The notes under the pieces: generated by a model
Database searches by the model: none
What the model saw: only the letters and a program-made list of their open reading frames with translations
What the model was told of the DNA's origin: nothing
From: Octopus vulgaris
Taxonomy: Eukaryota
Assembly (NCBI GenBank): GCA_951406725.2
Contig: OX597830.1
Span: 72,974,001 to 73,038,000, forward strand
DNA length: 64,000 nucleotides
Reading direction: 5' to 3'
Made by a program: the position numbers and the translations under genes
In this document: positions 1 to 64,000 of the stretch, piece by piece
Position numbering within the stretch: position 1 is the stretch's first letter
Layout of the letters: each line of letters starts with the position of its first letter

Positions 1-61
1 GTATGTATGTATGTATGTATGTATGTATGTATGTATGTATGTATGTATGTATGTATGTATG

Positions 62-95
<34 letters not shown>

Positions 96-167
96 TGTAT
101 GTATGTATGTATGTATGTATGTATGTATGTATGTGTGTATGTATGGATGGATGTATGTATGTATGTA
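1..167. repeat. (TATG)n microsatellite
   Basis: Near-perfect GTAT tandem array; source of the MYVC ORFs. Confidence 0.97.
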
Positions 168-519
168 TACGTGCAGATTTGTATGTTTTATGTATTTATT
201 TTCATGCATATAATTGCATTTCTAGACATGTTCATATATACTTAAATGATAAACTTCTGGAAAGTTTTACAGATGTTTACAGTTCCAGTGATGGACTGGA
301 TCTGTAGTCTTCAAATCAGCTTTCGCCTTTCTGGCTTCATTTCTTAAGATTGGTATTTAGGCAGTGTGTTACATATCCCAGTACACCAATAATTACAAGT
401 ATAAACGTGAACTGTATGTATGTGTACATGCATGCATGTGTATATGTATGAATGTATGTATGTATGTATGTGTGTGTGCGTTTCTGTGTGTGTATGTGTG
501 TGTGTGCGCCTGTTTATTT

Positions 520-1260
520 ATATCGCTCATGCCGGTAATTTCCCGGGATAAAACATGATTACCGTGAGATTTAACTTCTGTGGACCGGCACGTGACACTG
601 TTGTCCAATACAGGAACCACAATTCCATCCGCAGCCCGGGGATGTCTTATGTTTTGTTAGACGTTTCACTCTACTTCCTGTGACTTGTGGAGGCACAAGG
701 CCTAGTGGTTACAGCAGCGGACTCGCGGTCAAGGGATCGCGCGTTCGAATCTCAGACCGGGTGATGTGTGTGTTTATGAGCGAAAACACCTAAGCTCCAC
801 GCGGCTCCGGCAGAAGGTAATGGCGAAACTTCTGCTGACTCTTTCGCCACAGCTTTCTCTCACTCTTTCCTCCTGCATCTTGCAGCTCACCTACGACGGA
901 CCGGCGTCCCGTCCGGGTGGGGATCCTATACGCTAAGGAAACCGGGAAACCGGCCTTATGAGCAAGGCGTGGCTCGACAAGGAACAAAACAAAACTTCCT
1001 GTGTCTACACTTACTGTTAAGGTATTGGTTACGCTTTCAGACAAAACGTTGTGTTTCAGCATAGGAGATTTGTCTCTAACTTTGTTGGTTATTCTCCAAC
1101 GATTCCTCCACCCATACATATTTTCACCACCTTTTCCAAACTTCTTTCGTGTACCTCTTTGAACAGCTTCATTCGCCCTCCTAGCGTGCACTTGTCTTGA
1201 TTCTGCTGCCAGTAACACAATAGCTAGATTGCATTGTAAATTTTCTTTCATCACTCTTCT
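520..1260 (-). mobile_element. Highly decayed RTE-like LINE fragment (endonuclease-RT linker), split by a SINE
   Basis: Joining across the TSD gives VDTGSRVKRLTKHKTSPG / ADGIVVPVL...GNHVLSREI, resembling the K.GKAPGPDGI.AEML motif that precedes the RT domain; frameshifted. Confidence 0.3.
687..993 (+). mobile_element. tRNA-derived SINE group A, tail type 1 (tRNA-Arg-like head)
   Basis: A box GGCCTAGTGG, B box GTTCGAATC, TCG at the anticodon position, AAC-rich tail; 10-bp TSD ACTTCCTGTG at 673-682 and 994-1003. Confidence 0.9.
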
Positions 1261-3441
1261 CGTGATAAATATTTTCGTCTCACTTTCTATACAAATATAT
1301 CTAACAAAACTACTTTAAATTAAATGCTTCTTCCGAAAGTTTATTCGCATATATGCGTGAAAGCGTGTGTGTATGTGTAAGCAAGTGTGTTTAAACGTGT
1401 GGATGATTATGGGTATTAGTGGATGCACCTTGTGTATGTTTGTTGAGTCTTACGTATTATAGGTCTGTGTGTGTATGTGTGTGTGTGTATGTGTGCTTGT
1501 GTGCTTCTGTGTGTACGCTTGTGCGTATGTGATAGGTCTTCTGAACAACCAGCCAATCAATTTCTCTATCACTCTCTAAGAAGATATTTCCATTAAAGTT
1601 TTCGTAGGAAATACGACGTGAGTGTTTATGATGCTCGCGAGACTTAAACTGGTTAAATGTGATAAAGGAAAGATAACTGTTGTGGGGGGACAATATGTCT
1701 CCCTCGTGTACCGTACACTATCAGACATGCAATATACAGTCTGAAGCGAGAGCGAGCTGTCCATCGACTGACTAAAAGATGTAGGAAGCAAAGGAAAGTG
1801 TGTGAAGGGGGAACGAGTCGATTCATTACTTTCACTTCAATTTCGTTCATACAATCATCACACTTGTTGTTGCATTCGTTGTTGTTGTTGTTGTTAAAAT
1901 TGTTGTTGTTTTCGTAGTTAAATTTGCTGTTGTTGTTGTTGTTTTAACATTGCTCATGAGGTAGTAAAATTTGAAAATTGCTCCAGATTATTAATTCTCT
2001 CTTAAAACATTTCAAAGAAAATTGTTTAAACCATCTCAATTTAACAATACGAGCTGAGCTTAACGGCAACGCCAACACCGCCACCAACCAACTTTAACTA
2101 AAACTGTGAACACCATCACCACTACCACTTCCGCCACCACCACCGCCATGACCACTAATACCACCTCCACCGAAATTAATAGCGGCGCCACGACAACAAC
2201 TTCCATACGGTTTGCTAGAAATAGCAGCATGAATTCTTTAAATTCAAGCCTTACTCGTTTTAATATAATGAATAGGGGTACATTAGAATATGCAATGTTC
2301 GATATTACCAAAAAGTCGATATGGTCACGGCTGTATTGAGTTTGATAATTGGTCAGCTCGATCAAGTGCGACATGATTTTAAATGCCGACGTCAACAGCA
2401 AACACAGTATAGATCAACCTACTAAAAATAGTAGCCAAATCTCGCTCAAAATTATACGTTAACAATTTCAGAAAAATTGTCTCAGTCACTGTGTTTCTAG
2501 TACCCTCTACATGGGAAAAATAGGTCTAATGTATCAAGGCACATGTAGGTTCAAAAAAAAAAAAAAGAAGAAAATATAAAAGCGCTGAACAAGTCCCACT
2601 TCTGTTACATCACTTCCCGACCTCTGAAGGCAGAAAGGCGAAGTTGGCAGTTGAGCTCAGCTGGATTTGATCTCAGAAGTTAAATAAACGTAACAGAACT
2701 ACTTCATTCATTTTGTCTGGTAATCTTCGGAACTTACCAAATAACTACCTTCATGTTTCAACTACATTTACCTATGCCGTAAAATTATAGCTATAAAAAT
2801 ATGCCCACACATTTTGTTGGGATTAGGAAGGAATTTATTGATTAATTCGAATAAGTAGCTTATCTACCTAGGAATGAGGAAATATAAATTGATGCCGGCA
2901 TGATTTGAACTCAGAACCTATCGACACATTGGGTGGTTGATTTCATGAGTCGTTAGAGTATTTGTGATATTAGTCCGGTGTTCTGTGTTTATAACACGCC
3001 GAGAGGTAACCTCGATTTTCATCGTTCTGGGATCGTTGAAATAAAGTACCATTCAAGTACTCGAGACAATACAGTACCCTTCAAGTACTCGAGCCAAACA
3101 CCCCCACCCCATTATCTCTCTTTCACTCTCTTCCCCCCTATCTCTCTCTCTCTTTCTCTCATTCATTCATTGAATACGTTTTGAAGAAAACTTTACTAAG
3201 CCCCCATGTAGTCGCAACCACCTGCTGCAAATGGAAAATACATTCTGCATCATCAAAAAGAATACGCAGTCAAAGAATATTAATAAACAAAATCAATAAT
3301 CAATGTTTTCATATATATTAACAGTACTGATAAAGAGAAAGTGAGAGATAATCATCGTTTGAATGGAACTCAGCAGTGATCTACACCTTATGTTAGACGT
3401 GAGGCTGAAGAGCAGTAGCGGCAACAGAAACAAAAATTACA

Positions 3442-3878
3442 AAGGCGGCGAGCTGGCAGAAACGTTAGCACGCCGGGCGAAATGCGTAGCCGTATTTCAT
3501 TTGCCGCTACGTTCTGAGTTCAAATTCCGTCGAGATCGACTTTGCCTTTCATCCTTTGGGGATCGATAAATTAAGTACCAGTTACGCACTGGGGTCGATA
3601 TAATCGACTTAATCCGTTTGTCTGTCCTTGTTTGTCGTCTCTGTGTTTAGCCCCTTGAGGGTAGTAAAAAAATAAGTATTTCGTCTGCCGCTACGTTCTG
3701 AGTTCAAACTCCGCCGAGGTCGACTTTGCCTTTCATCCTTTCGGGGTCGATTAAATAAGTACCAGTTACGCACTGGGGTCGATGTAATCAACTTAATCCC
3801 TTTGTCTGTCCTTGTTTGTCCCCTTTGTGTGTAAACCCTAGTGTGCAGTAAAGAAATAGGTATTTCGTCTGCCGCTAC
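3442..3878 (+). mobile_element. SINE group C with tandemly repeated 184-bp body
   Basis: Head GGCGGCGAGCTGGCAGAAACG, B box GAGTTCAAATTCC, central GTCGACTTTGCCTTTCATCCTTTCGGGGTCGA; body restarts at 3493, 3677 and 3861. Confidence 0.9.
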
Positions 3879-4573
3879 AGGTTAGTGTCCTATTGGTCTG
3901 ATGCACTTTAGTTTTCCTAGGGTCCAGGTGCACTTTAGTGTCCTATGATCCAGATGCAGTTTAGTGTCCTAGGATCCAGATGCTGCTCAGTTTCCTAGGG
4001 TCTTGATGCTCTTAAGAGTCCTAGGATCATGATGCACTTTAGTGTCCTAGGGTCGTGGTGCACTTTAGTTTCCTATGGTCTAGATGCACTTTAGTGTCCT
4101 GTGGTCCAGATTCTTTTTGGTTCCCTAGTGTCCAGATGGAGTTTAGTGTCCTAGGGTCCTAATGCAGTTTAGAGTCCTATGGCCCTGATGCACTTTAGTG
4201 TCCTACGATCCACATGCAGTTTAGTGTCCTATGGTCCAGAGGCAGTTTTAGTATCCTATGCTCCAAATGCAGTTTAGTGTCCTATGGTCCAAATGCACTT
4301 TAGTGTCCTAGTGTCTACATGCAGTTTAGTGTCCTACGGTCCTTGTACACTTTATTTCCTAGGGTCAAGGTTCACTTTCGTGTCGTATGGTCCAGATGCA
4401 GGTTAGTGTCCTAGGGTCCAGATACAGTTTAGTGTCCTAGGGTCCAAATGTAGTTTAGTCTCCTAGGGTTCTGATGCAGTTTAGTGTCCCAGGTGCATTT
4501 GGAACATAGGTTAATAAACTGCATCTGGACCCTAGGACACTAAACTGCATCGGGACCCTAGGACACTAAACTG
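3878..4573. repeat. 26-bp minisatellite (consensus TTTAGTGTCCTAGGGTCCAGATGCAG), about 23 direct units then about 3 inverted units
   Basis: Diverged units visible directly; orientation switches at ~4493 to CTGCATCTGGACCCTAGGACACTAAA. Confidence 0.92.
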
Positions 4574-4775
4574 ATGTAGTTCGTTTCCCTCGTTTTTATA
4601 TGTACCCGACATTATTTTCGTATTTCATGTCTTTTCATATTTTTGTAACGTCCTGTACTGATATATGCATTGCTATATACATATATACGCATTTATGTAC
4701 ACATGTGTGTCTAAATATGCATATTTATATATTCTCTCTCTTTCTCTCTCTCTCTCTATATATATATACATATAC

Positions 4776-4841
<66 letters not shown>

Positions 4842-5019
4842 ATATATATACTGCGGCCGTCTTTTGGTTACCGTCTACCATATCCAATCGCAAGGATTTG
4901 ACCGCCTTGAGAAGAAATCACTTGGCCAAAGTGCCACGTAGTGAGATTGAACGCGGAACCATGTTGCTGATAGGTAAACATTTTATCACACATATACACG
5001 GTTAAACTTAGAGTGAAAG

Positions 5020-5517
<498 letters not shown>

Positions 5518-5779
5518 GCGATGCGTATGGAAAAATGTACGACGCATGTTTCTATCGATTACAGCATCTTTCTTCCAGTATCTTCCACGAATTTGATGAA
5601 TGCCTTGGATTCGTTTTATATTATGAAGAACCATATTCGTCTTTATATTCTCTGGAATTTCTACTGCTGTGTTTTAGCTACGGGAGAAATTTTAATCAAA
5701 ACTTAATATAGAATTTTGGAATATTTCTAATAAAGAGAACCAAAGCAAATTCGTCATTATCGTAATGATAATTATTGAT

Positions 5780-5887
5780 TTCATCTTCATCGTCGTCATC
5801 ATTATCAGTGTTGTCGTCGTCGTCGTTGCCATCATCATCATCGTCGTCATCATCGTCATCATCATCATCATCATCATTCATCATCAC

Positions 5888-5924
<37 letters not shown>

Positions 5925-6135
5925 GTCATCATCATCGTCATCATCAGTATCATCATCATTAGTGTTATCGTGTTCTCCATCATCATGACCAGCTTCATCA
6001 TCGTTGTCATCGTCTTTCACAGCCCCCACTTATAATCATAATCCTTGTTTTCATCGTCGTTGACGTCCTCTTCCTAGTCATCGTTCTCATCATCACCACC
6101 ACCATCAGCAGCAGTATCTTCATCGTCGTTGTCAT
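5780..6135. repeat. (CAT)n/(CGT)n triplet microsatellite
   Basis: Direct inspection; source of the poly-M/D/H ORFs. Confidence 0.93.
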
Positions 6136-6483
6136 GTAAAATAACTACCATAATAGGAACATTCCAAGAGCAAAAATTGCAATAAAAATATATTAATTTT
6201 TAAAAAAAATTATATTAAAAAAGGTGATGATGGAATTTTACTCTCTTCTTCCATTCAACTTCAATACATTAATATCAATTGAGCAGGCAGATTTGCTAGC
6301 GCCTCAGACAAAAGTTCTCAGAGTTCCGTGCTTTATGTTAGGGGAACCAGTGCCACCACAGTAAACTTTGCTTTCACTGTTTCAGGGTGGATAAATAAAG
6401 TAGCTGTTAAGTACCGATGTCGATGTAATCAAATCGCCCTCCTACCTTCAAAATTTCTGGCTTTGAGGCAAAATTAGAAAGAA

Positions 6484-6526
<43 letters not shown>

Positions 6527-6589
6527 ATTATTATGACTTTAAGGCAGCAAACAAACAGTATTTATAGAATGCAGGGCAAAATGGTTAGC

Positions 6590-6632
<43 letters not shown>

Positions 6633-7085
6633 GTAAGCATATTTATATACGTCTATATGCAAACACGGCGCACTTTCACGATGAAATTCTTTGAAATGGT
6701 ATTGTTCGGTATGCGTTGTGGTAGAAAACACTTGCCCAAAATGCTATGCAGTGAGACTGTATCCGAAATCTAGTGTTGCAAAGCAAGCCTCTTTACCACA
6801 TGGCCATGCCAGCACAAAAATATTTCAGCTCGGTAGGAAAAACGGAACTCAGTACATAAGCTGGGGAATACTTTGTTAGTCTAAGTCAGAGTGTTATAGC
6901 CAAACTGGAAAATTTCCTATCAGAATATACTACCTATAATATTACTTACATTATTCGGCAGGAATTTGAAAGCATGTCTCGTGGATTGAGTTTCCCTCAT
7001 CAAATTATGCGTGTGAGTTTATGCATGTGCGTGTGTGTATGATCAAATGTATTAAAGCTATGAACAAGTCATATTCTGGTATATT

Positions 7086-7314
7086 TTAAACATTTAACAT
7101 TCAAGCAATTGCGTCAAATATAATGATAAATTGTTTACAAGGTCTTAAATTAATCATGCTTTACCTTGTAGCTTCAAGTTTTCAAAGATATAATTGCTTA
7201 TTTCTAGAATGACAATATTGCGTAGGTTTGAGAGGTTAGATCTGGCCAGATTCAACACCAAAAAAGGGAGAATATTTCGGCCTAGCATCGCCAGTTCAAA
7301 TATTCAAGGTTTAA
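7086..7314. mobile_element. Degraded piggyBac-like MITE
   Basis: TTAA at both ends and imperfect terminal inverted repeats TTAAACATTTAACATT / AATATTCAAGGTTTAA. Confidence 0.4.
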
Positions 7315-7545
7315 AATCACGTGGGACCAATGAGTCATACATTTTATAAAACGTATTTTTTGTTGATGTTATCCCTATGAATTTATTATGCTCAAATCGT
7401 TGCTCTTCTTTCATCCTAGACCATCATTTATCTTGGATCGAGCACACTTACAAGCAATGATATTCCAGCTGTGACCATTTCCACATATCTCCTGTATATC
7501 TGGAACTTGGAAACACATTAACCAGTGTAGTATGTCCGATTTAGT

Positions 7546-7840
7546 GAAGGCGTATAGTTCAGTGGTTAGATCATCGAGTTCACAATCATGAGATAGCGAG
7601 TTCGATTCCCGGACCGGGCAGTGTTGCATTCTTGAGTAAGATACTTTATTTCACGTTGATCCAGTTCACTCACCTATAGAAATGAGTTGCGACATCTCAG
7701 ATGCCAAGCTGAATCCGCTTTTGTCTTTCCTTTGGATAACTTCGGTGGCATGCAGAGGGGACGTTGCTCGATATGTGCCTTGGTTGGTAACTTTCTTGGT
7801 GCGGCTCCATGGTCATTCATGACTGAAGGAGATCTTTACG
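7546..7840 (+). mobile_element. tRNA-derived SINE group A' (CORE/V-like middle), distinct tail
   Basis: B box GAGTTCGATTCCC; middle TTCTTGAGTAAGATACTTTATTTCACGTTG shared with copies at 43082 and 53133; same tail recurs inverted near 35219-35290. Confidence 0.75.
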
Positions 7841-8190
7841 CTGTGATTTTAAAGAAATTTCGCTGCTATTTCTAATAGATCTGGACATCATACAGAGGCT
7901 CTGTTTTTGACCCGAGCTTCCTACCGGTGGTCTCAACTAATTACAGAATCTTTATTAATGCCATTAATATAAAATATTTTCATTATAATTATATTATATT
8001 CATTACGTAAAGTCATTTTTCATTGCATTCTATGTATTGTTTTATTAATGAAAATAGATGAGGAAACAAAAAATACTAACATTTAAAAATTCGAAATGTG
8101 AACATTTATTGGCACATTTGGATCACGAATACTATAACAATTACCACTTTTGTTAATGCTGTTCTCGTTGTTGCTACTACTGCTGCTGCT

Positions 8191-8269
<79 letters not shown>

Positions 8270-8689
8270 TTTAATCGCAGGCCGTGAGTTTTGTTTACTT
8301 ACTCTATATGATTAACGAGCAAAACGCCCCCACACCCACCCACGTCAAATGGACGGTACTGAGTTGTCAAACATTTAAACCAAATTTTCTCAAAACAACT
8401 TGTCCGACCGCCCCATAGGTCTCCCTTTTGAGAAACACTGATTTAACCAAAATTTGCGACACCAGCAAAAGAAGAAATAACGATAGACTTTTTTTTTCTA
8501 TTTCAAAGAAAAACGATTTTATTCACACAAATATGCAACCGAAGAGTTTAAAGTACCAGTAATGATAAAGCTGTTGACTGGGAGAACACAAACATGGTTT
8601 AAACAGTAAGCTTGGCAGGAAAGAAATGTGCCTTTAAACAGTACAAAAACAACAAAAAATGGAAGGTGCAGTTATGTACAGGTTGACGG

Positions 8690-8882
8690 AAGAAAAAGCA
8701 GGACATAATCGGCTTTATCGATCGCATTCTCACCTGGAATCGATTTTTGTAATTTTTCCAAGACTTATACACGCCCTGATACCGTCGGTATCTACATATC
8801 AAATTTGAGCGCAATCGGATGGAGGATGCTCGAGATCCTAGAAGACACACACAGACAGACAGAACGGATTTTATATAATAGT
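8690..8882 (+). mobile_element. Probable non-autonomous Helitron-like element end
   Basis: CAAATTTGAGCGCAATCGGATG...ACACACAGACAGACAGAACGGATTTTATATAATAG layout resembles such elements; pattern recognition only. Confidence 0.35.
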
Positions 8883-9229
8883 TACCTAGAAACATATCAA
8901 ATTTCACGATTTAAATGATGATGGAGTATCTGTTATTTCTAGCAGGTTGAACGATCATGTACGTGTTCCCTCGTTGATTCCTCTTATAAAAATGTATTTC
9001 TTTACATGTTGCAAAGGTTCCATCTCAATTAAAACGTATTAGGTGCAACCGATGGAGTTGATCGTAAAGCATGTACAGTAATTGAACAGAATCTGGTCAG
9101 AATCCGTAGAGCCTTGGGTGAAAAGATTTCCATCATAAAATCATATTCCTTTAGCTTTGAGTTCCATTCTAATCAGAAACTCTCTTGGAATTTTATCATA
9201 CTGGAATTCGTAGGACCAACTATCGAATA

Positions 9230-9494
9230 CGAAGTTTAGAGTAGCGAATGGTAGAGTGAAGAGTCAGTAGGGGTGCCAGGGTTGTAAGAGGGGATACAGT
9301 TCAGGGGAGCAGAGACCATCATAGCAGAGAAAGAAAAGACAGAGACCAGAGACAGATCACCAGTTGTCCAGGTGCTGGAGTCAGTCTGTTGAGAACGAAA
9401 TGCCAGTTAACCGAGTAACCCACTTCTAGATGCGACCCAGAATGTCAGTGTGTGTAGCAGTAACCTCATCCCAGATGAGAGAGAAGTATTCCAT
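9230..9494 (-). mobile_element. CR1/Jockey-group LINE ORF2 C-terminal remnant
   Basis: MEYFSLIWDEVTATHTDILGRI*KWVTRLTG...LQHLDNW*SVSGLCLFFLCYDGLCSPEL matches the post-RT pattern MEYCSHIW...LDRIQ.RA.RL...LQPL..RR.V..L.LFY.YY.G.CS.EL; internal stops. Confidence 0.8.
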
Positions 9495-9719
9495 ATTCGT
9501 GTGTGTCTGTGTGTCTGTGTGTCTGTGTCTGTGTATATGTGTGTGTACTTCCATGTTTGCATGTATGTATGTATGTATGTATGTATGTATGTATGTATGT
9601 ATGTATGTATGTGTGAATATATGTGTAAATGTATGTATGTGTCTGTGTATACGTATACATACATGCGTGTGCGTGTGCACGCGTGTGTGAATCGTTATTG
9701 TTATCATTGTTATTGTTAG

Positions 9720-10310
9720 GGGCCAACCAGGCAGAATCATTAGCATGCCGGGCAAAATGCTTAGTGACCTTTCTTTCGTCTTTACATTCTGAGTTGAAAT
9801 TCCGCCAAGGTCGACTTTACTTGTCATCCTTGCGGGCTCGAAACACTGGGGTCGTTGTAATCAACTAGTCCCTTCCCCCAATATTTGCCTTTAGTAGAAT
9901 AGATTAATATTGTTATCGTTAGGCGGTGAACTGGCATGACGAGTAAAATACTTACCGTCATTTCGTCTATCCTTCCATTCTGGGTCGATTTACGCCGAGG
10001 TCGACTTTGTTTCTTTCGTGGTCGATAAATTAAGTACCATTGGTGTAATCAGCATTGGTGAAATCAACTGTTGAGACCATTGTTATTGATATCGTTAAGG
10101 TGAAGGCAGTGAGAAGGTAGTGTTATTTGTACGCCGGACAAAATGCCGCTAAGCATTCTGTCCATCTTTACGGTCTGAGTCCAAATATCATGGAGGTAGA
10201 CGTTGCTTTTCATCGTTTCAGAGTCGATAAAATAAAGTACCAGTAATGGTGTCGGCCTAATCAGGTGGTTCCCTCCTCTCATATTTGCTGGACTCTTGTC
10301 AAATTTACAA
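9720..10310 (+). mobile_element. Cluster of three degraded group C SINE copies
   Basis: Repeated GCCGAGGTCGACTTT...GTCGATAAA..AAGTACC cores. Confidence 0.75.
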
Positions 10311-10974
10311 AACAAATATTTTAACCATAATAAATATTTTAACCTTTTTACATTTTATTTTTCTGCAGTCTGCGGTTACGTTCTTTAATGACGTTGCAAT
10401 AAGGAATGTGGCAAAACTGCTATCCAGAGGCGCAGTATACGGTGGCACGAGTGCAATAATAGTAAATAAATATTAATTCATTGAAGAGAACACACGCATG
10501 CCAAACATTGCAGACAAGACCAAATAACTGAACAACCACCTCCTAGGCACTTTACTCGAAGAATAACTCTGACTACCTGCTGTGAATTCTTCATAAAATT
10601 CTAATTAAATAAGGTATTTAATTTACTTTAACTCTGCTCGTTCTTCTTCAGTATATATTTTTTTCTTTTGCCGCTGAAGTTATTTTTTAATTTCTTATTT
10701 TATTCTTAATTCCCATTTATTTTGCTGCGTGCTTCTTTTGGATTCATATAAACACATTAAAATTTCAAGACTGAACAAGAACATCAACAAAGAAAGCAAG
10801 AATCGCATTTTCTCATCATTCCCATTTGTAACCATCAGCGCGCCAGCTCTTGCTTAACCATCACCGCTATGATCACCATAAACACATCTGATAGCGGCAG
10901 GCAACGCCACTGAAATTATTGCTCCACTGCCAGTGTACTCTTACTATTTCCATCACCGCTATCACGCTACATCA

Positions 10975-11127
10975 AACTCTCTCTCCCTTTCTTTCTCTCT
11001 CTTTCTTTCTCTCTCTCTCTCTCTTTCTCTATCTATCTATCTATCTATCTTTTTCTCTCTCTCCCTCTCTCTCTCTCAGGCTATCTATTCATCTATCTAT
11101 CTGTCTGCCTGTCTGGCTCGCTGGCTT

Positions 11128-11217
<90 letters not shown>

Positions 11218-11300
11218 AACCTATCTATCTATCTATCTACTTATCTACACACCTACAAATACTCCACACAAGCATATATATATACACACACACACACACA
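10975..11300. repeat. (CT)n/(CTAT)n/(CA)n compound microsatellite
   Basis: Direct inspection. Confidence 0.95.
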
Positions 11301-11475
11301 CAATTTATTAAAAGGCAATAAAAATATCACAAAAACTGTTGCTCGGAGTTTCCCGTTCCCGTTCTTCAGACAGTTTTATTAATATATCTACGTATGTTTC
11401 TACGTATAAGAATTTTACCGCGGCAGCTTTTAACATGAACTAGCAAATAAATAAATAAATAAATAAATATGTAAA

Positions 11476-11800
11476 AGGTGAAGGTGTGGTTGTGTGCTGA
11501 GAAGTTTGTTTCCCACCAACAGGGTTTCGGGATCAGTCCCATCGCGTGACACTCGGGCAAGTGTCTTCTACTATAGCCGAGGGCTGACCAAATTTGTTCG
11601 ACGGAAAGTGAAAAGCCTGCCATAAATATGTGTGTGTGCGCGCGTGAGCATGTGTTTTTTTTTGTGTTGGTCTCTCACCACTGGTTGACAACCGGTGTTG
11701 TTGTGTCTATGTCCCTAGGAAAGCGATAGAATAAGTATCAGGCTTTAAGAAAAAAGTGCCCCAGCATGGCCGAAATCTAGTGAATGAAAAGAGTAAAAGA
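11476..11800 (+). mobile_element. SINE group B, degraded
   Basis: GGGCAAGTGTCTTCTACTATAGCC core and GTGCCCCAGCATGGCC tail. Confidence 0.8.
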
Positions 11801-12625
11801 TTAAAGATATCTTACATAACGAGGATAGACTATAAAAAGCTATAAAACTGTTATATTCGTCTTGTAGATGCATTTCGTATAGACGTTAAATGCTAAAGAG
11901 CACAAGAATCACAGCAGAAGACGAAAATCATCCAGCAGCGGTGGGGGTCATTATTAAATACGGATTTCTGTCTCATTGCGGATCATCAGTAGCAAATATT
12001 CACTAACCAGCGCATGTATAGACAAATTTACCCTCTATTAACATAGAAAATGAGTGATTAACGAATCACTGGCGTCTGTCGTATACACAGAATGTTATTT
12101 TGAAATAATACTGCTTCCATCGCTAATAACAAATACATAGATAAATGCATGAAATAAATACCTAAATAAACAAAGAGAAACCTACATTAATCAAAATGTG
12201 ATGATCTAAACGGGTATCATGTTATTATTTGAATTTCGTTTTCTCTACTCAGTAGGCCTGGGACAATGTGGGTGGCAAGAATTACGTGAAGTATTTTTAA
12301 GCAGGAAAACAAGACAAACACAAAAGTTTAAAATTCTCTACGGTTTGCTTTTTCGTTTTTTTTTTCTTTACGTCTTTTTTCACGGCCGGTGGGGGGCGTA
12401 AATGTTCTACTTTGACCACCAACGTAGGTCTCGTGATTTGAATAAAAACCTGTGGATTCCTTTCAACATCCGCTAAAATGGTGTGACATATGTATTGTGT
12501 CTATTTAAACCGATGTCATCTTAACCCGCCTTGCTAGGTTTCATGAGGTAACTTACATGCAACATATTTCTATAGATATAAAAGAAAAGGCAGAGGATCC
12601 TAACGCTGTCTAATTTGGTCTTTTA

Positions 12626-12680
<55 letters not shown>

Positions 12681-14379
12681 GCACGATAAAAAACTAAAAA
12701 CTACATACATACTTACATATATATATTGTGATCACGTTTTCATTGTACCTTATAATTTTCAGTTTTTTTTATGTATAACACTAGATTGTTTTGCTTCGAT
12801 CTTTTTTTTTTCGTATATATGTGATGATTTCCTGAACTACACCTGCGATGAGGCTCGTTTAAAATGGTTTATGTTGCTTGCAAAGTACATAAATCTTATA
12901 TCTTTAATTTCCCTTCTATACGCTTGTTTACTGTTAACTCGGGCCCAATACATTTTAAGTAGCGAATGAGTAAAAAAAACGGTGGTGAAAACAGTATAAC
13001 CAACATTTAATGCTTTATGTTTATAACTTTGTACAGTTTATAAAAGAATCTATAAATAAACGGATGATAAGGTCAATCTCCTCTTTTATGTTATTCATTG
13101 TGTTTCATTTAAATTTTATCTATATTGCAGAAAGTGCACGTCTTTATGTTTCTTTTTGCTGTCTAAGAAGAAACCACTGTTATTCCATTTAATATAACCA
13201 CGTAATTCAGAGGTACTTTCAGTGGAGTCCGTTCTGTTGTAATCATTCGGACCAAGTGTCCAATATAAGGAAAGCCTGCAGGTTCCCCCGTTTTTATTCA
13301 CTGATCTTGATTATTCTCTAAAATATCATAGTTAACTGCAGATACTCGACCGAGTTTAGCGCAAAAGCTAAATCATTTTACAACTGAACATAAATTTTAA
13401 AACTAGTTGCAAGTAAAAGGAAGCCGTTTCAAAAAGTTTATTTTAAATCTTGGATTGAACGGTAATTTTTGTTAGCTTACATTAAAACAATTTAACACAG
13501 ATATATTCTCTCTTTTATACTTTTAGTTGCTTTAGTCATTCGACTGCGGCCATGCTGTAGCATCGCCTTTCATCGAGCAATCCAGGCCTTATTCTTTCTG
13601 AGCTTAGTATATTCTTAATCTTTATGGATAATAGTTTATGGATAATAATCTTTGTGGATAATAGATGAATTGTATTCACGACGTTCACGACACAAACTTA
13701 ATACTAAGTTTGTGTTTCATAAATTAGAACCGGTGAAACAAGCTCCAGGATAATTTAGATTTTATTGTTTGTTAATATGAGGTCAACACATCTGAGATTC
13801 AGAAGTAGTGTCTCTGGGAGTCCAGAATTTTGATCCTGTTCAAGCTGACTGATTTGTGGGATAAATGTTTGCTGGGGTTTTTTTTTAAGAGATCAACCAT
13901 GTATATCGTCTTTCGTTGACTCAAAACAACGTTTTACCGTCTTAATAGAAAGCCACTCTGAATGCAGTAGTTCACGGGGTAAATTCTCCCTGCATTAAAG
14001 TCATTGATATCAACTATTTTGTTTAACTGTCCAGCTTTGTGTATATGTTTCCAGATGCTTCTGTATATATAAATAAAATATGTATATATGTAACGAGTGT
14101 GGGAATGACTGTAAAAGTAAGTCAAGACTTGAAAGTCATAAGAGAAGCTGCGCTCACACAGGTTCTTGATTGAGTATGTATTATAATGCATCTCTATTTA
14201 CAGGGAATGTACAAAGAAATGTGCATCAGAAGGCAAATTTGAAAAGTCATACTAAGGTTCATCAAAGTAATATTACAATACCTTCGAAGAGAGATGCCAC
14301 TTATTGCTACATCTATAAAAATGATGATAATAATAAATGTATGATAATCTGCAGGCAACAATTTTTTCAGTTAACGATG

Positions 14380-14970
14380 TGTAAGTAACTGATTGGCTGG
14401 ATTCGGAAATCATTCAGAACAAGAAGAATATTCTTCTGGTGAGAATATTTCTTCCCATTCTCCTGTACTACTGCTCCCGATTCTTGTCGATATTAAGGCG
14501 TCAAACTAATAGCTGAGTTTGAGGAAATTCTATGTTGTTATCCCCCAATAGATTACTGCAGTGCAACAGATGAGAAAGAACGTGAAATGTATGCAATGAG
14601 GTGTATGTTAAGGGAAGTTTCTGGAGCTTCTATCACCTAATTTAGGGATCGAAGACTGTGCAGACCCTCAGACTGAATTCCGCTCTATCTACAGTAAAAC
14701 TCCCAAACGGTAACAGCATAGGTTTCAAAGGCTCAGAGCTTTGCAATATCTTACCATAAAAACTTGAAGTTTATACGAGACGTAGATGTGGATGTATTGA
14801 GGTTCATGAATGCTCATTAAGGTGAAGAACGCAAACGAAGGCAGTGTTGTCCAACTCCCTCATTCTTAAACACGGAGAAAATGCCGTGGATATGAAAAGG
14901 AAATAAACAAATGCCTGAAGGCGGTGCCCCAGCATGGCCACAGCTCAAGAGCTAAAACTGGAAAACATAA
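14380..14970 (+). mobile_element. CR1/L2-group LINE 3' remnant including its 3' end
   Basis: Decayed CK*LIGWIRKSFRTR...NSIGFKGSELCNILP...DVDVDV resembles the ORF2 C-terminus; ends GGCGGTGCCCCAGCATGGCCACAGC plus an A-rich tail. Confidence 0.7.
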
Positions 14971-15359
14971 AACATAATAATATTTAGTAAATAATATTGT
15001 GCTAAAATAGTAAAATATAATTTTCTTCAATGTAAATACATATAGACATGTACATGTGTGTGTATGTGTGTGTATTGGACATATATAAATTTAAGTAACA
15101 GTGTTTGGATTCACGTAATCCGTTAGAAGTCAATGAGAAAAAGCTCCTTAGTGTATCATTCTACAAATTATTATTTTGGAGGATTTTTATGCATTTTACA
15201 TTAATGCAGACATGTAAATAACTCATTTATTATTTAAATACAATAATATAAACCACCTACATGCTCTTAAGTTACGAAAATGTTTGTCGTGATAATAGAA
15301 TTTTCTTATTGTTAAATAAAATAATAAAATATCATCAAACAATTCAGTCATGACTTTGT

Positions 15360-15362
15360 GTC

Positions 15363-15393
<31 letters not shown>

Positions 15394-15649
15394 TATGTAT
15401 GTATGTATATATATATATATATGTATGTATATATATATATATATATTTTACATGTGTATATATGTATATATATATATATATATACATACATAGATATATA
15501 CATATATATATACATATATATACATACATACATACATACATATATATATACAAACATACATACATACATATATATATATACATACATAGATATATATATA
15601 TATATATAAACATACATACATATATATTTATATATATATATATATACAC

Positions 15650-15722
<73 letters not shown>
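15360..15722. repeat. (TA)n/(TACA)n/(CA)n microsatellite
   Basis: Direct inspection. Confidence 0.95.
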
Positions 15723-15725
<3 letters not shown>

Positions 15726-15954
15726 AAGTGCCTGCATATTTATGTTATATATGTGTATATTTGGTGAGGGTAAACATATATACCACTATATTAACTGATT
15801 TCATGCCTAACGTCAGCATTATTTCTTTCTGATTTTAATCTAATCCTCCTACACGTTGAAAAGTCACATGCATATACAAAGTAATACATACGCATACGTA
15901 CGCACACAAACACACACAAACATACATAAAATACGTGCGCTCGTACTCTCACAT

Positions 15955-16338
15955 GGAAGCACTCCGTCGGTTACGACGACGAGGGTTCCGGTTGATCCGA
16001 ATCAACGGAACAGCCTGCTCGTGGAATTAAAGTGTAAGTGGCTGAGCACTCCACAGACACGTGTACCATTAACGTAGTTCTCGGGGATATTCAGCGTGAC
16101 ACAGAGAGTGACAAGGCCGGCCCTTTGAAATACAGGTACAACCGAAACAGGAAGTAAGAGTGAGAGATAGTTGTGGTGAAAGAGTACAGCAGGGATCACC
16201 ACCATCCCCTGCCGGAGCCTCGTGGAGCTTTAGGTGTTTTCTCTCAATAAAAACTCACAACGCCCGGTCTGGGAATCGAAACCGCAATCCTATGACCGCG
16301 AGTCCGCTGCCCTAACCACTGGGCCATTGCGCCTCCAC
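15955..16338 (-). mobile_element. Full-length SINE group A, tail type 2
   Basis: Reverse complement of the copy at 50369; 10-bp TSD ACTCTCACAT at 15945-15954 and 16339-16348. Confidence 0.93.
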
Positions 16339-17335
16339 ACTCTCACATAAAGACGCACAGATTACAGATTACTTACTGAATTACATTCACATAACACAGT
16401 GAAAAACCACCATAGATATACACAAACACAATTCAAGAAACACTCACTGACTCATTCTGACACATAAAAATCAGAATATTTCTATATGTCGTACAAATAT
16501 ATACACATAAAAGATAACGTTTACAATCCATACAAATATTCAATAAAACCTCACACGCAGTGAAATACGAAACAAACATAAGAATATAAAATTTTAACAC
16601 ACTCCACACTCTATTAGCTTATGACATATTTTTATGTTATTATTGAGTGAGTAATTAACTATAAACCTATTGATCTTCAATTAATATTCATTGATATTTT
16701 CAGCCACTGTTAATTGATAGTTTGTTTTATACATATATATATATATGTATATTTTTTTATAAAATCGATATTATACACATAGAATATCACAAAGCTTATT
16801 TTTATGATATTTTCACTTGTATCATGTTTTAATATTCAATATTGATTTTTAATTGTGGTTTTATTGCTGTGGGGGCGATTTAAAAAAAAATAGAAAAGCG
16901 TAACCGAAAACGAAAGATTTAAATGCTTTTAAGAGCAATTAATTTTTATAACACCATAAATACATTTTAGTTATGTTCAAATCATTTTCTTTTTTTTTTT
17001 ATTTCATCAAGTATATTTGTTGCTGATATTCAGCTTAATTTAAACTTGTAACGGGTCCCTTGTTTTATTTATTTATTTATTTATTTGGTTTAACCCTTAG
17101 GCGTTTTGCCTTATGATTACGTCACGCATTTTCATCTTTCGAACATTTCCATAGAAATATGCGCGGCAATGTCACTTAAACGGTAGATTTACATCTCAAA
17201 TTATTTAGAAATACAAACATGCATGCATTTGCACACACACACACACACACACACATACACACACATACACACACGCACACGTATGTGGATTTACTGATTG
17301 ATTATCATGAGCATCTATGTTAGACGTTTACTCAC

Positions 17336-17735
17336 AGACGTAGGAGTGACTGTGTGGTAAGTAGCATGCTTACGAACCACATGGTTTTGGGTTCAGTCCC
17401 TCTGCGTGGCACCTTGGGCAATTATATTCTACTATAGCCTCGGGCCGACCAAAGCCTTGTGAGCGGATTTGGTAGACGGAAACTGAAAGAGGTCCGTCGT
17501 ATATATGTATATATATATATATATGTATGTATGTATGTGTGTGTTTGTGCGTCTGTGCTTGTCCCCCCAACATCGCTTGACAACCGATGCTGGTGTGTTT
17601 ACGTCCCCGTAACTTAGCGCTTCGGTTTACAAAGAATGAGTCGTGAGGTCAATTTGCTCGATTAAAGACGTGCTCCAGCATGGTCACAGTCAAATGACTG
17701 AAACAAGTAAAAGAATAAAGAAAGAGTAAAGAGTA
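17336..17735 (+). mobile_element. Full-length SINE group B with internal microsatellite
   Basis: Head AGGAGTGACTGTGTGGTAAG, GGGTTCAGTCCC box, internal (TA)/(TG), tail GTGCTCCAGCATGGTCACAGTCAAATGACTGAAACAAGTAAAAGA. Confidence 0.9.
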
Positions 17736-18425
17736 AGTAGAACTCCATCTATATGTATTGGGCCCTAATTCTATTCTTATGTTTACTCACTCGTTTGTAT
17801 GTATGTATATATGTATGTATGTATGTATGTGTATTTATATGCATATGTTTGTCCTTTGCGTATATGTCTTGTGTGTGTGTGTATATTTGTGTATGTGTGT
17901 GTGTACGTGTGCTTTTGCTATCATCCTCATACAAAATGTACAAGAAAATCAACATCTCACATGAGCACATGATTACACAATTATTTAACAGGCTATATAT
18001 TGGAAGAGATGCATAAGGTTGAATATTGTTGTGAATACAATGGAAGGAGATGAGGGAAACTCCGAGCGAAAATGAATTGAATATAGATTGAAAGGAAACA
18101 CAATACTGGCGAAAAGACTTATGTGTACATAAAATACTTCAACTTTTCATATTGATCTTCTAATTTGATACAAACACTGTGATTTGTTTACTACTTAAAT
18201 CAAATTATATTTTGTATTTATAAATGTCTGTTTAACAAAAGAATATCAGCTGTTATTTCTAGCATTTAACAACATTTCCTCAATAGTAGTGAGATTTGTT
18301 TTTCAGCCAGGGTTCTTAGGGAAGTGATTGCTTCTTTTTCACACTATCAGTGATATCTTAGAATGCTTCTACATTTGATGTGATATCCTGATCGCATAGT
18401 ATCGATAATCACGGCTCTGTTAATT

Positions 18426-18640
18426 CAGGGTTTCTCTATTATTATTTTTTTTATCCATGGACCCTTTTGATTACCAGTTTATTCTGGTGGGCCCCCACAG
18501 GTATTCGATGTTTAAAAATTAGTTTTATAGAAACTACTTTCAAAATTTCTATTTTCGTTTTCGAAGGTTAACATGTGTACGTTGAACTATGCAAAATGTT
18601 GGAAATAGAAACCTAGATGTTTCTTGCAATACATACGACA
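18426..18640. mobile_element. hAT-like MITE left-end fragment
   Basis: CAGGGTTTCTC...ATGGACCC start; a complementary right-end motif GGTTGAGAACCACTG occurs at ~63178-63192. Confidence 0.35.
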
Positions 18641-18789
18641 AAATGGTTTTACGGAGATGTACTTGCATAACGAATGACTTGATCTGAGATCGTGTGCTGG
18701 AACGAAAACAATTGCAGCTTGGAAGGTGTTTATAAGCCATTTAAGAAACACACAAAAACCTTTAGATTCCCTTCAACATTTAAATTTAA

Positions 18790-18840
18790 TTTGTCAAAAT
18801 ATTTTCGTCGCTTTCCGACCGCAACCTCTTCACTGACAAA
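18790..18840 (-). ncRNA. Type I hammerhead-like motif, G3 core variant
   Basis: TTTGTCA GTGAAGA G GTTGC-loop-GCGAC GAAA ATAT TT TGACAAA: 7-bp stem I, 5-bp stem II, palindromic stem III. Confidence 0.65.
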
Positions 18841-19134
18841 ACTCCCATTTCCTTACAAAATGGATTCTGGATTTATTGAAAAGGCTAGATTGCAATACTT
18901 GCTCAGGAAATTTTGATGTAAGTTTTAAAGCTTCAAAAGTTAGTGAAAAGAAACCTCTGTTCTTTTTACATAATTACATCCTCTCTCTCTCTCTGTCCGT
19001 GTACGTGTGTGTGTGTGTGTGTATTCACGCATATGTGTCTGTGTGTGATTACGTGCGTGCGTGCGTGTGTGTGTATATCTGTGTGTGCATCTGTATGTGT
19101 GTTAATCTATGCGTGTTTGTGAGTATATGAACTG

Positions 19135-19529
19135 TACTCTTTACTCTTTACTCTTTTACTTGTTTCAATCATTTGACTGCGGCCATGCTGGAGCACCGAC
19201 TTTAGTCGAGCAAATCGACCCCGGGACTTATTCTTTGTAAGCCTAGTACTTATTCTATCGGTATGTTTTGCCGAACCGCTAAGTTACGGAGACGTAAAAA
19301 CACCAGCATCGGTTGTCAAGCAATGCTAGGACGGCAAACACAGACACACAAACACACACATACATATATACGACAGGCTTCTTTCAGTTTCCGTCTACCA
19401 AATCCACTCGCAAAGCACTGGTCGGCCCGGGGCTATAGCAGAAGACACCTGCCCAAGATGCCACGCAGTGGGACTGAACCCGGAACCATGTGGTTGGTTA
19501 GCAAGGTACTTACCACACAGCCACTCCTG
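19135..19529 (-). mobile_element. Full-length SINE group B
   Basis: Reverse complement of the 17336 and 41221 copies. Confidence 0.92.
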
Positions 19530-19986
19530 GATATATTTTTTTTCCATATTTTTAAAGTCAGTAACTGGCCATCGTAATGTATTTTATCCTGCGACCTCCA
19601 GACAAACAATAAAAAGATAAAAATAAAAAAAAAACAGCAGCATTATCCAGCGTTGTAAATTCATTATTCTCATTGGTCATTATGAAGATAATTGCTTTTC
19701 TTTCAGTAGTTGTAGTTGTGGTGGTATGATAACTGTCCGTAGTAGTGGTGATCAATTTAACGATAAGTCTTCGATGAACCATGACTGCAATCCGGTTTCA
19801 ATACTCGGAGTGCATTCATTAAGTACCACTAGGGAAATGCTTGCAACGATAATCTCATTTTCTCTCATTTCTCCGTATCTCCAGCCCCTATTTTGAGATC
19901 TACTACATTCAATCTCTCATACAAAAACCCTGAATTTGGAACTCATTAGTAGATGCCCTTATCAGTAGTAGAAGTAGTAGTAGTAT

Positions 19987-20025
<39 letters not shown>

Positions 20026-20212
20026 GAAAGGAGTGTCCGTTTTTCCTGTAACTAATTTAGGATGTTATTCAGCCGACTGCTATGCCTGGCCTCGTATTAT
20101 AAACCTCCAGCAAAAAAAAACCCATCATTTGAGGTGGGGCGGGAGATCCCGATTGATATCAGGCATTCGCAGCTTTGATGTATGTTTATAGCTGTGAATG
20201 CAGACATCAATC

Positions 20213-20880
<668 letters not shown>

Positions 20881-21096
20881 TGCCGTTGAGATCCTCTTTT
20901 GTTGGTCCCGTTTAATGTTGTTGTCGAGAAACATTCTTCATCAACGTGATGCAATAACGTTATCGTCTTTTTATCAAGTCCCAACCAGATGTTGCCGGAT
21001 CTTCCCTGATCTTTTTTCCGAAATATTTATGCATTTATGTCTTTATTTTAATTTTTTTTTTTTTTTTACATTTTGTTATTGATATATTTATGTTTT

Positions 21097-21345
21097 ACTA
21101 ATTTATGATATTTTAATTGCCGAAAGAAAATCAAATACATATACAAGTATAAAAAAAAAAATATATTAATTTTGCTGGTATGGGTCCTACTCGCCTTCAT
21201 AACGGGATGATTTCTGTATCCACAAATTTCGATATTTATCATCGGTCACAAATTTAAGGATTGTCTTCTCTCTTTTTCAAGTGTGAAGGAAAATATGTTT
21301 CCTATAAAGACACACATTACATCTTATAAAATATACTATATTACC
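21097..21345 (+). mobile_element. Decayed Penelope-like GIY-YIG endonuclease remnant
   Basis: TNL*YFNCRKKIKYI...MISVSTNFDI...FFKC...KDTHYI resembles the PLE pattern NLIY..C...YIG...IPVS.H...PFFKC...E..FI; a CTGATGA...GAAAC motif follows at 21475-21503. Confidence 0.4.
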
Positions 21346-21602
21346 GATTACTTATATATGAATGCTAATGTCATGATAGTACTCGATGTTTTATGATAGA
21401 GCTCATTAAAATATGTGACCCAAGTCAAAAATTTCAATTTACGAGAAACACTTTATTGGATACCACTTGCTCCGCTGATGATTAAGTATTAAACACATGA
21501 AACTTTGAAAGATCAATATAGAATAAACATACATGCCCTAACTTTAATATTTGTACATATAAACAAGGTGCCTCGACAGAACCGTTAGCACGCCGGGCAA
21601 AA

Positions 21603-22238
21603 TATCAGATCATCCCATAAGTTTTGTCCGAATTTTGAATAAAGAAAACAAGTGATCAAATGTATTTAATTGAAATTTAATCATTACTTTCCTTGATTGT
21701 CTGTGACTTCCTTCCATTTATTTACAAGTTTTTAATCTCATCAATGCAAAACTTTTTTGGTTTCAAACTCTGAAATGTCAGTTTCGACCTCCTCCTGGCT
21801 TGCGAAAGTTATGTCCCCCAAATGATTCTGTAAACTAGGAAACAAATGGTAGCCTGAAGGAGCAAGTTCGGTAGAATAAGGTGGATGAAGAAATTTTTCC
21901 CAACCAAGTTCTTTGATCTTCTGTGATGTGATCTTTACAGTGTGGGATCGCGTATTGTCCTGATGAAACATCGCTCCTTTCCGATTCACGAAAATGGTTT
22001 TTTTTTTTTCAAAGCTTGTTTCAAACGCTCTAATTGCTGACAGTAGACTTGAGCATTGGTTGTTGCATTAGGTAGTAACAATTCAAAGTGAATTACCCCT
22101 TTGTAATACCACCAGATAGAGAGAAGAAACTTTTTCCCATGAAGTTCCCTTCTCGGTTGTGGTTGAGCTTTTTCCTTTTTTACCAAGTCACTGTTTACGA
22201 CGTTTAACATTTCGATAGAAGATACATTTTTCGTCAGC
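21603..22238 (-). mobile_element. Mariner transposon 3' half with one TIR; transposase pseudogene
   Basis: DEKCIFYRN, LLSIWWYYKGVIHFELL, FHQDNTRSH and HPPYSTELAPSGYHLF match mariner DEKW/HDNARPH/YSPDLAPSDY motifs; TA plus TIR at 21603; frameshifts. Confidence 0.93.
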
Positions 22239-22452
22239 TGGCAGAAACTTTAGCACGCCGGACGAAATGCTTAGCGGTATTTCGTCTGCCGCTACGTTCT
22301 GAGTTCAAATTCCTCAACTTTGCTTTTCATCCTTTCGGAGTCGATTAAATAAGTACCAGTTACGCACTGGGGTCGATATAATCGACTTAATCCGTTTGTC
22401 TGTCCTTGTTTGTCCCCTCGGTGTGTAGCCCCTTCTGGGCAGTAAAGAATTA
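22236..22452 (+). mobile_element. SINE group C
   Basis: AGCTGGCAGAAAC head; same body and tail as the 3442 copy. Confidence 0.9.
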
Positions 22453-22889
22453 AGTATATCAAAATGTAAAAAAGGGCCGATAGCATAAGTGGTGACGTAA
22501 GAAATAAGACGTGGATTGATTCCCGTCTCTAACATCTTTAAGGTAATGCCTTAGTATAGCTAGAGTCTAATGAATGAAGCCATGTATGTAAGTATGTGTA
22601 TACGTGTGCTTACGTGCATGAGTGTATGAGTGTGTGTGTGTGTGTGTGTGTGCGTGTGTGTGTGTGTGTGTGTGTTTGTGTGTATGCATGTGTGTGCGTG
22701 CGTGCTCGTACGTGTGTGTTTAGGTGCGTATTTTTTGCGTGAAGTACATAATATAATAGACAGGAACCGAACAAAAGTATAATATAATACCAAAAATATC
22801 CGGAATTGTTTTACATTATCTTATTTTGCTTAATGGATTGTTATCATTATTATTGTTGTTGCTATTGTTGTTATTGATGTCGTTGTTTA

Positions 22890-22998
<109 letters not shown>

Positions 22999-23284
22999 AA
23001 TACTGCTACATTATTTTTTCATTTTCTTTTTTCGCCAGGATCATCTTATCTCTTTTCTGTCTGCATTTTTCAGCGTACTGTTATTGATGCAACCACCCAG
23101 TACACTACTTGAGAACGCATTCTTTCGTTATTAATATACTCCATCTTAGATGTTTTAATGAAGTAAAATGTCCATAAATTAGGATGACCATCCGCCGCCA
23201 TATTATCGCGATGTTTTCTTATTCATAATCACCATTTATTTTTACATTTGCGTATGATTGTGTAGTTTATATTTTGATTACACT

Positions 23285-23302
23285 CACACACACATACATG
23301 TT

Positions 23303-23369
<67 letters not shown>

Positions 23370-23463
23370 ATATATATGTATGTATGTATATATATATACA
23401 TATAAATATATACATATACATACATATATATATACATACATACATATACATATATACATATAC

Positions 23464-23498
<35 letters not shown>

Positions 23499-23570
23499 CA
23501 TGTATATACATACATACGCACATACATGTATACATTCATACATATACATATATACATATATTTATATACA
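23285..23570. repeat. (TA)n/(TACA)n microsatellite
   Basis: Direct inspection. Confidence 0.95.
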
Positions 23571-25381
23571 ATCATTATTTTCCTTATTGTTGTTGACGTT
23601 CTTCCTTGTGTTTTCTTATATATTTTTTGTAATATAATTAATATTATATCTGAGACTTTTTTTTTATATTTGTTACAATGTTGTGATATTGTTCTTCGAT
23701 GTTATATTTTTCTTGCAGTGTTTTGCATCTGTTTTATGGTTGTTTTTATAAAGTGTTGTTATCATTTTAAAAATATTTTTCGTTTACGTTTCTTTTAAAT
23801 TGTTACGTTTTGTAAAGCTTCGTTATTTATTTTGTTGTTACGATTTATTATAGTTGCTTTGTTGTTATACCTTGTGTTTTTTCTCTCGTACGTTTTCGGT
23901 AAGTGTTGTTATTATATTTCGTGATGTTCTTTTGTTCTTTTTCAGGCATTTTGCCCACTCTTTTCAGGATTATTTCTTTCGTTACGTTTTCTCACGTTCC
24001 TTTGCTGTATTTTGCCTTTTATCTTATTCTATACTTTCTTGCCCTGATTTTTTACAATATTTAGTTGTTAAAAATGTTATATTCCCAGTATTATTTATTA
24101 TACCTTTTTGCTATATTTGGTTCGTATGTTTTGTGTTGAGTTGCATCTTTATATTTCGTTGCTATGATTGTTGCTTCTTTGAGAGTTTATTGAAGCTTTC
24201 CCCTCGTCCTTGAATGAGTATTTACTCAAAATCATATTTGGATCACCTTCAAGTAGTGTAACATTCTGTTTATATCATCGATACACGAAACACTACCACC
24301 AACATCGTCCTCTCTTCCATAACTCCTCCCTACTCTGTAAGTGCTACATCCAACTGCATCACCACTTTTATGCGCTCCATAATACGTACCTCATCTACAA
24401 CCACCACCGCCACAGCCACCACCATCATTATCAGCACCAACAACAACAACAATAACTACAACAAAACCTTCACTGCCATACATCGCATCGATTTACACCA
24501 CTATTATTACCAGCATCACCGCAAAATCAAGAGATGTTAATATTACCCACACTATCATTACCGCCTCTACAACCCCATCATCTCTCTCTATCCCTCATCA
24601 ACTATTGAGGATGACACGACTACCATCACCACCACCACCAACAACAACAACAACAACAAATCAATTGCTCTAACTCGTCATTAAGGATGACATGAATACC
24701 ACCGTCACGGACTCCGAGGTAAACACCACCACCCGACCACGACAACCACCTTTATATTGCCATTAGCATCCCCGCCACTCCTCTGACTATTATCCAAACT
24801 ACAACCGTCATCACTAGCAGCACACCACCAGGAAAATAAGTAACGAAACGGGCATATCAGCATCGCCATCACCACCAACAACAATATCAATATCACCACC
24901 GCCATCAACTCCATCACCAACACCAACACGGTAATAACCAATGCCTTTTTTCCCCTTATTCTTCATTTCAATCCCTATGGACAGCCTTGCAGACCATTCT
25001 TTAGACCATTTCCACAAATTAAGCAATGTGACCCGCACGCACTCACAAACATCCCCTTATTCAGATATCTAAATTTCTGACCCACCAATTCAATTTCCCA
25101 TATGGGAAGGGACCCGTTGGAGTTCCAGTTGACGATGAACCTAATTAGGGACCAAACACAACTAGAGACCAAATAGAGGCCAGGCATCTAATTAGAATCA
25201 ATATAATTATCATTAGGAATATGTTACTGTCCAATCTCTGTCCAATCTCTCTTTACTATCTCGAACATATTGTCAAAATTCTACATACACATCTGGATGA
25301 TTCTCTCTTTCATTTCCACTTCCATTCAACCTCTCTCTCCCTCTTTCTTAACACTTCTCTTTCACTGCTCTCTCTTTCACT

Positions 25382-25437
<56 letters not shown>

Positions 25438-25560
25438 GGTTTCAAGATCTCTTTCTTTCTCTCACTTTTCTCTCATTTGGTCCGTTGTTCTCTAAATTAC
25501 TTCGTCTCCTTCTGTTCTCTTCTTTTCTCTAATCTCTCCCTTTTGTCTCCCTACCTCTCC

Positions 25561-25607
<47 letters not shown>

Positions 25608-26031
25608 CTGGCTGCTTCTCTTTCTCTTTGCCTCGCACCTTTTCTGTCACTAGATTTATCTTGATATAGCTTCCTCTCACTGCCTACTCTATCTTTCTAA
25701 CTAGCGATATTTCTGCCGCTATGTCTATCCATCAATCTAAGCATTTATCCATCCAGTTATCTGTTCTCTATCCCCTAGCTATCGATTGAGAGCTAAAGAA
25801 TTAGATATATGTTTGTCTTCCCGTTTATCTATTCATCTACCTGTCTATCTGTCTACCCATCTTTCGGTTTATCTACCCACCTATCTCCGTCTACTTACCC
25901 ATCTCACCACCCATTTATTTCTTACTGGATACTTCTCTTTTTTCTATACAGACTATGTGAAATTGGGTGGATGGAACTTGTGCGCAAGCCCTTTGGTTTT
26001 TCCTGTCCTTGTTCGATAATATTCATCTATC

Positions 26032-26195
26032 AGGGGAGAATTCGCAAAAAAAACCCCAAAAAAACAAAAGACGAAGTTAGGTGGTGTAGACAACAAACAG
26101 ATGTATTAGTATAATGTTCGGGAAGTGAAAATGTCCTTAACGTTTCGAGCCTACGCTCTTCCACATAAAGGAACATTGAAAGAAACAAGAAGAGC
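26032..26195 (-). mobile_element. Short PLE-pLTR-like element with minimal hammerhead variant (motif 26135-26170)
   Basis: Family shared with 32709, 41751, 60013 and 61823; motif CTTT ATGTGGA A GAGC gtag GCTC GAAA CG TT AAGG. Confidence 0.65.
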
Positions 26196-26469
26196 CCGTT
26201 TAACACTCCTACTTGGCCGTTGGATACGTTTAACAGAGTTTATTCTGTTGCAAACATTCAGACCAAATATACGTAGAATGGGTAATCTGTTCCCTCGCTC
26301 TCGCAGGTGTCCAAAACCAAGGAAAAGAGTCGTAACATCTACAGCACCTTCCATTTCTGATCTAACCATCGATCGTTTCATTATACTTGGAGCAACTTTA
26401 CATTCGAAAATTATTTCCTTTTCTTTTGTAATTTTCTATATAACAAATGTTTACTTAAGGCCTGTTATA

Positions 26470-26681
26470 CTGGTTGAAAATTTTGGCACAAGGACGGCAG
26501 AGTCGGGGGAGAGGACTAGGCGATTACACCGACTCAAGTACTCAACTGGTACCTAATTTATCGACATGAAAATATAAAACGCAAAGTCAACCTCGTCGGA
26601 ATTTGAACTCAGAACGTAAAAACGGAAGAAATGATGCTAGGCATTTTGTCAGGCGTGCTAATCTGTCAGCTCGCTGCCTTA
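26470..26681 (-). mobile_element. SINE group C
   Basis: Core AAAGTCAACCTCGTCGGAATTTGAACTCAGAACG; near-TSD AAGGC(C/T)TGTTATA at 26457 and 26682. Confidence 0.85.
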
Positions 26682-27092
26682 AAGGCTTGTTATATTACTG
26701 GGTGAAAATTCCCATATTGTACAGTGATATCAAAAGTTCAGCTAATTAATTAATAGATTGGTAATGAATCAATTAATTAGATTTTATAATAAATAAATAG
26801 ATGAATAAATGAATAAATATGTAACAACGATAATTTATTTTTAAAACAAATCAAAGTCACGAAGTAAGGAAAGCCATCCCCAGTTTTTCTTTTTTGTTTA
26901 TGAAAAAATTCGAAACGAAAACATTCAAAAAATGACTTTCAAACTGATTTTTGAAATAAGTTGCTTTATTAAACATCAAGACAATATTATCGCTCCATTT
27001 CTCTGTTCTAATTTAAATAACGAATTTACTCAAGGCATGTGCTTTATGCGAACATATGTGCTGTATGCGTGCATATGCATTATAATATGAAC

Positions 27093-27382
<290 letters not shown>

Positions 27383-27385
27383 GTA

Positions 27386-27544
27386 ATAGGCGTGGCTGCG
27401 TGGTAAGAAGCTTACTTCCCAACCAACATGGTTCCGGTTACAGTTCCATTTCATGTTACATTTGGCAAGTGTCTTCTGCTGTTGCCTCGGGCTGACCAAA
27501 GCCTTGTGAGTGGATTTGGTAGACGGACACTGAAAGAATTCTGC

Positions 27545-27545
<1 letters not shown>
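27386..27545 (+). mobile_element. SINE group B, 5' half
   Basis: Head and core present; ends at the internal (TG)n. Confidence 0.8.
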
Positions 27546-27591
<46 letters not shown>

Positions 27592-27696
27592 ACACAGCGA
27601 GTTTCGGTGAGCAAATGAAACAAAATAGCAATGAACATTTTGTTGGAGTCGAAAATGTTTGATCCCAGACGGACTTAGCAACACAGGCACATTTTT

Positions 27697-28069
27697 TTTT
27701 TACTTGTTTCAGCACCGCCTTTAGTCGAGCAAATCGACCCCAGGACTTATTCTTTGTAAGCCCAGTACTTATTCTATCGGTCACTTTTGCCGAACCGCTA
27801 AGTGACGGAGACGTAAACACACCAGCATCGGTTGTCAAGCAATGCTAGGGGGACAAACACAGACACACAAACACACACACAAACATACATATATATATAC
27901 ATATATACGACAGGCTTCTTTCAGTTTCCGTCTACCAAATCCACTCACACGGCATTGGTCGGCCCGGGGCTATAGCAGAAGACACTTGTCCAAGATGCCA
28001 CGCAGTGGGACTGAACCCGGAACCATGTGGTTGGTTAGCAAGCTACTTACGACACAGCCACTTCTGCGC
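27697..28069 (-). mobile_element. SINE group B
   Basis: Highly similar to 19135-19529. Confidence 0.92.
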
Positions 28070-28280
28070 ACATATTCACATACATCTACATACTCACAAA
28101 TAACTATTCACATAGACTAATAAACAGGAAAGTGTTGGAGTTTGCTTGAAAGATTGTGGGAAATTGAGAGCTTCTTACAATGCAGGAAACTTCAGTTACC
28201 TTTATATGTGATTCATGATGATTGTTCTACGGCAATCAACAAGCTAAGCTTTCTTTAGACTTACCTTTGTTTTAAGCCGT

Positions 28281-28321
28281 CCGCTTCTGATGATGGGCCT
28301 TTGTGCACGAAATATAAATGG
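28281..28321 (+). ncRNA. Minimal type I hammerhead-like motif with canonical core
   Basis: CCGCTT CTGATGA T GGGC ctttgt GCAC GAAA TA TA AATGG; one stem II mismatch and one stem I bulge. Confidence 0.55.
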
Positions 28322-29167
28322 TTCTTTACTTCGCATTTTTGCATCGTGAAAGTTTTCCGTCTTAATTATACGAAGAATCTCCATATGTATGTGACGATGG
28401 TAATAGTAGAGATATTCTATAAGTATGCCCACTTGTAATAAATAGATTAATGGAATTTCAGAATACTTTATTCAAATAATCTTGCCAGAATATATTTTCT
28501 ACACTAATGATAATTAAGTAGTTTCTTGTTTTGGTTTAATTTGAAAATAAAAACAAAAAATCGAAAAATACTCTGTATTTATATTATGAAAATTTGCGCT
28601 ACATTAATAATGCATTTTATTTACAAATATATTAAGAAACGCAGCTGGAATTCGAAATTTTTGTAGACTCCGAAATTTTAGCCATTTCTCATTTTGTAAA
28701 TTCTTTGTGTTTACACGCAATATATTAAAGTGCCAATTTATAAAATTCTAGTAAAACTAGCCCCTCTCCCTCTTTCTGTCGTGAGCATGCTTCTGTGTGT
28801 GTGTGTATGTGCATGTGTGTATGTGTGAGTATGTATATGTGTGAGAGAGAGAGAGAGAGAGAGAGTTATACATAAAATACCACACTGAGAAATCCGAAAC
28901 TTCGAGATTGCATGGGGAACTTATATATGTATATATATCTGTGTGTGTGTATGTGTATCTATCTATATATATGTATGTATGTGTGCGTGTGTGTATGTAT
29001 ATGTATTTCTTTTATTAATATGTATTTATATGTATATATACATACATGCATACATATATATATACGTATATATAGATATCTACACCCAAACTTATATATA
29101 TATGTATATAAATGTATATATATTTGCTTGTATATATGTATAAAGGCATATATACATATATATATAT

Positions 29168-29202
<35 letters not shown>

Positions 29203-29781
29203 TGTGTGTGTGTGTATGCAGAAATAATTAAGATATTTCTCGGTTATGTGTAAAGATGGACGGGCATAAATCAGTCTATATCTATTTTCTAATCGTTCAT
29301 ACCATTTTTACGTAATAAACAATGGCAGAAAAGTTAAGAATATTGATCTACTGAGGTTTCCCGTATGTAGCACTCCGATCAGCTAGAAATAGTAATCAAA
29401 GAACCTTTAAATGACAACCTCGCCTTTTCAAAATGGTACATAATATTTTCCTTTCTACGTTTGCTAGCAAATACATTTATAATCATTACAGGCAAATACA
29501 TTTATAATCCTCTATATAATATCGTCCTGCCTGAATAGGATTGGCTTAACTATACATAAGATACAAGAAGCTATATGAATACGTTGCGAAATGGCACCAC
29601 ACTCAATGATGATAGTTGGGAAATATACTGAGAGGTTGTGTTGAGCAATAACGGCACCCTAGACTCTTTTAAGATAGTGAAGCTGCAATGAGTACATCTT
29701 TATTTAAGTAACGTGGTTCGACCTGACGAGAAATCAGCATCTGCAGTACTTCAAGGGACCGTTGCGTGTATTAAAAATATA

Positions 29782-30155
29782 TATTTCTTCATTACTCAGA
29801 GGGAGTTAAACATAGAGGGGACACACAAGGACAAAGGAATTAAGTCGATTGCATCGACCTCAGTGCGCAACTAGTACTTATTTAATCGACCTCGGCGAAA
29901 TTTGAACTCAGAACGTAACGGTAGACGAAATACCTATTTCTTTACTACCCACAAGGGGCTAAACACAGACAGGACAAACAAGGACAGACAAACGGATTAA
30001 GTCGATTATATGAACCCCAGTGCGTAACTGGTACTTATTTAATCGACCCCGAAGGGATGAAAGGCAAAGTCGGCCTCGGCGGAATTTGAACTCAGAACGT
30101 AATGACAGACGAAATACCGCTAGGCATTTCGCCCGGCGTGCTAACGTTTCTGCCA
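29782..30155 (-). mobile_element. SINE group C tandem dimer
   Basis: Two bodies joined at the same GACGAAATACC|TATTTCTTT junction seen at 3861 and 51090. Confidence 0.88.
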
Positions 30156-30157
30156 TA

Positions 30158-30850
30158 TACATTATATTAAAAGCATTGGCTACAAAATATCTTAAGTCAC
30201 AAAATGTGTTTTGCACTCGTAAGTAGCAAGAGAAGTGAGATGAGATTTTCTCAAGATCAGCAGAGGCATGCTGCAGCATATCAAATGGAGTCTCAAGAGA
30301 GAAGAGAGATGAGACTTTCCCAAGATCAGCTAAATCATGCAGCAATTCATAATGCTGAATCATTAGAATAGCGTTTAATACACCAGATTAGACAGAAGTT
30401 CGATGCAATTGCTCTCAGAAATAGACAACATGCAAATTCATTCTTCAAAACTCCAGGAACTGCTTTCAGGTAGGATCCATCCCATTCTTTTAAAAAATAA
30501 GATATAGATATTTTGAACACTCTGCAATGCAACACACCTATTGCTAAAGAAGATGATGCCACATGTTATTAACGTCACCATTCTCTCTGGATGTGGAAAA
30601 AGAGAGGATGATTTCATACTCAGGATTGCACTTATTCTATCGGGAGCAGAAATACCTTTTTTCATTCAGAACAGTACAATTTCCTATTCGTATTAGCTTT
30701 GCAATGTCTATCAATAAATTTTAAGGTCAAACACTGTCTGTAGCAGGATATTCGGTTGGAAGAGTCATGCTTCTCATACGGGCAGTTATATGTTGGCTGC
30801 TCTAGAGTAGGAAACAAAAACAAATTATATTTGCATTTGTTCCACAAGGG
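30158..30850 (+). mobile_element. Helitron Rep/Hel internal-deletion derivative (Pif1-type helicase C-terminus), pseudogenised
   Basis: 30520-30830 reads LCNATHL..KKMMPHVINVTILSGCGKREDDFILRI...QFPIRISFAMSINKF*GQTL...CFSYGQLYVGCSRVG (Pif1 motifs V-VI); upstream SQDQQRHAAAYQMESQERREMRL...AFR*DP resembles a Helitron N-terminus. Confidence 0.9.
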
Positions 30851-30940
30851 AAAACATGGTTTATTGTTTACCAACAGTAATTTCATCCTATCATGCGCTC
30901 CAGTATCCACTGCTCCTTGTGAATGGGGAAGATGGATACC

Positions 30941-31178
30941 TATTTCTTTACTACCCACAAGGGGCTAAGCACAGGGAGGACAAACAAGGACTGACGAACG
31001 GTTTAAGTCGATTATATCGACCCCAGCGCGTAACTGGTACTTATTTAATCGACCCCGAAAGGATGAAAGGCAAAGTCGACCTGGGCGGAATTTGAACTCA
31101 GAACGTAGCAGCAGACGAAATCCTGCAAAGCATTGCCGCCCTACATGCTATCGTTTCTGACAGCTCGCCGCCTTAAAT
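30941..31178 (-). mobile_element. Full-length SINE group C monomer
   Basis: 13-bp TSD GAAGATGGATACC at 30928-30940 and 31179-31191. Confidence 0.92.
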
Positions 31179-31758
31179 GAAGATGGATACCATTTCGGCA
31201 TAATACCAACAAACCCGAAGATTGCACCAAAAAAGTAGCTTCTTGTATGGACTTCAGTATCAAAGTATATTTTCCAATTACTCCCACCAACCAAGCAGTA
31301 AGCCGTTATGTCTTATTTTTCAAGTATTTCGTTACTACATGTTCTCATGTGACTGCATAGGCTCAATTTATGTTTCTTATTCTACAACCACACCAGCAAT
31401 CCAATGTCAACTCATTGCCTTCTGCAACATTTCAACAGTTCACTTCCCCGTTTCCGTCTTCTATTGCAGCCCATTTCCAGAATGTACTCATTTACGTACA
31501 ATATTTCCATTAGACCTCCATTCATTTGGCTGTCAACTAGACGATGGATCGTGTTAGACGCAGCGCTGACCGCCTCAAAGACGTGTATTTCCATTGACGG
31601 CTTTTCGATGGGTTCAAAAATTGCATTACCCCACTCCTAAACGGACGTATTATATGTCGATTAGCCAAATTAGACCATCGTTTCCTCCATAAATGTTTTG
31701 TCGTCAATGCGGCACTTTCACGTATCACCTGTTTCAACATAACTGTAATATATTTATG

Positions 31759-31822
<64 letters not shown>

Positions 31823-32069
31823 GTCAAAATAAGGGTATATATATATATATATGTATGTGTATGTATATGATGGAAAGTCGTACTTGTAATATATTATGTC
31901 TAAAAGGAAGGCTTTACTCTCTTATATGCAAACTCACACATATACGCAAACACACGCGCACGCATGCATATATATACACGTACATACATGCATACATGCA
32001 TATATATGCTTGTCTTGTATGTGAAGTTTTAAAAATAGATAAGCAAACTAAAATTATACTCTTTCGTTT

Positions 32070-32193
32070 ATATAGATAGATAGATAGATAGATATAGATA
32101 GATAGATAGACAGATAGACAGACAGACAGACAGACACACAGATAGATAGATATATATAGATAGATACATAGATAGATAGACTGACAGACAGAC

Positions 32194-32259
<66 letters not shown>

Positions 32260-32260
32260 A
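32070..32260. repeat. (GATA)n/(GACA)n microsatellite
   Basis: Direct inspection. Confidence 0.95.
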
Positions 32261-32708
32261 TATGTATGCATATATTAGCATTATTAATATTATTACTAGT
32301 ATTATCATCAACATCTTCATCACACTATTACCTCTGTCGTTCTTAGTGTCAGTATTAATTCCAAAACTCATATATTTATATATTTAACAAATATAAAGCC
32401 TTCACATACACACAGTCCTGTAATGCGGAAGTTGTATATTCTCCACTTAGAGAGCGCTACGCATTACTTATATATCTCTGAATATACTGTAAATTGCTTT
32501 ACTGTAAACCTATATAGTGTTATACATAACTCTCTTAAGTTGTTTTCATTTCTTATTTCATCACATACTACTGCTTGCATTCATCATATATCATCTACCC
32601 CGGTTTTATTTCTTCATTCACTACGTACCGCTCGCATTCTCTCTCTCCCTTCTCCCTCCCTAGCTATCTATCTTTATCTCTCAGTTATATATATATATAT
32701 ATATATAT

Positions 32709-32895
32709 AGTTGAAATTTATAGAAAAACAAAAGACGATGACAGGTGCATGAACAACAAGCAGGTGTATTAGTTTGACACGCGGGAAAGTGAGAAAATCT
32801 TTTACGTTTCGAGCCTACGCTCTTCAACAAGAAGGAATAAGAGAAAATAAACAGAGAGAGAATAAAAAGAAAACTTGTAGATTTAGTGATTTATT
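32709..32895 (-). mobile_element. Short PLE-pLTR-like element with minimal hammerhead variant (motif 32799-32834)
   Basis: CTTC TTGTTGA A GAGC gtag GCTC GAAA CG TA AAAG; abuts (TA)n. Confidence 0.65.
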
Positions 32896-32968
32896 TACTT
32901 TTATGTATATACATAAATAGATACACAGACACACACATATTTTTATGATAGTATGATGTGTGTGTTTA

Positions 32969-33066
<98 letters not shown>

Positions 33067-33107
33067 GACAGAGAGAGAGAGAGAGACAGAGAGAGAGACA
33101 GAGAGAG

Positions 33108-33155
<48 letters not shown>

Positions 33156-33168
33156 TGATTGATAGATA

Positions 33169-33402
33169 TACGAGGTGGCATGAAAATGTTCCTTGACTAG
33201 TTCTGTTCAATAAAAATTAGAAATTATTTACATAAAACCTCATCTCTTTCGAATTAGTCTCCTTGCGCAGCGATACACAGCTCCCAGGGTTCTTGCCGCT
33301 TTTGGAATTCGGCCTGGAAGTTGTTTTCCGTAAGAGAGTCGAGGACCTTCTGCGATTCGCTCTGGATTTCGACAGCTGTATTAAAAGGGCAACCTGTGAG
33401 CT
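33169..33402 (-). mobile_element. Mariner 3' end fragment with TIR (second family)
   Basis: LTGCPFNTAVEIQSESQKVLDSLTENNFQAEFQKRQEPWELCIAAQGD*FE matches the mariner C-terminus LKG.RF...W..RW..CI...GDYFE; TA-CGAGG end. Confidence 0.85.
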
Positions 33403-33762
33403 ACTGGATTTGAAAATTTATGATATATAAGCACTAGGCACATGATGGATTGCCCCATATTTATATGTTTAATCTAGGGCTACCTGTTGATGAAGACTTC
33501 ACCTAGCAAATTATTTTATTTGCTAATTTTTTTATTCTTCATTCCCTTCGAAATTTATCCCTAATAGTGTTTGGATTTTGGCTATTCCTTCTAACGCGCC
33601 AGGTATCCTATGATTGATGCCTCCTCTATGTTTCAATGTACACTCAATTTATATGAATAATATATAGTCAATTGACTAAATTTTCTACAGGTTAGGCCAC
33701 TGGTAGTAAAAATTTCTAAAATGTTTTACTCTGATATTATTAACACACACACACACACACAG

Positions 33763-33843
<81 letters not shown>

Positions 33844-34189
33844 ACATTTATATACATATATACATGCATACTTACACACACACTATTTATATATATATAT
33901 ACAATTTTCTACGCTCACGCATCCACATACGCGCGCGTGTATGGCAAGAAACACTGATTTATGTCAAGCACACACACTAGGATAAAGGATTTGTGCTTGT
34001 ATTATTATTGTTGTTTTCATTGCTAACCAACCAACAGCAGCTTTAATCTTAATCCTGGTCCCGGATTAAAAGATAACCATCAAGCGGAAAGCTGTTAAAA
34101 CCGTCCAATGTTCTCTCTTGATGAACATGTTCAACGGTCTAGCATTGCATTGGACGAACAGCGACACTACCGGCTGCACTCACGACATA

Positions 34190-34258
<69 letters not shown>

Positions 34259-35289
34259 CACTACTACTACATGTAAAATTTTGATTACATCTACAAAGAT
34301 AAGGTTACTACTGCTTCAACCGCCACTGCTGCTGCTGCTGGTACCACTGCTGCAGATGATGATGATGATGAGAAGGAGGAGGAAGAGGGGGAGATGAAGA
34401 GGATGGTGATATGCTGAGAAGGAGGAAGATGTCAACAATGACGATGATGACAATGATGATGATATCGTTGATAAAACCATGGTGATAACAGCGATGATGA
34501 AAGCCATCGTGATGGTAATGAGGAGTAGGAGAAGACCGATGCTGAAAATGATGACAATGGTGATATCAGAAAGGAAAATGCCTCCTCTTTCAGAGAAGCC
34601 ATTACATTCGATGATATAACCTACCCCTGCATTCGACTAGTCTCTTATTTCATTGACCCTCCATCACACTTCTACAAGCAATACACAATTAATATCAGCA
34701 ACTTCGATTTATCCCTATGCAAGCAAACACGGGAGCATTTATGTGGTCCTCGGAATGCAAGAATTAACAACGTAATATACCTCAAAATATATCTTGCTGT
34801 CTTTAAAAGAGGTACACATTATTTAAAAGTGAGCCGGGTCCTCCGCAGAGGGTAATCACAGCCAGAATACCTTTGATCATATATCTGCTCGAACAGGTTT
34901 GGCATAGAGCTATGTAATATCAATAGTTTTTATAACTGAGGAACAAGTTCATTATACTAATTTCTTATTTTTGTTGCTTTTTTCTGAGAAAAAACGATGT
35001 ACTCAAAATCCTTCTGCACATTATATGACTGGTTGTCGACTGAGGAGAGATAAAATACAATTTTAACTATACCATTCCTGATAATTAAAAAAAGAAACAA
35101 AAGGCAGATGCAAAATGATGGCATCAAAATATATAATAGTTTCATTTCTTCACCCATTTCACAGGAGTCACAATGTAGATATTCGTATCTATAGAATAAG
35201 ATAAAGGGTAAAGACAATCTTCGATCATGAATGACGAAGGGGTTGCACCTAGAAAGTTACCCTCCGAGGCATAAGCCCGGGCAAATTGT

Positions 35290-36500
35290 TCAAAGTTTGG
35301 CACAGGGCCAGCAATTTTGAAGGGAGGAGAATGTCGATGCCATTGACCCCAGTGATCAATTGGTACTAAATTTTATCGACCCCGCAAGGATGAAAGCAAA
35401 GTCGACCTCGACTGAATTTGAACCCGCAGCGTAAAGTTGGACGAAATTCCGATAAGCATTTGCCCAGCGTGCTAACAATTCTGCCAGCTTCAAAATTGCT
35501 GGCCTTGTGCCAAACTTCGAAACCAATAATAGCAACCAGCAGTAGCAGCAACGCTGACAGTAATGCTTTCACTGGACTTAGTTCTCTGACAAATTATAAA
35601 AAACAAAATTTACACGTATGACATGGCTTAATTAATTATTAACGCTTTGCGAAAATTAATTAAAATTTCTGCCGTTTTGCTTGTATAACATTCCTGTTTG
35701 TGTATGTTCGTTTACAGTCAGTAAACTTTGCATACACACTCGCGCGCGCAAGCACACACGAATGCGTTCTCAAATACACAAATAGGCACGTAACAAAATT
35801 TACAACTAATCTGTATTAATATTTTGTTTTTGTCTATATTTGTGTATTTATTTCATTCATTTTACAAATATATTTAATCAAGTTGAATGCTTCGATATTG
35901 AGGAGCTATTTCGCTTATGCAAAATAGACAAAAGAAAAAGAGAAGTTAATGCAAAGAAGCCTTATTACAGCCTCTAACAAAATTTCTTTATTTAATTTCG
36001 TTCTCATTTCTAAATCGTATGAATTTAAAACCTAAACCGGTTAATCATAATCCTTTCTGCTAAAGGCACAAACCTGAAATTTGACGGCAGGGGACTAATT
36101 AATTACATTGACCACAGTGTTTCACTAGTACTTAATTTATCGACCACGAAAGGATGAAACGCAAAGTCGACCTCGGCGGATTTAAAGCCAGAACGTAGCG
36201 ACGGGCAAAATACAGCTAAGCATTTCGCCCGTCGTGCTAACGATTCTGCCAGCTCGCCGCCTTCATTAATTATAATAATATTAATGATGATTTTAATTTT
36301 TGGCAAAAGGGCCAGTAATTTCTGGAAAAGGAGTTAGTTTAGTACATTGGCCTCAAATGGTAAAGTTGTACTTATTTTATCGACCCCGAAAGGATTAAAG
36401 GCCAAGTCAACCTCGGTTGAATTTGAACACAGAGCAGAAAGCCGAAAAAGGTACCTGGAATCTTTTGGACCGTCGTGCTAACGATTCTGCTAGTTCGCTG
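35290..36500 (-). mobile_element. Three group C SINE copies (about 35290-35490, 36045-36263, 36295-36500)
   Basis: Shared AAAGTCGACCTCG..GAATTTGAA and CGTGCTAACGATTCTGC segments. Confidence 0.8.
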
Positions 36501-36557
36501 GCTAATCAACTTGTCCGCTCCCCCAAAATTTCAGGCCACGTGCCTACAGCAGAAAGG

Positions 36558-36607
36558 ATTATTATTATCATTATTGTTGTTGTTGTTATTATTATTATTA
36601 TTATTGC

Positions 36608-36650
<43 letters not shown>

Positions 36651-36666
36651 ATCATTATTATTATTA

Positions 36667-36719
<53 letters not shown>

Positions 36720-36917
36720 AAATTAGTGCCATTTGAGCACTGGGGTCGATGTAATCGAATTGCCTCTTTCTCCGAACTTGCTGGCCTCGTGCTACTATTT
36801 GAAACCATTATTAGATTAGAAATTAACATCATCATCATTATCAGCATCAGCATCATCATCATCATCATCAACATCATCATCATCATCGTCATCATCATCA
36901 TCATCATCATCATTATT

Positions 36918-36976
<59 letters not shown>

Positions 36977-36998
36977 TATTATTATTATCATTATCATT

Positions 36999-37087
<89 letters not shown>

Positions 37088-37098
37088 CATCATCATTA
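36558..37098. repeat. Compound (ATT)n/(GTT)n/(CAT)n array with an embedded group C tail fragment
   Basis: Direct inspection. Confidence 0.93.
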
Positions 37099-37349
37099 CG
37101 GGTGGTTCTTTAGTTCATCGACCTAGTAGTTCATCGATTCCAAACGATAAATAGCGAAGTTCACAGTGGCGGCTATTAAGTTCAAGTTGAAGTATCTTAT
37201 TTAAAATACCACAAAGAATGTTTGTCCGGCATTCTAACGACTTTTCCAAACCAATGTGTTTATAAAAAACAACTACAACAACAATAATTATAAGGTATAT
37301 ATGAATATAAATGCATCGATATATGTATGTGTATCTATGTATGTATATA

Positions 37350-37397
<48 letters not shown>

Positions 37398-38412
37398 TAT
37401 GTATGTTAGCTATATATATATATATATGTTAAAGTGTTAGAGACATATGCTTCCTTGAAGCGTGATACAGCATCTAAATAATGTTTATGTTTACTGAAAA
37501 CTAAATACAGAAAAAAGTAATACATGAAATGCGATAGTACAATGATATTTTGAAGCGAAATCAATCTTTGCTTTAAAGACAGAAGTTAATTTGTTTAAAT
37601 GAAAACATCGATTTTGGCGATCTTTTATGTGAATAATAATGCAGATAAGGAGAGTGAAAAAAAATAATAACTGATGAGGTATTTAATACGTATAGAAGGC
37701 TTTAAGGGAGATAAGCTTTGCTGTATGGACAGCGAAGACAAGATGGCGCTAAAAGATATCGCAGCGATAAGATGATTTAGAGTAACTATGAAATTTTCAA
37801 TAATTAGCGTATTTTAAAAGGTGTCGTGCCATGAGATAAAAGGAATATATGGGGATAGATAGTTATGCCATTATCTTCAACAAAAATATTTTAAAATAAT
37901 GATATATACATCAATATTGAGTGAAGATGTTATAATCTAGTCGTTAGGGGCGAAGATTTGCGAGATGGGTTTTAGTTGGCTGGGAAAATAGCAGTTAACT
38001 GATAGGTCTTTTCTTTGTTTCATCCTTTTTTGTTTTTTAATTGTATTCAGCAAGTGAAGTTGGAGCATGTTTCCATCCACAAATACAGAAAGCTAGTCAA
38101 CTTCACACAATCTCGAAAACACACACATATACACTCATATATACATCATACGCGCACACGAATGGTAACGAGATTTTACATATACATTCGTGCGAGAGAT
38201 ACTGTCGTTTTCCTATTATGCAAGTATGTCTGTGTGAGAGAGAGACAGAGAGAGACACACAGACAGACAGAGACAGAAAGACAGAGAGCGAGAAAGTGAA
38301 AGAGGGTGAGAGTGTGTGCGTATGTGTGTATGTGTGTGTGTGCTTCTGTGTGTTGTGAGAAGATATTCGTGTAAATGTTTATATTAATTATTAATATTAA
38401 ATATTCATGGAG

Positions 38413-38474
<62 letters not shown>

Positions 38475-38600
38475 CAAAATTTAACTTCAGATGAATATGG
38501 TACTTAAGGTAAAGAATTTAGTATGGTATTATCCATATAATTTAAAATAAGGTGAAAATAAGGTGAATTACCACTGAATATCCTTGTTGATTATTTTGAT

Positions 38601-38703
<103 letters not shown>

Positions 38704-38706
38704 GTA

Positions 38707-38779
<73 letters not shown>

Positions 38780-39001
38780 CAATCAATATAGGCTGGCAAA
38801 AAAATTTGTAGAATTCTTTTGCCACCAGCGGCCTAGTGGGAAAAAATTAAATAGTCATAAACCATTTTTAAGTTCAACATCACAATCAAGGAACGGCCAT
38901 AATAGGCCATTCACCCACTAGAAATAACAGCCAAAAGCTTTAACCGCAAAATAACATCAATTCCGTAAACCAGGAGAAAATTAAAAAACATTTACCCTGT
39001 A

Positions 39002-39108
39002 ATTTCTTAGACGATGCACCGTTTCATCTACTGTTTAATGGTAAACTAACCTGATTAAATTAAATCAAGCCAATCTACCATATGCCCTTAGATTCATCAG
39101 TAAGAAAT
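39002..39108 (-). ncRNA. Type I hammerhead ribozyme, canonical core, GUC site (copy 1)
   Basis: ATTTCTTA CTGATGA ATCTA-[long hairpin]-TAGAT GAAA CGGTGCATCG TC TAAGAAAT: 8-bp stem I, 5-bp stem II plus a 19-bp extension rich in G.U pairs, near-palindromic stem III. Confidence 0.88.
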
Positions 39109-39133
39109 AGCCAAGAAGTGATTTTATGAGTAT

Positions 39134-39229
39134 ACTTTTCCTGATGAATGGGACTATACCCGCATGGTTTGTGAGATTTCTATTAATTTTTCTACCAGGA
39201 CATGAACTCTGGAAACGGCCGTAGAATGT
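39134..39229 (+). ncRNA. Degenerate opposite-polarity hammerhead-like motif
   Basis: TTC CTGATGA ...64 nt... GAAA CGGCCG TA GAA; perfect ACGGCCGT stem III palindrome, weak stems I and II. Confidence 0.55.
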
Positions 39230-39575
39230 GGATTTCGTCGAATTGTGTTATATACCTTATATACCATTTATATTAAAAACAAAATACATATGAAATTCTA
39301 TGGATCTTTTAATTTAAACTCTTAACTGCTCTTAAATTTAGTACGAAAAAGTTTTTTATCTGTTCTCTTTTCGCAAATTTTTTTCCACATATATCCCACA
39401 TGGGTTTTATTTAAATGTATCTTTCTGTATAGTTATAAACCATTTTTAAGTTCAACATCACAATCAAGGAATATAATAGGCCATTCACCCACTAGAAATA
39501 ACAGCCAAAAGCTTTAACCGCAAAATAACATCAATTCCGTAAACCAGGAGAAAATTAAAAAACATTTACCCTGTA

Positions 39576-39682
39576 ATTTCTTAGACGATGCACCGTTTCA
39601 TCTACTGTTTAATAGAAAACTAACCTGATTAAATTAAATCAAGCCAATCTACCATAGGCCCTTAGATTCATCAGTAAGAAAT
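39576..39682 (-). ncRNA. Type I hammerhead ribozyme, canonical core, GUC site (copy 2)
   Basis: Same core and stems as copy 1; differences are confined to the stem II extension and internal loop. Confidence 0.87.
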
Positions 39683-41220
39683 AGCCAAGTCGGAACAGAT
39701 ATTTTTCACGAGGCATTCCTGTTGCTACCTCGGCAATATCTAACCTAAAATTTTCAAATCGTCGCACTCGCGCCAAATTTATCGGCAGCAAATAAATATA
39801 AGCCGCCGATTCCATTACGGAATGCTAACCAGAAAATTCATAATTAATCAATATAGGTGCCACACTAAATTGGCAAATAATCGTTACTGTATATATGTGT
39901 CTGCGTGTGTGTGTGTGTATGTGTGTGTATATATATATATATATATATACGTATGTATATGTATATATGTACATATATATATAAATAAATTTACATGTAT
40001 ATATATATATATACATATTTATGCGTGTGTGTTAGTGTCTGGGTGTGCGTCTGTGTGTCTGTGTATGTAAATGTGTATATACACACAGATATATACGCAC
40101 AGGTCCATGTGTGTGTCTTATGCCAAGCATATTCAAATTAACAAATTCACAATAAGAAATGTTGATGGTAACTTTATTTCGTATTGCATAGTTTATCCAA
40201 TGCCACAACATTTGAAAGCACAACCGTACTAAATAATGTATACCGATCCACCCCCGCACACACCATGTCATATCTGATCATATCACAGCGTGAATATGCA
40301 TGGGTATCGTGTAAAACAGAAATATGACGTTTGGCTGGAACTCTGGAGAGAAACCAATCTTGTTTGTTATTTTGAGTCCCTTGCGTTTTCCTGTATAAAC
40401 TGTTTACATTTTGTTCATATTTTATTCCATTTTTTTTCGGTTTGCCATAATATTTATAGCGAATATTTTCCACTTCTCAGTCTCAAGCTTTCTTCCTTTT
40501 CTTTTTTGTTTTGTCTTAGTCCTTAGTCTTTTTTTTTTTCATATTCCTTTGTCTCGTTATTGTTGTTGTTGTTGTTATTCTAGTTGTCGTTATGGGTCAA
40601 CAAAAGAAAAATTGTTTGAGGCGGATGAGAAAATTGAAATGAATATCTGGGCAAAATTGGTTTCTCTTCGATAACATCAAAAGAAATCGAGATTGTGTCA
40701 GTGGGGCGCCCTGAATCCTTCTATCTGATCAAAACGAGAAACGTTTGAAGACGTAAAAGCAACCGAAGCTGAAGTAAGACGTCTAAACACATATTCCTAT
40801 GACTACAAACTGTGTCAATTCTTCGGAAGAAGACGTTAGATTATGAATAAGATATATAGAAAGTAGAGAAGATTGGTCTATTACGTTACCGTTTTACTGT
40901 GCTTTGTATGCTTCTAATATATTCTGTAATGTCTGCGTTATGTTCCATTGTGGTTGTGAGGTCACAGTCTTTTGTAGTCTATGTTTTCTATACGGTTGTT
41001 GCTTATGTAGTCGTTGTTGTTGCTTAATATCCAGTTATTGATCGAACAGACGTATGAATAAAGGCTTCCCGCCTCGACCATCTCGCTTATTTCCTTGGCA
41101 ACCTACGCCGATAATCTAGAAGAGTGATCAGAAGGAAATTGGTTGCTATTTCTAGTGGGTCAGATGAATACGTGACTCATTGGTTCGCTCGAACAAGTTC
41201 TTATTTTGTTCTGTATTTAT

Positions 41221-41346
41221 AGGTGCAGGAGTGGCTGTGTGGTAAGTAACTTGCTTACCAACCACGTGGTTCCGGGTTCAGTCCCACTGCGTGGCACCTT
41301 GGGCCTTGTGAGTGGATTTGGTAGACGGAAACTTAAAAGAACCCCG

Positions 41347-41396
<50 letters not shown>

Positions 41397-41602
41397 ACAT
41401 ATGTGTTTGTGTGCCTGTGTTTGTCACCCAACATCGATGCTGGTGTGTTTACGTCCCGTAACCTAGCGGTTCGGCAAAAGAGACTGATAGAATAAGTACT
41501 AGGCTTACAAAGAATAAGTCCTGGGGGCGATTTGCTCGACTAAAGGCGGTGCTCCAGCGTGGCCGCAGTCAAATGACTGAAATAAGTAAAAGAGTAAAAG
41601 AG
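41221..41602 (+). mobile_element. SINE group B
   Basis: Head, internal (TA)n and tail AAAGGCGGTGCTCCAGCGTGGCCGCAGTC. Confidence 0.9.
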
Positions 41603-41659
41603 TATATGTATAATGTCACACACTCACACATATGCCCACGCACGCACACACACACATAT

Positions 41660-41750
<91 letters not shown>

Positions 41751-41751
<1 letters not shown>

Positions 41752-41852
41752 CGGGAAGCTTTATGAAAATAAACAAAAGACGAAGGCAGGTGGAAAACAA
41801 ACGAACAATTGTATTAGTATGGCGCTCAGGAAATATAAATAAAACAAGTCTT
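41751..41852 (-). mobile_element. Truncated copy of the hammerhead-bearing short element
   Basis: AAAAGACGAAGGCAGGTGG...TGTATTAGTATGGCGCTCAGGAA matches 60013-60105 and stops at AAGTCTT. Confidence 0.65.
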
Positions 41853-42562
41853 CGAATTTTGATAAAAGGCCAACAATTTCGAGAGAGGGAAAAAGTTAGT
41901 TACATGTACCTCACTGCTTCATTGGTAATTATTTTATCGACCCTTAAAGGGATGTCAGCAAAGTTAGCCTTGGTGGAATTTGAACTCGGAATACGTAAAC
42001 GAATGAAATGTAGCTAACGATTAAGCCAACTCACCGTCTTATTCATAAATGTATTTTAATGTTTATTTGTATATGTGGTTGTATGGAAAACTAACGTAAT
42101 TGGCAACTGAAGGACTTCTCATTTTTTTTGCATATTACATGTTTACAAATCATTTCGATGGGAAAAGTTGACAGTGACTTCGAAGGTTCAGGTTACTCCA
42201 CAGTCCGATGATGGCGAGCAAGTCTCTGTTGACCGTGTCCTAGTAAAACATTTACACACACATACACACACACATACTTATTGTGAGTATAGGTTCGCAT
42301 GCGTGTGTATTAAGTAATAGTTATAAATAATACTAAATCTATCTGTGAGTCACAGACATGCTCTCACACGCTTTCACACAAAAGTAATTGGTTCCATAGA
42401 CCTCGGTTTTAAATCTGCCTTTATGGTGTTCTGCAAGAGAGAGTTGTCTGATGGAAAATGGGGAAAGCGAGAGAATGCAATTTGGAAAAGACGAGAGACA
42501 GAGAGAGGGAGAGAGAGAGAGAAATAGATGGAGAGAGACAGCAATAACATGTAGAACGCTAT

Positions 42563-42603
<41 letters not shown>

Positions 42604-43081
42604 TTTTTCCAACATATATACTCTCACTTTCATCATTTCCCATCATACAACTCTCTCTTTCTTTCTATCTGTCTTCACACTATACACAGCTGTCACATGG
42701 CCTTAATACACAGACGTGCCAGACAACTGACCAACCATCCCTTTCGTTTTCTATGAGACATGCTTCAACCGATCAATCGATACGTCAACTTATAGCGATC
42801 TGTACCCACATTCACACTACAAAAACTGATTTGTTTTAGGACAACGACCAGAAACGATCCAGTTTCCGACGCAGATCCGCGTCCTCCAAATGTGGCACTT
42901 TTCAAAATCATACCAATAGGAAACTGGTTAAGTGTATATTACTATTCATTTCAAATTTTGGCACAATGCCAGTAAGTTCGAAGTTATTTTCAAATTTTAA
43001 AGCCAATTTGCTTTTGCGTATTTATAAACAAACATGACTATCTCCATGTCAATATTAGTAAGTATATGATGTCTGTTTGTC

Positions 43082-43400
43082 AAGGTGCTTGGCATTGAGA
43101 TTAGCATATTCGACTCACGATGTTAAGATCGTGATTTCGATTCCTGGCGGCGCATTGTGTCCATGAGCAAGACACTTTATTTTACGTTGCTCCTTTCCAC
43201 TCAGCTGGCAAAAATGAGTTTTACCTGTAATTCAAAAGGCCAGTCTTGTCACATTCTGTATCCCGCTGAATCTCCTTGGGAATTATGTAAAGGGTACGCG
43301 TGTCTGTGGAGTGCTCAGCCACTTGCACATTAATTTCACGATCAAGCTGTTCCGTTGACCGGAAGTACTGGAAGTCTTGTCGTCGCAACCGACAGCGTAC
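43082..43400 (+). mobile_element. SINE group A' with tail type 2, older copy
   Basis: Colinear with 53133-53462. Confidence 0.85.
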
Positions 43401-44092
43401 CGGTTATGAAATGTACGTGTATTAATTGTAGAGTGTTTTATCATTGCATTGGGAATCGTTTATCTGCAATATTTCCGACTAAAGAAAGTAAGTACTAACG
43501 AAAAGGGTTTAAAAAAAAACAAAAAACAAATAATTCTGAAATAAAAATTCTTCGAAGTGCGCACGAAAACATACCGATTCTGAAATAATTTTTCCGTTGA
43601 TCCGAGTCGGAAGGCGAAAAGTAATAATGAAGTGAAAAAAAAAATACCGTTAAATAACAGAATAACAAATTAGTGTTTCAACACTGATAGATCAAAGGAA
43701 AAATGTACACTGTGTTTGTACAAGAATGAATGCCAGATAAATTCTTTACTATGCAAATCAAAATATCATCTACTCTTAGTTGACTTGAAAAAAAAAACAA
43801 CCGTGGTAAAAGTCTATCGCTAACAGGATCCACTGTCTGCAAGCAATAAAATATTAAAAGAATACAAACGAAGAAATTTGAGACTATGTGAGAAATATAT
43901 ACAGTCAGTGATAATAATGTCGGTGAGATTGTTAGGCAGAAGGAGGTGGTTTAAAAGAGAAAGTAAGAGTTTAAAAGAGGGGGAAATTTAGAGCTAAATA
44001 AAGATGGAATAAGAAATACAGAAGGATGAAGTAAAAGAATAAAAAAAAAAGGAGATAAGCTGAAATATAAAGAAATATTGTGAGAGGAAACG

Positions 44093-44140
<48 letters not shown>

Positions 44141-44378
44141 AAACCAGCAACAGAATTGGAATCAAACAGAAAGATAAAAGGAGATTTCCGTTCTACACAA
44201 GCAAATAGATGGGAAAGTGTTGTTTATGTAAATTTATTGGTTAATAAATATGTAAATGAAGGTTTAAATGAGAGAGGGAATGAGTGAGAGAAAATATCCG
44301 AAGAGAAAGAAAATTTTACTGACAGAGAGAGTGAGAGAGGTAAAAGGAAGCCAGAAACATATATATTTATACACACAC

Positions 44379-44462
<84 letters not shown>

Positions 44463-44558
44463 GTTAACCAAATACAAAAGCGAAGTATAGATGCGTGTTT
44501 GTATGAGTGTGTGTGTGCGTGTATGTATGTATGTATACATGCACATATATAATATATA

Positions 44559-44611
44559 TATGTCTGTATTCGCATATGTATGCATTCGCGTATATATATC
44601 TAAATATATAT

Positions 44612-44645
<34 letters not shown>

Positions 44646-44689
44646 TGTGTGTGTGTGTGTATGTGTGTATGCATTTGGATATATGTGTG

Positions 44690-44745
<56 letters not shown>

Positions 44746-44875
44746 TATGTGACAATTATTCGGTGGCCAAGATAAAACTCTGAGTTTCGGATGCTGAGGT
44801 GGAAATCCACACCAACATCTCTTCGGTTATCTGAACCTCAGAGTTTTATCTTGGCTACCGAATAATTGTCACATA

Positions 44876-44920
<45 letters not shown>

Positions 44921-45014
44921 TATATACACACATATATCCAAATGCATACACACACACACACACATATATATATTTAGATATATATACGCGAATACATATG
45001 CGAATACAGACATA
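44559..45014. repeat. Long inverted duplication (foldback); arms 44559-44792 and 44829-45014
   Basis: TATGTCTGTATTCGCATATG...CATATGCGAATACAGACATA and ATGTGACAATTATTCGG...CCGAATAATTGTCACAT are reverse complements. Confidence 0.92.
44770..44832 (-). ncRNA. Type I hammerhead-like motif (U4C core) at the foldback turn
   Basis: AGATAA CCGAAGA GATGTTG gt GTGG attt CCAC ct CAGCATC C GAAA CTCAGAG TT TTATCT: 6-bp stem I and 7+4-bp stem II. Confidence 0.78.
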
Positions 45015-45098
45015 ATTTCCTCTATTTACATAATATTGAAGTCTCTTTCTTTCTTTTGTTATCTTACCGTTTTTACCAATATATATATATATATATAT

Positions 45099-45202
<104 letters not shown>

Positions 45203-45367
45203 ATATATTTGTTCCTTATCTTCTTGTTTTAGTCAATAGACTGTAGCTATGCTGGGGCACGACCTTGAAAATATTTTAGTCGAATGAATCACCCCTAGTA
45301 CATATTTTAGTAATCTTGGTGTTTATTCTATCGGTATATTTGTATATTTTACCGCGGTTCAGTGGAC

Positions 45368-45465
<98 letters not shown>

Positions 45466-45974
45466 AGACATAAAGAAAAGCCAGATAAACTGCGGTATTC
45501 GTCCTCAGAAAAAAATCACTTACATGCGCATTATGATTTAACAGCAAAAGAATATATCAGTAACAGGCGAAAACCATTCAGTAAGCGCGGGGATTTTGCT
45601 TGGTCGCTAGCAAGTAGCTACTGGTAGCTGCATCGGATGACAAAAATCTTTTGTTACTATTATAGGAAACCGGTGGTTGTAATGTTTTACGTGCAGTATG
45701 TACGCTGATAGTTTAAAGTATCTGTCTGTATATCATACTTAATTTGCAGACATTACGAAAAGCCAAATGAGCTGCTCAAAAGGTATAAACATCTACATTG
45801 CATTCATCCTATAAAATCCATTTAAGGATTATTGTATGTATTACTATGCTTATCCTACATTATATCGATACAACTCGATGCAACCCCAAAATAGAATAGG
45901 AGCTTTATTTCCATGTTCAAAACGTTGCCCGTTAACAAGCTTAGAAGATATGTGTGTGTATGCGTGTGTGCGTG

Positions 45975-46022
<48 letters not shown>

Positions 46023-46158
46023 CAAAAATGGGACAACAAAACATCCAGATAGACGATATATATATATCTGTGTGTGTGTGTGTGTGTATGCATGTATGTA
46101 TATATGTATATATATGTATATATATATATATATATACATAGACACACACACACATATG

Positions 46159-46192
<34 letters not shown>

Positions 46193-47145
46193 GATGTTTT
46201 ACGAGCGAGTAATGATGTAATTATTCAATAGAATTTATAAAGATAACGTTCTTCAGGATGTAGAAGACCATTTTGGGGTTGAAATAGAAAAAAAGGGAGC
46301 CTGAGATAATACGTCTAATTATATGTATAATAAAACAAGTAGTATTTCAAAATCCAACCAAATTACGTTTTGGATAATTTGGTTCCTGTTTTTTTTGTTT
46401 TTTTTTTTTGCTGGTTGAGCGACCACATATCGACGATACCGTTGGCATCTTACATACATTAGTTAAGCACATAGACGCCATGATTAATGAACGTAAATTC
46501 GTTAAAAATCCGTCTCCGTGAATTTGATCAGTGAATGTACTTTTATAAATCTTGACAATAGATATTTCCTGACAAGAGTGATTATAGCTTTGTTCAGTCA
46601 AGAACGAACAGTAACAACAACAACAACAACAACAAAAACAACAAAATGAACGCCGACAACAACAAAGAACGAGAACAGAAGCCACAGTTAATGTGTATAC
46701 ATTAGTAAATATAATGTCAATCGATCTATTTACATACTAAATAAATATCCTTGAGCAATCAACAGAAATGAGGAAAAAAAATCGAAATTCACTGTCACGA
46801 AGATTAAACAAAATCGATTAATTCTCACCATTATAAGTGACGCTGATCAATACCATTGGTATATCGATATGCTAATGAATAGAAGAGGTTTAGAAATTTA
46901 TTTAGCAAAACGTAATCGTGGTCTATGTCAACAAAAATATTTTGTTGAACATTATATGTTTCATGTATCCTGTTATGTTAAAATATCACCCCACCCCCCA
47001 CCCGCGCATGCACACACATACATACACACACAGACTCCCATATTTATACACACACACACAAAACAAAATTCATATTTGTCCGTATACATATAAACTCCGT
47101 CTCAGAGATGATTATATATTCAAGTGCGGTGTTGCGTTCTTTAAA

Positions 47146-47203
<58 letters not shown>

Positions 47204-47371
47204 TTCCAATACCTTATGGTATTGGTATCATATATGTATACCATTCTCCCTAAATAATGGATCTACAGATGCAATATCCCTGCATATCTCACATCTATTT
47301 TCATACCTCCACTTCACTCTCTATTTCGTATCTTATCTAAATTAACAATTGCTTCACTATTTCCTCACACC

Positions 47372-47419
47372 GTCTCCGATGAAGGGATATAATAAATATT
47401 CTGGAAACAGCTGTAAGAC
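47372..47419 (+). ncRNA. Type I hammerhead-like motif (U4C core)
   Basis: GTCT CCGATGA A GGGATAT aataa ATATTCT G GAAA CAGCTG TA AGAC; palindromic ACAGCTGT stem III. Confidence 0.72.
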
Positions 47420-47933
47420 CTTCTATTTATAAATGTTCTAAAATCTTCACAGCCTTGTTTTTTTATCTCATTACGGAAATTTTTTTATATATACACACGC
47501 TGATATATGACCTACGTTGGACCCCTTATTCGCATAATCACCCGAACCTGGAACCTATGTTCTGTCCATAGCATTTATACAGCAATACCTGACACCTTTG
47601 GGTCTCACTGACATCATTACCTCTCATAACTTACATACATATATATATATATACATACATAAATATGTATGTGTACGCTGTCTATGTGTGTGTTAGCGTG
47701 CGTGCCTGTGTGTGTGTATATATATATGTGTGCGTGTGTGTGTGTATTATGCATCCTTTTCTAGTTATCTTCTTTGCTCAATGCTGGTTTCATTAGTATT
47801 CAAAAGTACGTAGTAGGCCGTGTCACGTGACATTCGTGACAGTGCAGCCATCTTCTCAATACAAATCTGTAAAACCATTACTATTATCAGCAGCATCACC
47901 ACCATCATCTTCGACATCATCATCACCACCACC

Positions 47934-47965
<32 letters not shown>

Positions 47966-48632
47966 TTCTATTTGTTGTACTGACTTTGCTTAGTTTTTAA
48001 TACGATTTTATTTCATTTATTCTTTTTTTACGTTCTAAATACTTCAAGAACCGTCGTCTCTTTTCTCAGCATATTACAAGAGAGGGAGTAGAGATAAGGC
48101 TTTTTCACTGGTGAATGAGACATAAATGTTAGTAAGCAAAAAAATCTTGGAAAGATTAACTATATTTATTTAACGGGTAAGTATGGGTTTTATGAGTCTA
48201 GCTCTACCTTTTACAAGTCGCTTACGATGTTTGGTGTACGGGGTGAGTCGAGATATTTTCTTTAATGTGTTTCTAGATATTAGGGATTTTGGGTGCTTTG
48301 AACACAATATTTTTGGACTTGGCTTTTGACTTCCATTAAGTAGGTTTTGTGCAAGTGTAGGTGTTTATGCTTGCTTGTATGCATGTATGTACGTGTGCCA
48401 GTATGGCTACAAACACTGTGCTTATATTTGCAATTGTGTGTGTCTATGTAATTCCAAAGTCAGGATCATTTGTTGCTAACAAAAATTATCTGTATTTTTT
48501 TACCACATATATGCATATGTGTTTGTGTATGAGTGTGTATGTATGTATGTATGTATGTATGTATGTATGTATATGCATGTATGCGTAAAATGTAGACATC
48601 TATAAAGTATATACACATATGTATATATATAT

Positions 48633-48717
<85 letters not shown>

Positions 48718-48906
48718 TAAATATATATATATATGTGCGTGTGTGAGTATACAAGTGTGTGTGTGTGTAGTTATAAGGTCCAAGAATCAAAGTGTATGAA
48801 GTTTGTAAGCTTCGAGCAGGTCATGGTAGGTATAAAACACAACGTTCAGGAACAGTAATAATCTATTGGCGTCGAAAGTTGTAGGCATTTCCCAAACCGA
48901 AGTTCG

Positions 48907-48977
<71 letters not shown>

Positions 48978-48983
<6 letters not shown>

Positions 48984-49192
48984 TAATCCAAACAAGAAAG
49001 CACAAAAAAAAACACAACAACGCGAGGACGTGAAACAAATATAGTATTAGTGGACGTTCAGGAAAGAAGGAAAGAAGGAGGGTTTAACGTTTCGAGCGGA
49101 GCTCTTTGTCGGAAACATAGGAGAAGGAAAGATCCAGAGAAGTTAAGACAGAGGAAAAAAATCGCCAACGGTACACACGAGGTCACATTTTG
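48978..49192 (-). mobile_element. (TA)n-flanked short PLE-pLTR-like element with minimal hammerhead variant (motif 49082-49116)
   Basis: GTTT CCGACAA A GAGC tcc GCTC GAAA CG TT AAAC. Confidence 0.65.
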
Positions 49193-49210
49193 ATATATAT
49201 ATATATATAT

Positions 49211-49600
49211 TCTTTTATTTGTTTCAGTCATTTGTCTGCGGGGCATGCTGGAGCACCGCCTCTAGTCGAACAGCTCAACCCCAGGACTTATTCTTTGTAA
49301 GCCTAATATTTAATCTATCGGTCTTTTTTGCCGAACCGCTAAGTTACGCTATTTATGTATGTATGTATGTATGTATGTATGTATGTATGTATGTATGTAT
49401 GTATGTATGTATGTATGTATGTATGTGCGTGTGTGCTTGTATGCCTGTGTTTGTCCCCGTAATCTAGCGGTTCGGCAAAAGGCTCTAATAGAATAAGTAC
49501 TAGGCTTACAAAGAATGAGCCCTCGGGTCGATTTGCTCGACTAGAGGCGGTGCTCCAGCATGGCCACAGTCAAATGTCTGAAACGAATAAAAGATTAAAA
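49211..49600. mobile_element. Two group B SINE 3' halves in inverted orientation around (TATG)n
   Basis: 49211-49348 (-) and ~49455-49595 (+) are reverse-complementary. Confidence 0.85.
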
Positions 49601-49672
49601 AGTGTAACATATATATACACGTGTGTGTATGCGTTTGTGTGTATGTGTGTGTTTGTGTGTGTGTGTGTGCGT

Positions 49673-49740
<68 letters not shown>

Positions 49741-49963
49741 TTGTGTCTGTGTGTGTGTGTGTGTGTGTTTGTGTCCGTGTGTTTGTGTGTGTGTGTGTTT
49801 AACTATATACTATAAAACATGTATCTTTGTGTATGACTGCAGAGAAAGAAAATGGAAGCGGTATGAAGGAAGTAGTAATTCACCAATAAGAAAGTTGAAA
49901 GGAAACTAGAAGGTGGAAGGTGAGATAGTAAACATGGAGTAATGAAAGGAAATGGAGTTAACG

Positions 49964-50358
<395 letters not shown>

Positions 50359-50368
50359 TGAATTTTAT

Positions 50369-50752
50369 GGAGGCGCAATGGCCCAGTGGTTAGGGCAGCA
50401 GACTCGTGGTCATAGGATCGCGGTTTCGATCCCCAGACCGGGCGTTGTGAGTGTTTATTGAGCGAAAACACCTAAAAGCTCCACGAAGCTCCGGCAGGGG
50501 ATGGTGGTGATCCCTGCTGTACTCTTTCACCATACTTTCTCTCACTCTTACTTCCTGTTTCTGTTGTACCTGTATTTCAAGGGGCCGGCCTTGTCACTCT
50601 CTGTGTCACGCTGAATATCCCCGAGAACTACGTTAAGGGTGCACGTGCTTGTGGAGTGCTCAGCCACTTACACGTTAATTTCACGAGCAGGCTGTTCCGT
50701 TGATTCGGATCAACCGAAACCCTCATCGTCGTAACCGACGGAGTGCTTCCAC
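50369..50752 (+). mobile_element. Full-length SINE group A, tail type 2
   Basis: A and B boxes; 15-bp TSD ATGAATGAATTTTAT at 50354-50368 and 50753-50767. Confidence 0.95.
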
Positions 50753-50923
50753 ATGAATGAATTTTATAAAATCATGGAAGTAAAAATGAAGTAGAAGAGG
50801 AAGGAGGATAGAAGATAGGACTTATAGTAGAGTGGGAAGGTGGTGGAAGAACTATAGAGAGAAACATGGTAGGAAGGAAGATGATACTAAATGAAAGGTT
50901 TTGACTATATCTCGAATGAGTAT

Positions 50924-51500
50924 ATTCTTTTCTATTCTAGCCACAAGGCTCGAAATTTCGGGGAAGGAGCCCAGTCGATTAGATCAACCTCAGTATGCAA
51001 CTGGTACTTAATTTATTGAACGCGAAAAGATGAAAGATAAAGTCGATCTCACGGAAATTTGAACTCAGAACGTAAAGACAAACGAAATACCTATTTCTTT
51101 ACCACCCACAAGGGGCTAAACACAGAGAGGACAAACAAGGACGGACAAACGGAATAAGTCGATTCTATCGACCCCTGTGCGTAACTGGTACTTATTTAAT
51201 CGACCCCAAAAGGATGAAAGGCAAAGTCGACCTCGGCGGAAATTGAACTTAGAACGTAACGGCCGACGAAATACCGCTAAGCATTTCGCCCGGTGTACTA
51301 ACGTTTCTTATTTTTTATTGCCCATAAAGGGCTAAATACAGAGGGGACAAACAAGGAGAGAGAAAAGGATTAAGTCGATTAGATCGACCCCAGTGCGTAA
51401 CTGGTTCTTAATTTATCGACCCCGAAAGGATGAAAGGCAAAGTCCACCTCAGCGGAATTTGAACTCAGAACATAAAGACAGGCGAAATACTCGCCACCTT
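50924..51500 (-). mobile_element. SINE group C trimer inside a single TSD
   Basis: Three bodies; 12-bp TSD TCGAATGAGTAT at 50912-50923 and 51501-51512. Confidence 0.88.
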
Positions 51501-51649
51501 TCGAATGAGTATTTTGAAAAAAGAGGTGTAGCATTAATTACATGCACATAATATGTATACTTGTATACGTGCCTACATATATAGATATACATACACATGT
51601 GTATGTATACATATATCTTTTTCCTCTCTCTCTCTCTCTCTTTTTCTTT

Positions 51650-51687
<38 letters not shown>

Positions 51688-52692
51688 ACACATGCATAGA
51701 CACACACACACACTCACACGCATACGAGCACACACATATGAACTCACATATATGTCGTTCCTATGAAACCTGCAATTAGCAAGTACAAGGATAGAAACTA
51801 GGAAAGACAGAGATAGAGAGGGAGACGGAGAGATACAGAATGACTGAGACAGAGAGAGAGTGTGTTCGAGAAAGCTACAGAGAGAGAGAGAGAAAGGCAG
51901 ACTCAAAATATTATTCTTTATGGTAGAACTCATGATGCTGCCCCAAGATGGCCACACACCAGATGGCTGAAACCAGTAAAATGTGTAAAAGAGTGAAGAA
52001 TAATACTATACGATGAAGAGTAATGATTTTTTTAAGAATATTAAAGAAAGAAGGAAAACACAAAGTTGATGATAGAGCAAACAAAACAAAAAACAATTAA
52101 ATATATAGAATAAACAAAAAAAATAAATAGACATTTTAGAAATGAAACAACAGAAACGAACTCTAAATATGAAAAAAACCCAAAAAACAATGAAAAATAA
52201 TATAATAAAATAAAGAACGAAATAAAAATAAATAAATACAAAAGAAAATTATAACGTGAAAAAAAAAATAACCGCAAAATTGCACAAAGTGACGAAAAGG
52301 AACAACGGATGCAAATGAAAAAAATGAAAGAACTGAAAGAACTGAAAATAAAAGCAAGAATTTCCAACTGTTTTGCTTATTTGATTTACGGTTATACAAA
52401 CAATCAGTTATTCTTCCGCTCTTGTATAAACATAGGATCGGTTTCAAGTTTGGAGTTTAGCACCCGGCATGTATTTGCCTGTTTGTCTATTATTTTTTTT
52501 TTTATTTATTTACTTGTATTTATTTTAGTATATTTCTCTTTCTTTTCAATTATAGGTTGTTGTTGTTGTTGTTGTTGTTGTTGTTGCTGTTGTTTTATGT
52601 ATATGTTTTGTCGGAGGAATTTGTCTTAGTGAAGGAGGTACAAAGTGATATGAAAATAGTTCTTTTGGTGGTTTTTGTATAATATAGGAGGG

Positions 52693-52738
<46 letters not shown>

Positions 52739-53132
52739 GTGTGTGTGTGTGTATGTATACACACACATGCAAGTAACACATACAGAGACACACAAAACAA
52801 GCATGAATGCATGAAAGCATTTGCGCACTTAATACCACACGCACAGCCTATATAATTGCTCGCAAATACACCCCTTCAGCAGGAAACTGGCCCTTATGAG
52901 CCAGGCATAGCTCGAGAAGGAACAAACATACATACTTATATGTGTGTGTACATATGTGTGTGTGTATCTGTACATACTCCTTTCTCTCTTTCTCTCTCTC
53001 TCTCCCTTTCTCTCTCTCTCTCTACATTTTAGCAATCGAACACGGACTATATTGAACACTCATACATTCAAGGCCATCTTTAGTCGATCAAACTCCCTAT
53101 GCAGTTGTGCAATTATCCCTATCTCTTACCTA

Positions 53133-53462
53133 ATGTGAAGGCGCCTGGCTTAGTGGTTAGGGCATTCGGCTCACGATTGTAAGGTCGTGAGTTCGATTCC
53201 CGGCGACGCATTGTATCCTTGAGCAAGACACTTTATTTCACGTTGCTCCAGTCCACTCAGCTGGCAAAAATGAGTTGTATCTGTATTTCAAAGGGCCGGC
53301 CTTGTCACACTCTGTGTCATGCTGAATCTCCCCGAGAACTACGTTAGGGGTACGCCAGTCTGTGGATTGCTCAGTCACTTGCACGTTAATTTCACGAGCA
53401 AGCTGTTCCGTTGATCGCATCAGCTGGGATCGTCGTCGTCGTAACCGACGGAGTGCTCCTAA
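53133..53462 (+). mobile_element. Full-length SINE group A' (CORE/V-like middle) with tail type 2
   Basis: B box GAGTTCGATTCCC, TCCTTGAGCAAGACACTTT; 12-bp TSD ATCTCTTACCTA at 53121-53132 and 53463-53474. Confidence 0.92.
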
Positions 53463-53611
53463 ATCTCTTACCTATTTGATAGAACTATATTTATTAATAC
53501 CTTGTGTTAAACTGTTATTGTTCTGCTACGCAGTCTTGGGCACACACACACATATAATTTGTATATATGTGGGAATGTTTATATAAAATATATTTCGATG
53601 AAACTTTTTTA

Positions 53612-53798
53612 TTCAGAGTGACCCAAAAGCAGGTTTACAGTTTTCATGTTGGCACTTTAAATTTCTTTTTAAATATCTTATTACATTTCAATTTCTATAT
53701 TACAATTAACTAAATTAGCATAGAATAATGGTTTCATATTTTTTTATAATTAATATCAAAACTTAATAACTGTAAACCTACTTTTGAGCCACCCTATA
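53612..53798. mobile_element. Tc1/mariner-type MITE
   Basis: ~29-bp imperfect TIRs CAGAGTGACCCAAAAGCAGGTTTACAGTT / AACTGTAAACCTACTTTTGAGCCACCCTA ending in TA. Confidence 0.75.
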
Positions 53799-54009
53799 TA
53801 TGAAAATACGCATATATGACAATTGCCTCTACTATTAGCATTAAGGTTTTTATCAGAATTTTCAGTTATCGATACCAACTTAATCTCTGTATGTATTTCA
53901 TTCTACCACTATCTCAACCAGACTATCAGATAGTATCATGCCTCGCTCATCACGATGCTCTTCTAATTCCTTCTTGATTACATAATTCTTTATCGTTTTA
54001 GTTCAAATC

Positions 54010-54740
54010 GTTTAACTGAATCGTCTTCTCATCCTCGTTGTGGTATTCCAAATGGCTCCTTCCATAGCTTGGATACCACTCGGCAACTGCTCAAGCCACT
54101 TGTTGTCTGTGAGCCTTGTTTGTTCCTTCCCGAGCCATGTCTGGCTCATAAGGGCCGGTTTCCCGGTATAGGTTCCCCCACTTGGACGGGACGCCGGTCC
54201 GTCGCAGGTGAGATGCAAGATGCAGGAGGAAAAAGTGAGAGAAAATTGTGACGAAAGAGTCAGCAGAAGCTCGCCATTACCTTCTGCCGGAGCTGCGTGG
54301 AGCTTAGGTATTTCGCTCATAAACATGCACACCGCCCGGTCTGAGATTCGAACCCGCGATCCCTCGACTGCGAGTCCGCTGCTCTAACCACTAGGCCATG
54401 TGCCTCCACTGGAAGCCATGTGACATATCCCATCCAAAGGAAGTTGTACTTTCAGTATTCTACGATTACGTCGTTCACTCCTCTCCGTGCTCGAATTATT
54501 TCAGTTCCGCTATGCTCTTGTACTGATATTCCGAGAGCATGGATCTTTCTATGACCATTTGCTTCGTAGCCAATCGATTTCCTTCGTCTTCGCAGTAGCC
54601 CACGTCTCACTTACGTATAACAGCGCAAGTAGGATGCAGTTAGTGAAGAGCCCGGGACGTATGGTCTTGTCCAGCACATCATTTATAAGGGTAACTCGTT
54701 TCATCACAACACTTTCTCCTCCAGAATACAGCAATCATGT
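54010..54740 (-). mobile_element. RTE-clade LINE C-terminal remnant interrupted by a SINE
   Basis: LDKTIRPGLFTNCILLALLYVSETWAT...GYVT | RLTDNKW..AVAEWYP..PFGIP matches RTE LYASETW...WAGHVAR..DNRW....EWYP...R..GRP. Confidence 0.85.
54116..54409 (-). mobile_element. SINE group A, tail type 1
   Basis: Reverse complement of 687-993. Confidence 0.92.
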
Positions 54741-54892
54741 TTCGATATATATATAAATATATACTATATATAAATATATACTTGGCAGTGCTGAAAAGTT
54801 CCGTCTGGATTCTTTTACAGGACTTAGAAAAACTGAAGGACCGTTACAATAACTTTAGGCTTTGTGTCTATAATAGAAAGGATAATCATTGC

Positions 54893-54949
<57 letters not shown>

Positions 54950-55318
54950 GTTTTTTCCTTCATTCTTCAAATTTTCTTCCGTTTCTCGCCGGGTGTTTTC
55001 CATACACCTAGGGCAGAGAAGCTCATTGTATGCATTCCCAGATTACACGCGCAAATTCACAGATAAAATATGTATTTAAAAATTAATAAATAAATAAATT
55101 CATAGATGGATGTTGTTTTCACAGCGATAATGCTCTTCTCAGTATATGAGCCGTTCCAGTTAACACGATTTTTTGCACTTCCTGTAGGGATGGTAAGCCT
55201 GGAATCATTTTCAAATAGGTTTCAGTACCTTTTTTTTATCATTCCTAGAGATCCTACAATCACTGGTACTGTAGTTGCCTTGAGATGCCACATTTTTTTC
55301 AATGTCTATTAGCAAGAC
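54950..55318 (-). mobile_element. 5'-truncated R4/Dong-like (RLE) non-LTR retrotransposon inserted in (TAA)n
   Basis: LLIDIEKMWHLKATTVPVIVGSLGMIKK.TETYLKMIPGLPSLQEVQKIVLTGTAHILRRALSL* (two homopolymer frameshifts) plus 3' UTR; (TAT)n on both sides. Confidence 0.85.
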
Positions 55319-55334
55319 TTTATTATTATTATTA

Positions 55335-55399
<65 letters not shown>

Positions 55400-55400
<1 letters not shown>

Positions 55401-55610
55401 GTTAGCCAGCGAGCTGCCGAAAGCCTTAGCAGGTCAGCCACAATGGCATTTCGTACGTTCTTCTTTACATTATGAATTCAAATTCCATCTAGGTTGACTT
55501 TGCCTTTCGTCTTTTCAGGTTCGATAACATAACTACCAGTTGAACATTGGGGCCGATGTAGATGTAAATTGTCTGAACTAAATTTCAGGCCTTGTGCCGA
55601 TAATAGAAAG
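55400..55610 (+). mobile_element. Degraded SINE group C
   Basis: GGTTGACTTTGCCTTTCGTCTTTTCAGGTTCGATAA core. Confidence 0.75.
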
Positions 55611-55994
55611 TATCATTTATTGGCAAAGGTATACTTCTTACAACGGGTAGCATTTTTGTAAATGCATAAACATAGATTCGCATATCTGATCATATCACTC
55701 AACATAAACTTCGGAAATGTATATTTACCGCTTATTTTATTTATCTTTTTATTTATATTCTTTACTATTTATTTATTTATTTATTATTTTTTTGCGTCTT
55801 GTAATAGTTTTTCATTCCTTTATTCCTGTATTCGGGTTTATGATCAAAGAGGGAAGAATGTGCATTAAGCCAAGAAAGAAAAACACGAGACACGTTGACC
55901 CCTCCCAGACACACGCCCATACACAAACATCCGCGCTGAAGCACGCATGCGTGACACACAAAAGTACTCTTAGGCCATTTCTATACTTACGAGC

Positions 55995-56410
<416 letters not shown>

Positions 56411-56631
56411 TGAACTTAAGAGAAAGCTACAGAGAGCGATTGAGTTGCTATTCTTTGGTCATTAGCATCAAAGCGTGGAAGAAAATGGCTACCGTCTGGC
56501 CAGATTATTTTTTTAGAAATCGTGTGAAGTTCTGTATACATTTCTGCTTACGTTTGCGGAAAATGTTCTCTTCATAGAAGGAGGAATTACCAACTTTTGC
56601 ACTCGCTCTTGTTTTTGCTGTTGTACTTCCT

Positions 56632-56684
<53 letters not shown>

Positions 56685-57286
56685 TATTGTTGTTGCTGTT
56701 CTTCTTGTTGTTGTTGATGATTTGTTACTATGGTTTTTTTGCCGCCGGCTGTTGTTTTAACCTCTTGCAAAATGGTGTCTCGCGAAATAGCCCTCCTTTA
56801 CATCCACCAGCAATGATAATAATCTATCGGTCCTACGAAAACCATTAGTAATATACAAAACCGTAAAACTTCTCCTCGACAACAGCAAAAGCAACAACAA
56901 CAACGACAACAACAACAACAACAGTAACAAACACAATCCGCAAACCCCCGTCTGTTCCTCTAACTTTCCGTACAACAGGGTTTATAAGGTGAGAGAGAGA
57001 GAGAGAGAAAGAGAAAGAGAGAAAGAAACAAGTAGAGGTGTGTACATTAAAAAATAAATAAATAAAGAGTTACTCCGCCCATCTTACGAAGAATTAATTA
57101 GCGTTGATTGCTTTGTCATCGCTGTTTTATATGTTTGTTTTTATAGTTTATATTGAGGTTCTTGGTGCTTAATGCTAGACATTTCCTCCTTTTTTTCTAT
57201 TCTATATTTTTTCTGTTTTTTTTATATGTGAGTTGTGTTGAAATTTTAACAATATCATTCAATATTATTATTAATAATTTCATTAT

Positions 57287-57660
57287 GGTTACGAGCTGGC
57301 AGAAGCGTTACCACGCCGGGCGAAATGCGCAGCCGTATTTCGTCTGCCGCTACGTTCTGAGTTCAAATTCCGCCGAGGCTGACTTTGCGTTTCATCCTTT
57401 CAGGATCGATTAAATAAGTACCAGTTACGCACTGGAGGCTATATAAACGACTTAATCCGTTTGTCTGCCCTTGTTTGTCCCCTCTGCGTTTAGCCCCTTG
57501 TGGGTAGTAAAATAGGTAGTTCGTCTGCCGTTACGTACTAAGTTCAAATTCCGACGAGGCTGACTTTGCGTTTCATCCTGTCAGGGTCGATAAATTTAGT
57601 ACCAGTCAAGTGCTAGTGTCCATATAATCGACTATCCCTCTCCATACAAACTGCAGGCCT
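57287..57660 (+). mobile_element. SINE group C dimer
   Basis: Second body starts after AAAATAGG|TAGTTCGTCTGCCG. Confidence 0.87.
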
Positions 57661-57915
57661 GGAGGATCGCGGTTTCGATTCCCAGACCGGGCTTTGTGTG
57701 TGTTTATTGAGCGAAAACACCTCGAGGCTTCAGCAGGGGGTGGTGGTGACCCCTGTTGTACTATCGCCACAACTTTCTCTCACTCTCTCTTCCTGTTTCT
57801 TAAGTAACGCTGGTATGGACTGACATCCAGTCCAACTGAGTGTGGGAGAGCACATACGCTATAGAAACCGGGAAACCGGGCCCATGAGCCTGGCTAGGCT
57901 TGAAAAGGGCGACGT
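57661..57915 (+). mobile_element. 5'-truncated SINE group A with variant tail
   Basis: GGATCGCGGTTTCGATTCCCAGACCGGGC then GAAACCGGGAAACCGG tail motif. Confidence 0.8.
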
Positions 57916-57985
57916 TTATCATTTCTGTCGTACTTCTACTTCCTAATTTTCTTCGTTGTCTTTCTTTTCCCATTCTTCTTCTTCT

Positions 57986-58372
<387 letters not shown>

Positions 58373-58872
58373 CTCTCATTCTCTTAAGATAGAGTCTCTT
58401 TAGCGCAGGAAATTCCAACTAATTATGTTATGCTACAGAGTATATTTAGTACATTTGTAATTTAGATAAGATTTCATGCTAGACGATTCTTGTTCTTCTA
58501 CGCATTTATTTATATATGCATTTATTTATATGCATATTTTTTATGTGGGATTGTTTTCGTCTTTATCGTTCTTTTCTTTTCTTTTTTTAAAGATGATAAG
58601 AATTCTTTACTTTGCTTTCTTTCATTTTTTCTTCTTAGTTGGCTGGATATTTGAGACAATCGAGGCCTACCATTTTCATTTTTATTCTTTTATTTTCTTT
58701 GCTCCCTCATTTCTTTTCTAACAACGGAGATATGCAGAGCACTCTCGCGACGCTTCATCTTTGTCTCCATTCATCAGCATCTAACTTGCACTTGTAGCAA
58801 CGGGTATGATGACGGTTAGGCCAAATATACAATTCGATGATCAGAATCACTAGTTCGTCAGCAGTTAATAAT

Positions 58873-59057
58873 CCTTTCTACTAAAGGCACAAGGGGTGGA
58901 ATTTTGGGGAAGCAACTAGTCGCTTTAATTTATCAACGCCGAAAGGATGACAGGCAAAGTCGACCTCGGCGGAATTTGAACTCAGAACGTAGCGACGGGC
59001 GAAAACCGCTAAGCATTTCCTCCAGCATACTAACGATTCTCCCAGCCCACCACCTTC
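58873..59057 (-). mobile_element. SINE group C
   Basis: 15-bp TSD TCAGCAGTTAATAAT at 58858-58872 and 59058-59072. Confidence 0.9.
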
Positions 59058-59280
59058 TCAGCAGTTAATAATGTCACCACTGCTTTGAATCAGAGTCTTT
59101 GATCATGGCTTCAAAAAACTCCTTTGGTTCATACACCCATAAGTTAGATTCCAGACGGTGCGTACTAGGTTGTGATTGTTATTGTAGACATGTATGACGT
59201 ACAATTCTATATTTGCATGTATATGTGTGCAGGTGTATATATATTTGTATATAATATGTATATCTATTTATCTATATATA

Positions 59281-59760
59281 TACAGGGGTTGGGCAAAATA
59301 ATGGAAACACCTTAAAATTTCAAACAAATTTGATTTAATATGGGTAGGACCGCCTTTGGTAATAATTACAGCTTGAAATCTACGTGGTATGAACTCGTAC
59401 AAAGTTTGAATTGTTTCCAAAGGAATTTTTTGTCCATTCTTCAGCTAAAACAGTCTCCAGTTCTTGTAATGATGATGGTAGAGGATATCAACTCCTTACT
59501 TGTTTTTCTAAAATGCACCATAAATGTTCAATAGTATTGAGATCTTGGGACTGTGGTGGACAGAAAAGATGTTCAACTTCACTACAACAATAAATTTTTC
59601 TGTGGGAATTGGTGGAATATTATCCTGAAATATTGTCTCTCCCTCCGGAAACAGTTCCGCAAACATAGGATGAATTTGTTCAGATAAAATGATTAGATAG
59701 TCTTGAAGATTTATTCCGCCATGAAGGAAAACCATTGGGCCGGTGGATTTCCAAGATATA
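59281..59760 (-). mobile_element. Tc1-like transposon 3' part with TIR; transposase pseudogene
   Basis: ISWKSTGPMVFLHGGIN..DYLIIL...IFQDN...PPQSQDLNTIEHLW matches Tc1 FQQDN/WPPQSPDLNPIEHLW; TA-CAGGGGTTGGGCAAAATAATGGAAACACC end. Confidence 0.92.
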
Positions 59761-59969
59761 TGGTTATACTGGACACTGCTCTAATCTGGCCAACCCCAAG
59801 AAAAAAAAGCACTAGAATTCTTGGAAGATAGCTACGAACGTATACAAAAACAAGGACGGGGAAAAAACGGAGAAATGGTACACAAATACAAATACAAACA
59901 ACAGAACATTAACAACAGGTGTCTTTCGACTAAAGACGATTTAAATTAAGCTGGCGTATATATGTATAT

Positions 59970-60012
<43 letters not shown>

Positions 60013-60015
<3 letters not shown>

Positions 60016-60190
60016 AGAGTTTACGAAAAAACAAAAGACGAAGACAAGTGGTGTTCAAAACAAACAGACGTATTAGTATAACGCTCAGGAATAGAAAAAG
60101 TCTTTTACGTTTCGAGCCTACGCTCTTCTACTGAAAGTGACACAGAAAAAACAAGGAGAGAAAAAAATGTGTGTAGTGGTTAGCGATCTA
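60013..60190 (-). mobile_element. (TA)n-flanked short element with minimal hammerhead variant (motif 60102-60137)
   Basis: CTTT CAGTAGA A GAGC gtag GCTC GAAA CG TA AAAG. Confidence 0.7.
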
Positions 60191-60950
60191 ATATATATAT
60201 ATATATATCGTAATACATTATGCATATATGAAAGTGTTTGTATTTGTATATATGTAATTATGTATGTATGAGTGAATATATGCATATGACCATAGTATTT
60301 CATAAAGAAATGTAGTTCAAAGACTTTCAACCAAGCAAGACATTGGATCACTATCGAACAATAACAAGGGACCAATGCGCAAGATAAACAAATAGCGTCG
60401 TTGAATAACCAATCAGGACTGGAACGTAGATCTAAAAACCTACATATACAAAACGATATCAAATTGAAAGGTATTTGCAGTTTTACATTCGAACAAACAA
60501 AGTAAACGATACAACACTTCAAAGCTTGTTAAAATATTTTTCTTGTACTTAAATTCTTCTTCACATATATTTGCAAACATAATTTATTGGTATAATCTTT
60601 TTGAGATTTTAGACTTCTATTATATGTTTTTGCTATGAGATATATCAAACATTTGAACTTTCATCATTTCTCATTGTTGTAAGCACTTCAATTTTCATCA
60701 TGTAATTATGTTATGACACTCGTTGAACGTTTGATTTTTAAACATATTTTATTGTGCATTCTATTTTTTTTTAATTTGCCATTATAAAACAAAATTAAAC
60801 AAATAAGTTTAACAAATTTGAAAATATTCGATTTCAAAACAAAATACATTTAGAAACTCTAACCAGTTTTCTTAGACTTATATTACTAATTGTGAGAAAG
60901 GACTTTTTTCCTTTATACATATGTGTGAGTGTGTGAATACATACATACAT

Positions 60951-61360
60951 GGTGGCTGCCCCTCGTTATCGAGTATGGCCATTGCACGAAGCTTAATCAA
61001 TGTTGTTATAGTGCAATGCCTGTGCAAGGGAATTTTTTTTTAAAGTGAGGAAAGGCTGTGCACTGAGTCAATCCCACTCACTAAGCAACAGTAGCCATAA
61101 TCCGAAAAGAAGAACAAGTCAACATCATCGGTAACCACTGAACCGCAGGTTTTATGTCGGAGACATTTATTGGATGGCCGTTCACACTTAAGAGTTCCTC
61201 TGCCCTTTGACGGGTTTTGTTTTTCATCCCGCAGGGTGCCCAATAAACACCCTCCTCACCAAGCAAGCTTGGTGGGGTTGCCGGTTTAGTCGCCGACGAC
61301 CCGATCATGCAACAGGTTGTACTGGGTTACATGTTACCAGGAGCACTCGAAAGTGACCTG
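60951..61360 (-). mobile_element. ~410-bp non-autonomous RTE-related element inserted in (CATA)n
   Basis: No tRNA boxes; RTE-like 3' end GGCCATACTCGATAACGAGGGGCAGCC; ACATACATAC on both flanks; structured 5' end. Confidence 0.6.
61281..61358 (-). ncRNA. HDV-like ribozyme fold (degenerate)
   Basis: P1 GGTCAC/ATGATC, P2 CCAGT/ACCGG, P3 ACA/TGC, L3 ACCTGT, P1.1 CC/GG, P4 TCG-tcgg-CGA, J4/2 CTAA in the correct order; three A.C mismatches. Confidence 0.55.
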
Positions 61361-61419
61361 ACACATACATACAAGCATACATACATACATACATACATAT
61401 ATATTTTCTTTTTTTTTAA

Positions 61420-61466
<47 letters not shown>

Positions 61467-61468
<2 letters not shown>

Positions 61469-61779
61469 CATCTTGTTCACCATGACCGACCAGACTATCA
61501 GATGTTGCTATACATCGGTGGTCACAATGCGCTGCGCATTGTTTTAACCTTCAAATGACGCCACCGAGTTGGCTAAGCGAGCAGGCCGACAGAAGAAAAA
61601 GTGAGAGAAATTTGTGGCGAAAGAGTACAGCAGGGATCGCTACCACCCCCGGCCGGAGCCTCGTGGAGCATTAGGTGTTTTCGTTCAATAAACACTCACA
61701 ACACCCGGATTGGGAATCGAAACCGCGATCCTACGACCGCGAGTCCGCTGCCCTAACCACTGGGTCATTGCGCCTCCAC
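61467..61779 (-). mobile_element. SINE group A with tail type 3
   Basis: Same head and middle as 50369 but an unrelated 3' ~130 bp; a fragment of this tail is also at ~53905-53960. Confidence 0.88.
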
Positions 61780-61792
61780 ACACACACACATT

Positions 61793-61822
<30 letters not shown>

Positions 61823-61823
<1 letters not shown>

Positions 61824-61971
61824 TTTCTCTCCTTGTCTTTTCTGTGTACCTTTCTGTAGAAGAGCGTAGGATCGAAACGTAAAATACTATTTCTATTCCT
61901 GAGCGTTATACTAATACATCTCTTTGTTTTGTACACCACCTGTCTTCGTCTTTTGTTTTTTCGTAAACTTT

Positions 61972-61975
<4 letters not shown>
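61823..61975 (+). mobile_element. (TA)n-flanked short element with minimal hammerhead variant (motif 61850-61885)
   Basis: CTTT CTGTAGA A GAGC gtag GATC GAAA CG TA AAAT; inverted relative to 60013-60190. Confidence 0.7.
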
Positions 61976-62020
<45 letters not shown>

Positions 62021-62149
62021 AGGTGCGGAAGGCATATATTGGTTAATTAAACAAGACAGCTTTAATCTAGTAAAATAAGGACTAATCAAACATATTTTAA
62101 GAAAAGAAATGTGCACATGTTCTCGATAAAGATTTTTGTAAGAATATTC

Positions 62150-62180
<31 letters not shown>

Positions 62181-62725
62181 GCGAACATATAAGCGTTCAA
62201 TTTTAAGAGCAAGTTCAAAGTTTATCAATCAACCATGAACTCTCTTTACATGCAATGGTTCGAAGGTAATGTCAATATTTTTAAAATGATAAATATATAC
62301 GTATTAGCAAATACACATAATTACACACGCATATTTAAATGTGTGCATAAATATATATACTCACACATGCATAAATGTAAATACATTTGTGTGTGTGAGA
62401 GAGAGGGGGGAGGTGGGAGAGAGTCGTGAAAAAAATGACGGACGTAAAATATCATTAAAATATAATACAAACACTCGGTTCTCGTAAATAAGTACTTGTT
62501 CGATAGTTCATGAATACCTCTTTCTTGCTTACTTCCAAAGAAGTCTCTCATTAAATTAGTCTTAACATGTTAAGCAAATCTCATTATAGAAAGTAAATAT
62601 ATACGGTCATTAACACATGTATAGCGAAATACACACCTTCACACATGCATACGGTCATATATGTGCAAGCATAATTTTATATGATCAATGACAGGGATAA
62701 TCATGTGATATTGAACGAAACATAG

Positions 62726-62890
62726 AGGCGTAAGAGTGGCTGTGTGGTAAGTACCTTCCTTACGAACCACACGGTTCCGGGTTCAGTCCCATTGCGTAGC
62801 ACCTTGGGCAAGTGTCTTCTACTATAGCCTCGAGCCGATCAAAGACTTGCGAGTGGATTTGGTAGACAGAAACTGAAAGAAGCGCGTCGT
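62726..62890 (+). mobile_element. SINE group B, 5' half
   Basis: Head and core present; ends in (TA)n. Confidence 0.85.
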
Positions 62891-62897
62891 ATAAATG

Positions 62898-62945
<48 letters not shown>

Positions 62946-63229
62946 GCAAGATTTTTTATGTGAAGTCGTGTGTTGAAACAGATATTGTTATATTTCGGAA
63001 TGGTCATTTTGCCAGTTTAGCCACTAAATAAACATAGACGCACATAGAGATATAAGCATGCGCAAATGAAGACATACTATAGAAATACAAAATGGCTGAC
63101 GGTTAGTAAGGAGAGACACAAATAAGAAATAAGAAATTAAATGTCTAATGTGGACCCTCTGGGGTCATATGGATCACGGTTGAGAACCACTGGTTTAAAC
63201 GAACAAATATACACCAGTAATTCTGCTGT

Positions 63230-63407
63230 AATGCCTGGCAGTTATTTTATCGGTCTCTGATGTCGAACTTCTAATTTATAAGGATGTAAATATATTAACG
63301 TCGGTTATCAATCAGTGATGGGGATCAAACCTAGACACAAAGATTTCCTCCAGAAATACACTCAGATATAGACAGATAGATAGATAGATAGATAGAGAAA
63401 TAGATAT

Positions 63408-63456
<49 letters not shown>

Positions 63457-63620
63457 CGGACGGTGAACCTCCATGCATTTTGCATCAGCACATCCACTCA
63501 CAAGCCTCTAATCGACCCGAGCTACAGAAAAAAACTCTTACCCGATGGTGTCATGCAGTGGGGCTGAACCGGGAACCATATAGCTGGGAAGTAAAAGTCT
63601 TACCGCACAGCTACACCTAA
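63230..63620 (-). mobile_element. Old degraded SINE group B with internal (GATA)n
   Basis: ATCCACTCACAAG...GCAGTGGGGCTGAACCGGGAACCA segments. Confidence 0.65.
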
Positions 63621-64000
63621 GACTATTATTGAAAAACAAAAAAAGCTGTAGTACCATTATTTTTTCAATATAACTTATTGTCGTTCATACATAAAAACCC
63701 TAAAATAATTAATATGATGCATCATTTATAGGAAATAATATCAATCAAAGCAAAATTGAACATAATTTTGTTGATATGCATTAAAACCATTTAATATCCC
63801 ATGCAGTTTTGATAATCGCTTTTGGAACAACGTGAAATATTACAGTTTCCAATGAAAAAACATATGAGGAATTATTGAGAATAAAATTTTCTCTCTTAAG
63901 CTCTTTATAAATAAGAAAGAAAGAAAATAAATGAATCTGCGTAAGAAGCAAAACTGTGATTAAATTTATTATTTTACTTTGCAAGGCGGAACCGCGTCCG

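Follow-up and report, generated by a model that had tools for sequence, protein, structure and literature searches.

The locus analysed here is a composite in which two copies of family A, a short non-coding hammerhead element, lie on either side of an antisense piece of a second family, B. We read family A as a non-LTR retrozyme that a Penelope-like enzyme, with reverse transcriptase and endonuclease, probably mobilises in trans, and give this reading of locus and family together a probability of about 0.8. The insertions of family A number in the hundreds and are very young; their ends are defined to the base and strictly follow a one-of-each rule, their arms come from a single template, and truncations cluster after the ribozyme cut. 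The family bears on how animal retrozymes re-enter the genome, on the role of the hammerhead in the Penelope cycle and on the origin of inverted insertions, which are described as open in the available text of PMC8557442, bioRxiv 2026.07.22.740005 and PMC11167929.

Repeats and hammerheads at the window locus

In the window, the 64,000-nt stretch of Octopus vulgaris DNA that was analysed, a direct repeat of 217 nt (38899-39115 and 39473-39689, 99% identity) occurs at a spacing of 574, together with a second repeat block of 43 nt (38851-38893 and 39429-39471, 98% identity). Aligned as wholes, the two repeats are 96.6% identical across 265 columns with a single 4-nt indel. A script scan for hammerheads over both strands of the 64-kb window gave three matches, two of which, on the minus strand, have every stem paired. 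Hammerhead 1 (39576-39682, minus strand) is composed of stem I at 39682-39675 / 39583-39576, the core at 39674-39668, stem II at 39667-39600, GAA at 39599-39597, stem III at 39596-39585 and C17 at 39584; hammerhead 2 (39002-39108, minus strand) has its core at 39100-39094, stem III at 39022-39011 and C17 at 39010. In both, CUGAUGA (starting at 39674 and 39100) is combined with an 8-bp stem I, a stem II region of 68 nt and a 12-nt stem III that is self-complementary with G.U pairs, and the predicted cuts lie 574 nt apart. The initial annotation had described two direct repeats, minus-strand type I hammerheads, their cut positions and the 574-nt spacing, and the repeat alignment and the scan agree with it on each point; it had also held that differences between the ribozyme copies avoid the core and stems I and III, and the three differences found are all in the stem II extension. 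The third match of the scan (3395-3504, plus strand, scan position 3405) is weak, lies in a SINE-like stretch, pairs 2/3 in stem II and is probably due to chance. Elsewhere in the window, at 36078-36504 and 41875-42040, there are three diverged copies of a short interspersed repeat, which we take to be a SINE.

The minus-strand pair has the features of type I hammerheads: a CUGANGA / GAAA / UH core, stems I-III and an opening at stem I. Counting against the assignment, stem II of family A opens with A-U, where the usual pair is G-C. Folding is significant on the minus strand only (z of -3.3 and -5.4, and of -0.9 and -1.4 on the plus strand), and the minimum-energy folds form stems I and II with the stem III hairpin absent. 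A search of 30000-50000 against Rfam returned no hammerhead match at E<=1 and microsatellite noise only, probably because the 58-nt stem II insert defeats the models; a match to an Rfam model is a detection test and not the definition of a hammerhead.

Family A is numbered from the first base after the predicted cut (+1), with a real unit (L010:1608-2098) as reference. Copy 1 in the window (39429-39857, minus strand) comprises unit positions 220-491 followed by 1-159, is without both normal 3' ends and carries a 4-nt deletion near +113. Copy 2 (38775-39115, minus strand) comprises positions 386-491 followed by 1-237; its distal (+237) end is fused to (TA)n and its 5' end meets the start of B via a 4-nt microhomology. 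Both copies had been found in the earlier reading, but their extension to 39857 and 38775 had been missed. Between the two fixed 3' ends of the element lies a 106-nt "tail" (38775-38879, minus strand; +131 at 38879 and +237 at 38775), which contains a 15-bp hairpin, and beyond it the (TA)n-rich target microsatellite (38602-38774). At the 5' junction of copy 1, a short inverted hairpin-like filler (39858-39873) resembles a junction at another locus, L114.

Family A across the genome

A search of the genome (2.8 Gb, 227 contigs) with the 261-nt repeat gave 2257 candidates, and the 40 that were scored show 97% identity and in many cases a spacing of 490-492 bp. Among 33 cut-to-cut monomers from 13 other loci, 31 measure 489-493 nt and two measure 500 and 504 nt, with a mean identity of 98.7%. 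The unit is thus 491 nt long, with a GC content of 36%, and arrays reach up to 11 units. A long open frame is absent from family A, as is a frame encoding reverse transcriptase (RT) plus GIY-YIG, which rules out an autonomous Penelope-like element. The proposal of a non-autonomous ribozyme retroelement made in the initial annotation is borne out by this non-coding family, tandem at many other loci, and the check suggested there on the number of genomic copies and their tandem arrangement is answered by the same counts. Judged by sequence, family A has every testable feature that defines non-LTR retrozymes: two or more units follow one another in tandem, a full type I hammerhead lies in each of them, and the unit is short and non-coding with a GC content below 50%. 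Its 491 nt fall inside the 51-972 bp range of units given for such elements in the available text of bioRxiv 2026.07.22.740005.

The arrays are near-uniform, with a divergence of 0.4% within a locus vs 2.8% between loci. Single variants are nevertheless common to non-adjacent units in 3 of 12 long arrays (L116, L134 and L121), which a single monomer circle does not predict; shared columns in a fourth array (L161) look like a misalignment at a T-run. A search for a sister family, A', gave 1359 candidates; its unit of 490 nt is colinear with that of A, and its insertions stop at the same pair of ends. A' (L246-L275) and an 8-unit A-like array with compensatory stems (L121:1-3664) indicate several waves of one lineage. 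TA-targeting families of different kinds nest in the same microsatellite tracts at L014, L115, L121, L135, L202 and L243, as they do at the window locus. Further unrelated type I hammerhead candidates were seen at L054, L058, L059 and L062, that at L059 being an inverted pair in which stem II measures 59 nt and stem III is a palindrome of 8 nt, and the genome likely holds several more hammerhead families of this kind.

Contigs of guessed RNA type from three studies (X1, X3 and X6) cover the A parts of 38760-39890 in 18, 20 and 22 of 30 bins and leave the B spacer with almost no cover; for want of a silent-repeat control, these figures are neutral on transcription. Pile-ups of starts and ends are invisible in contigs.

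The spacer and the 574-nt composite

The spacer (39116-39428, plus strand) is a 313-nt fragment of the older family B, antisense to A, with about 80% identity to other B copies, and spans from near the fixed 5' start of B to about its TA-rich internal end. It has no match in the 29 other family A loci compared. A genome search with it recovered B as a separate family of 151 candidates; among the 40 scored, the best other copy is 86% identical, and the window spacer is at least 14% diverged from every one of them. Members of B have a fixed start, TA-bound ends, in some cases inverted arms, and a type I hammerhead of their own (on the window plus strand) with GUA and, as stem III, an 8-nt palindrome, which could be parsed in 17 of 20 aligned rows, many of them decayed. 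In the window this hammerhead (39133-39231, plus strand; core 39141-39147, GAAA 39212-39215, stem III 39215-39222, A17 39223, cut 39223/39224) is degenerate, with a U.U mismatch in stem I, and keeps the 8-nt palindrome of stem III; the earlier reading had overlooked this hammerhead. Family B as a whole (window 39116-39428; L032-L050) is an older hammerhead element of about 520 nt whose fixed 5' start lies about 30 nt before the core; its stem II extension is long like that of A, yet without sequence likeness, and tandem copies of B were not seen.

In the initial annotation, the 574-nt interval between the cuts was taken as the monomer of the element. This part of the claim did not survive the comparison with the 491-nt units elsewhere: the spacer is foreign, the 30-mer at the B/A junction has a single match in the genome (2.8 Gb, <=2 mismatches), and no other copies of the 574-nt composite were found in the genome. 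Folded as circles against 25 shuffles each, the 574-mer does no better than its shuffles (z -1.2), and the 491-mer and its antisense reach z of -4.5 and -4.7. The 574-nt piece also lacks position +237, and the hairpin that precedes +131 is damaged in it by a deletion. The ribozymes on either side of the piece are intact and could set it free, and a read-through transcript of the window would be predicted to yield it. The claim of this specific RNA is an ordinary one, the accident of a nested insertion. That the cut-to-cut piece is itself a mobile circular RNA is, on the unique junction, the divergence of the spacer and the fold, highly improbable, and as a family the 574-nt reading is largely refuted.

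The two A copies in the window differ by 1.7%, a value intermediate between the within- and between-locus means that fits either one or two insertion events. A resident B copy is favoured because B is older, and the locus likely arose by insertion of A on both sides of it, with deletions. Among insertions of A it is exceptional, with its copies on the same strand and the +131 end absent. This single locus may be an assembly artefact; for family A as a whole, that reading is ruled out by hundreds of loci and several subfamilies.

Conservation of the ribozyme fold

A motif parse over the fetched loci, with a pattern that fixes the core except N7 and position 17, gave 45 distinct variants, in which N7 is U, G, C or A and position 17 is C or A; its counts are not independent, because some loci overlap. 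Stem changes include A-U to G-C in stem II in one subfamily and likewise in the L121 array, there in stem I too. Stem III occurs in three types, ACGGUGCAUCGU, ACGGUAUA(C/U)CGU and, in the sister family A', ACAAUGCAUUGU, each of them self-complementary, and single-locus breaks of self-complementarity are also present. A change of the stem III loop from GC to AU keeps pairing in the dimer only. In an RNAalifold consensus of 13 rows, both-sided changes affect 7 of the 56 predicted pairs, among them 3 pairs of stem I and 1 pair of stem III, and represent few events because the rows are kin. The stem III hairpin is marginal, at -0.2 kcal/mol, and the duplex is strong, at -17.5, in line with the dimer model as set out in the available text of PMC4209133. 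Stem covariation, which the initial annotation had proposed as a check, is present, the palindromic stem III suits dimeric cleavage as stated there, and sequence variation across the copies supports the hammerhead fold.

Insertions in (TA)n have two fixed ends

Exact junctions to TA number 407 at +131 and 670 at +237, and controls with reversed patterns number 0. The first sample, picked at +131, consisted of 80 regions covering 81 of the 100 +131 ends listed (C1-C3), with 3 in loci already examined, 2 on C3 and 14 on C4 left out. An opposite-strand arm was present in 69 of the 80 regions; it ended at 226-243 in 66 of the 69 (63 of these followed by TA), elsewhere in 3, and near 131 in none. 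A k-mer parse suggests short second arms at a few of the 11 "single" loci. The second sample started from the 49 exact +237 ends on C1, 10 of which pair with listed +131 ends; at the remaining 39, an opposite arm was present in 31, ending at 120-140 in 25, elsewhere in 6, and at 225-245 in none of the 31. Use of the same end twice was found in 0 of 100 parsed twin-arm insertions, and under independent end choice the absence of same-end pairs among the 69 has a probability of about 5e-15 (assuming 38%).

Opposite arms also share their haplotype. In a comparison of 211 copies of at least 200 nt from 70 loci, 85% of 149 opposite-arm pairs agreed at every one of 19 diagnostic sites, vs 9% of 21811 between-locus pairs. 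Insertions are flanked by (TA)n on both sides, which bears on the criterion of a TSD of more than 4 bp. The inverted ends could suggest a DNA transposon or a MITE; this reading was rejected, since the two ends correspond to distinct positions inside a single unit and the point of inversion is variable.

Inverted and tandem anatomy, a tail between two fixed ends and a microsatellite target are features of Penelope-like derivatives; in the available text of PMC8557442 the tandem, inverted and tail anatomy is that of Penelope-like elements, and that of PMC11167929 shows that the tail is the stretch separating two sites at which RT starts. To judge from its insertions, family A works like a non-autonomous Penelope-like element, with no parent found.

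Templates for insertion

The 5' ends of the arms cluster just after the predicted cut. With one arm counted per locus, 27 of 119 fall in +1..+30, about threefold the 9.0 expected (p 1e-6), in a test window that was chosen after the first sample was seen; the excess is present in each sample (17 vs 6.6 among +131-picked loci and 10 vs 2.5 among +237-picked loci). The 30 nt before the cut hold 6 ends, and no other of 17 windows is enriched. The ends in the pile-up are spread from +1 to +28, with 2 of the 27 at +1/+2. The +1..+30 window is the most AT-rich (80%); across windows, however, AT content was no predictor of truncation (rho 0.17, p 0.51). Microhomology bias or stalling of the RT at the ribozyme fold could contribute to the pile-up, which as a sign of self-cleavage is indirect.

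Most arms nonetheless cross the cut site (52/80 and 34/66), which calls for circles, uncut multimers or jumps as well. We consider ligation of cut A RNAs into circles to have slightly better than even odds. The competing scheme differs solely in this step: the templates are linear RNAs, read through from master arrays and cut in part by the ribozymes, and long arrays come from multimers or from post-insertion expansion. It explains the cut-crossing arms equally well, accommodates the variants shared by non-adjacent units in three arrays, and agrees with several multi-unit arms that begin just 3' of a cut site; in the available text of PMC11167929, moreover, the anole element in vitro used mainly uncut RNA as template, its insertion needed no cleavage and no RNA reads ended at the cut. 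Set against it are the near-uniformity of the arrays, the stable folding of the 491-nt unit as a circle (shared by its antisense strand) and the circles that do form for coral, mussel and axolotl retrozymes as described in PMC7229834, so far as that text was available. We regard templates of the linear kind as a serious possibility, somewhat short of an even chance.

The twin arms could also stem from one cDNA, primed at +237, that snaps back and copies itself to +131, in place of two primings on RNA. Such a fold-back would account for the shared haplotypes and the one-of-each rule. Junctions between the arms are symmetric in 23 of 66 twins (4.2 expected), and fold-back lengths occur in 21 of 66; symmetric junctions are also expected if both cDNAs run off one RNA end. 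Fold-back cannot account for the length of the +131 arm in 27 of 66 twins, where this arm is too long, and single-arm +131 insertions exist. As the sole route, fold-back is impossible, and as a replacement for two primings it is improbable; a subset of insertions may have been made in this way.

Candidate driver enzymes

Next to one A array lies an RT fragment, and by way of it a young family was recognised that has many identical copies and an open frame of 718 aa. Its motifs are those listed for the Hydra clade, to which we assign it by comparison with the available text of PMC8557442: RWR for RWK, DKT, CxCX5C, CxxC and CxH. The frame has no Pfam match, and a search with its C-terminal 146 aa returned its own family only. 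The element bears a different hammerhead. Its two ends, both fused to TA, are separated by about 70 nt, and 2 of 2 twin insertions use one end of each kind. This Hydra-type element (L076-L105, L106-L113) is very young and about 5.2 kb long, with a microsatellite-filled 3' region of about 3 kb, where described elements are <3 kb. In 28 of 33 matches a C-run is one base shorter, splitting the RT frame from the endonuclease; the subfamily may be defective, the run may signal a frameshift, or the homopolymer may be in error. A Pfam GIY-YIG search brought up Neptune-type elements. These contain frames of 781 aa, terminate in (TA)n and have no terminal sequence in common with A, A' or B. These elements (L276-L283) include many intact 781-aa frames, have internal tandem repeats in the 3' region, and carry near the TA-fused end a hammerhead-like motif with a non-canonical core.

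An autonomous partner with homologous ends was found in neither the Hydra-type nor the Neptune-type elements, and neither carries the hammerhead of A. A 28-nt antisense match at E 0.097, the only similarity to the candidate partners, was treated as chance. On age, target and end pattern, the intact Hydra-clade element is the leading candidate for the driver, with roughly even odds of being the one.

Alternatively, A might be no more than a pLTR, the terminal repeat of some autonomous Penelope-like element, and the copies of A would be 5'-truncated products of that element. The anatomy is that of Penelope-like elements in PMC8557442, as far as its text was available, and the autonomous families examined were two only. 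One A' copy, L261, has its 5' end joined on the same strand, with no TA tract between, to an old RT fragment of the Neptune-like kind, at its YxDD region, possibly by template switch; the other RT fragments inspected are set apart by TA tracts or unrelated DNA. Long arms, however, wrap round the 491-nt unit and do not run into an open frame, and tblastn of both proteins on all A, A' and B loci gave scattered fragments only. A pLTR origin is very unlikely, and we keep to mobilisation in trans.

Proposed cycle

In the cycle that we propose, tandem A arrays would be transcribed, and two ribozymes would pair via stem III, which is palindromic, with cleavage on the 3' side of GUC or GUA, the fold being indicated by conservation and the cleavage presumed. 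The cut RNAs would stay linear or become ligated circles. An enzyme would then nick both (TA)n strands and prime two cDNAs on the same RNA, at +131 and +237; the pattern of ends is observed, and the enzymology is modelled on the anole element. These cDNAs would run off the cut 5' end or go round the unit, and join head-to-head by microhomology to give the twin-arm insertion, an anatomy seen directly in the insertions.

A more specific and doubtful version is that a retrozyme without a sequence parent among active elements hijacks the Hydra-clade enzyme through RNA structure alone, with one dimer priming both target strands on one ribozyme-cut or circular RNA, always at one of each of two sites 106 nt apart. 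If this were true, hundreds of insertions would form a genomic record of hammerhead cleavage defining templates in vivo, and rolling-circle reverse transcription would build the arrays. Intact candidate enzymes in the same genome directly set up a trans-mobilisation assay.

Comparison with known systems

At first sight the window resembles plant LTR retrozymes, in which two ribozyme-bearing direct repeats surround a spacer; these (PMC4918200) have type III hammerheads, LTRs, PBS/PPT and 4-bp TSDs in the accounts of PMC7229834 and bioRxiv 2026.07.22.740005. The type I hammerheads, a spacer that is an unrelated element and the unique junction and arrangement of the window rule out this kind.

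Penelope-like elements, especially those of the Hydra clade, resemble A in several respects: their tandems are partial, one copy is inverted and truncated at its 5' end, the "tail" is as a rule confined to one end, insertion is into (TA)n, and the repeat contains a hammerhead. Family A differs from them in being without an ORF, in a tail of 106 nt vs 30-40 nt and in a repeat that is the whole element (both comparisons with PMC8557442, as far as available). In the Poseidon element PAc of the green anole, RT likewise starts at two internal sites, which delimit the tail; both strands of AT-rich DNA are nicked and extended, a dimer is predicted, and a hairpin lies at or next to the start sites. 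Unlike A, PAc is autonomous, shows no strand bias of start sites, and has cleavage without a role in vitro, as given in the available text of PMC11167929; A, in turn, uses one site of each kind per twin insertion and has truncations clustered after the cut.

The titles and opening abstract lines of the papers found on octopus hammerheads contain no such family, and no cephalopod retrozyme came up in the literature searched. The word "ribozyme" has 0 occurrences in the available text of a 2026 octopus repeat annotation (PMC13282606); its supplementary library, Repbase or Dfam may hold family A unnamed.

Among the nearest counterparts are the non-LTR retrozymes of metazoans, as described in the available parts of PMC7229834 and bioRxiv 10.64898/2026.07.22.740005. 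Like A, they are non-coding low-GC tandem units with a type I hammerhead in each, occur as dimers to multimers, have a palindromic stem III and share their genome with Penelope-like elements. Their units are about 170-400 nt in the invertebrate retrozymes tested, vs 491 nt in A, and A has a 58-nt stem II extension. The RNAs of metazoan retrozymes were shown to cleave and circularise; A is known from sequence alone. In Xenopus, in vitro cleavage failed for 8 of 9 dimers (bioRxiv 2026.07.22.740005). In the available text of that source, 24 of 57 Xenopus families have a pLTR parent, and none was found for A. Family A is also dispersed as twin-arm insertions whose two ends are fixed and whose target is (TA)n, a feature for which the accessible descriptions of metazoan retrozymes contain no counterpart. 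Family A joins a known kind of retrozyme, and its mechanistic footprints are unusually clear.

Follow-up and report, generated by a model that had tools for sequence, protein, structure and literature searches.

Insertions of Penelope-like elements (PLEs) are described, in the excerpts of the literature drawn on here, as having a 5'-truncated copy joined in inverted orientation at the 5' end, and a 30–40-bp tail at one end, the tail being ascribed to endonuclease resolution (PMC8557442). A matching layout with inverted copies is given in PMC3846280, where self-priming on an antisense template is proposed. According to the cited part of PMC11167929, a PLE protein, modelled as a dimer, acts on AT-rich DNA, its preferred target, where it cleaves both strands and extends them; two start sites of its reverse transcriptase (RT) bound the tail, and the hammerhead was not needed for insertion in vitro. 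How PLEs make the inverted copy is called unresolved in the excerpted PLE papers (PMC8557442, PMC3846280, PMC11167929). As to the ribozymes, minimal PLE hammerheads are reported to show little or no activity as monomers, to carry an extra base between positions 9 and 10.1 and to occur as dual motifs on opposite strands in Schistosoma (excerpts of PMC4209133), and a U4C change in the core is known from a viroid, with considerably lower activity in vitro (PMC3088659, in part).

Here we analysed a foldback at positions 44559–45014 of the window, i.e. the whole 64,000-nt stretch of DNA under study. Most probably, it stems from one retrotransposition event of a high-copy PLE, or of a non-autonomous derivative, which placed two 5'-truncated, hammerhead-bearing 3' ends head to head in a TA-rich microsatellite. 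Like the endonuclease-bearing PLEs (Penelope/Poseidon, Neptune, Nematis and Naiad), as far as the excerpts portray them, the locus combines a head-to-head copy with a one-sided tail, a microhomology joint, an apparently TA-rich target and a motif in the terminal repeat; unlike them, it comprises a terminal stump only, includes an internal mosaic of 120–170 bp, possibly has a longer tail and was identified without an ORF. It shares with PAc (Poseidon) of Anolis, as described in the cited part of PMC11167929, two start sites bounding the tail, use of both strands and an AT-rich target, all of which are read from sequence alone in our case. An ATG at the start of stem II is likewise common to both, whereas the frame stops after 20 codons here. 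Naiads are without canonical hammerheads in the excerpted text of PMC8557442, and the supplement of this paper, which holds the Octopus Naiads, gave no match to three terms searched from the motif region. Neither the family nor the two-cDNA model set out below was found described in the octopus/cephalopod hammerhead and Penelope twin-priming literature (mostly open-access, outside Repbase and Dfam).

Geometry of the foldback

The left arm of the inverted repeat extends over 44559–44792 (234 bp) and the right arm over 44829–45014 (186 bp), the latter being shorter because its microsatellites are shorter; the loop between them, 44793–44828, measures 36 nt. An earlier, sequence-only reading had described about 230 bp of mosaic duplicated in inverted orientation around a 36-bp loop. 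The loop and the inverted repeat are as described there, while the length holds for the left arm and not for the right. The arms differ in microsatellite lengths, in one 4-bp indel (44580–44583) and in four mismatches, counted in the block 44695–44792/44829–44926. These are located inside the TA run, at 44765/44856, at 44785/44836 and at 44789/44832, the last within the junction; the second represents the TGGCC/TAGCC difference that had been singled out, together with the repeat lengths, in the sequence-only reading.

At the centre lies a type I hammerhead-like motif (44770–44832, minus strand). The left copy (44559–44833, minus strand), of which the family described below covers 44743–44833, corresponds to a 5'-truncated 3' end of the element without a tail and reaches 7 nt upstream of the hammerhead core. 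The right copy (44829–45014, plus strand) corresponds to a more deeply truncated 3' end, which starts in the 3' strand of stem II and carries C in place of A15.1 at 44836. The 5' half of the motif, comprising part of stem I, the core and most of stem II, forms the loop (minus strand) and is present in the left copy only. The two copies meet in a head-to-head joint (44829–44833, assigned to neither strand), in which the 5' strand of stem I of the left copy overlaps with the 3' strand of stem II and G12 of the right copy. The 5-nt overlap, one position of which is ambiguous, was read from the window sequence and from the family continuation in loose ends behind 44831 and 44833. The joint thus falls inside the motif as previously proposed, with an overlap of five nucleotides rather than the three (ATC) given at the time.

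The microsatellite mosaic occupies 44569–44738 (minus strand) within the left copy and 44883–45004 (plus strand) within the right copy. Beyond the right copy follows a one-sided tail (45015–45035, plus strand), which may reach 45077 and part of which is confirmed as family sequence. A candidate target duplication of 11 nt, 44551–44561 and 45078–45088 (both plus strand), would close the insertion; it is low-complexity, almost pure TA repeat, and therefore weak. If it is real, the tail measures about 63 nt.

A high-copy family and the origin of the two copies

A run search listed 24 public sequencing runs, the best of which contain 0.32–0.51 of the words (three organisms); no RNA run was among those listed. 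Four runs (X3, X2, X4 and X6) were compared with 44730–44892 only, at 80% likeness, and in all four the foldback centre matched 1,799–4,021 contigs per run; it is therefore a high-copy repeat. Abundances within the family are given as summed contig depth, which denotes a depth share of contigs and not a copy number. Family copies cover 44743–44833 and 44829–44881 and then depart from the window sequence, with 3.3–6.2% of the family contigs running over the ends of the compared stretch. Most copies are devoid of the mosaic and pass from about 44881 directly into the sequence found at 45005. Indeed, loose ends behind 44878 and 44881 continue into the sequence of window positions 45005–45035: the last 22 letters of the X6 consensus behind 44881 are identical to 45014–45035 and X3 is similar, where distal consensus letters may rest on few contigs (24–36 per end, agreement 0.6–0.8). 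The first part of this continuation matches the outer end of the left arm. Since family sequence resumes beyond the mosaic, the mosaic lies inside the element's 3' end, and by this comparison the inner as well as the outer end of each arm belongs to the family.

These data bear on the proposal of the sequence-only reading that host DNA flanking this site was copied through template switching at the ribozyme. The mosaic resembles ordinary host microsatellite DNA, only 0.6–1.9% of the family depth enters TA at the inner-arm end, and host spacers captured inside Pen1 elements are reported in the excerpted part of PMC3846280. However, element sequence brackets the mosaic, resuming beyond it on both arms, and both arms end at element landmarks, which largely refutes the proposal and leaves it extremely improbable. 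Host DNA may have been captured into the source element at an earlier stage.

Two kinds of 3' end occur among the loose ends, which either become heterogeneous right after a short motif or are extended by the tail. The left arm stops at the short motif and is followed by TA repeats (no-tail class), and it is at this very motif that loose ends before 44743 turn heterogeneous; the extension is found on the right arm (tail class). In the family, some 40 nt separate the hammerhead-like motif from the no-tail 3' end. The mosaic is common to both arms, as is a 2-nt insertion relative to the family continuation; the arms therefore derive from the same source. As each copy contains sequence missing from the other, the left one on its 5' side and the right one on its 3' side, this source is a third template, which, to judge from the two arms, carried the whole motif, the mosaic and the tail.

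Structures of this type are known to trouble assemblies (PMC8557442, in the part cited), and the whole 163-bp centre was spanned by none of the 32 pieces listed (of 11,129), nor was the exact junction seen at 99% identity among the listed pieces, as might be expected of an assembly or library foldback artefact. Against such an origin, each arm carries private substitutions: the left arm deviates at 44765 from 97.7–99.3% of the family depth, the right arm at 44836 from 94.1–99.7%. Moreover, the arms end at family landmarks, a unique tail and flank follow beyond the right arm, and similar joints occur in independent runs. From the private substitutions, the landmark ends and the recurring joints we infer a genomic rather than a chimeric origin, in agreement with the sequence-only reading, and consider an artefact highly improbable.

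A four-point template switch during replication yields the order c' b' a' b c d. This order is found here when c denotes the mosaic, b the 3' half of the motif, a its 5' half and d the tail. An older plus-strand copy could accordingly have grown the mosaic in place before a local four-point switch copied it backwards, leaving the motif's 5' half as an inverted spacer; the microhomology at the junction and the occurrence of the mosaic in only a few percent of the family contigs would also fit. However, a random switch would have no reason to end the left arm at the no-tail boundary, head-to-head joints are common in the family, and, as a weaker point, the outer flanks fit a single TA-rich target. 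A local template switch is hence quite improbable.

The features of the locus are in better keeping with a PLE insertion, as the link drawn in the sequence-only reading had implied: an inverted, 5'-truncated copy adjoins at the 5' end, the one-sided family extension is at least 21 nt and may be about 63 nt long, and a variant of the hammerhead found in PLE terminal repeats (pLTRs) is present. The inverted truncated copy and the one-sided tail match published PLE insertions. What counts against this reading is the tail length, which would exceed the published 30–40 nt if the duplication is real, together with the non-canonical core and the extra base before G12. There is no RT/GIY-YIG ORF at the locus. 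A protein search with the 40-aa frame through the motif gave 700 candidates, none at E 1 or below, which is a weak test with a query whose last 10 residues come from the TA run; Pfam returned no family for any of the eight ORFs picked from the 149 listed in the window. Open frames extend through the tail (45008–45079, plus strand) and through the motif and inner arm (44737–44826, minus strand), and the ORF of the element may begin in these two, as it does in other pLTRs.

The missing ORF, and the failure to find an Rfam match, would also be compatible with a non-autonomous hammerhead element of another sort, i.e. a non-LTR retrozyme or a SINE-like element in place of a PLE end. Mollusc type I hammerheads do occur in retrozyme tandems (PMC7229834, in part), and our locus resembles animal non-LTR retrozymes, as characterized in the cited parts of PMC7229834 and preprint 10.64898/2026.07.22.740005, in having a type I hammerhead in a non-coding repeat. 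It differs from them in that the window holds a single motif and the locus an inverted pair with a tail, with no tandem head-to-tail units of 150–400 bp. As the one-sided tail and the inverted partner are PLE marks, and the excerpted preprint derives such retrozymes from PLEs anyway, an element of this kind is very improbable.

For the PLE insertion, we slightly favour a route via two cDNAs. The element's enzyme would nick both target strands in the TA-rich microsatellite and initiate a cDNA at each of its two start sites, only one of the two products including the tail. The stretch 44559–44833, antisense on the plus strand, would correspond to the first cDNA, primed at a TA nick from the no-tail start, and the tail-bearing copy, antisense on the minus strand from the right, to the second cDNA, initiated at the tail start. 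One cDNA would stop in stem I and the other in stem II, leaving 3' ends that are complementary over 5 nt (44829–44833) and could anneal there, annealing being the presumed mode of joining. An alternative using the same mechanisms is a self-primed cDNA hairpin with the tail trimmed on one side: were the left cDNA simply to fold back, this would account for the loop, and for the one-sided tail only if a tail was trimmed. The closeness of the ribozyme to the turn mainly reflects its distance of only some 40 nt from the usual 3' end; its stems may, in addition, stall the enzyme and offer complementary ends.

The hammerhead-like motif

The motif at 44770–44832 has a type I architecture, with three stems around the core and stem I open. 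Stem I consists of 6 bp, stem II of 8 bp plus a 4-bp hairpin, and the near-palindromic stem III of 3 bp as a monomer. The core reads C3 C4 G5 A6 A7 G8 A9, followed by GAAA, with one extra C before G12; U16.1 corresponds to 44777 and U17 to 44776, giving a GUU triplet. The canonical core CUGANGA/GAAA/UH is thus departed from by C at position 4 and by the extra C, all other core positions being canonical. Upstream of the motif, the sequence of family copies would add a bulge and some 5 bp to stem I; as stem I is longer in the family, the window copy is cut inside this stem. A hammerhead-like motif is present on the minus strand as claimed in the sequence-only reading, which overstated the case in calling it complete, given C4 and the truncated stem I; the cleavage site it predicted, 44776/44775, is also obtained from the modelled fold.

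Like metazoan PLE hammerheads in the excerpts of PMC4209133, the motif is of type I with a long stem II, a stem III whose short, near-palindromic sequence suits dimer formation, a single additional base next to the core and a high copy number; unlike them, it shows C4 in most of the family depth as well as U17, and its additional base precedes G12 instead of following A9. Neither strand of the window contains another motif of this kind, and none of 60 block shuffles yielded such a motif. No second copy of the motif, the inner arm or the tail exists in the window, the match at 46725 comprising 12 nt only, and motif pattern scans gave 0 matches in metagenome, genome and viral contigs. In Rfam, 44750–44870 matched no hammerhead family at E values up to 10, and no hammerhead was among the 150 matches listed of 191 for the whole window; the matches obtained were merely microsatellite- and hairpin-driven miRNA hits scoring under the gathering threshold.

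Folding of the 63-mer gave −15.1 kcal/mol for the hammerhead versus a minimum of −17.4 kcal/mol, and the hammerhead fold had a probability of 0.003 against other folds of the 63-mer alone. In a read-through transcript of the foldback, the core pair 15.1–16.1 reached a probability of about 2e-9 or less. Pairing of stem III improves in a dimer, but in the right arm the partner half no longer has A15.1. The motif at 44770–44832, buried as it is by the foldback, is probably catalytically dead. If transcribed, the hairpin as a whole is predicted to have a very high stability, the two strands giving −281 and −265 kcal/mol.

Within the family, core position 4 is C in 85–95% and U in 5–15% of the summed depth, and U17 is found in about 98% or more, with C in 0.2–2.3%. 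The centre base of the near-palindromic stem III varies (7–47%), in keeping with dimeric PLE hammerheads (PMC4209133), as does the stem I bulge. In the loose-end consensuses, T-A pairs are seen by eye to be exchanged for C-G in both the lower and the upper part of stem II. Variable positions amount to 2 of 13 in the core versus 19 of 50 outside it, a difference that is not significant (p = 0.11). The U minority at position 4 (44825) sits at a CpG and could reflect decay, yet the corresponding change at its CpG partner, G5 (44824), is not among the variants listed at 1% in any of the four runs. Standard descriptors would overlook a C4/GUU hammerhead with an additional base occurring throughout a family, and such a motif could serve to test whether PLE hammerheads are retained for cutting or for shape.

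Turning points across the family and other inverted repeats

Eleven other head-to-head joints were found in the family, three of which occur in two runs. In 5/11, the cut site lies upstream of the start of either copy; the others have their breakpoints within the core, stem II or stem III. That none of the 11 contains the whole core is partly by construction, as 'skip' joints cannot do so, and the pile-up of joints at 44761–44765 may come from the 20-letter minimum side. Among five further joints, which may be strand changes or go-backs, two start one copy in stem II, with summed depths of 65.7 (X3) and 469 (X4), both above the single-copy level. In addition, four listed contigs, two each from X3 and X4, bridge the present turning point with 0–7 gaps and 8–12 differences, at least 31 letters on each side and about 88–90% identity.

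Detection of the joints is biased in both of these respects. For the expectation of the sequence-only reading that foldback centres are enriched in hammerheads, the picture is mixed: four contigs turn here, while the 11 joints are scattered and 5/11 lie downstream of the cut. The ribozyme is not an obligatory turning point, a mild hot spot at this position being possible. In the simplest reading, truncation points scatter over a motif that happens to be about 40 nt from the usual 3' end. It appears unlikely that the ribozyme structure steers inversion, in the sense that stalled cDNAs of the C4 family join repeatedly at the 5-nt stem I/stem II motif and thereby produce recurrent hairpin insertions with the whole core in the loop. 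If true, the structure of the PLE hammerhead, not its cutting, would be tied to the making of the inverted copy, and the family would represent a large source of long hairpin RNA.

As it stands, the foldback neatly illustrates the kind of PLE insertion remnant known from the literature and is of little significance by itself. The abundant family with its short foldbacks provides thousands of natural junctions for testing how inverted copies are formed in PLEs.

The window as a whole is microsatellite-rich eukaryotic DNA with many dispersed repeats, its SINE and microsatellite content being suggestive of an octopus. ORF pieces at 21741–22067 and 59508–59780 (both minus strand), for which Pfam gave no match, resemble decayed ends of Tc1/mariner transposases. 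A 26-bp satellite at 3878–4573 (23.7 copies) flips its orientation at 4493/4494 and ends in about three inverted units. At 35289–35322 and 35488–35521, a 34-bp inverted repeat (94%) encloses a copy of the commonest SINE-like repeat of the window, and related sequence is also present at 36719–36803. Outside GA and TC runs, a 55-bp inverted repeat (42435–42489/42605–42659, 82%) forms a nested hairpin of ~225 bp, and two copies of a dispersed repeat, 49211–49348 and 49458–49594 (82.6% alike), are inverted around a TATG run. Finally, a 265-bp direct repeat is found at 38851–39115 and 39429–39689, the copies being 96.6% identical.
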